This document shows, piece by piece, positions 1-64,000 of a stretch of DNA of 64,000 nucleotides (positions within the stretch are counted from its first letter, which is position 1; the number at the start of each line of letters is the position of its first letter). This DNA comes from Octopus sinensis (taxonomy: Eukaryota), in the NCBI RefSeq assembly GCF_006345805.1, contig NC_043014.1, positions 54,622,001 through 54,686,000 on the forward strand, read 5' to 3'. The position numbers and the translations under genes are program-made. The notes beneath the pieces are model-generated. The model did not search any database. It saw nothing but the letters and a program-made list of their open reading frames with translations, and was not told where the DNA came from.

Positions 1-184
1 TGTTTAGCTGATTCGGCTGGCAAACTAATCTAGACCTTATGTAGGTTTAATGGGATCTTTTCTACTTTAAAACAAAGTCAGTTTGCCAACATAATTCTTC
101 TTCTGTGTTCTTGCGTTCAGTGTTTTTAACCCTTAAAAATAACATCCGCTTTTTTTTTGTTTTCTTTTATACAACAACTTTATA

Positions 185-596
185 GGCGCAGGAGTGGCTG
201 TGTGGTAAGTAGCTTGCTTACCAACCACATGGTTCCGGGTTCAGTCCCACTGCGTGGCACCTTGGGCAAGTGTCTTCTACTATAGCCTCGGGCCGACCAA
301 AGCCTTGTGAGTGGATTTGGTAGACGGAAACTGAAAAGAAGCCCGTCGTATATATGTATATATATATATATATATGTGTGTGTGTTTGTGTGTCTGTGTT
401 TGTCTCTCTAGCATTGCTTGACAACCGATGCTGGTGTGTTTATGTCCCCGTTACTTAGCGGTTCGGTAAAAGAGACCGATAAAATAAGTACTGGGCTTAC
501 AAAAGAATAAGTCCCGGGGTCGAGTTGTTCAATTAAAAGCGGTGCTCCAGCATGGCCGCAGTCAAATGACTGAAACAAGTAAAAGAGTAAAAGAGT
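185..596 (+). mobile_element. tRNA-derived SINE, family A (full length)
   Basis: Head with A-box (TGGCTGTGTGG) and B-box (GGTTCAGTCC), CORE-like ACCTTGGGCAAGT, internal (TA)/(TG) tract, 3' hairpin CAGTC-AAAT-GACTG and GTAAAAGA tail; near-identical copies at 4195, 30946, 51961. Confidence 0.9.
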
Positions 597-629
597 AACT
601 GCTCATAACTGTTCTAATTGTAGATTCTT

Positions 630-975
630 GGTGTGGCCCTGTGGTAAACATACTTCCTAATCACGTGGTTTCAGGTTCTGTCCCACTGTGCAGCACCTTG
701 GACAAGTGTCTTCTATAGCTCCAGGTCAACCAAAGCCTTGTGAGTGGATTTGGTTGACGAAAACTGAAAGAAGCCCTGTGTGTGTGTGCCTGTAAACTCT
801 TGTCTTAACATCACATGATGGTTGTAAACGAGGCAACGTACTTGCTTCTGGTCTTCTGTGAAAAACCTGTCTGGCAATGGGAGAAGTGTCCCCTTGCATG
901 GAAACAGGTTTGTGTTGGCAACAGTGAGAGCATCCAGCTTTAGAAAATCTGCCTCAACAGATTCCATCTGGCCCT
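630..975 (+). mobile_element. Degenerate SINE with family-A head and RTE-type 3' part
   Basis: Family-A head to ~780, then GTTGGCAACAG..GAGCATCCAGC..TAGAAAATCTGCC resembling the RTE tail motif seen elsewhere in the window. Confidence 0.6.
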
Positions 976-1504
976 GGAAAACCTTTTTAGTCAATTCTAG
1001 GTTTGCCGTGATCCAGTTTGACCTATGGTCAGAAGTATTCTAGATGTGATAATCTTAGCTTTTATTCAGGCATGGTGCACCTAGGACTACATTATCTAAT
1101 GTGTCTTTTTTTCCGTAAGGTGGTAAGATATAATTTGGAAGGGAATTCTAACTGCTGTGTAGACTTAACACCCACCACCTCACTTTTGGGTATCTTTTCT
1201 CAAATCCTTTGTGTTGCAACCAAGCCTTAATCTTCAGTCCCTCTAAGCCTTTAAAAAAAAAAGTCCAGTGACCCCATAAAATGAAAATCCAAGGATGGCC
1301 TTTGTTGCATTAATAGTCAGTGCTGGTGTCTTCCTCTCCTTTCACTTTTTCCATCTTCTGCTTTCTTTCTTTATTTTTTACTTATTTTTTTTCTTTGTTT
1401 CTTTTTCATATTTCTCTAGTTTTTCTTTTTTTTATTTGTATTTTTTTTTCTCACCTTCTTATCGCCTTTCTTTCTTTCTTTCACATTATTTGCTATAGTT
1501 TTAG

Positions 1505-1712
1505 TAGCAACCAGTTTGAAACCACCCTTGGTTCTACGATAAAAGGTTCCCATTTTAAAATCACCTAAATTAAAACTTTGTTTTCCAAAATTTCATGTTG
1601 ATTTATGTTCCAAACAACAGTTTAATTAATAATGACAAAATTATTTTACTAAGTTCTTCGTTATTCTCAAAATTAATTGAAACAAAGAAAGTGTAATTCA
1701 ACAGAAAAATGA
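1505..1712. mobile_element. Degenerate piggyBac-type MITE fragment
   Basis: Shares internal motifs (TTTATGTTCCAAACA, TTATTTTACTAA, AATTAATTGAAA) with TTAA-flanked copies at 22269 and 47469. Confidence 0.55.
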
Positions 1713-1889
1713 TAAAAAAAAAAAAAGATTGAAATCTGTCACTACAAATATATTTTGCTTCTTTGATTGATTCTTGGGTGAAAGATTTCTTCAGGTCTCA
1801 GACAATTAAAAAGAAAAGAAAAAAAAGTGTTTCTATTTGTTAAAATTGAGAAATTCAATCCAGTTGTGACAACTGTATTAAGTTCACCC

Positions 1890-2100
1890 CAGGAGTCTTT
1901 ACATGGTTATTTGACCATCAGATCTCTCTCAAACCTCACCCTACTGTCTTTGAAACTGAAGGACACATTGCATCATGTAGTCTTAGATACATAATGACTG
2001 AAGAAGAAGAAATTTAAAAGAACATTATATTCATGGTTGGAATTTCTTTGACCATGGGACTCCTTAGTCACAGCTGACCAGGGGTTAAACAGCAACAACT
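1890..2100 (+). mobile_element. SINE family D (degenerate)
   Basis: CACCCTACTGTCTT..GGACACATTG..GTCTTAGATAC..GCTGACCAGGGGTTAAACAGCAACAAC; similar to copies at 37310, 53430-54657, 58160. Confidence 0.6.
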
Positions 2101-3259
2101 TCTCAAATGTCCTGCAGTATAATTAATGGAGGCCTGTTATTGTTGTTTAGTCCCAGGTCTGTCGTGGTTGGGAGAATTTTTGATCAAAGCCATTCCAACT
2201 GTATCCACTCGATTGCATTTCTGTGTTCAAGGAACTTAGGACCACATTATTCACCATGTTGTTGTGTGTGTTTTCAGGGGGAATTTAGTTGCAGTTTCTA
2301 GCAAGAAGAGTGGCCACTTAAAAGTTCCATCTCTGGCTTATGTTGGTAGAGTTTGTTTGGTTTGCTGCTGAACTTTATTATCTGAATTGTTTCCAAAATT
2401 GTGTTATATGTACACACGTCATAGGGGTACCAGTTTCCGTTCTAATTTAATCCATCCTTGTTCCATCTGGTCAAGGACCCTCCCTTCTCAATGCACACAT
2501 ACACATGCATACAATGTGGCTTCCATGACAAACAGAATGTTTGTGGCATGGAATTTTCGTGGGAGAGTAAAAAAACAAATGCGCCCTTCCCTCAGGGGTT
2601 GTTTTCAAGTCCTCATTTTGTTGACATGGTAGCAGGTAAGTGCACCTTGCCACACCTGTACCTTGGTACTCGGGTCTTAAACAACCAGAATATTACTTAA
2701 AGCTGCCAATCCTTCTGCCATTCCCTTTGACTCTCTAACAACTTCACCAATATGTCATTGGTTTGCTGGTAAATTAAATTCTTCAGTTGCAAGTTTTGGA
2801 TTTTGTCATATCCTGGTGTGTATTCCAGTTGTTTTATGTTTGTCTTATTCCGTTCTTCTTTTTAAATGCCATTTTTTGGGTTGTTTGGTTTTTTATTTAT
2901 ATATTTTTCTTTCACTTCATCAAATAAATTATGACTCAATTCGATCAGGTTTCTTCTCTTTTCCTTCACGTTTCTTTCTCAAATTTATCCAGCATCTTCT
3001 TTCGATGGATGTCAAACTTCTTTCTTCTTTTTTTTCTTTTTCATTTTCTGAAAATGTTATTTGGTTTTTTCTGTGACTTTTCTTCATCTCATCTGATTCT
3101 GTTTTTTGCCAGAATTTTCTGAATAAATTTTTATTATCTTCTTTCTCATTCCTCATCTTTTCTAATCTCTTTTCGATGGTATTTAGCTCTGAATTATGGC
3201 TAATGTTTTGTGCTGGAATTGAAATAATTAAAGAAAATCATGGTTTTCTTTTTCTTCTT

Positions 3260-3545
3260 CCCACTGCATAGCACATTGGGCAAATGTCTTCTACTACAGC
3301 CTTGGACTGATGAAAGCTTTCTTAGTGTATTTGGTAGGTGGAAACTGAAAAAGCCTGTAGTATGTATATTGTTGCTGTGTTTATGTCTCAGTAACTTAGC
3401 AGTTTGACAAAAGAAACTGGTGGAATAAGTACCAGGTTTTAAAAAAATTAAGTGCTGGGGTCGATTTTTTTCAGCCAAAAATTCTTCGAGGCACTGCCCC
3501 AGCATGGCCACAGTCTATTGACTGAAACAAGTAAAAGAACAAAAG
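3260..3545 (+). mobile_element. SINE family A, degenerate
   Basis: GGGCAAATGTCTTCTACTACAG..CCCCAGCATGGCCACAGTCTATTGACTGAAACAAGTAAAAGA. Confidence 0.75.
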
Positions 3546-3726
3546 CTGCTTTCATATTCCATTGTTTCGCATGGGTTCTCGCCTGACTGCTTGGTTAAGA
3601 ATGTCCCGTCACTAAGATTTTGTCGAGGGTCTTATCTTGGTGACAAGTGTCTTCTATCTGGAGTTGACCAACAGGAATTATATTTTGATAAATGGAAACT
3701 GTGTAGAAGCCTGTGAGATATCTGTC

Positions 3727-4095
3727 GTCTTTTCTTTCAGTCATTAGTCTGAGGCCATGCTGGAGCATCACCTTGAAGAATTTTAGTTGAACAAATTGAC
3801 CCCATTTGTTTGTTTTTTTAAAAAGCCTAGTACTTTTTTAATCAGTCTCTTTTGCCAAACCACTAAGTTATGGGGTCGTAAACACACCAGCACCAGTTAT
3901 TAAGTGGTGGTAGGGGACAAACACTGATAAATGCACGACAGGCTTCGTTTACTTTCCATCTACGAAATCCACTCACAAGGCTTTGGTCAGCCTGGGGCTA
4001 TAATAGAAGATACTTGCCCAAGGTGTCACACAGTGGGACTGAACCCAAAACCATTTGATTGGGAAGCAAGCTTCTTGCCACACAACCACACCTAT
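3727..4095 (-). mobile_element. SINE family A
   Basis: Reverse complement of family-A tail, body and head. Confidence 0.8.
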
Positions 4096-4194
4096 GATTT
4101 TTTATTAAAGAATTTTTTCCCCTATTTTCTTTATCCTTTCTGTTTGGTTTACAACATTAGCAAAATCCAATCGGTTGATAATTAGAGACCATCA

Positions 4195-4562
4195 CTCTTT
4201 ACTCTTTTACTTGTTTCAGTCATTTGACTGCGGCCATGTTGGAGCACCGCCTTTAGTCAAGCAAATCGACCCCGGGACTCACTCTTTGTAAGCTCTGTAC
4301 TTATTCTATCGGTCTCTTTTGCCGAACCGCTAAGTTACGGGGACGTAAACACACCACCATCGGTTGTCACACAACCACACACATACATATACATATATAC
4401 TACAGGCTTCTTTCAGTTTCCGTCTACCAAATCCACTCACAAGGCTTTGGTCGGCCCAGGGCTATAGCAGAAGACACTTGCCCAAGGTGCCATGCAGTGG
4501 GACTGAACCCCGAACCATGTGGTTGGTTAGCAAGCTACTTACCACACAGCCACTCCTACGCC
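4195..4562 (-). mobile_element. SINE family A (young copy)
   Basis: High similarity to reverse complement of 185-596. Confidence 0.9.
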
Positions 4563-4619
4563 TATACACAATCAAATTTTTTCGTAAAACTCGTTATATC
4601 TCATCATCATCTTTTTTTA

Positions 4620-4882
4620 ACGCTCACTTTGCCTTTTATTCCATCAGGATCAACAAAATAAAGTACCAGTTGCGTACTGGGATCAATACAGGGGGATTCA
4701 AAAGTCACCATACATAAGAACAATTATTTTTTTTTTATAAGAAACAGTTTTTAAAAAAAATTAAATTTTTCCTATGTATGGTGACTTTTGAATCACCCTG
4801 TATAATCAACTAACTCTTTCCTCCTGAAATTGCTGGCCTTGTGCCAAAATTTGAGGCAATTATTATTATTATTATTATTATT
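4620..4882 (+). mobile_element. SINE family B 3' part, interrupted by a MITE
   Basis: CTTTGCCTTT..AAGTACCAGTTGCGTACTGGGATCAA[TA]ATCAACT..GGCCTTGTGCCAAAATTTGA + (TTA)n tail. Confidence 0.75.
4689..4800. mobile_element. Tc1/mariner-type MITE, 112 bp
   Basis: 28-bp TIRs CAGGG(G/T)GATTCAAAAGTCACCATACATA with one mismatch, TA duplicated at 4687-88 and 4801-02. Confidence 0.9.
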
Positions 4883-5268
4883 ATGGGTTTTTCTTCTTTC
4901 AAATTTGCTTCCATTTCTTGCCGAGTGTCTTCCCGACTCCTAGGACAAAGAAACTCATTGTATACATTGGTAGGCCATTAAACTAAACTCACTTTTTTTT
5001 TTTATAGAAATAAAGTTAAATTAAAATACATGGGTAGTAATAGTTCTCACATCGACAATGCTCTTCTCAATACGTGTGATGTACCAGTTAAGACAATCTT
5101 TTGCACTTCTTGCAGGGATGGTAAGCCAGGGATCATTCTCATATAATTTTCGGTTCCCTTCTTGATCATTCCTAGTGCTCCTACGATCACTGGTATTGTA
5201 ACCGCCTTGAGATGCCACATTTTCTCAATTTCAATGAGCAGGTCTTTATATTTTCTGAGCTTGTCAAA
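4883..5268 (-). mobile_element. 5'-truncated R4/Dong-like (RLE-type) non-LTR retrotransposon 3' end
   Basis: Open frame 5268-5047 (-): FDKLRKYKDLLIEIEKMWHLKAVTIPVIVGALGMIKKGTENYMRMIPGLPSLQEVQKIVLTGTSHVLRRALSM*, matching the C-terminal KY..L..EI...W..PVIVGALG pattern of R4/Dong ORFs; both ends abut (TAA)n. Confidence 0.8.
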
Positions 5269-5292
5269 TTATTATTATTATAATTATTATTA

Positions 5293-5500
5293 TGGCAGTG
5301 AGCTGGTAGAGTCGTTGGCACACTGGGCTGAATGCTCAGCTGCATTTCATCTGTCTTTACGTTCTGAGTTCAAATTCCACTGAGGTTGACTTTGCCTTTC
5401 ATCCTTTTCGGGGTCAATAAATTAAGTACCAGTGAAACACTGGGGGTCAATCTAATCGACTGGCCTCCACCCACCAAATTTCAGGCTTTGTGCCTATAGT
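5293..5500 (+). mobile_element. SINE family B
   Basis: GGCAGTGAGCTGGTAGAGTCGTT..B-box GAGTTCAAATTCC..GAGGTTGACTTTGCCTTTCATCC..TTTCAGGCTTTGTGCCTATAGT. Confidence 0.85.
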
Positions 5501-5529
5501 TTTCCATGAATTTTTCATGGGTCCAGCTA

Positions 5530-5607
5530 ATTATTATTATTATTATCATTAATATTATTATTATTATTATTATTATTATTATCATCATCATCATCATCAT
5601 TATTATT

Positions 5608-5641
<34 letters not shown>

Positions 5642-5645
5642 GTGA
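5530..5645. repeat. (ATT)n/(ATC)n microsatellite
   Basis: Direct inspection. Confidence 0.95.
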
Positions 5646-6526
5646 TATCAATAGTAGTAGTATTGTGGTGTTGCAGGTTTAATGGTATTTCTTTCTTTTT
5701 TTTTTTCTTCGTAAGTTATTGAAAAACCAAGACTAAGATTACCTGACCTGGTTTTTTTTGGGTTTTTTTTTTGCTTTTTCCATCTCTCTTTCTTTCTCCA
5801 CCAATCTCTCTCCCTCCCTCCCTCCCTCTCTCTCTCAATTACAATTGCTTCACTTAATCCGTTTGTTTGTCTAAACAAAGTCAAGTCTGACACAATTTCT
5901 CACTTTTTTTTCCCTCATTACAGAAATCTAAGATGTCAGGCTTATTAAACATTATTAGGGGTCGGGTGATGGGGTTGTGGGGAATCATCAGAGCATTGGT
6001 CTTGCAAGTATTTGTCGTATCTCTTTACGTTCTGAGTTCAAATCCTATCAGGGTCAACTTTGTCTTTCATCCTTATCATCATCATCATCATCATTGTTTT
6101 TGTAATCTGTCCCTTTCCTTTCAATGGACTCTCACCCATCATCCTTTGGCAAATAACAGAAGTCATCATCATCATCATCATCACAACTGTGATGGATTGC
6201 CCCACAGTATATCGTTATGGATCTCTACCGTCTGAGTTCAAATCCAGCCAGGGTCAGCCTTGCTTTTCTTGAGTGAACTCAGTAGACAGAAACTGTCGAT
6301 GTGTTTCAGCTAAACTGTTCGATACAGTGCCCCAGTATGGCCATAGTCTAATGACTGAAACCAGTGAAAGATAAAAGAGATTCATTTCTTATTAAAGTCT
6401 AAGACTTCTTTCTGTTGCTAAGACAAAGTTCACATTTCCATTTTCCAAAGTCTTATACTCTATGGTATGTATTGAGTACATTTGTGTCCCATTTGTGAAA
6501 TCAAATTCGCACACACACATACTTAA

Positions 6527-6700
6527 CCCTTTTGGTACCAAACCAGCCTGAGATTGTCCTTGGTTCTACAACACAAATTTTCTCTTCTAAATTAAAAACC
6601 TCCATCACAGTTTCACCTTAATTTATATTCTAAACTCCAGATTAGAAAAGTCAGTTGTTTTATTAAATCTTTCATAATTTTCAAAATTAATTGAAATGAA
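6527..6700. mobile_element. piggyBac-type MITE, one intact end
   Basis: TTAA-CCCTTT terminus at 6523-6532; body similar to 47469 copy. Confidence 0.6.
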
Positions 6701-6714
6701 GGGCCACAAGAAAA

Positions 6715-6915
6715 AGCTCTGGTGCTGGTGCCAGGTAAAAAGCACCCAGTGCCACTCTGTAAAGTGGTTGGCATTAGGAAGGGCATCAGCAGTAGAAACT
6801 ATGCCAAAACAGACAATTGGAGCCTGGGGCAGCTCTGCAGTTTGCCTGCTCCTGTCAAAGTGCTCAACCGATGCCAGCATGGAAAACGGATGTTAAATGA
6901 GGATGATGATGATGG
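6715..6915 (+). mobile_element. RTE LINE 3' tail fragment
   Basis: GTAAAAAGCACCCA..GGCATTAGGAAGGGCATC..GCATGGAAAACGGATGTTAAA(TGA)n. Confidence 0.8.
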
Positions 6916-6983
6916 TGGTGGTGATGATGAAGGCAGTGTGTTTCATTAGAATGTAAGAATTACTGGATCTCTTGTCCACTTAC

Positions 6984-7034
6984 CTGTGAATATCCCAGAT
7001 GTTTGGTCAGCGGTGTTGTGTTTATTATTAATAA
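6984..7034 (-). other. Candidate 51-nt exon (unassigned)
   Basis: CTTCTGCCAG| acceptor and CACAG|GTAAGT consensus donor; open in two frames; no protein recognised. Confidence 0.25.
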
Positions 7035-7067
7035 CTGGCAGAAGTTTTTATTCATAATAAAAGAAAC

Positions 7068-7130
7068 TATATATATATATGTGTGTATGTGATATATATA
7101 TATATTATATATATTATATATATATGTATG

Positions 7131-7181
<51 letters not shown>

Positions 7182-7219
7182 GATATATATATAATATATA
7201 TATATATATATTGTATGTG

Positions 7220-7250
<31 letters not shown>

Positions 7251-7304
7251 GTATGTGATATATATATGTATGTGATATATATGTATGTGATATATATATA
7301 TTAT

Positions 7305-7347
<43 letters not shown>

Positions 7348-7373
7348 GATATATATATATATATATATATGTT

Positions 7374-7424
<51 letters not shown>

Positions 7425-7447
7425 ATGTGATATATATATATATATAT
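7068..7447. repeat. Compound (TA)n/(TG) microsatellite
   Basis: Direct inspection. Confidence 0.95.
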
Positions 7448-7656
7448 CAGTATGTGACGTCGTGAGTACCACCGGCGATTTTTTTCCTCTGTCTTCCCTT
7501 CTCTGGATCTTTCCTTCTCCTTTGTTTCCGACGAAGAGCTCCGCTCGAAACGTTAAACCCTCCTTCTTCCCTTCTTTCCTGAGCGTCCAATAATACTTTA
7601 TTTGTTCCACGTCCTCGCATTGTTGTGTTTTTTTGTTTTCTTGTTTGGATTAACTT
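7448..7656 (+). mobile_element. (TA)n-embedded short element carrying a hammerhead motif (Penelope-like/retrozyme-like)
   Basis: Bounded by TA tracts on both sides; contains fold at 7524; distantly homologous to 8259-8452 (shared TTCCTGAGCG..TAATAC). Confidence 0.6.
7524..7558 (+). ncRNA. Minimal type-I hammerhead-like motif, variant core CCGACGA
   Basis: GTTT|CCGACGA|A|GAGC-TCC-GCTC|GAAA|CG|TT|AAAC: stem I GTTT/AAAC, stem II 4 bp, palindromic ACGT stem III, putative GUU site. Confidence 0.6.
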
Positions 7657-8034
7657 TATATATATATCCACGTTTGCTTTCTACTTTCCTGTTTGCATTA
7701 CCAAACCTACACACACACCACACACACACACACACCCCCCCCCCCGCATGTGCTTGCTAAGCAGCAGACTTCTCAGCCACATGGCTTTGAAACCAAAACA
7801 AAACCAACAATGGCAACTGGTTTTTTGTTTTTCCCCCATTCTCTTTTGCCTTCTTGTTGACATTTTATGATAAAACTGCAGCCAGGATTAAAAAGGCCAG
7901 TTTATGCTGTGCTGAGGTGATTTAAGTCAATGTCTTTTGTGTTGGTTATTGTTTATATTTGTTATCAACATTTTTATCTTTGGTGTGTGTGTGTGTGTGT
8001 GTGTGGATGGGTGTGGAAATAACATTCCTTTATA

Positions 8035-8236
8035 CACGGTGTTCAGAAAGTCTCCACAGTGAATTGTGGGACCGATATTTTTTGAAGACACCATCAACCC
8101 CAAGAGATATTGCTCAAATATTGTCCATCCATTTGTAGGTCAACTCACTGAAAGGGAAATTAATAATGCATATTTTCAGCAAGATGGCGCTACAGTACAT
8201 ACTTCATGCATCACCATGGTGCTACTTCAAGAATTA
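8035..8236 (+). mobile_element. Tc1/mariner-superfamily transposon remnant (TIR plus internal DD(D/E) fragment)
   Basis: TA-CACGGTGTTCAGAAAGTC terminus, then GPIFFEDTINPKRY..YFQQDGATVHTS..TMVLL, the region around the second catalytic Asp (FQQDGA.H). Confidence 0.75.
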
Positions 8237-8258
8237 TATATATATATATATATATATA

Positions 8259-8452
8259 ACGGGAAGGTTTACGAAAATAAACAAAAGACGAAGGCAGGTA
8301 GAGTACAAACAAACAATTGTATTAGTATGGCGCTCAGGAATAGAAATAAAACAAGTCTTTTACGTTTCGAGCCTACGCTCTTCGACAGAAAGATAAACAG
8401 AAAAGAAACAAGGAGAGAAAAAAATTGTGTGTAGGAGCTAACGATCCAATAC
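8259..8452 (-). mobile_element. (TA)n-embedded short element carrying a hammerhead motif
   Basis: Bounded by TA tracts; contains fold at 8356-8393. Confidence 0.6.
8356..8393 (-). ncRNA. Minimal type-I hammerhead-like motif, variant core CUGUCGA
   Basis: Minus strand: TCTTT|CTGTCGA|A|GAGC-GTAG-GCTC|GAAA|CG|TA|AAAGA: 5-bp stem I, 4-bp stem II, palindromic ACGT stem III, putative GUA site. Confidence 0.65.
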
Positions 8453-8460
8453 ATATATAT

Positions 8461-8506
<46 letters not shown>

Positions 8507-9039
8507 TCTTTTTATGCCGGTGGTTTCATATCTGCTCTAGACTTTTGTCATATCTTTGAGCAGTAAAATTCTCCAGCCCTCTATATCCCTACTGTGCACA
8601 CACACACACACACACACACACACACCACTTCACCTGGCCGTCGTTAATTTGTATCACCTAATATTCAAGTAATGTTACCTGCAATAAACTGGTGCCTGTC
8701 CCAGGAGAGATAAATGTCTTGCTTTCTCAACACTCTGACTTTGGAGTCAAGCAGTGGAGTGCACTCACGAGCTCCTATGGTCTCTCTCTAAACCACAGAC
8801 ACATAAAAGGACACACACCATATTTAGAATCGGCCTAGAGTTGGATCTCTGCTTTGAATTGCATTTGGTACTTACCTATCTACAGTATCCTACCAATACC
8901 TGGTACCTTCATGGTTGTTTTACCTGTGAACTCCATGTTATTGTACCTTGCCGTTTCAGGCATCCTGCATGTTGATCAGCCTACATTCGGATCAATCCTA
9001 TGACTCATGTGTGTGTGTCTGTGTTTGTGTGTGTGTGTC

Positions 9040-9235
9040 TGGTGACACGTAGAAGGCACCCACTACACTCTTGGAGTGGTTGGCTTTATGAAGGACATCC
9101 AGCTGTAGAAACGAAACCGTAATCAGACTGGAATCTGGTACAGCTCTTGGGCTTAGCAGTTTCAATCAAACCATCCAACCAATGCCAGCGTGGAAAATGG
9201 ACACCATATGATGATGATGATGATGGTGGTGATGA
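9040..9235 (+). mobile_element. RTE LINE 3' tail fragment
   Basis: GCACCCACTACACTC..GGACATCCAGCTGTAGAAAC..(TGA)n. Confidence 0.8.
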
Positions 9236-9846
9236 TGTATTTCATGTTACACTAAGAATTGTCTCAACTAAGTGCAATGGATGCATTCCTCGTTACATAT
9301 TAATGCAGGCCTGAAACATACATATTAAATGATTTCAAAATATCACTCTTTGCTCTGACTTCATTATTACAACTCAGATAGTCAAGTGGACATTAAAACA
9401 ATCATGAAATATGATGATGGTTACGTGTGTGTGTGTGTGTGTGTGTGTGTATTTCAAATAGAGGTATTATTGCGGTGATTACTTTTATTTAGATCCGTGT
9501 AAACCCCTATGGAACGGAACACACATGTGATCACACAGAAGTCTTCAGTGTGTCAAATTGTCCCAAAAGTTGTCCGTATGTCCAGTTGTTCAGAAATTAT
9601 CAATGTGTTCCTGTTATCTAGAAATAATCTCCAATTATCCTAGAAGCAGTCAGCGTGTTGTTGAGGCACAGTATGTTTACAAATGGCCCAGTGTGGCTCA
9701 GCTGTCCAAGTATGTTCATTGTAATAATTGAAACCTGGATGTAATATCTTTGTACAAATGTGTGACGTCACTAAATAAGGGAGCCCTGATACATATTGTC
9801 GTTTGCCATAGATTTTCCAGTTTTATCTCAGCTCTAAGACATTAAA

Positions 9847-9985
9847 CCCTTTTGTTACCATTTTACTATTGAAAAACATTGCATTAGTTCCAATTAATTT
9901 AGAAAATAATTAAGATTTTAGTAAAATTGTCACTACTAAGCTGGTGTTTGGACCAAATTACCATGAAGATTATTTGTACAAAGGC
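9847..9985. mobile_element. piggyBac-type MITE fragment
   Basis: TAAA-CCCTTTTGTTACC terminus; body similar to 22269 copy. Confidence 0.5.
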
Positions 9986-10544
9986 TTCTGTTGAAATCGC
10001 TTTGAAACAGGAAGTTTATGTCCTAAAGACTGGAACCACCTAGGCAGATAAGTTCCAAGCGTTGTGTCACTCTCCTTTTTATTTTTAGGCTTACATTCTC
10101 CACTTTGTCTTTCTATGTCCTTCATTTTGTAATGGTAATATGTTCCAATTTTAGGAGATCCTGTTATTACTTCTGGCAGACAGGTATACATTAAAATGAG
10201 TATAAATTCGCCCAGACATAGACTTGTGTTTGTCACATAAATAACGTTTGTCAATGGGAAAATGTTAACAACACGAGAGCCGTTGTGATTGTTCTAAAAT
10301 ATGATTCTGATGCATTGGAATCTAAATGGAAATGAGAATGAGTCAGCAGGTCATTATTCCGAATGTTATCCTTGTCAATAAAACCAAACTCTGCACTAAA
10401 TGCTTTGCTATTGTCAAACGGAAAAATTAAAAGTGTCCTCAATAAAGATGGAAGCCATTATAAATAAATAAATATTTCTGAAAACACATAAAGGTGTTGT
10501 AGTGTACAGAAGTGCTTCATAAACATGTATCAGTTGGGGTAGGT

Positions 10545-10760
10545 GTGGATGGCTGTCTGGTTAACAAGTCTGTTTCTCAACCACGTGGTCTTGGGTTCAG
10601 TCCTAGGCAAGTGTTTTCTACTATAGCCTTGGGAGTACATTTGGTAAATGGAAACTGAAAGAAGCTCATCTTGTGTGTGTGGGTGTGTATTTGTTTGACT
10701 AAACACTTCCAGAAAGTGCCTCAACATGGCCACAGTTCAATGACTGAAACAAGTAGAAGA
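10545..10760 (+). mobile_element. SINE family A, degenerate
   Basis: Head remnant plus tail CAACATGGCCACAGTTCAATGACTGAAACAAGTAGAAGA. Confidence 0.7.
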
Positions 10761-10846
10761 AGAATATCAAATTTATGGGCGTGTGCATATGTGTGTGCCT
10801 CCACCCATATCTCCCTGTGTCTGTATATCCTTATCTTGACATCACT

Positions 10847-11830
10847 CATCATCATTTAACATGCGCTTTCCATGCTGACATGGGTTGGACGGTTTGATTG
10901 ATGCCTGGCAAGCCAAGAGGCTGACCCAGGTCCCAGTCTGATTTGGCAAGGTTTCTACAGCTGGATGCTCTTCCTAACACCAACCACTCTGAGAATGTAG
11001 TGAGTGCCTTTTACATGCCACTGGCATAGGAGCCAGTCAGGTGGCACTGGCATCGGCCACGACTGATTTCACTTGGGTCAACAGGTCTTCACAAGCGCGG
11101 CACATCAGCCAACGATTGAAAGGTGCTTTTAAATGGGTCAGTTATGTGACACTGGCATCAGCCATAGCTATGGTCTCACTTGGCTTGCTGGATCTTCTCA
11201 AGCACAACTTATCTTCAAAGGTCTCGGTCGCTTGTCATTGCCTCGATGAGATCCAACATTCGAAGGTCATGCTTCACCACCTCATCCCATGTCTTCCTGG
11301 GTCTACCTCGTCCACAGGTTCCCTCCATTGTTAGGACATGACACTTCTCCACACAGCTGTCCTCATCCATATGCATCACATGACCATACTGGTGCAGTTG
11401 TCTTTCTTGCACATCACATCTGATGCTTCTTATGGCCAGCATTTCTCTCAGGGCGCTTACACTCTGTTGTGTGTGCACACTGACATTACACATCCAGCGG
11501 AGCATGCTAGCTTCATTTCTTACAAGCCTACGCATGTCCTCAGCAGTCACAGCTCATATTTCACTGCCATGTAGCATGGTTGTTCACACACAAGCATCAT
11601 ACAATCTACCTTTCACTCTGAGTGAGAGGCTCTTTGTTGCCAGCAGATATTGGAGCTTTCTGAACTTTGCCCAGGCTATTCTTATTATAGCAGCTATGCT
11701 CTCAGAGCATCCACCTCCACTACTGATTTGGTCACTGAGGTAACACAAGCTATCAACTGCTTCTAGTTTTTTGCCTCTGGCATGTGATGGAATCTGTTTT
11801 CTGTACATCTTCGGTGTTTATTGCACCTGT
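10847..11830 (-). mobile_element. 5'-truncated RTE-clade LINE (RT C-terminus and 3' UTR), pseudogenised
   Basis: ORFs 11584-11808 (LEAVDSLCYLSDQISSGGGCSESI..WAKF..LSLRVKGRLYDACV) and 11215-11550 (MLRWMCNV..GHV..GRGRPRKTWDEVVKHDL) are RTE signatures; frameshift and premature stop; (TGA)n tail. Confidence 0.9.
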
Positions 11831-12206
11831 GCATCTGCCACACACCAAAACTATCTTCCCAGTTAACCTTTCTTTGATGTTGCTGCACCTCTTATGTGTC
11901 CATAGCTTACACTGGGTAAACATCACCAAACTAGGAATATTATGAACACTGTTGAAGAGTTACAATGTGTAAAAATATGATCAAAATATGATCCTGAGGA
12001 AAAATCTGTAAAGGCATTTGGCCATAGGATACATTGAACGAATAAGTGCTCCTCCAACCCATGCCAGCATGGAAAAAGTGGACATAAAATGCAACAGTGT
12101 TAATACATATATCTACATAACTATAGGTCTATTGTTTCTTGTCTTGTTATGTTTGTCTGACGGAAGAGAATAAAGGGAATAGTCTTAGAGTTGGAAAAAA
12201 TTAGCT

Positions 12207-12335
<129 letters not shown>

Positions 12336-12890
12336 ATAGGTGTGTATAAATATGTATATAGGTGTGTGTATATATGTATACATGTGTGTGTGTGTGTATT
12401 GGTTAGGGATGGTCTCTGATGATTGCCATATTTAGTCACTAAGTCCCTCGATGTCAAAATGAACTTAGCCAATCACTAAATAAAGATCGATAAAATAGCA
12501 CCAGACACAAAATTCTGGGCCACAGTCCAAAAAGAAACCAGAGCCTTGAAGTGAGTTAAAGAGTGCTTCTTTCATCTTTTGATATCTTTCCATAAATTAG
12601 ATGCCTCCTAATTCCTTGAACCATTATTCAAGTCCATAAATCTTCAGAAGAAGAACATCTCTTGCAGAAGAGAGTTCTGCTAATATATTCCGTCTCTTAT
12701 TCCGGAATCCTTTCTTTGCCATTGAAATACATTCTTCTGCAGTTCTGCTGCCTCCTCTTCAGTATTACCATGATCTCCACCTCATCCTGCAATAATTAGG
12801 TTACCAAACGTCTGTGATGCCTTATTCCAGAGTGAATTTCTTGAATTACTTATCATATTCCTTGGCACTGAACCTAAACTCAGAAAACTC

Positions 12891-13322
12891 TTGTTGGATG
12901 GCTGGATGGTTGGTTGGTTGGATGGATGGATGGCTGGCTGGTTGGTTGGTTGGTTGGCTGGTTGGTTGGTTGGATGGCTGGCTGGCTGGCTGACTGGCTG
13001 GTTGGATGGTTGTCTGGTTGGTTGGATGGCTGGCTGGTTGGTTGGTTGGATGGCTGGCTGGTTGGTTGGATGGTTGGCTGGCTGGCTGGCTGGTTGGTTG
13101 GTTGGTTGGATGGTTGGCTGGCTGGCTGGCTGGCTGGTTGGATGGTTGGTTGGTGGGTTGGTTTGTTGGTTGGATGGTTGGCTGGCTGGTTGGTTGGTGG
13201 GTTGGTTTGTTGGTTGGATGGTTGGCTGGCTGGCTGGCTGGTTGGTTGGTGGGTTGGTTTGTTGGTTGGATGGCTGGCTGGCTGGCTGGCTAAATGGTTG
13301 GATGGCTGGTTGGATGGTTGGT
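12891..13322. repeat. Compound tetranucleotide array (GGTT/GGAT/GGCT)n
   Basis: Direct inspection; source of the spurious WLVG ORFs. Confidence 0.95.
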
Positions 13323-13889
13323 TAGTCCATTGGCACCTCTCACTTGCAACAATGTCTTTCTTATTTATTCTCTCAGTAAAACAATTAATTCAAGTAAAAA
13401 CAACCACTTCTCATTTATTTACATGCTGATAACTATTTTTCTTTCTTTCTTTTTTTTTTTTTTTTTTGATTTGTTTGTTTCCCCCCCCCTCTCTTTATCT
13501 ATGCATAAGAAATATGGAAATATCGCCAAATAAAGGAAGTCTTGGGAGGAAATTAACAGACATTAATGCCAGCACAGTGTCTGGAGATCTTTGCTGAATT
13601 CAAAGACCTGGTTTATGGCCACTTGGACATGCAAATAACAACAACAACAACAACAATAATAATAATAATAATAATAATCATCCTTTTATTGTGTCCCCTG
13701 GCCTCTCTTTTGAATGCAGCAGAAGGCATGTGCACACACGCAGTCATATGAAAGCGCAGGATGTGCATTCATTGCCCTATAAAAAGGAAGGCCAGGAGAA
13801 GGATTGTCAAACAATAAGTTTTTATCATTTTACTTGTTTCAGTCATTGGGCTGTGGCCATACTGGGGCACCACCTTCTAGAGTTTAGTT

Positions 13890-14250
13890 CTGTGGCTCTC
13901 AACCTGGTGGGGGTTAGGTCCATTATAAGATTTTTTCACGGGCCAAATAGATAAAACAGTAAATTGAGGTTCTGTGGTAGTATTGTAGGGGCTGATGAGA
14001 AAATTTTGTTTTAGATGTATCTATATTTAATCAACTAAGTTTCTTTGTCTCGTGTTTTCGGCCACTGAAACCTGTTGTCTCAGAGAGTTCCATTGCAAAC
14101 CCACACAAGGGAAACAGATGAGGGCTTTTGCAAGAAGTATCCATAAAACTAGTTTTTGAACACTGCATGGCTATGGGGGGTTCCACCAGAATAAAATAGT
14201 AATCAAAGGGGTCCATAGGTAATAAAAAAAGGTTTAGTTGAACAAATTGA
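13890..14250. mobile_element. Degenerate hAT-type MITE
   Basis: Left end CTGTGGCTCTCAACC resembles the CAGTGGTTCTCAACC hAT terminus; subterminal GGGGTCCATAGG..AAAAAGGTT near right end. Confidence 0.45.
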
Positions 14251-14267
14251 TCACACTGGGTTCACTG

Positions 14268-14359
14268 CCACATGATATGACTCTCCACATGATATGACTC
14301 TCCACATGATATGACTCTCCACATGATATGACTCTCCACATGATATGACTCTCCACATG
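14268..14359. repeat. 17-bp minisatellite, 5.4 perfect copies (CCACATGATATGACTCT)
   Basis: Direct inspection. Confidence 0.95.
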
Positions 14360-14534
14360 TGTACTGGAGTAAAGTTGCAGAATTATTCTGTGGACTTTGG
14401 GAGGCATCATCACGATCTGCATGTTCAGGCATCTACCTGACTTTATGTGATTAATGTCACCTTAATATTCATTATCTACCTGTTCTGTGATGTAGAAGTG
14501 ATGACAAAATGTCAACATCCAACTAAATTTTGTC

Positions 14535-14790
14535 TTTGTGACCCCTGTTTTTTTTTTATCATCTACTTTGTGACCCTTGTTTTTTATCATCTCCTTTGTG
14601 ACCCCTGTCTTTTATCGTCTCCTTTGTGACCCCTGTCTTTTATCGTCTCCTTTGTGACCCCTGTCTTTTATCGTCTCCTTTGTGACCCCTGTCTTTTATC
14701 GTCTCCTTTGTGACTCCTGTTTTTTATCGTCTCCTTTGTGACCCCTGTTTTTTATCGGCTCCTTTGTGACCCCTGTTTTTTATCGGCTCC
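14535..14790. repeat. 28-bp minisatellite, 9 copies (TTTGTGACCCCTGTCTTTTATCGTCTCC)
   Basis: Direct inspection. Confidence 0.95.
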
Positions 14791-15356
14791 TTTATTGTTT
14801 CATTCTCAGTTTTGATGTTGCCTCTCCTTCTGCCCTACATTAATCAATGGACCTTATATCATGCCACATATCATTTAAGGCTCCTTTTCTCTGTTCCTTT
14901 GAAGGCATGTGGAAACTCGCTCGGGCCTTCATGAAGGATAAATAGTTCACTTTCCCCGCTTACTTTGATAAATTCCTCAGGCAAGGAAGCACCACCTTTT
15001 GTAACATACCACTGCCATGCCTCTTTCTTGGGCTGGATTCAACCTATTCCTCTAAAACCTCCTTTTGCAGCAAAGGGCTTGTTGTCAGTACATTTGTTGA
15101 GATTTTGCAAGTTTTCATTGCTGTTGTTTATATTTTTGTTAGTTTTTGTTAGATGTGCAAGTTTTCGTTTGCAAATGTTTAAAATCTGATTGTCTGTGTC
15201 TTTGTGAATATATCTTCTATTTCATTGTCACTTTTCTGTTTATCATTTCCTTTTTTTTCTCAAATTCTGTTTTTCTAGTTTTAATTAATTTTCAAATATT
15301 TGAAAATTATTTCAACGTTCGCCATTCTTTTTTGGGGTGAAGAGGGAAAAAAACTT

Positions 15357-15506
15357 ATCTGTAAATATAATATGTGACAATTATTCAGTAGCCAAGTTTT
15401 CCGATGGCCGGATAACTGAAGAGATGGTGGTGTGGATTTCCACCTCAGCATCTGAAACTCAGAGTTTTATCTTGGCTACCGAATAATTGTCACATATTAC
15501 ATTTAC

Positions 15507-15510
<4 letters not shown>
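15357..15510 (+). mobile_element. 154-bp element: 40-bp inverted repeats enclosing a hammerhead, abutting (TA)n
   Basis: Arms 15357-15396 and 15471-15510 (2 mismatches); TA tract starts immediately after the right arm. Confidence 0.8.
15410..15472 (+). ncRNA. Type-I hammerhead ribozyme candidate with canonical CUGAAGA/GAAA core
   Basis: GGATAA|CTGAAGA|GATG-GTGG..CCAC..CATC|T|GAAA|CTC-A-GAG|TT|TTATCT: 6-bp stem I, extended stem II, palindromic stem III, GUU site after 15466; one extra T before GAAA. Confidence 0.7.
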
Positions 15511-15543
<33 letters not shown>

Positions 15544-15636
15544 AAACATTTAATATCCTTTTTCACTTTATGTCTAGCACACAAACAATTCTATCACCAC
15601 TAATAATAATGATAATAATAATTATTATTGATTTTT

Positions 15637-15795
15637 GACATAGGCATAAGAGCATATGTTTTTGGGTCAAGCTGTAGTAGATTAAATCAACCCAGAAGAA
15701 TGAAAAAATTAAGTTGACTTTAATTGGATTTGAACTCAGAACATAAAGGGATATGACTCAATGGTGCAGAGCATTCTGTCCAATGTTCTATCAAT
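15637..15795 (-). mobile_element. SINE family B, degenerate
   Basis: Reverse complement contains TTCTGAGTTCAAATCC and TTCATTCTTCTGGGTTGATTTAA. Confidence 0.6.
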
Positions 15796-15844
15796 TCTTC
15801 CCTGACACATAAGTTAAGCAATTGACCCTTACGCTTATTGAACC

Positions 15845-15986
15845 ACAGCCATTCAGCAGGGAAGGGCATCCAGCTGCAGAAACATTGTCAGATCAGACTG
15901 GGCCTGATGCAGCCTCCTGGCTTCCCAGTCCCCAGTTGAACCGTCCAACCCATGCTAGCATGGAAAGCGGACGCTAAATGATGATG
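15845..15986 (+). mobile_element. RTE LINE 3' tail fragment
   Basis: GGAAGGGCATCCAGCTG..CCAACCCATGCTAGCATGGAAAGCGGACG. Confidence 0.85.
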
Positions 15987-16889
15987 TTTGATCCTGATAT
16001 TTACAGCTGGATGCCCTTCCTCTTAGCAGCCCCTTTACAGCATCGGCTGGGCAAACATTATTGTGCAATCAGCTCCACAGAGTCTTTCTGCCACTGAGCT
16101 AGAGTGTCCCTTCATATGTTAATTCTTGTAGGACCAGCATAGCATAGGGGTTATGAAGAAATATGCATTGAGCATCAGTGCTATATGACTCTCTGTGAAA
16201 TTAGGTCCTCTGATTAAATTATAGGGTTTCATTCTAACAGATTTTAAGGGGGATTATTACCCGTACATACATGTGTAAACATGTGAGCGTGTGTGTGTGT
16301 TGTTTTTCCAAGTGTAAGAGTACTCATGTTGAGTTTTAAATTTGTATGAGGCTGAGGATTCGCTCAGTCACCAATAAGTTTCACACAGTAGTTCATACCC
16401 TAATCCATCTTAGTTTGGGAGAAGACACCAGGGTAGAGCAGCATTTGAGAATTAAAGGCATGAATCACCAGCTCCATGTGTGTATGTATGTATATAAAAT
16501 GTGTATATACACACACGCTCATACACGCACACACACACAAGTATATATACACAAATTCTTTGTTATTCCTTATTTAATTTCCTTTTTGTGATTTCATTTT
16601 TTGTGATATTTTTATATATTTATGTACTTTGTTTTTGTAGTTATATTGTTACTATAATTATTGTTATTGTTATTATTATTTCCAGTGATTTTCGTATATT
16701 TATGCATTGTTGTTTTATTCTTGATGTTATTGATTGTAATTTTTTTATTTTATTTTAATTTTCGTTTTCTTTTTTCTTTTTCTTTTTTTCGTTTCTCTGT
16801 TTCTTTTTTTTTTTTTTTTTTCCTGCTCCTCTCTCGACCATTTTCCAATTCCATTCAACACGAAAGACTATATCTGACCGTCCCTCTAG

Positions 16890-17024
16890 ATTCTGCCGTG
16901 TCGTCCCAAAAACCAACAAACATGGTTCCCCTCGAAGGGAACCATTTTAAAAGGGAATACCCCACCCGATGTGCGACTTAAAAGCATCTTACGTATGGTT
17001 GGCATTTAGCCAGCTTCCCTTCCG
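16890..17024 (+). other. Candidate non-coding (5' UTR) exon, probably of the zinc-finger gene
   Basis: Locally CpG-rich; CCG|GTGAGT donor at 17025; CTGAC branch-like motif and CCCTCTAG| acceptor at 16889; all three frames closed; next strong acceptor TTTTTTGCTTTCAG| at 23281. Confidence 0.4.
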
Positions 17025-17307
17025 GTGAGTAGGCAATCCACGCCTTTCCCTGCAGACTCTCTCTCTCTCTCTCTGCCTTCTCTCTTTTCCTTCTTTCTTC
17101 ACCTTCCTCCTTTATACCTGCCTTTCTTTCACTTTCACTCACTCACTCCTCTCACTTTCTCACACATTAGTCTAGTTTCCCTTCCACTAACATTTCTTCT
17201 AATCACACCTAGTTTTTTTTCTTTCTTCTTTTTTCTCTCTCTCTCTCCCCTTCTTCAAAAGGCTTATTATTAACACTAGTCTTATCTTTATTAGTATTTC
17301 TTTTATT

Positions 17308-17341
<34 letters not shown>

Positions 17342-17500
17342 GTATTGATATTTTCTGTCTGTATTTTTTAGTTTCTATTCCATGTTTTTTATATGCTTAA
17401 TTATTTTCTATTTCTTCAAATGTGTTACGTGTGTGTGTGTGTGTGTCTGTGTTATCTAGTTTATTTTTGTGATGCAGTCTTTTACACACACACACACACA

Positions 17501-17539
<39 letters not shown>

Positions 17540-18447
17540 ACACACACACACTCACACACACACACGCACTATTTTATACACAGGTTCACATCCATTTTTC
17601 CAAGGTAAGCTAGGAAATGGATGGAACAGTTAAAAATGGATTGACAGTTACAAGAACACTGATGTCTAGCATTAACATGTTACATTGAGTGTGTGTGTCT
17701 ACATGTATGAATGTTTATGTATACACACACACACCCGTGTGTATAAATGTGTATATAAATCTGTGTGTATGATGTATGTATATATTTCTCTCTGTGTAAA
17801 TCATTTCCCATTGGAGTCTGCTTTGCAAGGGAGACAATCTGCTGGAAATGGAGAGGAGAGACGATTCCACCCAGAGATTCTCTCCTTTTCTGAAATTTTG
17901 TGAATAAGGAACGACTACATTATATAATATATATATATATATATATATAAACTCCTAACCACTCTAAGAAATGAATTTTTCCGGTCTCATGGCAAAGCAA
18001 TGGTTGCTGAGATTTCATTCAGAAAGATGCCCAGTAGTGTCACACTCACATTAAGGGACTTCGCATATGTGTGTTTATGTGTCTATATGTGTGTGTGTAT
18101 AGTGGTGGGGGTGTCTTTGTGTTCGTCACCCACCACTGCTTTGACAACCAATGTTAGTTTGTTTATTTCCTCATAAGACCAATGAAATCACTGCTGGGCT
18201 TCAAAGAAAAGTCCTAGGATTGATTTATTTCGACTAATCTACTTCAAGGCAGTGCCCCAGCCTGGCCACAGTCCAATCAGTGATATAAATAAAAGATAAA
18301 AGATATACAAAACAAAGCCTAGAAACGAACGGATGGACTCAGAAGTGTTAATCCCCACCCAACAAACTCTGCACAGAGATCTGTTCAACGATGATGATGA
18401 TGAATATATGTCGTAATTATGATTATACTAGAGATTATATTGGTTAA

Positions 18448-18817
18448 CTAGCACTATGATCCAGCAACGCCGGGTCATAGTGCTAGTGCATGCATATACA
18501 GCTGCGTGCGTGCGCACATACATGTGAGTACTGTCCAAATCTCCGACCAATCACATACAGCTAGCTGGCATTCAATTGGCGTATCAAGTTTCGGGCATTT
18601 TGATTGGGTTTTGCATAGAAAATTCACAAAAAAGTCACTTCTATTGATTTCTTAATGGCTTTGCAGGGTGACTGGGGAAATGTAAAGATGTGCACGACCA
18701 CCCTTGGACAGTTTTGAATGACCACAGAAAATGCGAGCCCTCTAACTGAAAAATTGTGGATTTGTATAAAGGACATGCACACACACACAAACATTTTGCC
18801 GTTTATATATATAGAGA
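18448..18817 (-). mobile_element. Non-autonomous Helitron, 370 bp
   Basis: Minus strand begins TC(TC)TATATATATAAACGG and ends CTAG; inserted between A and T; 18-bp-arm 3' hairpin ACTAGCACTATGA..CAACG..GGGTCATAGTGCTAGT. Confidence 0.85.
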
Positions 18818-18899
18818 TGACCAGCTATATAAAGTAGAATTGTCTAATGATTGTTTATATGAAATAATCAGAAAATAAATTGTCACAGATAGCAATGGA

Positions 18900-19148
18900 A
18901 CACTGTGCTGGTGGTGGCACCATCGAAACAACACCTGTGCCATGTAAAAGACCCTGGTGCTTGTGCCACCTGAAATGCACCCAGAACACTCTGTAGAGTG
19001 GTTGGCGCTAGGAAGGTCATCCAATTGTAGAAACCAGGGCCAAAACAGACAATCAGGGCCTGGGGCAGCTCTCTGGCTTGCCAGCTTCTGTCAAACCATC
19101 CAACCCATGCCAGCATGGAAAACGGACATCAAATGATGATGATGATTT
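18900..19148 (+). mobile_element. RTE LINE 3' tail fragment
   Basis: GGTTGGCGCTAGGAAGGTCATCC..CCAACCCATGCCAGCATGGAAAACGGAC(ATG)n. Confidence 0.85.
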
Positions 19149-19709
19149 ATTTTTAATCTAGACAAAAATTTCTACTATAAATGAACATTAAATATATTGT
19201 CATCACATTTTATGTCCCATGAAATTATTTTAAAAAATATATATATTGGGAGAATTTGTTTCAAAATGGGGCCTTTTTTTGGTTTTGTTTTGTATTTTTG
19301 TCATTTTCTAAAAAATTTAATATACTATTTCAGTTTAAGATTCTGATTAAAAAAAAATGTTTTAATCAATTTTTTTATTTTTTTATGATGATGATGATGA
19401 TTTTCTATTTAATTAAAAATAATTACCAGATCTTGAACGTCTGATGTTCAAAACTTGTTCCTTTTTTTAATTTAATAAAGAAAAACAGGGTTTTTAAATA
19501 AAAAAAAAACCAATCCTTAGTTCTCCTGCCAACCTGGCCATTTCTACATCCCTCTCTCAACCGAACAATAAAACTGAACACAAACTTTTTAAAATCCTCT
19601 GTCATTATCGAAAGTAGATTGATTGATTTTTTTAGATAAAAAGCATGATTGCATGATTTCCACAAAGTTACCTTTGTAGCAAATGCACTTTTACAGTTTT
19701 CACTCGTTA

Positions 19710-19722
19710 AGGTCAAAGGTCA
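19710..19722 (+). promoter_or_regulatory. Perfect DR1 nuclear-receptor element (AGGTCA-A-AGGTCA)
   Basis: Exact match; function unproven. Confidence 0.35.
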
Positions 19723-20057
19723 CCTTTCAATTTAGTTTTTGTTATATTTAAGATGTGCAAACTTTTACAATGTATTTTACACAGCAATTATAATAAATAT
19801 GGCTAAGTATTCTTTTATTACCTTACATCATAAACCCTAACCCTAAACAAAAGTCAGTGTGTATCGTACATTTGGGATTCTTTTTTCTGGGATTCCGTTT
19901 CCCATAATTAGGGATGCACTATATAGACAAGGGGTTGTTATGCCTCAATTGACACACACACACATCTCTTTGGATGTATGTATATATAAACCCATACCAA
20001 ATAAGTACTTGTGTATAGAATTCACCTGTGTGTATAGGAGGAGGAGGAGGAGGAGGG

Positions 20058-20222
20058 AGAACAGGCCTGGCTGTGTGGTTAAGACAGTCAGTTTGCAACC
20101 ACTTGGTTTCTGGTTCAGTCCCACAGTGCAGCACCTTGGCCAAGTGTCTTCTTCTATAGCCCTATGCCAACCAAAGCCTTGTAAGCGGATTTGATAGATG
20201 GAAACTGTGATGAAGCTTGTGT
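20058..20222 (+). mobile_element. SINE family A head
   Basis: TGGCTGTGTGGTTAAG..GGTTCAGTCCCAC..ACCTTGGCCAAGTGTCTT. Confidence 0.75.
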
Positions 20223-20599
20223 GTATATATACATATAAATATGTGTGTTTGTGTTTATATACATAATATGTATGTATATGCACACATGCTAGGGATACAA
20301 TAGTGACCGATAGAGTGGCTAAAGTGTTGTGGAGGCTTTAATCCTATGACATATAGATGCCTCATTATTCATTTCGTTTCTTGAACCATTTTGTATTTTC
20401 TAAAGCCAAAAGAAAAAAAAATCCAATAATTGATTCATTGAAATTAACTGTGGATCTCTGCCCCCTCTCCACCCTCGCCCGCTCCTCTTGTGTTCTGTCT
20501 CCGATTTAAGACTGAAAATGGGAATAAATAAAATGTTATATGGAAAATTTACTGCATCCAACATTTTCTTCTTTGTTGGGCTGATCACAGTTGCCTGTT

Positions 20600-20830
20600 G
20601 AGCCCTTTTGCTATCAGTCCACCTGAGCCAACTCCTGGGCCTACACTATAATAAACTTCTAGTTTTTATGTGATCAGAATTAAAACATTCCATCAACGTT
20701 TCCTGTCAGTTTTTATTCTAAACACCAATTTAATAACAGCAAAAATTATTTTTCCAAACTCTTCATTATCTTCAAAATTAATTGAAAGGAAGAAAGTTTT
20801 ATTTCAGTAGAAATATGGTAACAAACAGGT
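20600..20830. mobile_element. Degenerate piggyBac-type MITE
   Basis: CCCTTTTGCTATC left end, AGAAATATGGTAACAAACAGG right end; internal similarity to 47469 copy. Confidence 0.5.
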
Positions 20831-20855
20831 GAACACCTGAACGTAGTGAACCTTT

Positions 20856-21032
20856 GGTATTTTCACTGCCGCTATGTTCTGAGTTCAAATTCCGCCATGG
20901 TCGACTTTGTCTTTCATCCTTTTGGGGCCAATGAATTAAGTACCAGTTACACACTGGGGTCGATATAAACTTAATCCGTTTGTCTGTCCTCTCTTTGTTT
21001 AGCCCCTTATGGGTAGTAAAGAAATAGGTATT
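20856..21032 (+). mobile_element. Headless SINE-B monomer bounded by GGTATT direct repeats
   Basis: Starts GGTATT at 20856 and ends AAAGAAATAGGTATT at 21032; lacks A-box head. Confidence 0.8.
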
Positions 21033-21182
21033 ATTACTGACATCTAATCCTCCAGTTACGTTCCTGCTTCTTTTCCCCCAAAGACATAAAATCACAGATG
21101 CCCCAGCCTGGGCATCAGCCACCAGCTGCGTCGCCCTCACCTGTGGGTGGGGGAAGCAGACTTACAAAGATCATGGAAACTG

Positions 21183-21196
21183 CTGCCCCCTACTGG
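21183..21196 (-). promoter_or_regulatory. CTCF-consensus site
   Basis: CCAGTAGGGGGCAG matches CCASYAGRKGGCRS at every position. Confidence 0.45.
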
Positions 21197-21450
21197 AGCT
21201 GTAGTGGGTCTGGTGTAGATTGACATAAGGGAGATAACTCCTCTCAAATTGTGCAGTGTCTAGCCATGAGAAATTTGTACATGCTGAGTATACAAACAAA
21301 TTTTATAACTATTATTCATAGTTGTCGATGTTAAAATCTCACCTAAGTATATATTAAAAAATGAGTAACATTATTAATGCATACTTGCCTCTAATGAATA
21401 TATTATATATATATATTAGAAGGTTTGGAGATGATGTTCAGGTATTTCAT

Positions 21451-21687
21451 ATTAGAAGAAATGAGGTACTCAGAAATCTGGATGGTTTTATATTTACTGA
21501 TATTTATTAGTAAGTTATGTGTTTTTATAAATCATATATTAGCACTTGCGTTCACTCTAGTAGATTTGACAAATCTGCTAGAGTGGATGCAAGCGCTAAT
21601 ATATGATTTATAAAAACATATAACTTACTAATAAATATCTGTAAATATAAAACCATCCAGATTTCTGAGTACCTCATTTCTTCGAAT
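21451..21687. repeat. 237-bp fold-back palindrome (118-bp arms, 1-nt spacer)
   Basis: Arms 21451-21568 and 21570-21687; 7 mismatches by manual alignment (~94%); TA tracts nearby on both sides. Confidence 0.95.
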
Positions 21688-21705
21688 ACATATGTATATA
21701 TATGT

Positions 21706-21961
21706 CAGTGGCACGTAAAAAGCACCAACCGATTCTGGCCGTTTGCCAGTCTCCTCTGGCCCCTGTGCCGGTGATATGTAAAAAGCACCCACTACACTCA
21801 CGGAGTGGTTGGCATTAGGAAGGGCATCCAGCTGTAGAAACACTGCCAGATCAGACTGGATCCTGGTGCAGCCTCCTGGTTTCCCAGACCCTGGTCGAAC
21901 CGTCCAACCAGTGCTAGCATGGAAAACGGACGTTAAACGATGGTGATGATGATGATGATGA
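21706..21961 (+). mobile_element. RTE LINE 3' tail with one array unit
   Basis: Two GGCACGTAAAAAGCACC-type boundaries, then the standard tail and (TGA)n. Confidence 0.9.
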
Positions 21962-22268
21962 TATATGGAAGAAAGAAAGTAGCACACAACACAATTCATA
22001 GGAGTTCCATACATGTTTTGATAACAGTTTGAATCAGTTGCACATCACATAAAGTTTTGTAAGTGCACAGGACGTGCCCATCTCATCAGATGCTAGAAGC
22101 GGACTGGATGTATCTTACATGCCCCGTGCTGCTTTGAGTCTTGTGGAACTGAGTCCCAAGTGTTATTCAACAACATGAAATATTGGAGTATCTCGATGGG
22201 TGTGTCGATCGGTGGTGGTCGTCACCTTCCAAGTGTAACTCTCCTGCCATTGTCTCAATACCTTTTAA

Positions 22269-22473
22269 CCCTTTCATTACTGTATTTATTTTGAGATGCT
22301 CAGTGTTTCTTCCAATTACTTTAAATATAACAAAGAATTTAGTAAAATAACTTAGTTATCATTAAGCTAGTGTTAGGAACATAAATTGTGATTAAGGTTT
22401 GGTGGAAGATTTTAATTCAGAACTTTTGAAAACCAGACATTTGTACTAAAGAGCCAGGTTGGTCACAAAAGGG
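22269..22473. mobile_element. piggyBac-type MITE, complete (205 bp)
   Basis: TTAA|CCCTTT...AAAGGG|TTAA. Confidence 0.85.
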
Positions 22474-23458
22474 TTAATATTGCCTCCACTGTCAGCCCTC
22501 TCCACCATTCTCCCATCCTACAAGCATCATTTGATGTTTTGTTTAATAAGTTGACATCGGATGTTACTTTGGGGTTCAAAAGTTTAGCCCCCATACCCTT
22601 CCACTACACAGCATCTTGGGCAAGCACCTCCTACCACAGCTTGATCAGGACCGTAAGAAGGGGATTTAGTTGACAGAGACTGTATAGAAGCCTACCATGC
22701 ATGCGTGTGTGTGTGGTTGTCACTGCTTGGATATCAACAGAAGATTAAACCATTTCTGTATTATGTCTCTTTTTTTTTTCTTCTTCTTCTTTCTGTCATT
22801 TCCACTGATGCCATTGTAAATATCAAAGACCAACGCTTGGCCATTTGCAAAGCTGCAACCAGCCTTGCCATCATTCACAAACTATGATTATACAAAAGAA
22901 AGTGAAATAGTTTTCACATCAAAGCTGTTGATAATAAATAGAGAATTGATCATCTGGAGATGTTGTTTGTGATGAGAGAGACTGGTAACCAGCATCCAGG
23001 ACGATGATATTTAGATTCAGATTTTCATGGGACAAATGGAATTATTTATTAATTCCACCATTTGGTGTTAAGGGATTAATTCTTGTTCAATAGTAAAATC
23101 TGTTTCCTATTGTATTTGTTATTAAATCAGAAAATAATTGTGTTTTAAATACTGGAATTAAATAATTTTATTTAATTATTACATTGTTTACGATACTAAT
23201 TATTATGTTAGTTTATTGAATGCATTTCATAATTTAAATTTTTATGTATTTATTTATTTTATTTTATTTTTTTGCTTTCAGATGCTGCTTTGGTGAAAGA
23301 ATCTTCTCGAAAAAGCATCGTTTCTCTGGCCAAAGTTGTCTGCAGCATCCAGGACAGAAGCGAATTTCTATTTTAAACTGTTACAAGTCGTTGATTGTGG
23401 TTTTATTCTTTGGCGCTGCAGATCCACTGAAAGAACTAGTGTATCTCTCACAGAATCA

Positions 23459-26400
23459 ATGACTTTAGACAATCTAATGGTCGTTGAATCTGAAGCAAAG
23501 AATCAAACTGGAACAGATAGCTCCAGGAATGTCACATTTGAATCCAGTAACTCGGCAAGTGACGCGTGTCTACAGGACAACACCTCCAAGAGCTCGTGTG
23601 AAAACAATGCTTCTATATGCAAGTTGGAAGCTTCTGGTTCTGAAAGTCTTTCCCCTATAGAATTAGGTGAAGGCCATTCTTTAGCTGCCGATTCTCTTTC
23701 GGAGAACTTCAAACATGACGTCAGAATCTACGAAACTGCTCAAAATGCCATCATTGAATTGTTACAGAAGACCAAGAAAGCCGACGAAGAAGACGGCACT
23801 TTTGAGAATGTGACAAACGAAACGAGAGTTGCCACTGATAGCATTCAGGGGTTGAGTGATTTTGATGAAATTGAGGACGAAGACGAAGAGGATGGTGCAA
23901 GCAGCGAATTAGAGACGACACAGAGAACTCTTGCTGGACTTGTGGAATTGTCGGGCAACCTTTATGAAATTTCAAACTTTCCTCAAAATCCTTCGAAAGA
24001 AGATTTCAACGAAACCAACTGTATTGAAAATAATGTTTCAGGAGAACTCGGTACAGTTGAAGGAGGCCACGCCTATATAACAACAGACTCCGTAGGAAAT
24101 TTGGAGATTTATGGGGGGAAATCTACTGTCGATGCAGAGATTCTAACAAACAGTATTGTTGATTGTGAAAGTTCTACCAATGATAGAAGTCAGGGAGAGG
24201 AGAATTATGTGGATTCGATGAGTGAAAATGATGCCACTGTAAATATAATTGCAACATTAGATACTGAGGAGTCCAATGAAATCCACACTCGTATGAAGCA
24301 GATATTGGATGGTTCCGGAACGAGTGAGCCCACAAATATAGACAACTGTGAGAAAGGACTCTGTGATTCTACTGCTGCAGCTGCTGCTGGTTTTGAGAAC
24401 AAAATTTGTGATTCTGGAGGCTTGGAGAATTCTTCCGGTGGAGAAAGCCTGTCGGAAAGTGTTGGCATCGGTGCGAGAGAAAGCAACCCACCGCGTGGAG
24501 AACAACACAACGACATTTGCAGTCGAGTAAATTCAAAAGGCAATATTTGTGAAAGTGTCCTTCCAATGGACAATATTTGCGGCGCTGATGTTGCTATGAA
24601 CGATTTGTGTGAGGCAGACCTTCCTATGTCAGATATGTGTGAACCAGAAATCCCTATCAGTGACGTGTGTGCTGCAGAGATACCAATGGCTGATGTGTCT
24701 GATATTGCAATGCAAGACATCTGCGAATCTGATATTCAGATGAATGCCATATGTGATAGCGATATCTCTATGAATAACATTTGCGCCTCTGATATCCAGA
24801 TTGGCACAGTGTGTGGGCCAGAAATTACCATGAGCAATATCTGTGGCACCGATATTGGGATGAATAATGTATGTGTGGCTGATATTTCAATGAGCAATAT
24901 CTGTGTAGCCAACAGTCCTGGCAATAATATCTGTGTATCGGATAGTCCTGGGACCCATATCAACTTCGCTGGAACCAGTATTTGTACATCGGACAGTCCC
25001 GGTAATATATGTGTCACCGATAGTTTAACCAATAATATCTGCACCCAGGAAGTTCTTGCTAATAACATCTGCGCCACGGATGCTTTGGGAAATACAATTT
25101 GCACAGCAATTACACTTGAGAACAACATCTGTGCCACCGACATATCAAACCTCTGTGTAGCGAGTGTGGCAAAGAACGTCAACCAAGAAGCATTAACCAA
25201 CTCCGATGGCAGTGTGGCCAGCATTTGCCAGACTGATACCCAGGGTGGTTTGGTTGATGTAAGCATGATCAAAACGGAACCAGCCAGCAGCAATACGTAC
25301 GGGGTTTGTCTGACTCAGAACCAAACAAACGACCAGGTTGCCGAGACAACGGCACCGGATGCTACTAAGAAGAAAAGACCAAGTCGACCAAAGTCATCGG
25401 TACCCGAGACTTGTACTGTTTGTAACCGAGTGTTTACAAATTCAACCAGTTTGAAGAAACACATGAAAACCCATTCGGGTGAGAAACCGTTTGAATGTGA
25501 TGTTTGTAAAAAATGTTTCCAGGAACCAAGCAACTTGAAGCGACACAAGATCATCCACTCAGGTGAGAGGCCGTTTAAATGTAAAGTTTGTGAGAAAGCA
25601 TTTTCACAGTCGTATACGCTGACCAGACACATGCGCACTCACAAACCCAAAACAGAATCTGTTGAGACGGTCAACGCTACAAGCGGAGCAGTTGTCACGA
25701 CCACCGACAGCACCGTTGCGATCAGTGAAAATGGATCTGAAGACCTGAAACCATTGGCTACCAGCAGTTGTGTTTCTGCTCTGCCAGCTATTAGTTCGTG
25801 TGTTACTGCTTTACCTGCGATCAGTACCTGTATGACGGCCCTGCCATCAATTAGTACATGTATTACAGCTCTGCCAACTATTAGTACATGCATGACTGCT
25901 CTACCGACTATAGGTACTGTACTACCAACTATCGGCACCTGCGCCACGGTGCTGCCGACCATCAGCACCTCAGGCACCACTGTCTTACCTATGAACAACA
26001 ACACCATACTCCAGGGCAACAACGCTTGCCTGGCAGTTATTACAAACAACGGAGAGACTGTGTCTTCAGTTGGCAACATTTGCACAGCTGGACTTGTTAA
26101 CACCATATTGGCTGCTGCAAGCTCATCTGACAACCTCGGCAATGGTTTGTGCGCTGCCGAGGGCCCCACAGTTGAAATAGAGAGCAGTATGTGCTCTCCT
26201 ACTGAACTTGCAGTTGCCGTGTGTGGCACCGACGTCTCCAAGAACAGTGGAGGCGAATCAACCGTATCTTCCAAGGAATCGGAAACTTTTGATTTGGATA
26301 CTCTCAGGGAAAATGTTGAATCTGCTTCGGTGGAAGCTGTTGTTGATGGGAACCAGGTGTCTGAGGAGGGGCTGTTGGAGGAGAACAAGATGGTGGTGTG

Positions 26401-27004
26401 TAAAGTGGAACCAATAGATATTCAGAACGAAATATTTGAGACGGCAGAAACGATCAAAACTGAAGGTGGCGTGAACAGTAACAGCAATGGTAGCAGTGCC
26501 AACGGACAGAAGAAGAAGAAGAAAGCGAATCGCTCCAAGTCAGTGGTTTCAGAAGCTTGCGCTATTTGTAGCCGGGTGTTTACGAATCTGACAACTCTAA
26601 AGAAACACCTGAAAACTCACACAGGGGAGAGGCCATTCGAGTGTGAAGTGTGTCACAAATGTTTCCAGGAGCCGAGTCATTTGACCAGGCACAAAAGAAT
26701 TCATTCTGGAGAGAAACCATTTAAGTGCAAAGTCTGTGAGAAGGCCTTCTCCCAGTCGTACACGCTGACCCGGCACATGCGAACACATTCCGGCGAACGC
26801 CCGTTCAAGTGTGATGTCTGCAGCAAGGCCTTCTCCCAGTCCTACACACTTACTGTACACAGGCGGACACACTCCACCGACCGACCTTATGAGTGTGAGA
26901 TATGTCACTCCAAGTTCTTTGAGGCGTCCCATCTCACTCGCCATTTCCGGACACACATAGGAGAACAGCACTTCACCTGTGAACTTTGTCATAAACACTT
27001 CTAA
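23459..27004 (+). CDS. C2H2 zinc-finger protein (~1181 aa): acidic low-complexity N-terminus, Cys-periodic repeats, 3-finger cluster, second repeat tract, 5 fingers plus truncated 6th
   Basis: Single open frame; canonical CX2C-X12-HX3H fingers with TGERPF/SGEKPF linkers at 25412-25642 and 26558-27001. First in-frame ATG is 23459; the track's 23336 start is TTG, with an in-frame stop at 23294 after the acceptor at 23281. Confidence 0.93.
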   Translation: MTLDNLMVVESEAKNQTGTDSSRNVTFESSNSASDACLQDNTSKSSCENNASICKLEASGSESLSPIELGEGHSLAADSLSENFKHDVRIYETAQNAIIELLQKTKKADEEDGTFENVTNETRVATDSIQGLSDFDEIEDEDEEDGASSELETTQRTLAGLVELSGNLYEISNFPQNPSKEDFNETNCIENNVSGELGTVEGGHAYITTDSVGNLEIYGGKSTVDAEILTNSIVDCESSTNDRSQGEENYVDSMSENDATVNIIATLDTEESNEIHTRMKQILDGSGTSEPTNIDNCEKGLCDSTAAAAAGFENKICDSGGLENSSGGESLSESVGIGARESNPPRGEQHNDICSRVNSKGNICESVLPMDNICGADVAMNDLCEADLPMSDMCEPEIPISDVCAAEIPMADVSDIAMQDICESDIQMNAICDSDISMNNICASDIQIGTVCGPEITMSNICGTDIGMNNVCVADISMSNICVANSPGNNICVSDSPGTHINFAGTSICTSDSPGNICVTDSLTNNICTQEVLANNICATDALGNTICTAITLENNICATDISNLCVASVAKNVNQEALTNSDGSVASICQTDTQGGLVDVSMIKTEPASSNTYGVCLTQNQTNDQVAETTAPDATKKKRPSRPKSSVPETCTVCNRVFTNSTSLKKHMKTHSGEKPFECDVCKKCFQEPSNLKRHKIIHSGERPFKCKVCEKAFSQSYTLTRHMRTHKPKTESVETVNATSGAVVTTTDSTVAISENGSEDLKPLATSSCVSALPAISSCVTALPAISTCMTALPSISTCITALPTISTCMTALPTIGTVLPTIGTCATVLPTISTSGTTVLPMNNNTILQGNNACLAVITNNGETVSSVGNICTAGLVNTILAAASSSDNLGNGLCAAEGPTVEIESSMCSPTELAVAVCGTDVSKNSGGESTVSSKESETFDLDTLRENVESASVEAVVDGNQVSEEGLLEENKMVVCKVEPIDIQNEIFETAETIKTEGGVNSNSNGSSANGQKKKKKANRSKSVVSEACAICSRVFTNLTTLKKHLKTHTGERPFECEVCHKCFQEPSHLTRHKRIHSGEKPFKCKVCEKAFSQSYTLTRHMRTHSGERPFKCDVCSKAFSQSYTLTVHRRTHSTDRPYECEICHSKFFEASHLTRHFRTHIGEQHFTCELCHKHF

Positions 27005-27698
27005 AGGAAGGAAGGTGCCTTGGCCTTCACTTCGTGCTGGAAAAACATAGAATTCAAAAAAAGAATATATAAAATAAAAAAAACCAACAACAAACAAAGG
27101 CAGATATGACAGTACGGGGTCGTGATTTTATATATTTGGGGGCAAAGAAGAAAACAAAACAAAACAAACAAACAAACATGAAAACCCCTTTTGTTGTTCC
27201 CTTTTTTCTTAAGTGTGTGAAGTTGTCGGGGGGAGGGAAGAAAAACTATCGGGGGGGAAAATGGTGTTGTTTTTATTTTTTCATGTCATCTCCCACTGTT
27301 TAATTGGTCAAATGAAATTCTTATATACATACATGCATACACATTGAAACACACACACACACACGGTGTGTAATTATATATGTGTGCGTTGTGGTTGTGC
27401 GTGTGTGTATACCTATATGAATATATATATATATATGTATATATGTATACATACATCCATATGTGTGTGTGTGTGTGTGCACACACTCTTTTCTCTCCCT
27501 CTCTCTGGTCAGATATGTTGTTTTACTCTGTTGTAGAGGATTAGTAATTCTGCTACTAATGCTACGGTTATTATTATTATTATTAGTAGTAGTATTATCA
27601 TCATCATCATCAACACCATTACATCAGCAGAATGTTATGTATTTTAATATGTGCATAGAATATTTATATACGTGTGTGTGTAAAGAAATATTGTGATT

Positions 27699-27704
27699 AA
27701 TAAA
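27699..27704 (+). terminator. Candidate polyadenylation signal of the ZNF gene
   Basis: AATAAA followed by GT-rich tract; an alternative AATAAA lies at 27073. Confidence 0.4.
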
Positions 27705-28173
27705 GAAATAGTGTGTGTGTGTGTGTGTGACAAGATTCAGTCGGATGAAGTACTTAAAGGCGAGGCCCCTTGTTAGGTTAGAATAGGGCCCTAGTCGTAT
27801 GAGATCCCTAAATATGTCGTGGATTCATGTATTCATCTGGAGAAAACGTCTTTTTATAATGATATAATGCACTCCTTAATTAATTAAAATATTCGTTAGA
27901 AATGGCTGTAATGAATTGTTACTTATGGTACCAGTCATTTCCTGGGGACAGGGTGCAATTGATCCCCTACACCCTCCCCCCTCCAAATTAGGGGCCACGT
28001 GTGAAGGTGTGATGAACATCGTCATTTAACATAGTGAAGTGGCAGAAGTGTTAGAGCGTCAGACAAAGTGCCTTGCAGTATTTCTTTCAGCTCTTTATGT
28101 TGCAAGTTCAAATCCTGCCAAGGTCAGCTCTGCCTTTTCATTTTTTTTCCATGTTATTATTATTATTATTATT

Positions 28174-28397
28174 AAGGCTGCGAACTGGTCGAATTGTTAG
28201 CACGTCGGGTGAAATGCTTAGTAGTATTTCGTCTGTCTTTACGTTCTGAGTTCAAATTCCGCCAAGGTCGACTTTGCCTTTCATCCTTTCGGGGGTGATT
28301 AAATAACTACCAGTTACACACTAGGGTCGATGTAATCAACTACACCCTTCCCCCCAAGGTGCCCTTGTGGCAAAAACTTGAAATTGTTATTATTATT
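28174..28397 (+). mobile_element. SINE family B
   Basis: Full head, B-box, tail CCCAAGGTGCCCTTGTGGCAAAAACTTGAAA(TTA)n; preceded by (TTA)n. Confidence 0.85.
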
Positions 28398-29804
28398 CTT
28401 AATATTTATTGTGTGTTGGTCGTGGTGCAGATGGCTTCACTTGTTGGGTTTCTGGCCTCTTTTTTCTGATTTCAAATCTTAATTAGAGTCAAATTAAGTA
28501 CAAATAAAATATAAGTTTGTCAGTTTTGGTCAACTACACAAAAATGATTTTGTGCACCTTATTAATAGTTTTGTTGTCGTTGTTGTTGTTGTTAATTTCA
28601 TCATCATCATCATCATCTTAGCCTGTTTACAACCTTTGGGTCTCCACGTTCAATCGTTTAGTTTGAGTCTCAAGTTCTGCCAATATTTTCCTTGATTCGG
28701 TTGCCAGACTTTAAATTTCTACCTCTTTTGCTGTTGAATTTCTCACTTCTTAAGACTTCTGTCAGCAAGTTCACAGTTTTGTTCTAGGGAAATGTTAGAT
28801 GTAAATAAGGGGTTTTTAAAAAAAAAAAAAAAACGAGAGCTAGGGAATCTATGTTGATAATAAATATAGAATAGTTTGAAGGTTTGTGAAGTGAAACTTT
28901 AATCATGCTATTATCATAGTTTTAGTATGACATTGTAGGGAAGGTGTAAGAGGTCAGATCTTGACAGTTTTAACATAAAACAAGGAGAATACTTGGCCAG
29001 TTTAAATGCTAAAATGTGAACATGAATTTAGCCATTAAATTTCTCTTTTTTCTTTCTCTCTACAACATTTATGGCAGAAAAATTACTTTTCTTCTTTTTG
29101 TTGAGATTTTACAGAGTCCATCTGTTGCTTTGTGTGTTCCTGGGCAAGAGAAAAAAACAAATAGCTGCACTTTGCTGCTGTTTACCTGGCTCGGACACGA
29201 CATCTTCTGCTCCTAGTTCAGTGTCTGGTGACTAACAAGAATCAAAGAAGCAGAGACAAATTCGATTTTGTGTTGAAGGACAAATAAATATGCACAGAAT
29301 AGATGTGTAGTAATTCTGTTGTTAGAAATTCCCGTTGCTGTCGTGGTTGCAGGGCTACAAAAATCGTGGTTCTTGTGTAGATTAGTTTGAGAAGCTGCTT
29401 GGAACGAATTGATCCTGGGTTGTCTAGTTTGGGTTTGAAATAGCTGAGAAAAAGAGTTTGTGGAAACTAGAGGCAGTTGATGTCGTTGGAAATGAATGAA
29501 GTCGCTATATTTGAAGAAGTTTGTTTGCCATGAGACATCATTGCTAATGTTTTAAACAAAGTCTTCTTTGCTGAGGCATATTTCAAGTAGGAATGCACTG
29601 ACATTGGTATTCCCACGACTGAATCTCCAAGCGTTAGATTCGCATTTCATCATGGTACTCAAGCTCTTTGAGCCTTGTTTTAATCTGATATTTATACCTG
29701 TCAATATATGCATAATGTACAAGTTTAGCTAAAATACTGAGGCATCGTTTTGTGAGAGAAGTTTCCATTTTGCCTGTCAAAATCTGTCCTATTCACTAAA
29801 TGTT

Positions 29805-29847
29805 GAATTACCTCCCTTTTGCCTAACAACCACGCCATGTTGGCCGC
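29805..29847 (-). promoter_or_regulatory. Promoter-like cluster with possible first coding exon (MAWLLGKRE)
   Basis: Minus strand GCGGCCAACATGGCG (YY1-like, strong Kozak), 27 nt, then GAG|GTAATT overlapping AAGGGAGGTAATTC; CCAAT at ~29947. Confidence 0.35.
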
Positions 29848-30397
29848 TCTATGGAAGCCCCTACGTGCTATAAGAAGATAGTCTTAAATTCAGTTTTTGA
29901 ACTAAGAAGGGGGGGAAATGAGTTTGTGTTCATCCTGGGAGAATCGATTGGACGTTTTATGCAGGTTATTATGCAAAATACAGAGCCAAACGTTTTCCAA
30001 ATCACACACGCAAACATAGACCCACACACGTTTGTGTATCTGTGTGTATGCTTGTATATGTATTTATGTATGTATATAGTTGACATTTAATGTAAATAAT
30101 ATTAACACACGCATGTAAACAAAAATTTTAAAGGGTTGCAAATGGATTAAGTGTTGTGGGGTTTTTGAAACTGTATCCTTTACACCTGTGTGTGTGTGTG
30201 TGTGTGTTGTTACATATTACCCTTTGAAAATAATCATTTCTCTTTGTCTGTCCCCGCCTTTCTCCCTCCCTCCCCCTCTCACACACACACAAACTGTTCC
30301 CTTTCAAAAAACGTTAGGTCCCCTGTATTGTCTGACCAACTTTCTTGTTACCTCTCTTTCTCTCTCAGCCTATCTCTCCCTGTATATATATATGTGT

Positions 30398-30436
30398 CAA
30401 AGTAATTTATTTTACTAAGCCCTTATATATAATGTA
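30398..30436. repeat. Single arm of the 49832 palindrome family
   Basis: CAAAGTAATTTATTTTACTAAGCCCTT..ATATAATGTA matches the right arm at 49922-49960; runs into (TA)n. Confidence 0.85.
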
Positions 30437-30515
30437 ATATATATATATATATATATATATTACATATATATATTATATATATATATTATATATATATATA
30501 TATTATATATATATA

Positions 30516-30573
<58 letters not shown>

Positions 30574-30896
30574 TCTCTCTCACCTCTCTACTGTGATTGT
30601 CGACCCCTTTGTCTCTCGTATCAAAGGAATGCAAAATCTTCCGGGTATTGGTATTCCTCGATAATATTTGGGGGTGGAAGTGGGGAGGGGTGCAGGAGGG
30701 GGGGTGTGGGGGAGGCTGTCATTACATCACTGCCATAGGTTTTTCTGTTGCAAGCTAATGTTGTTGTTGTTGTTGTTGTTATTGTTACATACTGCTGCCA
30801 GTTCTTACAATTCCCTCTCTGCACGTTTGTGTGTGTGCGTATATGTATGTATGTATGAATATATATATGTGTGTGTTTATATGTAGACACACACAC

Positions 30897-30927
<31 letters not shown>

Positions 30928-30945
30928 CATATATATATATATATA

Positions 30946-31347
30946 GGCGCAGGAGTGGCTGTGTGGTAAGTAGCTTGCTAACCAACCACATGGTTCCGGG
31001 TTCAGTCCCACTGCGTGACATCTTGGGCAAGTGTCTTCTGCTATAGCCCCGGGCTGACCAATGCCTCATGACTGGATTTGGTAGACAGAAACTGAGAGAA
31101 GCCCGTCGTATATATGTATATATATATATATGCGTGTATGTTTGTGTGTCTGTGTTTGTCCCCCTAGCATTGCTTGACAACTGATGCTGGTGTGTTTACG
31201 TCCCCGTCACTTAGCGGTTCGGCAAAAGATAGACCGATAGAATAAGTACTGGGCTTACAAAGAATAAGTCCCGGGGTCGATTTGCTCGACTAAAGGCGGT
31301 GCTCCTGCATGGCCGCAGTCAAATGACTGAAACAAGTAAAAGAGTAA
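30946..31347 (+). mobile_element. SINE family A (young copy)
   Basis: Near-identical to 185-596. Confidence 0.9.
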
Positions 31348-32995
31348 ATGTATGTGTGTATATATATATATATCTGAGAGCGTGAATACATATATAAAGT
31401 GAGTGATATATATTCCAACTTTCAACTGGTCAGCAGAATCGCTCTGGTATTTATAAGGTTTGTTGTTTGTTTGTTGTTTTGTTTTGTTTGTTTGTTAGGT
31501 TTTTTTTTTTTGCTACAAACTGAAAGAAAAATATTGCTATAAAAGAAAAAGAAGTCAAAAAAAAAACATGGAATTAAACTTATTCACAGAAAAATGACAC
31601 AAAAAAAAAAAAACGGTTCTGAAAAATGGTAAATCGGTCTTGTTTGTTTGTGACCCGGTCTTGTTTGCGTGTGTGTGTGTGTGAGTGCATGTGCGTGCGT
31701 GTATGTGTGTGAGTATGTTCTATTTATTTTTTTAAGACTTTTTCTTTTTGACCGATGGTTTTGGTGGAGCGGGGCGTTATTTTCAGTGGAGTTTTGTGTC
31801 ATGCCCTTCTCACCGTTATCTCCTTCGTTAATTAATCATCAGTTTTTCATCAGTGTTTTTAATCAGTATATCTAAAAAGGAAACAAACAAAAAAAAAGTT
31901 GAAAAAAAAAAAAAATGGAATAAGCATATTTGTACCTCTTTTACTTTTTCTTCTTCATTGTGTGCAAGAGTAAAGGTAACGCCAAAAAAAAAAGGGGAAA
32001 AAAAGGAGAAAACTGAAGAAAAAAGAAAAAAAGAAAAATTTGGTCGGGGGGGGGGGATAAAAGTGGGATCGGGGGGGAAAGCTTAAAAAGAACAGATCTA
32101 AAATGGGGGAGGGGTGATTTTTTCCTATTTTTTTTTTGTTTTTTTTTTCCCCCCTGAAATCAGAAAAAGCAATGCAACAACAAAAACAGGAATAACTCTC
32201 TTCAAGAACGTGTACAAACAAATAAATAAAATAAATATATTGAAGAATAAAAACAAAAGAAAAACAAAAAAACTACTTTCAACCGAATAATTTCCAAATT
32301 TCTCAGTTGAAACGTTCTCATGAAAGGACACACGGACACAGTCTTGGTGTTACTAGTATTACTGGTATGAATTTGTTATATTAAAAAAAAAAAAATAGAG
32401 AGTTTAAGCCAACAACAACAGTAACAAAAAATCTCTCCTGTTGGTGAGCAATATATACTTTGTGTGTGTGTGTTTTATTAATGTCTGTGTCTGTAATTAT
32501 CTTCAAGTTTTTTTTTTTGTTTTTTTTGTGCCATTTTGTGATCTTAGCTAGAAACATTCATTACACACGCACACACACACACACATTGACACACACACTG
32601 ACACACACAGAGCAACCCCTGAACCCTTTCGTCTCTCTCTCATCTCATCTCATCTCATCTTTCCATCCTCTCTCCCTTTCCGCTCATCACCATCTCTTTT
32701 TGGAGACGGAGAAAAAAACATGAAAAATATACAAACATGAAAGAAAGAAAAAAGAAAAAAATGATGAAATGAAATAATAAACACAACTGCAGTAAAAAAA
32801 AAAAGAAAATGCACCCCACCCCCCTCCAGTCATCCCTTCTCCTCTTCCAAAAACAAACAGACATTTCTTTGTAAATATCACATACTTCATACAGTTGCTC
32901 AGGTAGCAGCAAATACACACACACACTCGTATATATATATATATATATACACATATATACACATATACATGTGTATATGTATGTGTGTGTGTGTG

Positions 32996-33042
<47 letters not shown>

Positions 33043-36000
33043 CATATACATATGTGTATATGCATGTGTGTGTATAGATATATGTATATACATATATATA
33101 TATATATATATATACATATATACACACATATATACACATATATACACATATATACACATACATTTTACAAAAAGGAAAAAAGACTTACATTGCTGATTAA
33201 CCCCCACCCCCCTCATTTTTTTTTTATTAAAGGACAAATATATGTATGTATATATATATATGTGTATATATATATATGTAGATATATATATATATAAATA
33301 AATATTGATGGTTTTAATTTCTAGAAACTGCAAATGGAATTTAGATGGTGCTCAGATAGAAGTTTCATGTTCTTGTCTTTGAGTTTTGTGGCTTTTTTTA
33401 CAAAAAATAATAAAACAAACTTTTATTTATTTTTTTTTCTCTCCCTAACGAGGAAAAAAAAAATCAACGTGACATGGAATTTTCTGGTTGAAGTACAAAA
33501 AAAAAATGAATTTATTTATTATATATATATATATTTTTTTTTTTTAGGTGGCTTTATTTCTGGAAATTTCTTCATCTCAATGTTGAATTCAAAGACAATT
33601 TGCAACATTTCCATCTCCAGTCACACTTTTTTTGTTTTGTCAAAAACCATTTCTGAAATTCTTTTTTTTTTTTTTTTTTTTTTCCGGTGGTCAAAAATTC
33701 TTACATTGTTTGTAAAAAGTGGTAAGACTTGGCCCTTTTTCTACTTCCTGTCTGTTTTTTTTTTTATTTATTTATTTCATTACAACATTTTCTTCAGCTC
33801 CATTTTTTCTTTTCTTGTTTGTTTTTACAAGACTTTTTTTTTTCCTTTTCTCTTCATATTCTTTGTAAAAAAGAAAAAAGACAAAAACAACAAAACAGTC
33901 CAGTCTAAAAGTTTGTGTCAGTTCTTTGTGTTTTGGGAATCTCTTGGTGGCTCACTGCTCACAGACTGCCCTGCTTTTAACTTCCCAATGTTTCTCCTTC
34001 ACATACATACAGACCGTATACACTCACCTATGTATGTTGAACATCTCTCTTAAGATAGAAACCTTAAGTTATTCACTGACAACGAGATGGCTGATGGTCA
34101 ATTTTCTGTTCTATGTCCATACTTTTAATAATCCGTTAAATGTTAACGATATTTTACTTCTTCGATTATAATTTAGACAAATTCTTTTTTTTTTTTCTTC
34201 TTTCTTTCTGTCTTTCTTTTTCTTCTTAAAAAAACATCTGCAATGAAAAGGAATCGTGTCCGTTTTGTGAAAAAAGTTCAAATTTTCAAATTTTAAATCA
34301 TTTAAAATGCAAAACAGTAAAACTATGAAAATTAAAAAAAAAAAAAATTAATTAATTAATTAATGCTGATTATTTAATGGAAAGGAAGAAGAAAGGAATG
34401 GTTGGTTGAATGAGTGAAAGAGAGAAAGAAACCGAATGAAAGCAGTGTTGCATGTGAAGAAGAATTATATTTGGATTTGTCAAGTTGCTCCTTATGTCTA
34501 ATTTCCTCAAAGACATAACAACAGTGCTTCTGGGTTGCCGCTAGGTGGGGGTGGGCATGGTTGGGTGTTGTTACTTGTCCCTTGCTGCTGGGTGGGGGGG
34601 TCTTAGCAATGAGTTGTTGTTGTCCATCTTATTGCATGTCTTGGACGTAGATATCAAGCGTTGACCGGTCAAAGACGGTGGAGTTTTAGTGCTAGTCCTA
34701 TTTGTGCAGTTGGTTAAATTCTCTTATCCATTTTGGTCTTTGCTCTCCTCACCACGACCACCACCACCAAATTCTCTGTTGAGGGTGTCAGTGTGGACGG
34801 GAGGGGGCATGGGAGTAAAACTTGTTCTTTTTCCCCCCTCTTTCTATTTTTATTATTTTTAATTTTATATAAATATATATATATATATAAAAAATATCTT
34901 TTTTAGAATTGTTTTATATTTTTATCGTCAGTTTTATATTTTATCGTCGGCTTTTTTTTTTCTAAACTTTAAAAAAAAAATCAATGAATATATATAAAAG
35001 AGGGGTTATGAGGGAGAGAAATTCCATCGATTTCTTGGCTCAGATTATACAAGAACAAATGAAAATAAGAAAAAAGATAACGTAGGAAGTGTAAAAGCTA
35101 TGATTAATGGGAATCCATTGGCGCTTCGAGTAGGGGGTTTTTGGTCAAGGCAATTAGCTCAGCTGTTGATTTATCTCCCTTTGGTTTTCTAGCTCTTTAC
35201 ATTTCCTCAAAGACACAGATGATCATCATCATCATCGTCATCATAATCATCTCCATCATCTTCATCCTCGTCATCTGCTGTCCATTCACCACACCTCTCC
35301 TCTAGGTTTCAGTCATGGAATGTTCTGCTACATTCCAACGATGGCTTTAATGTATTTGGCTAATAAATAAGACAAATTTGTTTCTCTTTTGTGATTGGAA
35401 TTTAATCAATAGTAAAAAAAAAAAAAAATCATTGAACAGTCAAAAATGTGTTTGTCTTTGAAATGCTTCTCTGAAAACGTCTTTTCTATTTATTTACTTT
35501 TTCTTTGTCGACTTATTTTTGTTTCTGCCCCCCCCCCCCCCCTCCTCCCGCAAGTGATGAATTTTTGGCAAACTCACTTTATTTCTCTTTCTTTGTTATC
35601 TCCCCACCCACACTCTCTTGTATTATTTCTATTACTTGTACACACACGTGTGTGTGTGTATGATATATGCATACATATACATTACATAACTATATATATA
35701 TATGTATATAACTATATACATATATATATATACATGTCTCTATGTATGTGTATTATTTTTAGACAAGAATGTTATCGACTGTAACTTCGCAGTTTCAAGC
35801 CCTTGCCCTGCAATGGCTTAACTGGCTAAAACTTCAATGTCACTATCAATAATATTCTTGTCTAAAAACAATAAATCTGTACTCTACAAAAGTGTAGAGT
35901 AACCTTTCAGATTAATGTAGAATTGTTTTTATTAAATCTAAACATAAAATCAAACATTGTGTGTATATCTACACACACACACATATAAAATCACTGGAAT

Positions 36001-39000
36001 GTTCAAAATTCTTCATCAGAAACTGCTTGGTCCTTGTGAACGACAGTCTCGGAAGCCAAGAGGTGAGGCTGCAGTCGCTTAAAAGTTGGCACTTGATACA
36101 ATTCTTTGATCTCAAGAGGGAGACTTTCCCTCTAAATGCCCATATCCGCACTTTGCTTAACAAATTGACCAAAGTTTGGTCAGTTCTGCTGCTGCCACCT
36201 TTGTTTCTCGCAGACCTTGAGTTCATTTCTGTCTTGGCATTCGGTGTGAATGCCAGAGCACAACCTGTTCGCTTAATTAACAGGTAACCAGCTTTTATCA
36301 TTTCTATGTCAGTTTATGATTTAATGTCTTGAAGATATGTGTGTGTGTTACTCTAAATGATGTGCATTTGAGAGTTTTATAGCAAACAAGCTTAAAGAAA
36401 TAGCTTAACCCCACAAATTCTTAACCTGGGAAATTTTTTTTTCCCCCTGATGAAAATTGCAATTTTTCAGGGATAAAATTTGAGGATTTTAATTGTTCTT
36501 AGGTTGAAAAACAAATTTTTTAAAAACCATTATTTTCTTTGCACTTTCTGCTAGATTTATTTTTTCTTAATGTTGATTTTTAAAGGTGTTAATGTTAAAT
36601 TAGTATAAATCTGTTAATTTTATGTAAAAAAAAAAAAAAACTATTATAAGTTACATATATCATCCCTTGATACTTTGGGCTGAGGTCCCTGTTAACAGGT
36701 CCCTCATGTTAAAAACAAGGTATGAACTCTTACACTATACAAATTAGTCACAACTGTAATTGTTGGGTCTGTATACAAACTGGTTGCTTGTTTCTTTGGG
36801 ATTGGCCAAAACTGATGAGAATCCAAATAAGATTTGAAAATTAATTTAGGTTTTTCATTTTTTGTTCTCAATTTACAGAGAAACGGCTAAATTAGCCCAA
36901 TTTCTATCAGTCTTATCTAGATTATTTACAAAGAGAATACTGAATGGCAAAGAAGGTAGGGGTCAGCGAGGTGTCAGAGAAAAGGAGTGTGACAAAACCC
37001 TGGGATTGGTTTAGGATCTTTTCCAGTCCGGTTCTTTCTCTGGTGTTTCTAGAGCCAAGTGAGACTTGTCCGAGTTCATAAATTCATTCCGATGATTTGG
37101 TTAAGAAAAGAAAAATACAAAATGAGAAGAAATTTATTATTAAGAAATTGTTCTTTTGAAAGCAAGGGATGCATAAGATGGCCGGGTGGTAAGGAAACTG
37201 GACAACAAGGTCAAGGAGTTCTGCAGTCAGGGATTTCATTACCAACATCTCATTGTGTCTTTGACCAACATTTTATAACTTGCAACCTGTTGACGGTAGA
37301 TTCCATTAAGCTGTATATTGTTGTAGGTTGAACCCTGATCAAGTAGATATATAATCAAAGATACTCTAGCCATGACCATCCCTTCTTTTTCAGAGACAGT
37401 ATATCTAGGTCTACATTATCCAGGGTCTTTTGCTTATTTATCATGGTTGTTGATTTGAGGGAGATGTAGATGCTATTTCTAGCAGTATGTTTTACCCTAT
37501 ACAAGCTCTTTTTCTGACTCTTTCAAGCTGAAGGTAGATACTTTAAAATAAAAAGTAAACATGCCAGGGATAAGAAATTAATTAAGGTGAGGTAAAGAAT
37601 ATTCTACTTTGACAGTTGTGTCATAATGAATTAGGACAAGTCATAAAGATATTTGACAGGTGACCATCGTTGGACATTGCAGTCTTTCAACATCTTTTTA
37701 TCTCTTCTCCTCCTGAAAAAGGGAACAGTTTTTCTCGTCTTATTTTTTTTATTTAAATCCATCCAGAGATTTCAGTTTTTTTTTTTTTTATTTTATTTTT
37801 CAAGTATCACTTCTTTATTTTGTAGTGCACTCTCTCATTAAATTTCAACTTAACTGTATGTTAATGTTTTGTTTCGTGTGTAAGGGTGTGTGTATGAAAA
37901 CAGGGGTCAAGCTTCATACTTTGATCCTAGTCCCCTCGACCCTCTCCCTTTTTTGAAATTTTACAATTATTTACCAAATTCTCTTCGAAAATTCTTCATA
38001 ATTCAGTCTTTTCTTTTCTCTTTGGAAAATTATTTAATAATTAATACAAATTTCACAAAAATAATGAAGAAAGGCAATTTCATAAAAAGGAGCAAATACA
38101 AATACAAATAAAAAAAATAAAACCCAGAAAGTATCCTTTTTTTTTTTTCATTTCATATTTTTGTCATCTTTTTTTTTTAAAGAAGTATATATTTTATTAA
38201 CTCAGTTTGTACAAACTCATATCTAAATTATACATCCATTTAAATTATTTTGGCTGTTTTTTTTTTCTGCCCCTTTTTTCATTTTTATCTATCACCAGCC
38301 ACCACCACCACCACCACCACCACCATCATGATAAAGAGAGTAAAAAGAAAGAAGAAAAAAAAACGAGTATCCCATGATGCAATATAAATTCTTTTTTCCA
38401 TCTTTTTTTTCCTTTTGTTTTCTCTTTTCTTTCTTTCTTTTTCTCTCTTTTTTTTTATTTGCTTCGCATTGATTGAATTTGGTGATGTTTTTTTATTTTT
38501 TGTGACGACCGTATATATAAACACTGCTAGTATATATATTTATGAAACATTTCCTCTTTTACATTCTTTTTACACGCTGTATAAATGTAATTTTTTTTTT
38601 TCTTTGATGAGTGTACATTAAAAAAAAAAAATCATCTGATTTTTTTTGCCTCTTCTTATCTGAAACTGTTTTTTTATATACAAAAAGAAAAAAAAGATGA
38701 ATTTCATGATTCTTTTCTCGAAATTTAGTGCCAACATAGCCTAAAATTCTACTGGACATCTAAGCCAAGAAAGAGCTCCTCTATAACTGTCTTATCTGGT
38801 GCGAAGGGGAGTCATTCAAAATAGGAAGCCACCCTTTTTTTACAAGGCTACCTCACTGACCCTATTTTGCTCTAACCTGTTTTGTTGTTGTTGTTGTTGT
38901 TGTTTGTTTTGTTCTATTTCCAAAGACTTCAGGATTTCATCAGTCATGCTGTGTCGTCTAAATGCATTGAACGGACATACTTTGTGTTGTTGGAATAGGA

Positions 39001-39818
39001 AACTCTAGTAATTATGAACAATAAACTGACTTAAGAACACTAATCAGCTTAATTAGAATCCAAAGAGTATTTTTAATGCTGCACAGAATTGCTAGATTAC
39101 AGTGGGGAGGAAGTGTGAATCCAGGTCCTCCATTCCACATTCCTTCCTAAAGCCTGAAGGTCAGTTCAGAGTAACATTAATTAATGAATGACAAAATGAA
39201 AACGAGTTACGTAATCACGTCCGTTAGCTTACAGCTGTTTCGGTTATAAGGAACTGTGAATCCAGAGTTGAGTGTCTGTGTGCAACATCTTATGGCATCA
39301 TAAGGTAATGGCTCTGAAGAAGCAATGTGGCATTCAACTCTGAGTGTACATTTCCTTATAGCAGAAACAGTTGTAAGCCAATGAATGTGCTTATGTAACC
39401 CCTTTTCATTTATTTATATATGATGGTACTCTTGCGTGGCTGTAACTTTGATGGTTTAAAGTTCACAACTTTAAACCATTTCGGTTTTAATCTTTGTTAT
39501 CAAGTTATAATTTATAAATAATTGTATTTTTGTCTCAAGAAGAAGAAAAGACTGCAGAATCTCCCATGAAGTACAGTGGTCATGAGATTCAGGTGTTTTT
39601 TTTTTTACTGATGACGATATAGTTCATAGGTTCAAATCTTAGTGGTACTCTAATCATCGTGATGTGTCCCTGAACAACGTATATAGCTCTGTTGCCTCGG
39701 TTTGCGTATCTGATGTGAAATAGGTCCAGCTTGTGTTTCATTTGTTCATTGGTTAGTGTAGCTAGGAAAGACCCCCTAATAAAATTATAAATATATAAAG
39801 AAATAAAATGTTACAATC

Positions 39819-39854
<36 letters not shown>

Positions 39855-42800
39855 GTCTCAGGATTCTTCTCTGATGTTGTGATCTCATCATTCATTTCTC
39901 TCTTTCACACATCCTCAATTCTTGCACCCTTCCGATGATGCCAACCTGCCTGACACAGCTTCTGGTTCTGTGACGCAAATTTCATGTTCTGAAATTCTGG
40001 TTAATAATGACAAAGTGATTTTAACTAAAATCCTCATTATTTTCATAATTAGTTGTTGATAAAGGAGAGGATTTCAACAGAAATATGGTAAGCAAAGGGT
40101 TAACATTGCAATTATATTTTGGTTTTTGAGGAGTTTTATTTGTTTTTGGAAATGCTGAGGAGACCCACATGGTGTTTGTCTCTATAAGTTTAGTCATGTT
40201 TTCTAGACATTCACTCAACTCAGTGTTTATATAAGATAATGGTTTAAAATTCTGAAGTCTATGTCAATAGCTATTATTTTCTTCCATTTATTCATTGAAT
40301 CATAGTTTTATAAAAGTTCCTACAGTGAAAGACTATTTTGCATTTCTAAAACACACACACACACATGACTAGACAGATCCTCTGTTGCACATGATTGCAA
40401 AGACTAATTCTACAAACTATGCATATAAAATGCAACCATTCTCCACACCCACACACACAAACACATTTGCTACCTTTGTACGTAACCCCATTTACCTGTT
40501 CTCACAGATGGTTTATTCTTCAAAGAACTTCTTTAATATGGACAGTTGGTGGAGTAAAGTGAGAAGATATCTAATTAATGCAAAAATAAACAACTTAGCA
40601 ATGTTGAGCTGTGGAGTGGCTTCTTGATGTCGGAGATTCTACTATGAAGTGGTACCTTGGATAATCATGTGACACCATCATGTTTGGTTCTCTGGAAGTT
40701 GGAGTGATGCCATGAAGTATGGTTCCTTACTTGTTGGAACAATCCCATGTATGTTTGGGCAATACTTTGAAACGGTGTCTCAGATGTAACACTACTCTCA
40801 AAATGGTTCTCTGGATTTTGAAATATCCTGGATATCAGAGTAAGATTCAGATAATAGAAGGTCACCCTTGTTCAGTACCCTGAAATAGAGTTTCTGGCAT
40901 TGGATTGGAACTCAGGGTAGAGCAGTGACACCATGAAGCCATACCCTGATGTTAGGAAGCAGTGTCTGCGGCAGAACCTAACATGTTGGAACAACACTTT
41001 TAGGTTTTGAAATGAGTGAGAAACTCTAAATCACATCACGGATGTTAGTTGGGATGCTGGTGGTTTAACACAGTGTTTTAGTTAAGGAATAGGTCAAACC
41101 TTCTAATGAGCTGGGAGATGGGGTTTCTTTTTATTCCCACACTCTTGGTGTATTTATTGCAAATGATTGTATTTGGTTCAATGTTGGCAGAATGGAGAAG
41201 GGTAAAGTGTTTGGTGTGGGGAGAGTTCAAATGGGGAATAAATAAGTTTGTCTGTTAGGATGATGGAAAATCAAATTCCTCAAGAAAACTCTTTTACCAG
41301 AGAGAGAGAAGGAGAGATTGTTACCAGACTGCATCAACTGATTCAGAGCCAATGAACCATCATTGCTTTCCTTCTTTGGATCCTACTGTTTATTAGGTAC
41401 AGAATTTGGGGTTACTGAAAGCCTGCTATTAACATATACATACATTGCACATTTATATATATGCACAGACAGTATATCTGCAACATCTATGAATGCACAG
41501 TTGCACTTGCATTCTAACCCCTCACATATACACACACCCTTCATGTACATAACTCTATAAACATTACCCAACATGTATGTATGTATGTGTGTGCATAACT
41601 TGTACAAGTTTTTGTGCCTAGAAGGGCCTGAAAATCTGTTCTTTGACCATAGAAAGTAATTTTTAAAAAAACCCAAATCAAATGTACATCCAGACATTAT
41701 ATTCATGGAATAACACAACACTTGCCAGAAAATTGTCTGAGCAAGACCCAAGTTGTTTCTGTTTTTGTACAACAATTAGTCAGGCCAAACGTTCTGTAGT
41801 CAGGTTCAAGTTTGTATAACGACTTCCTTCATAGAACCAGTTTTGTTTTTTTCTTTTCACCCCACCCCACCCCTCTATTCTTCTCCATAAAACTGGTCTT
41901 TAGGAATTAAAAAGGAATTGTTTTGTTTTGTTTTTTTTTAACTGCATCAGTTGTTCTTTAAGCTTTGTGCTGTGTCTCTGTGGCTGGGGTACCATTATGG
42001 CTTTGTATGAGTTCTTCACTGGCACCAAACATTATGTCTTAAAATATTTCTGTTCTGAGATGAGGTTTCTTACAAAACGCAGTAAAGACTTATTGCAATC
42101 CATAAATTTATCTTTTGTCGTTTTTTCCTTATTTTTAAAAAATATCTTTTTTATTTTCTTTGTTTTGTTTGAATATTTGTGTTTTGATTGTTTTAAACAC
42201 ACACACACACACACCCATGTGGCTTTGAGCCCTCAGTGACTCACACAACTCAATCGCCAACTCATTCAATTATTGTCTGAGCGGTTGAGTATTCCACAGA
42301 CATGTGTCCCCTTAATGGAATTCTCAGGTTGCATAACTCTGACAAGCTTAGACATTTGACATCTGGACACAAACCATAGAAAAGCTTCCTCACAGTTTCC
42401 AATCCCCCAATTTCACTCACAGTCTTGTCTGTTGATTGCTAATCTCTTGTCTCTGGTCGCAGATCCCATTAACGACTGCAGTGCCAGTGAGACTAACGAG
42501 TTTCCCAGACCAAGATTCATAAAAGTGTAATTTCTTCTCCAAAGTGGGAAGAAATCCAAACACAAAATATGTTTATGTCCTGTGTTTTCATTCCCTACTG
42601 CCATCCTGTTTCCAACAATAATGGCATTCCATTCTCTTCAGGGCTTCGGCATTGTGACCCTAGCAGGGTGGCTAACAGATGCTGTGCCTTGCCAAGAGGG
42701 CAACCTGTGGTTTTGTCTGGCACTGTACATTGAGTGTTCATAGCTACAGGTCATTCCTCTGTACACAAAGTGGAGGCCCAATGGATGGGAGCTTTCATCA

Positions 42801-44456
42801 CCACACGACACTCACAGACACAGGTCACCTTAAAGACCCTGGCTATCATGGTTACTTGGGTCCAACCCAGAAACTCATGATCTTTTAGGTAACTCTTGAT
42901 CACCACACACACACTCATCTATATATACTTATACATCTCTGCATATGTATATATACACAAACACATGTTTGTGTGTGTCTGTGAATATATATATATATAC
43001 AAATAAGAAAATGGAGAAACAAATTTGGTTTGTTCATCAACTTACGGATATTATAATGTTGGATTATTTTGATGAACAAACCAAATTTGTTTCTCCATTT
43101 CCTTATTTGTATTATAAATTTATGGTAAAAATATTTCTTTACCTTCTCCCGTTTAATACAATAAATGACTTAATTGCATTGCAATTAAAAACATTTATGT
43201 ATTAAGAATTTAGGTACTTTACCAACAGTATATTGGATAAATACTATCCCATAGTGCGTTACACCCATAACCCCTATCTTACTTTGTATATATATATATA
43301 TATACACGTATATAAAGTTTGTTAAAACTGATGTCCTTTCTCATAAGTCAGTCATCCTCATCAGGCATAAAGCATTAATCACAATCACAACTGTATGAAG
43401 CTCAAGTCATATGAAAGGAATTTAATTTCAACCAAAAGCAATCCTTTAAGATGGAGCAGAGACCCCACTTCTTTGTGGGTCTCACAGTCTTTTCAATACA
43501 CTTTACATATACACATACAAAGGAATTAGGATATTTAAATTCATACATACACATGTACATAATATATATATGTGTGTGTGTGTGTGTCATCTAGCAGTCA
43601 TCCAGATTATGGAAAGCATCTGTGAAGGAGATCGTTCATGACAAACATCTTTTGAAATGACTGTGAAGTCCAGTTGTTGATGTACAGCCTTGGCATATAA
43701 TCACTGGTGCTATTTCTATGGATTTTCTGAGAAGACATAACTTATTGCTTGCTCTCTCTCTTTCTCATATATATATGAAGATGAATAGTTGATAGTTCAA
43801 TTCATGCTACAAATGTTTCAGTAACACGGTAATTTATTTGGACTCAGTGTATTACATAATTTTTGTTATTTTATATATTAAATCACCAGGCATTTCTTCA
43901 AGTGACATGAATCATTGGTAGACAAGTCAGTCTAATGTGTGTGTGTGTGTATACATACAAACAAACAATTCTGCTTTGCTCCAGCTGGACCAATAACCAG
44001 TTACAATCACTAATATCTACCAGCTCCAGTCCTGAAACAGTGTCAACCTATTTATCCAATCAACCAGGCTCTTATAGAAACAGCAACAGAAGCACAGAGC
44101 GAAATATTTCAATGACAAAAGAATTAATGTGATTATGTTCAGTGCTCATTAATTAGTGCTGCTCTTTATTCTTATAGCTTCATCAGTGTTAAGAGTTAAT
44201 TTAATTTAGTACTAATCCAGAATACATTCGTTCTAGTTCCAATGAGGCCATCAGTATACAGGGTGACACCAGGTATTGAGTGCTGCTTTGTTCCCTTAGC
44301 TGAAGCAGCTGTAAACTAATGAATATGATTATGTAACTCTTGTCTTTATGCCATTTATTATTTCATGTATGTGTGTAAATATATATATGTATATATAATG
44401 TATGTATGTATATATATATGAAGCATTTAGGGCACCCAGAGGTGTATATCTTATAT

Positions 44457-44506
44457 AACTGATCTGAGGATGTGTAACATGAAATTGAAATTATCAATTA
44501 TGAGGT
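44457..44506 (+). ncRNA. Decayed hammerhead-like motif
   Basis: AACTGAT|CTGAGGA|TGT-GTA-ACA-T|GAA|ATTGA-AATTA-TCAAT|T|ATGAGGT; stem I 5/7 paired; next to a TA tract. Confidence 0.3.
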
Positions 44507-45285
44507 GGTGTCAGGTTTTACAACTCGAAGTGACACTTCTTGAGCACTCTTACACCACTTCTTGTCTGTGCTTACATACTCATACTTGATGTTTGAGTGT
44601 GTGTCATATATATATATATATATGTGGAATTTAAACCTTAAAATCCATGGCAAAGTACCAATATTTAGAACTTCATGTGTATTATTGTACTGATATCATT
44701 TGGTAAGAATCGTCACAGACTTCAAAGAGAAAAATAAACAGAGCATGAGAGATTGTTTTTATGATATTTAGTTCCACCTTCTTACATATATTTCATTAGC
44801 AAAAAATGATTATAAGTTACATAAGCAAAAATGTATTGTCAAATCTTCAGAGATATGTAAACTTCATGTGTAACTCTTACTGGATTGCTGAATTGTTGAC
44901 AGAAGGATGCATCATAGACATATAAATGTATGTGTGTGTGTAATAAGTAATCTTAAGGTGCTGATAATTGGTCTCAAATTACAATGATATCCTGTTCCAC
45001 AGGAGACCTGTTTAAGCCATTCAAGCATAGAAAATCCTGTGAAGTCATGTTTGCTTGAATTCACATGAGACACACATAAATCTTTACAGCAACTGAAATG
45101 GTTCCACATTTGTTTCATCTATATTATACACTCGCTTCAGAGAAGGACAACATATGCCAAGTGGTCAGAGTGGAAGGTTGAGGTTTCAATACACACTTGA
45201 TGACATATATATATATATATATGTGTTGCAATCTTGATTCATCAGGAATCTTGCAACACAAAATTCCTGAATATATATATATTAT

Positions 45286-45670
45286 GCGCAGGTGTGGCTG
45301 TGTAGCAAGAAGCTTGCTTCCCAACCACATGGTTCCAGGTTCATTCCCACTGCATGGCACCTTGTGCAAGTGGATTTGGTAGATGGAAACTGAAAGAAGC
45401 ACGTAGTATATATATATATATATGTCATGTATGTATGTATGTGCGTGTCTGTGTTTGTCCCACACCCTCCCAACATCGCTTGACAACTGATGCTGGTTCA
45501 TTTACATTCCCATGGTTGATGTGTTTATGTTCCCGTAACTTAGTGGTTCAGCAAAAGTGACCGATAGAATAAGTACTAGGCTTACAAGGAATAAGTCCTG
45601 GGGCCGATTTGCTCGACTAAAAGTGGTGCTCCAGCATGGCCACAGTCAAATGACTGCAACGAGTAAGAGA
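45286..45670 (+). mobile_element. SINE family A
   Basis: Head, body and CAGTCAAATGACTG tail. Confidence 0.85.
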
Positions 45671-45889
45671 ATATCTATATATCACATAAGATATTTGTAA
45701 TACAAACAGAGAAATTAAAAGTGAAGAAAATATAAATTTATTCTCTTAAATTTCAATGAAGCTGTTGTTAGTGTCTCATGGAAAGTGAGTAAATGAGTTG
45801 TCTAATTATGAATATTTTAGAAGTAACGAGATGTTGTTCATTAATGATAATTATTCTATTTCCATTGTCTTCAATCTGCATTATTTTAG

Positions 45890-45940
45890 GGATTGAAAAG
45901 GGGATATTTTACAAAAAATTCCTTAACTGATTCTTTGCAG
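45890..45940 (+). other. Candidate 51-nt exon (GLKRGYFTKNSLTDSLQ in phase 0)
   Basis: CATTATTTTAG| acceptor, CAG|GTGAGT donor, open symmetric frame; no homology recognised. Confidence 0.35.
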
Positions 45941-46160
45941 GTGAGTTTTTTTAATTAGTGGGTGGATGGGTGGGTGGGAGAGTATTAAATTTGTTTAATT
46001 ACACTGTTAATTGTGGTTGTTTTGGGATTGATGGAAAACTAAGGCTTTCTCCTTCACCACATAAATATATTTATTACATAATTTTGTATTTGGCATTATT
46101 TTTAGTCATTTATTTATTATTATTATTATTGTTATTATTATTATTATTATTATTATAATT

Positions 46161-46383
46161 AAGGTAGCTAGCTGGCAGAGTCGTTAGCATGCCAGGCAAA
46201 ATGCTTAGCAGTATTTCATCTGTCTGTACGTTCTGAGTTCAAATTCAGCTAAGATCAACTTGGCTTTTCATCCTTCTGGGGTTGATTAAGTAAGTACCAG
46301 TTATGCACTGGGGTCAATGTAATCGACTTAATCTCCTCTCCCCAAGCTGCCCTTGTGGCAAAAATTTGAAATCATTATTATTA
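46161..46383 (+). mobile_element. SINE family B
   Basis: Preceded and followed by (TTA)n; tail CCCAAGCTGCCCTTGTGGCAAAAATTTGAAATC. Confidence 0.85.
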
Positions 46384-47176
46384 AATGAAATTTAAGGCAA
46401 AAATATAACAACAGATTTTAGCAAAGATTTTAACTCCTCCTGTCCATTTTATTTTTAAGATGAGTTGAGGGGTGGGGCTAGGGCTAAATCTCCTTTGGGT
46501 TGTTTTTTTTCTTTGTTTGATCTGACTTGAATATATGTGAAAATCCTTCAATCAGTAATAACCCATTTCTCTCATACACACACACACACACGTTGATGCA
46601 GTGTGTGACTGTAGCAGACCAGCACCACAAAAAAAAAAGAAGAGAGAGAATGTATAAGCTTAAGTGATTTACATAAGTTTTTTTTTTTATCCTTTTCTTT
46701 GTATTTTTCTTCGTGTTTTTAGAGTTTTTTTTTTTTTTTTACAATCTGGAAGTCGTGATCTGAAAATTGTCAACAAGTTTGGTGTGTTTGGGGAGGGGGA
46801 ACAGAAACGATAGGAAAAAAAAACATTAAATAAATAAAATAAATAAAAGAAGGATTTGTCAGTTAATTTTCATGACCCCTTTTTTTTTTTTACCATAGAG
46901 AAAGAAAGAAACAATCCATGTTGATTGTGAGTTTTACTTATTTTAAAAATTTCACTTTTATTTTTTAAAATAGAAGAAGCAAAACAATAAATAATCAAAC
47001 AAAAGATGAAAATAAAAAGAAATTCAGTTTTGAATTAAAGAACTGGACAGACAATTTTTTCTAAATATATATATATTGTTGCTTTAATCGGGTTGTATAT
47101 GAATATTATTATTATATAGTTATTGGCAGTACTCCAACATGGCCACAGCTCATAAGCTGAAACTAGATCAAATCAA

Positions 47177-47211
<35 letters not shown>

Positions 47212-47382
47212 AATATTAGGATGTTAGGTCCTCATTAGGGATTAAATATACCAAAGATTTCACTGGGTAATCTGATGATATTTTAGGGATTATAATAGTG
47301 ATAATGATGGAAGAAAGAAAATAGAGAATTATGGATGTATATGACAAATTATCTATCCATCCATAATATTTTAGGTTGTTTC

Positions 47383-47975
47383 AGTCATTAGATTGTGGCC
47401 ATGCTGGGGCACCACCTTGAAGAATTTCCAGTCAAATGAATCGACCTCAATATTTATTTTGTTTTTAACCCTTTCATTATCAACCTGGCTGAAACCGGTT
47501 CTAGCTCTGAGTACAAATGTCTTGTTTTCATAAGTTTTTAATTCAAATCTTCCACCAAACCTTAGTCACAATTTATGTTCTTAATACTAGCTGAACGATA
47601 ACGAAGTTATTTTACTAAATTTTTTCTTATATTTAAAATAATTGAAAGAAAAACAGAACATCTCAACAGAAATACAGAAACGAAAGGGTTAAGCCAGGCA
47701 TTTATTTTATTGGTCTCTATTGCCAAACCACTAAGTTACAGGGACATAAACACACCAACACTGGTTGTTCAAGCAATAGTGATGGGGGTGAACAAACAGA
47801 CAGAAAGACACATACACACCCACATATACACGACAGGCTTCATTCAGTTTCCGTCTACCAAATCCGCTGACAAGGCTTTGCTCAGTCTGAGGCTGTAGTA
47901 GGTGACACTTGTCCATGGTGCGACACAGTGTGTTTGAACCCAGCATCGTGTGATTACCACACCGCCACGCCTGCA
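47383..47975 (-). mobile_element. SINE family A interrupted by piggyBac-type MITE
   Basis: Consensus continuity restored across the TTAA at 47465/47689. Confidence 0.75.
47469..47688. mobile_element. piggyBac-type MITE, complete (220 bp)
   Basis: TTAA|CCCTTT...AAAGGG|TTAA; reverse-complement relative of 22269. Confidence 0.9.
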
Positions 47976-48230
47976 CCTAAAGAACACATTCTCATGCATA
48001 CATACATACATATATATATTTATTTAATTACGTGTGTGTGCGTTTATATATATATATATTAGAAAAAACCCCACCTTTTATCAATTCAATAATGAAAAAT
48101 TAAATTATACCATCTAGAAAATTACATATTATAGAAAGATTAAATATAAGATAAAACACATAACAATGATTAAGTAATGTGCAAAATAATAAATAAAACG
48201 TATATATTTGGTAGAATATTCCCTCAAATT

Positions 48231-48262
<32 letters not shown>

Positions 48263-48308
48263 TATATGTGCACACATGTATGTATGTATATACACACAAT
48301 GTAATCTT

Positions 48309-48390
48309 CAACCTGATGAATGGTTAGTGGAAACCCTTTGTTGTGTAACTTCTATTTCTGAGGATCTGCTAACTAAGAAACATATGTTAC
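48309..48390 (+). ncRNA. Two tandem decayed hammerhead-like motifs in a TA-embedded segment
   Basis: CAAC|CTGATGA..GAAA..|GTTG (stem I kept), then CTGAGGA..GAAACATATGTT (palindromic stem III kept); other stems decayed. Confidence 0.35.
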
Positions 48391-48423
48391 CTCGATTTTA
48401 CCTGCTTCATTCCCTCGATTTGG

Positions 48424-48460
<37 letters not shown>

Positions 48461-49690
48461 ACATATACGTAATTTCTGTATTGGTGTAAAAGAGGAGATC
48501 TTATCAGAGTTATCGTATTCATACCCTACACCCCACCCCACAGACATGCATATAATATGTACGACCCCTTTGTTATGTTGGCAAATGTTATTGTCTCTGC
48601 TCAGTATTTTAATTTCTGTTGTTTTAAGGATTAACAACAAATCTTGTCACCTTGCCTCAAAATAGATTATCTGCAGACAAAATAGATTATCTGTCGTCTT
48701 TTTTTCAATTTACAACAACAACAACAAAATTATTATTATTATTATTATTACTATGTTTTTTTTAATAATTTTTTTCTTCCTAGGAAAAAAAGTTTTTTAT
48801 ACATTAAAATAAAGAAATTAAATATTTGGTTCTGTAAGAAAGAGCTGAAGATGGATCTTAACTTTCGCTTTGTGTCAAGCTAATAATTTTTGTAATCAAT
48901 GGTAATCTTGGCTCCCACAGAAAGTTGGACACTAACGAGCGAGAAGATGATGATGATGATGATGATAATAATCATAATGTGATGCCACTGCTGTATTTAT
49001 GATCTGGACATCAAAAAACTTTTGATGAAAAGACAAGAAAACATTTTTTTAAATACTAAAAAATAACTAAATAATTTCAAAGTCACCTCTTCATCGTTTC
49101 AATGGTTTTTCACTTCAAAACAAACCCTTCATACCCATTTCTTGTTTTTTTTTTGGTCCTTTTTCACTTTCAATTTGAAATAATTATTCTTTCCTCTTGC
49201 TAAATCCAAATACCTAACTATTTTATTTATTTTTTAATTAATTAACTAATTTATTTATTTTTTTACTGTGATATTTCTTGTAATATTTTCATGCATGGGG
49301 AATGGTTCTCGTTTCCTAAAAACCATCTTTTCATCTTTTCACATAAAAAAAAAAGATTTTAAAAAAATGACAAAAAAAGTGACCCCAACAAACCGCTGGG
49401 GTTATTTCACCATCTTGTAGACTCTTGGCTTTTTTTTTTTAAATAGTTTTCTTTAATTTTTGCTTGTTTTTATAAATCATTTGTGGCGCCTATCTTGTTG
49501 GTGGGCGTAATTAATCTCGTTAACAGAATTCATCATCATTCTGTCTCTACTCTGAAGTTGCATGCAGGTGTCACAAGAACAACAACAATAAACAAACTGT
49601 CCCGTGTGTGTGTGTGTGTGTGCACACAATTATGTACTTTATATATATATATATAATATATATATACATATATATAATATATATTTATTT

Positions 49691-49740
<50 letters not shown>

Positions 49741-49831
49741 CAACAATTGAGGGTAAAATTAATTAATTAATTAATCAATTTCACCAAGTATTCAGTATGC
49801 AAAGGGACCATTTAAGGCGAATTCAAATTAT

Positions 49832-49960
49832 TACATTATATAAAGGGCTTAGTAAAATAAATTACTTTGCCGCATACTGAACTCGTTAGAAGCTGCTATT
49901 TCTAACGAGTTCAGTATGCGGCAAAGTAATTTATTTTACTAAGCCCTTTTATATAATGTA
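49832..49960. repeat. 129-bp fold-back palindrome (60-bp arms, 8-nt loop)
   Basis: TACATTATATAAAGGGCTTAG..CTCGTTAGAA / TTCTAACGAG..CCCTTTTATATAATGTA; only a 1-nt indel; runs into (TA)n. Confidence 0.95.
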
Positions 49961-50404
49961 TATATATATATATATATATATATACATACAAAGATAAAAT
50001 ACATAATATATATAGAGAGAGAATGTTTGTATATATATATGATATATACATATATAATGTATAGATATATATATAATATATATATATGTATATATATATA
50101 TATACATACATGCATACACACACAAAAAAAAGATGAACGAACAAGCCAACAGTTTTACTCAATACATTTAGCTGTATGTATATATTTCATAGCAGTTCAA
50201 ACTATTATATATAGTTTGTATATATAAATATACATACACACACACTATATATATATATATGTATGTATGTATATTAAATGGAAACCTTCATGAGATAATT
50301 CTCTGTCTGACTGTTGTTAATAAATCTTAGAGATTAATCAAGTTCCTATTATAGTCAGCCCCCCCCCCCTCGGTTTCTTTTCTCTTCTTGTTTACCAAAC
50401 TAAC

Positions 50405-50452
50405 CTCCATGGCACCTCCTCCTCCTCTCGGTCGAGGTGCATCTTCAGACAT
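50405..50452 (-). CDS. Candidate start-codon exon (MSEDAPRPRGGGGAME)
   Basis: GC-rich island within TA repeats; AGAATGT start, GAG|GTTAGT donor, upstream CTGATGTTTAG| acceptor; downstream exons not found. Confidence 0.35.
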
Positions 50453-50539
50453 TCTGCTAAATATCGATAATTCTTATGTTCCCAGTTTTGTCCTCGTTGT
50501 TGACATACTAAACATCAGTAGGTGCTATTGTTTCAACTG

Positions 50540-51160
50540 CAAACCATTATATATATATATGTATGTATATGTATATATGTATATATATATGTGTATATAT
50601 ATATATGTATATATAGTATGTATGTATATCTGTACTTTGTTTGAAACAAATGTGGTGTTAATTAGATATCTGCTTAGTATTGTTGCTGTTTAGTAAGTTT
50701 TGTTATTAATCTTAACTGATGGAATTAAATTGAAAGAAGAAAAAAAACTGCAAATGTAATTTCAGGTGCAAAGATGGACATTGTTTCACCTGTGTGTGTG
50801 TGTGTATGTATATATATATATATACATATATACATATATATATATATATGCATATATGTATGTATATATATATATATATATATACACACACATATTTATA
50901 TATGTATATATATATATGTGTGTGTGTGTGTGTCTACAAATATATATATATATATATATGTATATATCTATGTGTACATATATATATATGTATACATGTG
51001 TATATATATTATATATATATATATCTGTATATATATATGTATATATATATATATGTGTGTTTATGTAAATGTATATATATGTATGTATATATATATATAT
51101 GTATGTATGTATGTATATATATATATATATATATGTCTGTGTGTGTGTGTACATATACAT
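50540..51160. repeat. Long degenerate (TA)/(TG) microsatellite
   Basis: Direct inspection. Confidence 0.95.
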
Positions 51161-51424
51161 ATGTGGCATTTACTTCCCAAGTGGAGGTAACTCCTCAGCA
51201 ATGGCCATAACTCCATAAAGTCTCAACCTTTTTGGTTCTGTTGAGGATCTCCAAATACAAAGATTGATGTCATTGTAGCCCTTGCTCCGGTATGGCCGCA
51301 GTCCCATAACTGCTACCCATAAGAGTATATACCTACACACACATTAATATATATACACACATTAATATATATATCTATATATATAGCTGTAATTAAATGA
51401 AACAATGAAATTTTTTGAAAACTT

Positions 51425-51459
<35 letters not shown>

Positions 51460-51960
51460 GTCTGTTTCTTCTCCAAGTACGTGACCCTCCCCGCCTCTTT
51501 GCTGACCCAGCCAACTGAAAAAGCCATTGCGCGTAACGGCCGCCAAGTGAAAAAAAAAAAAATCATAAAATAAAATAAAAAAATAAAGTTTTCTGTTTTG
51601 TGAAGTTTTGTTATTTGTTGGCTCTCAATTAATTCTGTTGGATGATAACGATGATGATGATGATGATTATGTGGACTATTGTTTCTATACACATTAACAT
51701 AATACATGCGAACCCTCGCATCACAAACACACACACAGACACCCACACACCACACGCACGCACGCACGCCCACAACCCATAACATGAACGCTCATTATCA
51801 TACAAATATTGAAGTGTGCAGGATGTGTCAGGTATTTCTATAAACACACGCTATTGTCAGAGAATAAAGATATTGTCTGTAAAGAAAAATATTTAAAAAA
51901 TGCAGAAAAAACAAAAAAACACTGTGTAATTGTTTTTTTTTTATTTATTTATTTTTTTTT

Positions 51961-52321
51961 TTGTTTCAGTCATTTGACTGCGGCCATGCTGGAGCACCGC
52001 CTTTAATCGAGCAACTCGACCCCGAGACTTATTCTTTTGTAAGCCCAGTACTTATTCTATCGGTCTCTTTTGCCGAACCGCTAAGTGACGGGGACGTAAA
52101 CACACTAGCATCGGTTGTCAAGCAATGCTACGGGGACAACACAGACACACACACACACATATATATATACATATATACGACGGGCTTCTTTCAGTTTCCG
52201 TCTACCAAATCCACTCACAAGGCTTTGGTCGGCCAGGGGCTATAGCAGAAGACACTTGCCCAAGATGCCACGCAGTGGGAATGAACCCGGAACCATGCGG
52301 TTGGTTAGCAAGCTACTTACC
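51961..52321 (-). mobile_element. SINE family A (young copy)
   Basis: Near-identical to reverse complement of 185-596; head clipped. Confidence 0.9.
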
Positions 52322-52394
52322 TTTATTTGTTTGGTTGTTTTTGTGGTGAGACGAAGGACTTCTGGGCTTTTGTGGAAGGATCGACTACTTTTCA

Positions 52395-52780
52395 ACCCTT
52401 TGGCATTGAAATTTTTGCTTGTTTCAATCATTAGGCCATGGCCATGCTGGAGCATCAACTTGAAGGATTTTAATCAAATAAATCAACCCCAGGAGTTTTT
52501 TTTTCTTTTTGAGCCAAGTTTTTATTCCGTTGGTTCTCTTCTGCCGAACCCTAAGTTACAGGGATGTAAACCCAAGAACTGTTGTGAAGCAGTGGTGGTG
52601 TTGGGACAACCACAGACACACACACACATATATATACGATGGGCTTCTTTCAGTTTCCATCTACCAAATCCCCTCACAAGGATTTGGTTGGCTCAAGGCT
52701 ATTGTAGAGGACACTTGTCCAAGGTGCCACGCAATGTGGCTAAACCTGGCACCGTGTGGTTTGGAAGCAAGCTTCTTTAT
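52395..52780 (-). mobile_element. SINE family A (older copy)
   Basis: Degenerate tail, body and head. Confidence 0.8.
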
Positions 52781-53429
52781 TTCATAGAAATTTGCCATAG
52801 AAGCATTACAAAGAGTAGCTTGCAGGCTAGACACAGACATTGATGAAGAGGATGATTATGATGAAAAATGATAAAGATGGCAGAAGGCGCCCACCGACCC
52901 TCTGCTTCTCTAAAACATTATTTTTTTAAAATACATACACCGAGGTAATGACCCTCTTACTAAAAAATACAATTTCTTAGGACCAAAAAGTCCAGACAAC
53001 CAAAATTACAGTCTATACACAAATTAGGGGCAATAAACCTCTACACTTCCTCCTCCAGGGGCACTGTTGCACCCGAAATCTGGGGCTCCAATGAAGAATT
53101 CTGAAAGTCACACCTGAGCCATATCCAGCCCAGAATATTCTCCATGTTTTACGTTCAAACTGGCCAGATCCAGCTTCTCACGCTTACCCTACAATGTCAT
53201 CCTAAAACTGAACATTTACATAATTGAAGTCTCGAAACTCTGAGATAATCCCTGATTAACTGAAACCAATGGGATTAGATAAGATTTACATTTGACAGGA
53301 TAATCTGCATGCTTAGGGGCCAAGGTAGAATGGCCTGCAATGCAGGGACAATGGCATCTGATCATCAGAGATTTACATCATTTTTGAAAACCTTTGTTTT
53401 GTGGTTTGAGGAAAATGTAAGGCCTTTCA

Positions 53430-54657
53430 GCCATGACCATCCTGTCCTGTATGCAAGGAACCTGGGACCACCGTAAATATTTCACATGTTCTTTTGTGAG
53501 GTGTTAGAATACAATTTTGAGATATTTAGCTGCTATTTCTAGCTATCTAGATGATCAACTAGAGACTTTCTTACTGGCTCAAATGGCAGCCAATGCTGGA
53601 GCCTCTGTGTGTTCCCTTGGCCTGCTAGAAATAGCAACCAACTCTCTGAAATCTTATGAACATATATATATATTAAACAAGGAAGTCTAAAATAATTTTA
53701 GAAAAGGCAAGATGGTCATGGTTGGAACTCCTTCATTCCTTTCTCTGCCAAATATGAAGGTTAATCTTGAGCCAAACATTGAACTAATGAGCGAACCTCT
53801 ATGACTAGAAACTGCGGTCAAACCCCCCTCATATCGCAGCTGTCTTATTTTATGAAAGATTACATTCGATGATGTAGTCATGGTTGAACTCCTTCATCTA
53901 ATGTGAAGAGAGCCGAGCAGGTGTCTATATTTACTTGTGAACATACGTGTACCTAAGAAACCTATTTGTGAAAAAATGGTGCAGATCGCCAAACTTCCAG
54001 CCGGGCAACAGAAGGGCTGAAAACAAGGAGCTCCCATAAAAAGGGTCCTTATTTCTTGCTTTGACAAATCAATGAGAGAGTCATCACATGGTTTCCTGGT
54101 TTGCCAGAAATAGCAACTCTCAGATCCCTCTCTATTATTATAAACAAGGGAAAGACATATTAGATAATGTTGTCCTATAAAAACCTTTAAAAAAACAGGA
54201 TGGTCAATTCCAGAACGAGGTTGATAACAACAGCCAACAAACGTTCTTTTGCCATTGAGATAATCCGTGAAGGGAGTGAGATAATTCGATGGGTGGGTGG
54301 GGGGGGCAGTGGTTCGGAGGTGACAGAGCAATATTTTGGTGAGATAAGAATAAAGTTATTTAAAGTTTAATTTGACCTGATTATTAGATATTTCAGTAGA
54401 GATGCACCAAAACTGTTTTATCATCAGAATGAGAGAGAGAGAGAGCTTCTATGGGGTCAGTGTATCTACTAGAAATAGCAACAAAGTCTCCCCCCTCAAT
54501 TCATGCCCTGCTTGACAATGAACGGGCACAATGACTATCTTAGTCCTGGGCAAACTACCTGAAATAAAGATTGGAGGGTCACAGTTGGAGTGCCTTTAAT
54601 CATAGGTTCACTCTTTTAGAACAGATACAAGGTAACCTGGGGCTAAACAACAACAAC
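53430..54657. mobile_element. Cluster of about five SINE family D fragments
   Basis: Repeated TAGAAATAGCA(G/A)C and GGATGGTCATGG motifs at ~53430(-), 53620, 53800, 54105, 54470 (+). Confidence 0.6.
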
Positions 54658-54687
54658 CAATCACAATGAAGGACCCCTAATTTCTGT

Positions 54688-54899
54688 AAGGCATCGAGCT
54701 GGTAGAAACATTAGTACGCCAGGTGACATGCATAGCCGTATTTCGTCTGCCGTTACGTTGTGAGTTCAAATTCCACTGAGGTCGACTTTGGTTTCATCCT
54801 TTCAGGGTCGATTAAATAAGTACCAGTTACGCACTGGGGTCGATATAATCGACTTAATCCGTTTGTCTGTCCCTGTTTGTCCCCTCTGTGTTTAGCCCC
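54688..54899 (+). mobile_element. SINE family B (tail type 1)
   Basis: Head, B-box and CCCCTCTGTGTTTAGCCCC end. Confidence 0.85.
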
Positions 54900-55600
54900 A
54901 ACATCAACTACAGTGTTTCCATTAAACCACCCAACACCCGTATCTAAACCTACCATCAGCATACCAGTTATTCCATCTTCCATTCCAACAACCACAGAAA
55001 CTCGGAGACGATGTCATGTCCAGTGACTTGTCTGTTTAGTTCTTCATTTCTTCTTATGGAGGTTTCTTGCATCTTCTTTTAGTTTTCCGGTGGTCTTATA
55101 TTGCTCTGTACTTCTCGATTGATGTTTTATTCACAACCTTGGAGGGAGACAGAAGAGCAATCTCACACAGGCAACAGTTTAGTTTCCCCTTTTCTCGTCA
55201 AGAGTTATTTTATTCAATGAGAGACAGGTAAACCCTCAGCTATTAAACAGTAACGAACTTATGGCCTACACTGCTCAGGAGCTCCTACAAGAGAGGTGAG
55301 TTAAACCGCATGACTGCTTTCTTGTCTTCCACTGTTAATCTGTGTACTAGTGTAACCAGTCGGACACTAGAAGTGTACAAGACATGTTTCACTTATTTAA
55401 GGGAACGCATAATTGCCTCTGGCTATTATCTCACTAATCCTAATTCGTTATCCTGCAAACACAAGCATTTTATATCCCTCTTATGGAAGCTGCCCGTCTT
55501 CCCGGCCGTATGACAACACTTATTCCGTTATTTGAACTACTTCTATTAATTTTGTCGACGCTCATCGTAACCAGTTGCCTCGGATTCAAATATTTGAATC

Positions 55601-55798
55601 AAACATTTTTTCACGCTCAGATTTGCTGAAGCATGGAATAAACTGCCTGCGTCAGTTGTTGACTGCCATGACACTGCATCCTTTAAGGCCCTCATGCTTT
55701 CCGAAATCCGCCGAAACTACACCTGATTATATATACACTTTAGATGAGTTGTAGTACACCTGAGCACTGTACACAATTATTATTATTATTATTATTAT
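55601..55798 (+). mobile_element. CR1/L2-like LINE 3' end
   Basis: 55601-55726 reads KHFFTLRFAEAWNKLPASVVDCHDTASFKALMLSEIRRNYT* (FF..R...WN.LP..VV...FK motif); (ATT)n tail. Confidence 0.8.
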
Positions 55799-56699
55799 CC
55801 TCAAATAATTCTTAACGCTTAAAAACATGCGATTCAAACAATGTTTGTTGGGTGGTTAAGAAATTCGCTTCGCAACCAAAAGATGCCGCGCTTAATCGCA
55901 CCGAACAGCATCTTTGGTAAGTGTCTTTTACCATAAACCTCGAGGCGACTCGAACGGTGAGAGGGAAATTCGGTTGAAGCGAAATGCGTGGAGGTTTGTG
56001 TGACGAACTCAAAATGTCATTCAATGAATCAGCCTTGTCACAAACGGTTTTTCACTGATTCTTTCTGAGAATTACATTAAGGACACACGCACCTGTGTAA
56101 CGCACGGGTACATGTTGGTTAATTTAACCATTTAACAAGGAAACGAATTCCTTTGATGAAGAAATTGCAAGGGAACTAACTCTTGATATTTTAAAAATAA
56201 CATAAATTGACCTCTGTGTCTTTTGATTTTTTTCAAAGCGTTACTAGAAATATTTATTTCACCAGTACACGGTGCTCTTGTTATTTTTGTCGAGAGAAGC
56301 TTTATGGTTCAGAGAGAGAAAAATTTTGAATGATGACAATAGGATTTTAAAAACAATATTTTGAACGGAAGAATTTTTAGACGAAATAACGTGATACAGA
56401 TTTATCTCCCTTGGAGAGGAATTCTCGAATCACCGGTCAGACGTAACAGGCGAACGTAAATATCGTTCCAAGTTATATAAGAATATATTATGGTCGATAT
56501 ATTTATATATTGTATAATAAAATATGGAAATATAACGGGATAAAACAATAGGGAAGTAATTTTGAAAACTTGAAGGAATCGTTAAAACATCCTGCAGTAT
56601 TTGGTTATGATCATTTATGGTCTAAATAAAAATACCTGCGTTAACTAAATCTCTTATTCTTCTCATGACACTAAAATTATTTAAATAATCATTTCGACT

Positions 56700-56895
56700 C
56701 CGGGCGAAATGCTTAGCGGTATTTTGTCTGCCGCTATGTTCTGAGTTCACATTCCACTGAGGTCGACTTTGCCTTTCATCCTTTTGGGGTTGATTAAATA
56801 AGTACCAGTTATGCACTGGGATCAATGTAATCGACTTAATCCCCTTGTTTGTGCCCTCTACGTTTAGCCCTTTGTAAGCAATAAAGAAATAAATA
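56700..56895 (+). mobile_element. SINE family B (tail type 1), 5' clipped
   Basis: CGGGCGAAATGCTTAGCGGTATT..TTTAGCCCTTTGTAAGCAATAAAGAAATA. Confidence 0.85.
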
Positions 56896-56962
56896 TTTAA
56901 ATAATTTAAACCTCTAAAATAAGTTTAAGGCTCTTTAGTTGCCAGGAAATGGTTGCCTCCTC

Positions 56963-57912
56963 TCATCATCCTCATCATCGTCGTCATTTAACGTCTGCTT
57001 TCCATGCTGGCATGGGTTGGACGGTTTGACTGAGGACTGGTGAGCCAGAAGGCTGCCCCAGGCTCAGTCTGATCTGGCAAAGTCTCTACAGCTGGATGCC
57101 CTTCCTAACGCCAACCACTCCGAGAGTGTAGTGGGTGCTTTTTATGTGCCACCGGCATGGGAGCCAGTCAGGAGGTTCTGGCAACAACCGCATTCAAAAG
57201 GTGCCTTTTACATGCTACCTGCACGGGAGCGAGTCCAGTGGCACTGGCAATGACCATCCCTGAATGTTGTTTGCCCACGTGCCACCTGCACATGTGGCGG
57301 TAAGGCAATGCTAGCAAGAATCACACTCGAATGGTGCTTTTTACGTGCTACCGGCAGAGGAACTAATCCATGGCCCTGGCAACGATCCTGCTCGGATGTG
57401 CTTTTAACATTCCACTGGCACGAATGCCAATCAGGCGGTACTGTCATCGGACACGTCAGCAATATTGATTTGTTTACACTTGCCTCAATAGGTCTTTGCT
57501 AGCAAAGTTCATCGTCCAATGTATGAGGGGTACTCATAAGTGGGCCGGTTACACCCCACGTTCGGATGTGCTGTTAACGTTCTACTGGCACGAGTGCCAA
57601 TCAGGCGGTACTGTGATCGGCCACGTCAGCAATTTTGATTTTGATTTCACTTACCTCAGTAGGTCTTCGCAAGCAAGGTTTATTGTCCAATGAATGAGGG
57701 GTATTCATAAGTGGGCTGCTTACACCCACTAGCATAGGCTATGGGATATGTTCTCACTTGGCTTGTCGGGTCTTCTCAAGCACACCGCATCGCCAAAGGT
57801 CTCGGTCACAAGTCATTGCCTCAGTGAGGCTTAATGTTCAAAGATCGTGCTTCACCACCTCATCCCAGGTCTTCTATGGTCTACCTCTTCCACAGGTTCT
57901 CTCAACTGCGAG
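56963..57912 (-). mobile_element. RTE LINE 3' fragment with expanded 3' UTR array and 170-bp internal duplication
   Basis: Decayed TCGRGRP.KTWDEVVKHDL..DRDLWR C-terminus at ~57780-57910; about five GGCACGTAAAAAGCAC-type units; duplication 57392-57561 / 57562-57728. Confidence 0.85.
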
Positions 57913-59185
57913 AGTGTGACACTTTTTCAAGCATCTCAACAATCTCACCAGACCTGTCTTTCAGTGTGCCAACCCTGAGGGTGTGGGAGGTGTGGGCCCA
58001 TGAGACCCTGGGATGGGGAACAGCAGTGTCATGTACCTAAAAAGAAAGCTTGCATTTAGTAGCTACCGTGGCACAATTTACCTTCAAATGTAAGTGAATC
58101 CCTGCTTCATTACGGAACACTGTTCTCTGTGAAGTATACTCTCTTAACATTCTTGCTCAATCTGTTAGAAATAGCAGCCAAATCACTGTTAAATCACACA
58201 CTGTTCTAACTTAAGAATGGACTAACACATTGGATAATATAGTCATGGGTGAACTCTGTTATAAAAAGAAATATACGAGATGGTCATGACTGGAACACCT
58301 TTTGTCATAGGTTTGCTTCCTAAAAGTTTATCTGGAACCGACAACTTGGCATGATAGTTTTGTGTTTAAGAAGTTCGCTTGGCAGTCTTGTTGTTTCCAG
58401 TTCGATACCAACAGACAGCATTTTGAATAAGTGTCTTCTACCATAAGATCAGGTTGTTTAAGATAGTGTGGGTAGAATTTAGCTGAAGGAAACTGTACAG
58501 AAGCCTATCACCTACAAACATGAGAGAGAAAGAGAGAGAGAGAGGGAAAGAGAGAACGTGTGCTTGCTTCTCAGTGAGGCCTTGATATGTGTGTATGTTT
58601 CTTCTTTGAGTTTTATTTCAGTTCTTCTCGAGAGATTCCAAGCCAGTTGCTAACAAAGTGACAAGATTTTCCGAGAGTTCCTGGTGTTTGTAAATATGTG
58701 GTTGAATTGGTGTGTTCGTTCAACTGTCAATGCTTTTGCCCAAATGTGTGCATCTATTCACCTGAGAATCTCAGATGGAGAATTTTTGTAATGTCTTACA
58801 GATCTTCACTGTGCCACTTATCGACTGGATTTGAAGAATCCACGGCAGTTTCTTTTGCCCTTTCTCTGTGAAGCCAAGTATTTCTAGGTTATTGTGCAAA
58901 TTTGTTAGTGCATTACCTAATGCATCTCTGACGATAGGGACAGACAAGAATTTGTGTGTGTGTGTTTTGGTGAAAGTTATAAGCACTGATAGGAAAATTG
59001 ATAACGTAGTACTTTTTAAGTGAAGTCCATTGAAATAGTTGTTCTGAAGCACTTAACAGACACTCCTATATCAGTGTCATCAACAGAACAGCAGGGAACT
59101 TGTGAGATTGGCCTGTTAGAAAATATAACGAACAAGACTGTAGTTTTTTTATCGTGACATGAGATAAAGAAAATATTGATAAATA

Positions 59186-59613
59186 ATCTGAACATGGCTG
59201 ATGCCAGCGCTGCCTTGACTGGCTTCCATGCTGGTGGCACGTAAAAAGCACCAATCCAATCGTGGCCGTTGCCAGCCTCGCCTGGCACCTGTGCCGGTGG
59301 CACGTAAAAAGCACCATCCGAACGTGGCCGATGCCAGAGCCGCCTTGACTGGCTTCCATGCCAGTGGCACGTAAAATGCACCAATCCGACCGTGGCCGTT
59401 GCCAGCCTCCCCTGGCACCTGTGCCAGTGGCACGTAAAAAGCACCCACTACACTCACGGAGTGGTTGGTGTTAGGAAGGGCATCCAGCTGTAGAAACACT
59501 GCCAGATCAGACTGGGGCCTAGTGCAGCCTCCTGGCTTCCCAGACCCCGGTCGAACCGTCCAACCCATGCTAGCATGGAGAACGGACGCTGAACGAAGAT
59601 GATGGTGATGATG
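59186..59613 (+). mobile_element. RTE LINE 3' UTR with A-B-A-B array
   Basis: Boundaries at 59236, 59299, 59366, 59429 (63/67/63 spacing), then standard tail. Confidence 0.9.
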
Positions 59614-60075
59614 AACGACGAAATAAACAAACAACATTGGAGAAAATATAAGCAATAAATAGCGATACTACAACCACAATCATCACTACCATCATCATTG
59701 TCATCATCATCATCTTCACCACCACTACTGACACCACCACCACCACTACCACCACCACCAATGCCACTGTCGTCATCATCATCATCATCACAACCACTGA
59801 TAAAACTACTGCTGTGGCCACCCCTCCTCCATCATCATCATCATCATCATACTAGACACAAATATGTTCTCTTTAATGGGCCATAACATCCTTCCCCCTC
59901 CCCTCTATAACATTGCTGTCTCCCCCCTCTATACTGATACTATGTGCCTCTCCACCCCTACCCCCCCCCAGCACTATTATCTATTAATGTCTGTCCTGTG
60001 GAACCAAATGTCAGGAGGACAGAATCAATAATGCTTCCATGAGTCACACTTGACAACACAAACTGGTCTCTAATA

Positions 60076-60333
60076 AGGTGTGTGTTTGTGTGTGTGTGTG
60101 TATGCATCTGTGTGTGTGAGAGTGTGAGTGTATATGTGTGTGTGTGTGTGTGTGTGTTTGTGTGTGTGTATACGCGCGTGTGTGTGCATGTGTTTGTGTG
60201 TGTGAGTGAGTGTGTATGCATGTGTGTGTGTGTGTTTGTGTATGTGTGTGTGTGTGTGTGTTGGTGTGTGTGTGTGTGTGTTTTGTGTGGTGTGTGTTTG
60301 TGTGTGTGTGTGTTGTTGTGTGTGTTGTGTGGT

Positions 60334-60365
<32 letters not shown>

Positions 60366-60380
60366 TTGTGTGTGTGTGGT

Positions 60381-60413
<33 letters not shown>

Positions 60414-60425
60414 GTTTGTGGTGTG

Positions 60426-60466
<41 letters not shown>

Positions 60467-60479
60467 TTGTGTGTGTGTG

Positions 60480-60512
<33 letters not shown>

Positions 60513-60523
60513 TGTGTGGTGTG

Positions 60524-60582
<59 letters not shown>
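60076..60582. repeat. ~500-bp interrupted (GT)n microsatellite
   Basis: Direct inspection. Confidence 0.95.
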
Positions 60583-60584
<2 letters not shown>

Positions 60585-60977
60585 TAAAGCCACACACTTC
60601 CAATAAGGGTGACATATCTTTACCTCACAGATCCATCGGAACTTGTGTCGTTCCATGCACCTATGACATTTACGGGTCTAATCAAGCAGAGAATGTGGTC
60701 AGAACATAAGCTGTGGCTCACCTGAAACACCTGTCAAGACGAGCTAATTACATGATCCCTTTCGTTTGTTTTGTATTCTTTATTTTCGTATTTTTGTATT
60801 CCATGTGAATATACTCGTCAGGTCTTCCTCCTGTTCATCTGCCCTTCTGCTTCCATACCCACTCAATGGGGGTCGTTCTTGGGACCCCGCAGTCTGCTGC
60901 CCTGGATGAAAAACTTGGAATTTAGGATCGCTTACATCTGAGCAATACTCTTTCAATATTAACACAATACATATAAA

Positions 60978-61128
60978 TACCAGCATAGCTGATCGGGTGG
61001 CAGGGGCAGTCCACCCCGGGTAGCTTATATAAAGGGTCTGCTGCAGGCATTATGTGTTTTTTGTGGCGTCTGGGGAGCAGCAAATGGAAGGGCCGCCCTG
61101 GGTCACACACACTCTAGCTACGCTAGTA
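60978..61128. mobile_element. GC-rich MITE with short TIRs
   Basis: TACCAGCATAGCT ... AGCTACGCTAGTA (13 bp, 2 mismatches); subterminal CCACCCCGGG / GCCGCCCTGGG. Confidence 0.55.
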
Positions 61129-61939
61129 CACACATACATACATACATATATACATACATGCACACATACATACATACTTATATACATGCATACATACATA
61201 CATACATAATACATACACACATGCACACATACATACATACATATATACATGCATACATATATATATGGAGGGGTGTATACACATATGTCATCTTCATCAT
61301 CCTTTAAAGTCCTTCTTCTGTGTGGGCATGGGTGGAGAGTTTGATGACAGCAGCCAGCAAGTGAGAGAGATGCACCAGACTCCGATCGTCTGTTCTGGCC
61401 TGGCTTCTATGACAGCTGGGTGCCCTTTCTAACACCAATCCCTTTACAGGGTGTACTGGGTGCTTTTTGGGTGGCGCCAGCAGCAGTGGGGGTCACTGAG
61501 TAAACAGGTAATGTTGAGGGAGTGGGGGAGGGGTTGTGCCAGGAAAGGAGAGGAGTCTGAATAAAGGGACAGAAATAGGTGTCTTGCAGTGGAGGAGATA
61601 CAGGGTTACCTCAGTTGGAAAGAGTTGGGGGAGAGATGAAGATGTGGCAGGGCCCTAACACCCAAGTATTGGGGAGGTGTATACTGGAGCAGGGATTGGG
61701 TAGGGTGAGTGGGTGGGTAAGTTTGTGATAGTGCAAAAGGAGAGTGGGAGATGGAGGGGAGAGGAATGTAGTGGTGAGCAGAGGTAGAGGGAGAGGGGGG
61801 TCTTTGGAGGTTATGTTGTGCTGAAGAGATTCAATAAGGTAGGTTTGTGGAGAAAAGTGGGAGATAGGCATGGGGGGAGGGGAAAACAGTAAGTGGTGAC
61901 CATGGGTGGAAAGAGACATACACATACACACGTGTGTGT

Positions 61940-62301
61940 GGCACATAAAAAGCACCATCCGAACGTGGCTGATGCCAGCGCCACCTCGACTGGCTTCTGT
62001 GCCGGTGGCACATAAAAAGCACCATCCGAACATGGCAGATGCCAGCACGTCCTTGGCTGGCTCCCGTGCCGGTGGCACATTAAAAACACCAACCAATCGT
62101 GGCCGATGCCAGACTCCCCTGGCACGTAAAAAGCACCCACTACGTTTGCGGAGTGGTTGGCGTTAGGAAGGGCATCCAGCTGTAGAAACACTGCCAGATC
62201 AGACTGGAGCCCGGTGCAGCCTCCAGGCTTCGCAGACCCTGGTCAAACCGTCCAACCCATGCTAGCGCGGAAAACGGACGTTAAACGATGATGATGATGA
62301 T
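61940..62301 (+). mobile_element. RTE LINE 3' UTR with A-A-truncated B array
   Basis: Boundaries at 61940, 62007, 62074, 62121, then standard tail and (TGA)n. Confidence 0.9.
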
Positions 62302-63294
62302 ATATATATAGACACACACACACGTGTATGTGTGTGTGTGTGTGTATGTGTGTGTATTGATCTGCTCTGGTATGTTGCTATGATAATGAAAAAGTGATGT
62401 TCTTTGTAGCAAAGCATTCTACAGCTACAGAAACAGTTGATGTAGCACCATCATTCTGTGGTTGCTATAGCAACAGGCTGTATTTCAGAAACCATCAAAG
62501 AAACACCAACACAGTCATTCAATCTGCTAGAAATGGCAACTAAATATTCCTTCAAACCATGCACTACCATCTTAAAAAGCAAAGTATGAATTAATCCACG
62601 TGATCCTCATCCTCCTCATCCTCTGCCCTACCACCATCACCACCATCATCATTGTCATTGTCAACGTCATCATCATCATCATCACCATTATCATCATTGT
62701 CATTGGTATCATCATCATCATCGTCATCGTCATCATATTGGCATGGATTGGATAGTTTTGAGAGGCTCCAATGAGCTGGAGAATTGCATCCAGCTCCAAT
62801 GTCTGCTTTGGCCAGCAGAGCTGGACACCCTTCATAATGCTGACCAATTTACAAAGGGCACTGGATGCATTTTTGTGGCCCTGTCACTAGGGAGGGCACT
62901 GAGTAACCTTCAAAGCAAAAATAGCCCTTCAAATGAGTGGGGTTTTAATGCCAGGTGTTAAGGGGCTAAACTATGACATGGGAGCAGGAAATGGTGTCCC
63001 CTTCCCCCCATCATAAACAAAACATCTAGAACTGAGTTGATTTGGGATGGAACGTGGGATCTAATCAATACCAACAATATTTAATGATATTAGTTAATGA
63101 GGCTTTTATGGGGTCACTTGACGAGCTGAAAACAGGGACTAAAATTTGCTCAGAATCACTCTTAAAAATGATGATGAACATATGTGAGACTGGCCAATGT
63201 TAGTGCCATTTGCCTGTCACCTGGTGGCACATAAAAAGCATTATTGGAGGCAGTGACAGGTGACTGAGACCCTTCGCAATATACTGTGCTTGTA

Positions 63295-63890
63295 AGGCAG
63301 CAAGCTGGCAGAATCATTAGCACGCCGGGCGAAATGCTTAGCGGTATTTTGTCTGTCTTTATGTTCTGAGTTCAAATTCCACTGAGGTCGACTTTGCCTT
63401 TCATCCTTTTGGGGTCAATAAATTAAGTACCAGTTATGCACTGGGGCCGATGTAATCGACTTAATACCTTTGTCTGTCCTTGTTTGTCCCCTCTGTGTTT
63501 AGCCCCTTGTGGGTAGTAAAGAAATAGGTATTTTGTCTGCCGTTACGTTTTGAGTTTAAATTCTGCTGAGGTCGACTTTGCCTTTCATCCTTTCGGGGTC
63601 GATAAATTAAGTACCAGTTATGCACTGGGGCCGATGTAATCGACTTAATACCTTTGTCTGTCCTTGTTTGTCCCCTCTGTGTTTAGCCCCTTGTGGGTAG
63701 TAAAGAAATAGGTATTTTGTCTGCCGTTACGTTTTGAGTTTAAATTCTGCTGAGGTCGACTTTGCCTTTCATCCTTTCGGGGTCGATAAATTAAGTACCA
63801 GTTGCGTACTTAGGTCGATCTAATCGACTTCCCCCCCTTCCTTCCCCAAAATTTCAGGCCTTGTGTCTAGAGTAGTAAAGAAAAGAATAT
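63295..63890 (+). mobile_element. SINE family B head followed by three head-to-tail 184-bp units
   Basis: GGTATT unit starts at 63343, 63527, 63711 (exact 184 period); third unit ends in a different tail. Confidence 0.92.
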
Positions 63891-63899
63891 ATTCTGCTT

Positions 63900-64000
63900 G
63901 TGTTGACCTGTCAAGCCAAGTGAGACCATAGTCATGTCAGGTCAATGGTACATAAAAAACCTCCACTACACTCTCATAGTGATGGGCATTAGGAAGGGCA
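63900..64000 (+). mobile_element. RTE LINE 3' fragment (runs off window)
   Basis: CAAGCCAAGTGAGACCATAG..CACTACACTCTC..GGCATTAGGAAGGGCA. Confidence 0.75.

What the first reader, a model, noticed from the sequence alone, without database searches (positions are those of the whole stretch)
24509..25165. About 23 Cys-centred 10-residue repeats (NIC-x-x-D-I-x-M/G-N) in the ZNF protein
Seen: 23 units, 21 with Cys at a near-constant 10-aa period, and DNA too diverged to be a recent minisatellite. I do not recognise a named domain. Inference: alternating polar/hydrophobic pattern with Asn/Cys ladders suggests a beta-solenoid, a metal-binding (metallothionein-like) or redox-sensing array fused to a transcription factor.
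Basis: partly seen in the sequence, partly recalled or inferred. Interest (0 to 1): 0.7.

Follow-up and report, generated by a model that had tools for sequence, protein, structure and literature searches.

The report
Conserved Cys-laddered decapeptide array, octopus zinc-finger protein
An octopus zinc-finger gene carries 21 ancient ten-residue repeats, each with one cysteine; selection holds them as tightly as the zinc fingers, and their sequence resembles bacterial pentapeptide-repeat beta-helices, but structure prediction does not confirm that fold.

Summary
Window 24512-25177 (+) encodes 21 Cys-anchored units with consensus N-I-C-x-[AST]-D-I-x-M-N. Sixteen of 20 Cys spacings are exactly 10 residues; 0 of 100,000 shuffles reach that. 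The array lies in a single-exon, 1181-aa C2H2 zinc-finger gene annotated "ZNF236-like" in octopods.

It is not a recent minisatellite. Units share about 50% of nucleotides and 35% of third codon positions.

It is under very strong purifying selection. Octopus versus Argonauta gives dN/dS 0.019 at dS about 1.1, the same as the zinc fingers. Flanking segments give 0.11-0.15. All 21 Cys are kept in five orthologues.

No Pfam domain matches. Each unit does read as two pentapeptide repeats. A search of 1.84 billion proteins returned, apart from orthologues and translated satellites, almost only pentapeptide-repeat proteins. The best PDB sequence hits are also pentapeptide-repeat proteins.

My best reading is an acidic (net charge -28) pentapeptide-type beta-solenoid with an Ile/Val core and outward Cys ladders. 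It most likely arose by convergence from a 30-bp tandem amplification.

Two AlphaFold2 runs stayed at low confidence (pLDDT 41-44), so the fold is inferred, not shown. Function is untested. No homologue was found outside octopods.

The parts
23459..27004 (+). Single-exon coding sequence of the zinc-finger protein: 1181 aa, ATG at 23459, TAA stop at 27002-27004. The same gene is annotated in other octopods as 'zinc finger protein 236(-like)'.
   Evidence: The frame is open. The orthologues P0002 and P0003 start at the same Met. Nucleotide similarity to Argonauta is confined to 23419-27000. Cluster members are named from O. bimaculoides and O. vulgaris.
24512..25177 (+). Repeat A: 21 Cys-anchored decapeptide units, consensus N-I-C-x-[AST]-D-I-x-M-N, with 30 D/E against 2 K/R.
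   Evidence: periodicity and composition; dN/dS 0.019; 21/21 Cys kept in five orthologues.
24512..24691 (+). Run 1 of repeat A: units 1-6, equal to 12 contiguous pentads.
24692..24715 (+). Cys-less 8-residue remnant unit DVSDIAMQ. It breaks the register and could be a loop.
24716..24955 (+). Run 2 of repeat A: units 7-14, equal to 16 contiguous pentads. This is the most regular part and the only part with AlphaFold2 pLDDT of about 55-62.
24956..25003 (+). Irregular stretch: a 7-residue insert HINFAGT followed by a 9-residue unit SICTSDSPG.
25004..25177 (+). Run 3 of repeat A: units 16-21 (10 contiguous pentads, then a final shifted unit NLCVASVAKN).
25367..25393 (+). Basic patch KKKRPSRPK that looks like a nuclear localisation signal, directly upstream of zinc fingers 1-3.
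   Evidence: The role as a localisation signal is inferred from the motif only.
25412..25642 (+). C2H2 zinc fingers 1-3.
25760..25993 (+). Repeat B: a second decapeptide array, S-T-C-[M/I/V]-T-A-L-P-x-I, with 30-bp period. It does not look like a pentapeptide repeat.
   Evidence: Tandem Repeats Finder, period 30, 25769-25902; dN/dS 0.09.
25994..26233 (+). Region of irregularly spaced Cys with N-x-C-x-A motifs (NNACLAV, GNICTAG, NGLCAAE, VAVCGTD). It is as constrained as repeat A.
   Evidence: (dN/dS 0.018).
26558..26956 (+). C2H2 zinc fingers 4-8. Fingers 4-6 are a duplicate of fingers 1-3.
   Evidence: (72% nucleotide identity of 25367-25641 to 26513-26787).
26972..27001 (+). C-terminal half finger FTCELCHKHF, cut off by the stop codon. 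It is conserved in Argonauta.

Best explanation
Repeat A is a protein-level, strongly constrained domain. It was built by an old tandem amplification of a 30-bp unit.

Each 10-residue unit is two pentapeptide repeats: [N/S/G]-[N/D]-[I/V/L]-C-x and [A/S/T]-[D/E]-[I/V/L]-x-[M/G]. I therefore think the array most likely folds into a beta-solenoid of the pentapeptide-repeat type. In that fold, four pentads (two units) make one coil. The array would give about 10 coils in three runs (12, 16 and 10 pentads) separated by short loops.

In that register the Ile/Val residues fill the core. Asn/Asp and all acidic residues face outward. The Cys residues sit at the outward i+1 position, forming two ladders on opposite faces.

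The product would be a rigid, strongly anionic rod (net charge -28, roughly 50 A long). It sits about 80 residues upstream of a basic patch and three zinc fingers in a presumably nuclear protein.

Its most plausible job is a docking or regulatory surface. One possibility is DNA-like competition for the neighbouring fingers or for another DNA-binding partner. The thiol ladders would be available for redox or soft-metal modulation.

Shown here: periodicity, age, selective constraint, sequence resemblance to pentapeptide-repeat proteins. Inferred: the fold and its geometry. Speculative: the function.
For: Periodicity is far beyond chance.

Octopus versus Argonauta dN/dS is 0.019 at dS 1.10. The zinc fingers give 0-0.019 and the segments flanking the array give 0.11-0.15; other linkers reach 0.23. 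The array is 100% identical in four Octopus-lineage proteins whose overall identity is 96-99.7%.

The 7 Argonauta substitutions inside units fall only at unit positions 4, 8, 9 and 10. None falls at N-I-C or [AST]-D-I.

Composition is order-like. I, V, L, M, F, W, Y and C together make 38%. Mean hydropathy is 0.529 against a boundary of 0.459.

phmmer of residues 55-700 against 1.84 billion representatives gave 103 non-orthologue hits, all on repeat A. Of 75 scanned, 57 are Pfam Pentapeptide proteins.

BLASTP against a bacterial pentapeptide-repeat protein gives E=2e-15, with NICGADVAMN aligned to SLCGADLRYA.

The best PDB sequence hits are the Np275/276-derived 'beta1' solenoids (E=1.2e-3) and 2j8k. 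NCBIfam shows sub-threshold Alr5209 and HetL pentapeptide hits.

Permuting the order of unit columns, which keeps composition and period, destroys the similarity. Native best score is 87.6 bits. The permutation mean is 17.4. Only 4 of 400 permutations reach the native score.

Pentad audit: i-1 is D/N/E-type in 88% of pentads and i is hydrophobic in 83%. There are runs of 12, 16 and 10 contiguous pentads, against the >=8 named in the review PMC8145042.

Both AlphaFold2 models are beta-rich at period 10, and their weak Foldseek lists consist of beta-solenoids.
Against: No Pfam pentapeptide model (PF00805, PF13599, PF13576, PF25296) hits the segment even at E<=10.

The centre residue is Ile/Val. 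Only 10% of pentads have the canonical Leu/Phe. Asn occupies the normally small, inward i-2 position in the 'a' pentads.

AlphaFold2 confidence is low both with a 3-sequence alignment (mean pLDDT 40.6) and with 26 bacterial pentapeptide-repeat proteins added (44.1). DSSP shows 8-residue strands with 2-residue turns rather than an obvious four-faced coil.

Foldseek finds nothing significant: best E is 0.35 and 0.59, and TM is at most 0.32.

E-values between periodic sequences are inflated. Twenty-four of the 103 library hits are translated satellites. About 1% of random column orders look equally pentapeptide-like, and I noticed the resemblance post hoc.

The register breaks (8, 7+9 and 8 residues) are not multiples of five.

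The pentapeptide proteins used in the permutation control were themselves selected as hits to the native sequence.
Confidence: 0.4

Rival explanations
1. The array is an ordered beta-rich domain of a different architecture. Examples are a two-faced solenoid or beta-meander with one 8-residue strand per decapeptide, or a cross-beta self-assembling module. In this reading the resemblance to pentapeptide repeats is a by-product of the alternating polar/Ile pattern.
For: Both AlphaFold2 models place 7-8-residue strands separated by 2-3 residues at period 10 (E76-82, 85-92, 96-102; E66-73, 76-83, 86-93, 96-103). The strong constraint and order-like composition fit any folded beta domain. About 1% of column permutations mimic pentapeptide-repeat proteins equally well.
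Against: Those models have low confidence. DSSP ladders in solenoids can also read as long strands. The N/D-then-hydrophobic pattern at strict period 5 is specifically the pentapeptide signature.
Confidence: 0.22
2. The array is an intrinsically disordered, acidic and hydrophobic low-complexity region. It would act as a transcriptional activation or condensate-forming domain, conserved because of short linear motifs.
For: AlphaFold2 pLDDT is below 50 for most residues. There is no Pfam domain. Net charge is -28 with interspersed I, M and L, as in acidic activation domains. The N-terminal 350 residues of the protein are acidic and lie on the disordered side of the boundary.
Against: A dN/dS of 0.019 across 219 residues, equal to the zinc fingers and 5-12 times lower than the other linkers, is atypical for disordered regions. 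Order-promoting residues make 38%, only 26% are P, E, K, Q, S, R or G, and the segment lies on the folded side of the charge-hydropathy boundary. Unit number and length are invariant across five orthologues.
Confidence: 0.2
3. The array is a metal-thiolate (metallothionein-like or Cu(I)/Zn cluster) sensor. Metal binding to Cys, together with Met, would organise the array and couple metal status to transcription, by analogy with the Cys cluster of MTF-1.
For: Twenty-one invariant Cys and 11 Met lie in 219 residues, next to zinc fingers. This reading is compatible with a solenoid that displays Cys and Met outward.
Against: Cys is only 10% of residues. There are no CC, CxC or CxxC motifs and only one His. 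The non-Cys core positions are just as invariant as Cys, so constraint is not centred on the thiols. No similarity to any metal-binding family was found.
Confidence: 0.12
4. The array is not a protein feature. It would be a minisatellite or another DNA- or RNA-level element that happens to be open in this frame.
For: This genome does contain 30-bp satellites that give Cys-every-10 translations. G000:C30 at 9.09 and 9.43 Mb is open in all six frames.
Against: Synonymous divergence is about 1.1 with almost no amino-acid change. Third codon positions are randomised among units. The other five frames are not comparably open across the array. The array lies inside a conserved coding sequence with zinc fingers.
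Confidence: 0.02

Closest known systems
Pentapeptide-repeat proteins (Pfam PF00805 clan; MfpA, Qnr, AlbG, HetL, Np275/276, Rfr32; right-handed quadrilateral beta-helix)
   Same: Strict 5-residue periodicity of a hydrophobic centre, preceded by D/N and by a small residue at i-2 in the 'b' pentads. Runs of 12, 16 and 10 contiguous pentads. Short non-repeat insertions, like the Qnr loops. Strongly acidic exterior, as in the DNA-mimicking MfpA and Qnr. These proteins dominate the library, PDB and NCBIfam sequence hits. Some bacterial members carry Cys at the same i+1 position (SLCGADL).
   Different: The centre is Ile/Val rather than Leu/Phe. Asn sits at i-2 of every second pentad. Cys is invariant at i+1 and Met is frequent at i+2. 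The true repeat unit is 10 residues (30 bp). Pfam models do not reach even E=10. The fold is not confirmed by AlphaFold2. The context, a metazoan nuclear C2H2 protein, has not, to my knowledge, been described for this family. The origin is most probably convergent, by local tandem amplification, rather than common descent.
ZNF236 (conserved metazoan protein of about 1850 aa with many C2H2 zinc fingers)
   Same: It is the best-scoring named relative of the zinc fingers (44-52% identity over the fingers), and public annotation gives this name to the octopod gene.
   Different: The octopod protein has 1181 aa, 8 fingers plus a half finger, and a single coding exon. ZNF236 of gastropods, bivalves, Lingula, Owenia, a brittle star and a primate shows no Cys run at period 10. 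Only the fingers align, covering 19-30% of the query.
Cys-containing insect antifreeze beta-helices (Tenebrio molitor type, 12-residue TCTxSxxCxxAx repeats)
   Same: A short tandem repeat with regularly spaced Cys and Thr/Ser/Asn-rich faces, folding as a beta-solenoid. This comparison rests on established knowledge only and was not tested here.
   Different: Those proteins have a 12-residue period, two Cys per unit forming internal disulfides, and are secreted. Here there is one Cys per 10 residues in a presumably nuclear, reducing environment. No sequence hit was found.
Metallothioneins and the MTF-1 Cys cluster
   Same: A Cys-rich segment associated with a zinc-finger transcription factor.
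   Different: Cys density is about three times lower, with no CC or CxC motifs, and the period is regular at 10 residues. No sequence similarity was found.

Membership tests
Pentapeptide-repeat protein family (PF00805 clan) | At least eight contiguous pentapeptides matching the consensus (A/C/S/V/T/L/I)(D/N/S/K/E/I/R)(L/F)(S/T/R/E/Q/K/V/D)(G/D/E/N/R/Q/K), as given in PMC8145042 | tested here: inconclusive
   Contiguous runs of 12, 16 and 10 pentads are in register. Position i-1 matches in 88% and i-2 in 55% (81% in the 'b' pentads). The centre is L/F in only 10%, although it is hydrophobic in 83%. Position i+1 matches in 17% and i+2 in 38%.
Pentapeptide-repeat protein family (PF00805 clan) | Score above the gathering threshold of a Pfam pentapeptide model (PF00805, PF13599, PF13576, PF25296) | tested here: not met
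   hmmscan of the segment at E<=10 returns only a spurious NHL hit. The whole protein returns only zinc-finger families.
Pentapeptide-repeat protein family (PF00805 clan) | Detectable sequence similarity to bona fide members, in a consistent register | tested here: met
   Of 75 library hits scanned, 57 are PF00805 proteins. BLASTP gives E=2e-15 against P0028. PDB hits are 4yfo at 1.2e-3 and 2j8k at 0.05. In the permutation control 4 of 400 permutations reach the native score. Caveat: statistics between repeats are inflated.
Pentapeptide-repeat protein family (PF00805 clan) | Right-handed quadrilateral beta-helix fold with 20 residues per coil | tested here: inconclusive
   AlphaFold2 mean pLDDT is 40.6 and 44.1 and pTM is 0.39 and 0.38. 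Foldseek best E is 0.35 and 0.59 and TM is at most 0.32; only beta-solenoids appear in the weak lists.
C2H2 zinc-finger proteins (whole gene product) | Tandem C-x2-C-x12-H-x3-H fingers matching PF00096 or PF13465 | tested here: met
   PF13465 scores E=1.3e-46 and PF00096 E=3.7e-38. A regular expression finds eight complete fingers.
ZNF236 orthologue group | About 1800-1900 aa with finger clusters along the whole length, and colinear similarity outside the fingers | tested here: not met
   The protein has 1181 aa and 8 fingers. Similarity to ZNF236 proteins covers only 19-30% of the query, namely the fingers. phmmer found no match to the N-terminal region outside octopods.
Metallothionein-like Cys-cluster domains | About 25-33% Cys arranged as CC, CxC or CxxC motifs | tested here: not met
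   There are 21 Cys in 219 residues (9.6%), with a minimum spacing of 8.
Recent minisatellite or non-coding tandem repeat | High nucleotide identity between units, no codon-position asymmetry, and copy-number variation between species | tested here: not met
   Unit identity is 50%. Third codon positions are 35% identical against 58% at positions 1 and 2. Unit number is identical in five orthologues. dN/dS is 0.019.

The most novel reading that the evidence does not exclude
An octopod-specific transcription factor has evolved, from a 30-bp tandem repeat, its own pentapeptide-type beta-helix. The helix would act as a built-in DNA mimic: an anionic rod of roughly DNA dimensions that occupies the adjacent zinc fingers, or a partner's DNA-binding surface. 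Oxidation or soft-metal (for example Cu or Zn) binding at two surface Cys/Met ladders would release or lock it. That would be a redox- or metal-gated auto-inhibitory DNA mimic inside a eukaryotic transcription factor, arising by convergence with bacterial MfpA and Qnr.
Probability: 0.07. Interest if true: 0.85.

Novelty: new variant of a known kind. Interest (0 to 1): 0.55.

Why it matters
If the fold inference is right, this would be, to my knowledge, the first pentapeptide-type beta-helix found in a metazoan zinc-finger transcription factor. It would also be a clear case of a solenoid domain arising de novo from a short tandem DNA repeat and then being frozen by selection.

It also gives a concrete, testable hypothesis: an acidic rod next to DNA-binding fingers, with regularly spaced thiols. 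That bears on how transcription factors might be auto-regulated or made sensitive to redox state or metals.

Even if the fold is different, a 219-residue repeat array with dN/dS equal to that of zinc fingers and no recognisable domain is an uncharacterised, lineage-restricted functional module. It sits in a clade known for its expansion of zinc-finger genes.

Tried and rejected
1. Paralogues in the same genome. The six-frame search gave 157 matches, but apart from the locus itself they are satellites or weak periodic noise. The arrays on G000:C30 at 9.09 and 9.43 Mb are a 30-bp satellite (TTICSSHLQG) open in all six frames. I rejected them as homologues.

2. Orthologues outside octopods. Three word-based searches and one exhaustive phmmer search found only the Octopus cluster and Argonauta. 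ZNF236 proteins of other molluscs and metazoans lack any Cys run at period 10. Squid, cuttlefish, Vampyroteuthis and Nautilus genomes could not be searched as DNA with these tools, so absence there is not shown.

3. Evidence of transcription. The Logan contig L010 is colinear with the genome, with no splice, so it does not prove expression.

4. Pfam and NCBIfam on the segment. Nothing reaches threshold. The sub-threshold hits are a 'Cys-every-fifth RiPP' model (E=0.003) and the Alr5209 and HetL pentapeptide models.

5. AlphaFold2, run twice: once with orthologues only, and once with 26 bacterial pentapeptide-repeat proteins added. Both gave low confidence. Foldseek on both models found nothing significant.

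6. Internal duplication of the whole [Cys array + basic patch + 3 fingers] module. Only the basic patch and fingers are demonstrably duplicated (72% nucleotide identity). The upstream halves are not significantly similar (E=0.22).

7. Literature. I found no paper linking pentapeptide repeats to octopus, or ZNF236 to Cys repeats.
Full report
**The locus.** The window is G000:C18:54622001-54686000 of a 2.72-Gb genome. Positions 23297-27004 (+) form one 1235-codon open frame.

Orthologous proteins start at the Met at 23459. Nucleotide similarity to Argonauta hians starts 40 nt upstream of that ATG and ends at the stop. The gene therefore has a single coding exon of 1181 aa.

The exact protein is in public collections. 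It clusters at >=90% identity with 'zinc finger protein 236 [Octopus bimaculoides]' (XP_014781964.1) and 'zinc finger 236-like [Octopus vulgaris]' (CAI9738010.1). 'Zinc finger 236-like [Argonauta hians]' is 86% identical.

Pfam recognises only C2H2 finger families. The architecture, in order, is:
- an acidic N-terminal region;
- repeat A, which is the finding;
- a KKKRPSRPK basic patch and fingers 1-3;
- a second decapeptide array (repeat B), then a region of irregularly spaced Cys;
- a KKKKK patch and fingers 4-8;
- a half finger cut by the stop codon.

**The observation.** It is correct. There are 21 Cys, and 16 of the 20 successive spacings are exactly 10 residues. In 100,000 shuffles of the same 219 residues none reached 16; the maximum was 7.

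The unit consensus is N-I-C-x-[A/S/T]-D-I-[P/S/L]-M-N. The array holds 30 acidic residues, 2 basic residues and 1 aromatic residue.

The regular register is broken three times:
- an 8-residue Cys-less remnant, DVSDIAMQ;
- HINFAGT followed by a 9-residue unit;
- an 8-residue unit near the end.

At the DNA level the units are old. Mean pairwise identity is 50%. Third codon positions are 35% identical, against 58% at positions 1 and 2. Tandem Repeats Finder sees only fragments.

**Selection.** This is the strongest result. I computed Nei-Gojobori estimates on codon alignments of the window against Argonauta.

| Region | dN | dS | dN/dS |
|---|---|---|---|
| Repeat A | 0.021 | 1.10 | 0.019 |
| Zinc-finger clusters | - | - | 0 and 0.019 |
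| N-terminal region and the four linkers | - | - | 0.11-0.23 |

Against a second octopus (Logan contig, dS 0.18) repeat A has 21 synonymous differences and no non-synonymous ones.

Across five orthologues the array is 100% identical in the four Octopus-lineage proteins and 95.9% identical in Argonauta. All 21 Cys are retained and the unit number does not change.

The seven Argonauta substitutions that lie inside units all fall at unit positions 4, 8, 9 or 10. If the ten positions were equally mutable, that would have probability 0.4^7, about 0.002.

The constraint is therefore on the whole N-I-C / [AST]-D-I framework, not on Cys alone. This excludes a non-coding or minisatellite explanation. 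It also makes a generic disordered linker unlikely. Composition agrees: 38% of residues are I, V, L, M, F, W, Y or C, and mean hydropathy is 0.529 against a charge-hydropathy boundary of 0.459.

**What it resembles.** The segment matches no Pfam model at E<=10.

I ran an exhaustive phmmer search of residues 55-700 against 1.84 billion representative proteins. It found the orthologue cluster and 103 weaker hits (E from 1e-13 to 1e-3). Every one of those 103 aligned to repeat A.
- Twenty-four of them are near-perfect tandem repeats, that is, translated satellites such as DITMS or DVCTS.
- Of 75 scanned with Pfam, 57 are Pentapeptide (PF00805/PF13599) proteins and 41 also match PF25296 'Decapeptide repeat region'.

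BLASTP against one bacterial pentapeptide-repeat protein gives E=2e-15, with NICGADVAMN aligned to SLCGADLRYA. The best sequence hits in the PDB are the Np275/276-derived synthetic 'beta1' solenoids (4yfo, E=1.2e-3) and Np275/276 itself (2j8k, E=0.05). NCBIfam gives sub-threshold Alr5209 and HetL pentapeptide hits.

In this register each decapeptide is two pentads. The 'a' pentad is [N/S/G]-[N/D]-[I/V/L]-C-x. The 'b' pentad is [A/S/T]-[D/E]-[I/V/L]-x-[M/G].

As a control, I permuted the order of the ten unit columns identically in all units. This keeps both composition and period. Similarity to the pentapeptide proteins fell from 87.6 bits to a mean of 17.4 (sd 15.4). Only 4 of 400 permutations reached the native best score. 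One of 400 reached the native summed score; that one re-creates the D-I ... N-I spacing. Global shuffles peaked at 11.7 bits.

The resemblance therefore depends on residue order, with an empirical p of about 0.01. It is still a post-hoc observation, and the pentapeptide set was selected by similarity to the query.

**How far it departs from the family.** I compared it with the definition in the 2021 review PMC8145042 (>=8 contiguous repeats, five-position consensus). The array has runs of 12, 16 and 10 contiguous pentads.

| Pentad position | Match to consensus |
|---|---|
| i-1 | 88% |
| i-2 | 81% in 'b' pentads, 29% in 'a' pentads (mostly Asn) |
| centre (i) | hydrophobic in 83%, but L/F in only 10% (Ile/Val instead) |
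| i+1 of every 'a' pentad | Cys, outside the consensus |

From established knowledge of the right-handed quadrilateral beta-helix, i and i-2 point inward and i-1, i+1 and i+2 point outward. This is my own knowledge and the review passage read here did not cover it. On that basis the model puts Ile/Val in the core. Asp, Asn and all other acidic residues face outward. Cys falls in two ladders on opposite faces. Pro at i+1 followed by Gly at i+2 (the SPG units) sits at turn positions where those residues are favourable.

**Structure prediction.** It did not settle the matter.
- With the three-orthologue alignment, AlphaFold2 gave mean pLDDT 40.6 and pTM 0.39. Only the most regular run (units 7-13) reached about 60.
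- With 26 bacterial pentapeptide-repeat proteins added to the alignment, which biases toward that fold, it still gave 44.1 and 0.38.

Both models are beta-rich, with 7-8-residue strands at period 10.

Foldseek against the PDB found nothing significant: best E was 0.35 and 0.59, and TM was at most 0.32. The weak lists consist almost entirely of beta-solenoids. These include left-handed acyltransferase helices, MfpA, QnrB1, the beta1 designs, pectate lyases, CAP-CARP, the SV2 luminal domain and bactofilin.

I treat this as 'beta-rich and compatible with a solenoid, fold not determined'.

**Origin and distribution.** The true repeat unit is 30 bp, and adjacent units are up to 77% identical. The array occurs only in the octopod gene among everything searched.

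The simplest history is a local tandem amplification in the octopod lineage, followed by divergence and fixation. Any pentapeptide-type fold would then be convergent with the bacterial family rather than inherited from it. That is why I file it as 'works like' and not as 'member of'.

Decapodiform and nautiloid genomes could not be searched, so the age beyond the Octopus-Argonauta split is unknown.

**Mechanism.** I think the array most likely forms a rigid, strongly anionic beta-solenoid rod of about 10 coils, with outward thiol ladders, tethered about 80 residues upstream of a basic patch and three zinc fingers (confidence about 0.4). It would serve as a docking or regulatory surface.

The most interesting version is an intramolecular DNA mimic gated by redox state or metal, by analogy with MfpA and Qnr. 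That is speculation; I give it about 0.07.

The rivals are:
- another beta-rich architecture (0.22);
- a conserved acidic disordered activation domain (0.20);
- a metal-thiolate sensor (0.12), which partly overlaps with the solenoid reading;
- a non-protein artefact (0.02).

**Verdict.** The metallothionein idea is not supported. The domain is uncharacterised, restricted to octopods as far as the data go, and under zinc-finger-grade constraint. The fold and the function both need experiment.

Noticed in passing
window 25760-25993 (+): The same protein carries a second decapeptide array (repeat B), S-T-C-[M/I/V]-T-A-L-P-x-I, about 7 units long. Tandem Repeats Finder reports period 30 at 25769-25902. 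It is rich in Ser, Thr and Pro, does not look like a pentapeptide repeat, and has dN/dS 0.09 against Argonauta.
   Followed up: partly
window 25994-26233 (+): This region has irregularly spaced Cys in N-x-C-x-A motifs (NNACLAV, GNICTAG, NGLCAAE, VAVCGTD). Its dN/dS of 0.018 matches repeat A. It may be a degenerate second copy of the A-type array, but BLASTP between the two halves is not significant (E=0.22).
   Followed up: partly
window 25367-25641 versus 26513-26787 (+): There is an internal duplication. The basic patch plus fingers 1-3 is 72% identical in nucleotides to the basic patch plus fingers 4-6. Each copy has a SUMO-consensus-like psi-K-x-E motif upstream (MIKTEP at P0001 residue 658, VCKVEP at residue 1035).
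   Followed up: partly
window 26972-27004 (+): The coding sequence ends in a half zinc finger (FTCELCHKHF, then TAA). The same ending occurs in Argonauta and the other octopus proteins. No further finger-coding exon lies in the 37 kb downstream.
   Followed up: yes
G000:C30:9088000-9105000 and 9426000-9438000 (loci L002-L008): These are very large arrays of a 30-bp satellite that stays open for up to about 2900 codons and in all six frames (TTICSSHLQG, NNDLLLSLAG, RFAPLTCREQ). They mimic a Cys-every-10 protein in six-frame searches.
   Followed up: partly
window 12774-13429 (both strands): A 12-bp-period minisatellite is open on both strands ([11 protein letters not shown] on one, [11 protein letters not shown] on the other).
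   Followed up: no
window 21628-22044, 59149-59667, 61611-62162 (-): An interspersed repeat occurs in several copies sharing the translated motif GWTVRPGSGKPGGCTR...DLAVFLQLDALPN. Pieces of it also match the flanks of the Argonauta locus L009, so the element family is shared across octopods.
   Followed up: no
window 59958-60709: A long (TG/CA)n-type microsatellite accounts for the GC-skew spike of 0.36 in the 60001-62000 bin. Similar (TA/CA)n tracts lie at 6960-7649, 32655-33351 and 50729-51210.
   Followed up: no
protein P0028 and other bacterial hits: Several bacterial pentapeptide-repeat proteins have a 10-residue super-period with Cys at the same i+1 position (SLCGADLRYA, ADLCGADLCG). A Cys ladder on a pentapeptide helix is therefore not unique to the octopus protein.
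   Followed up: no
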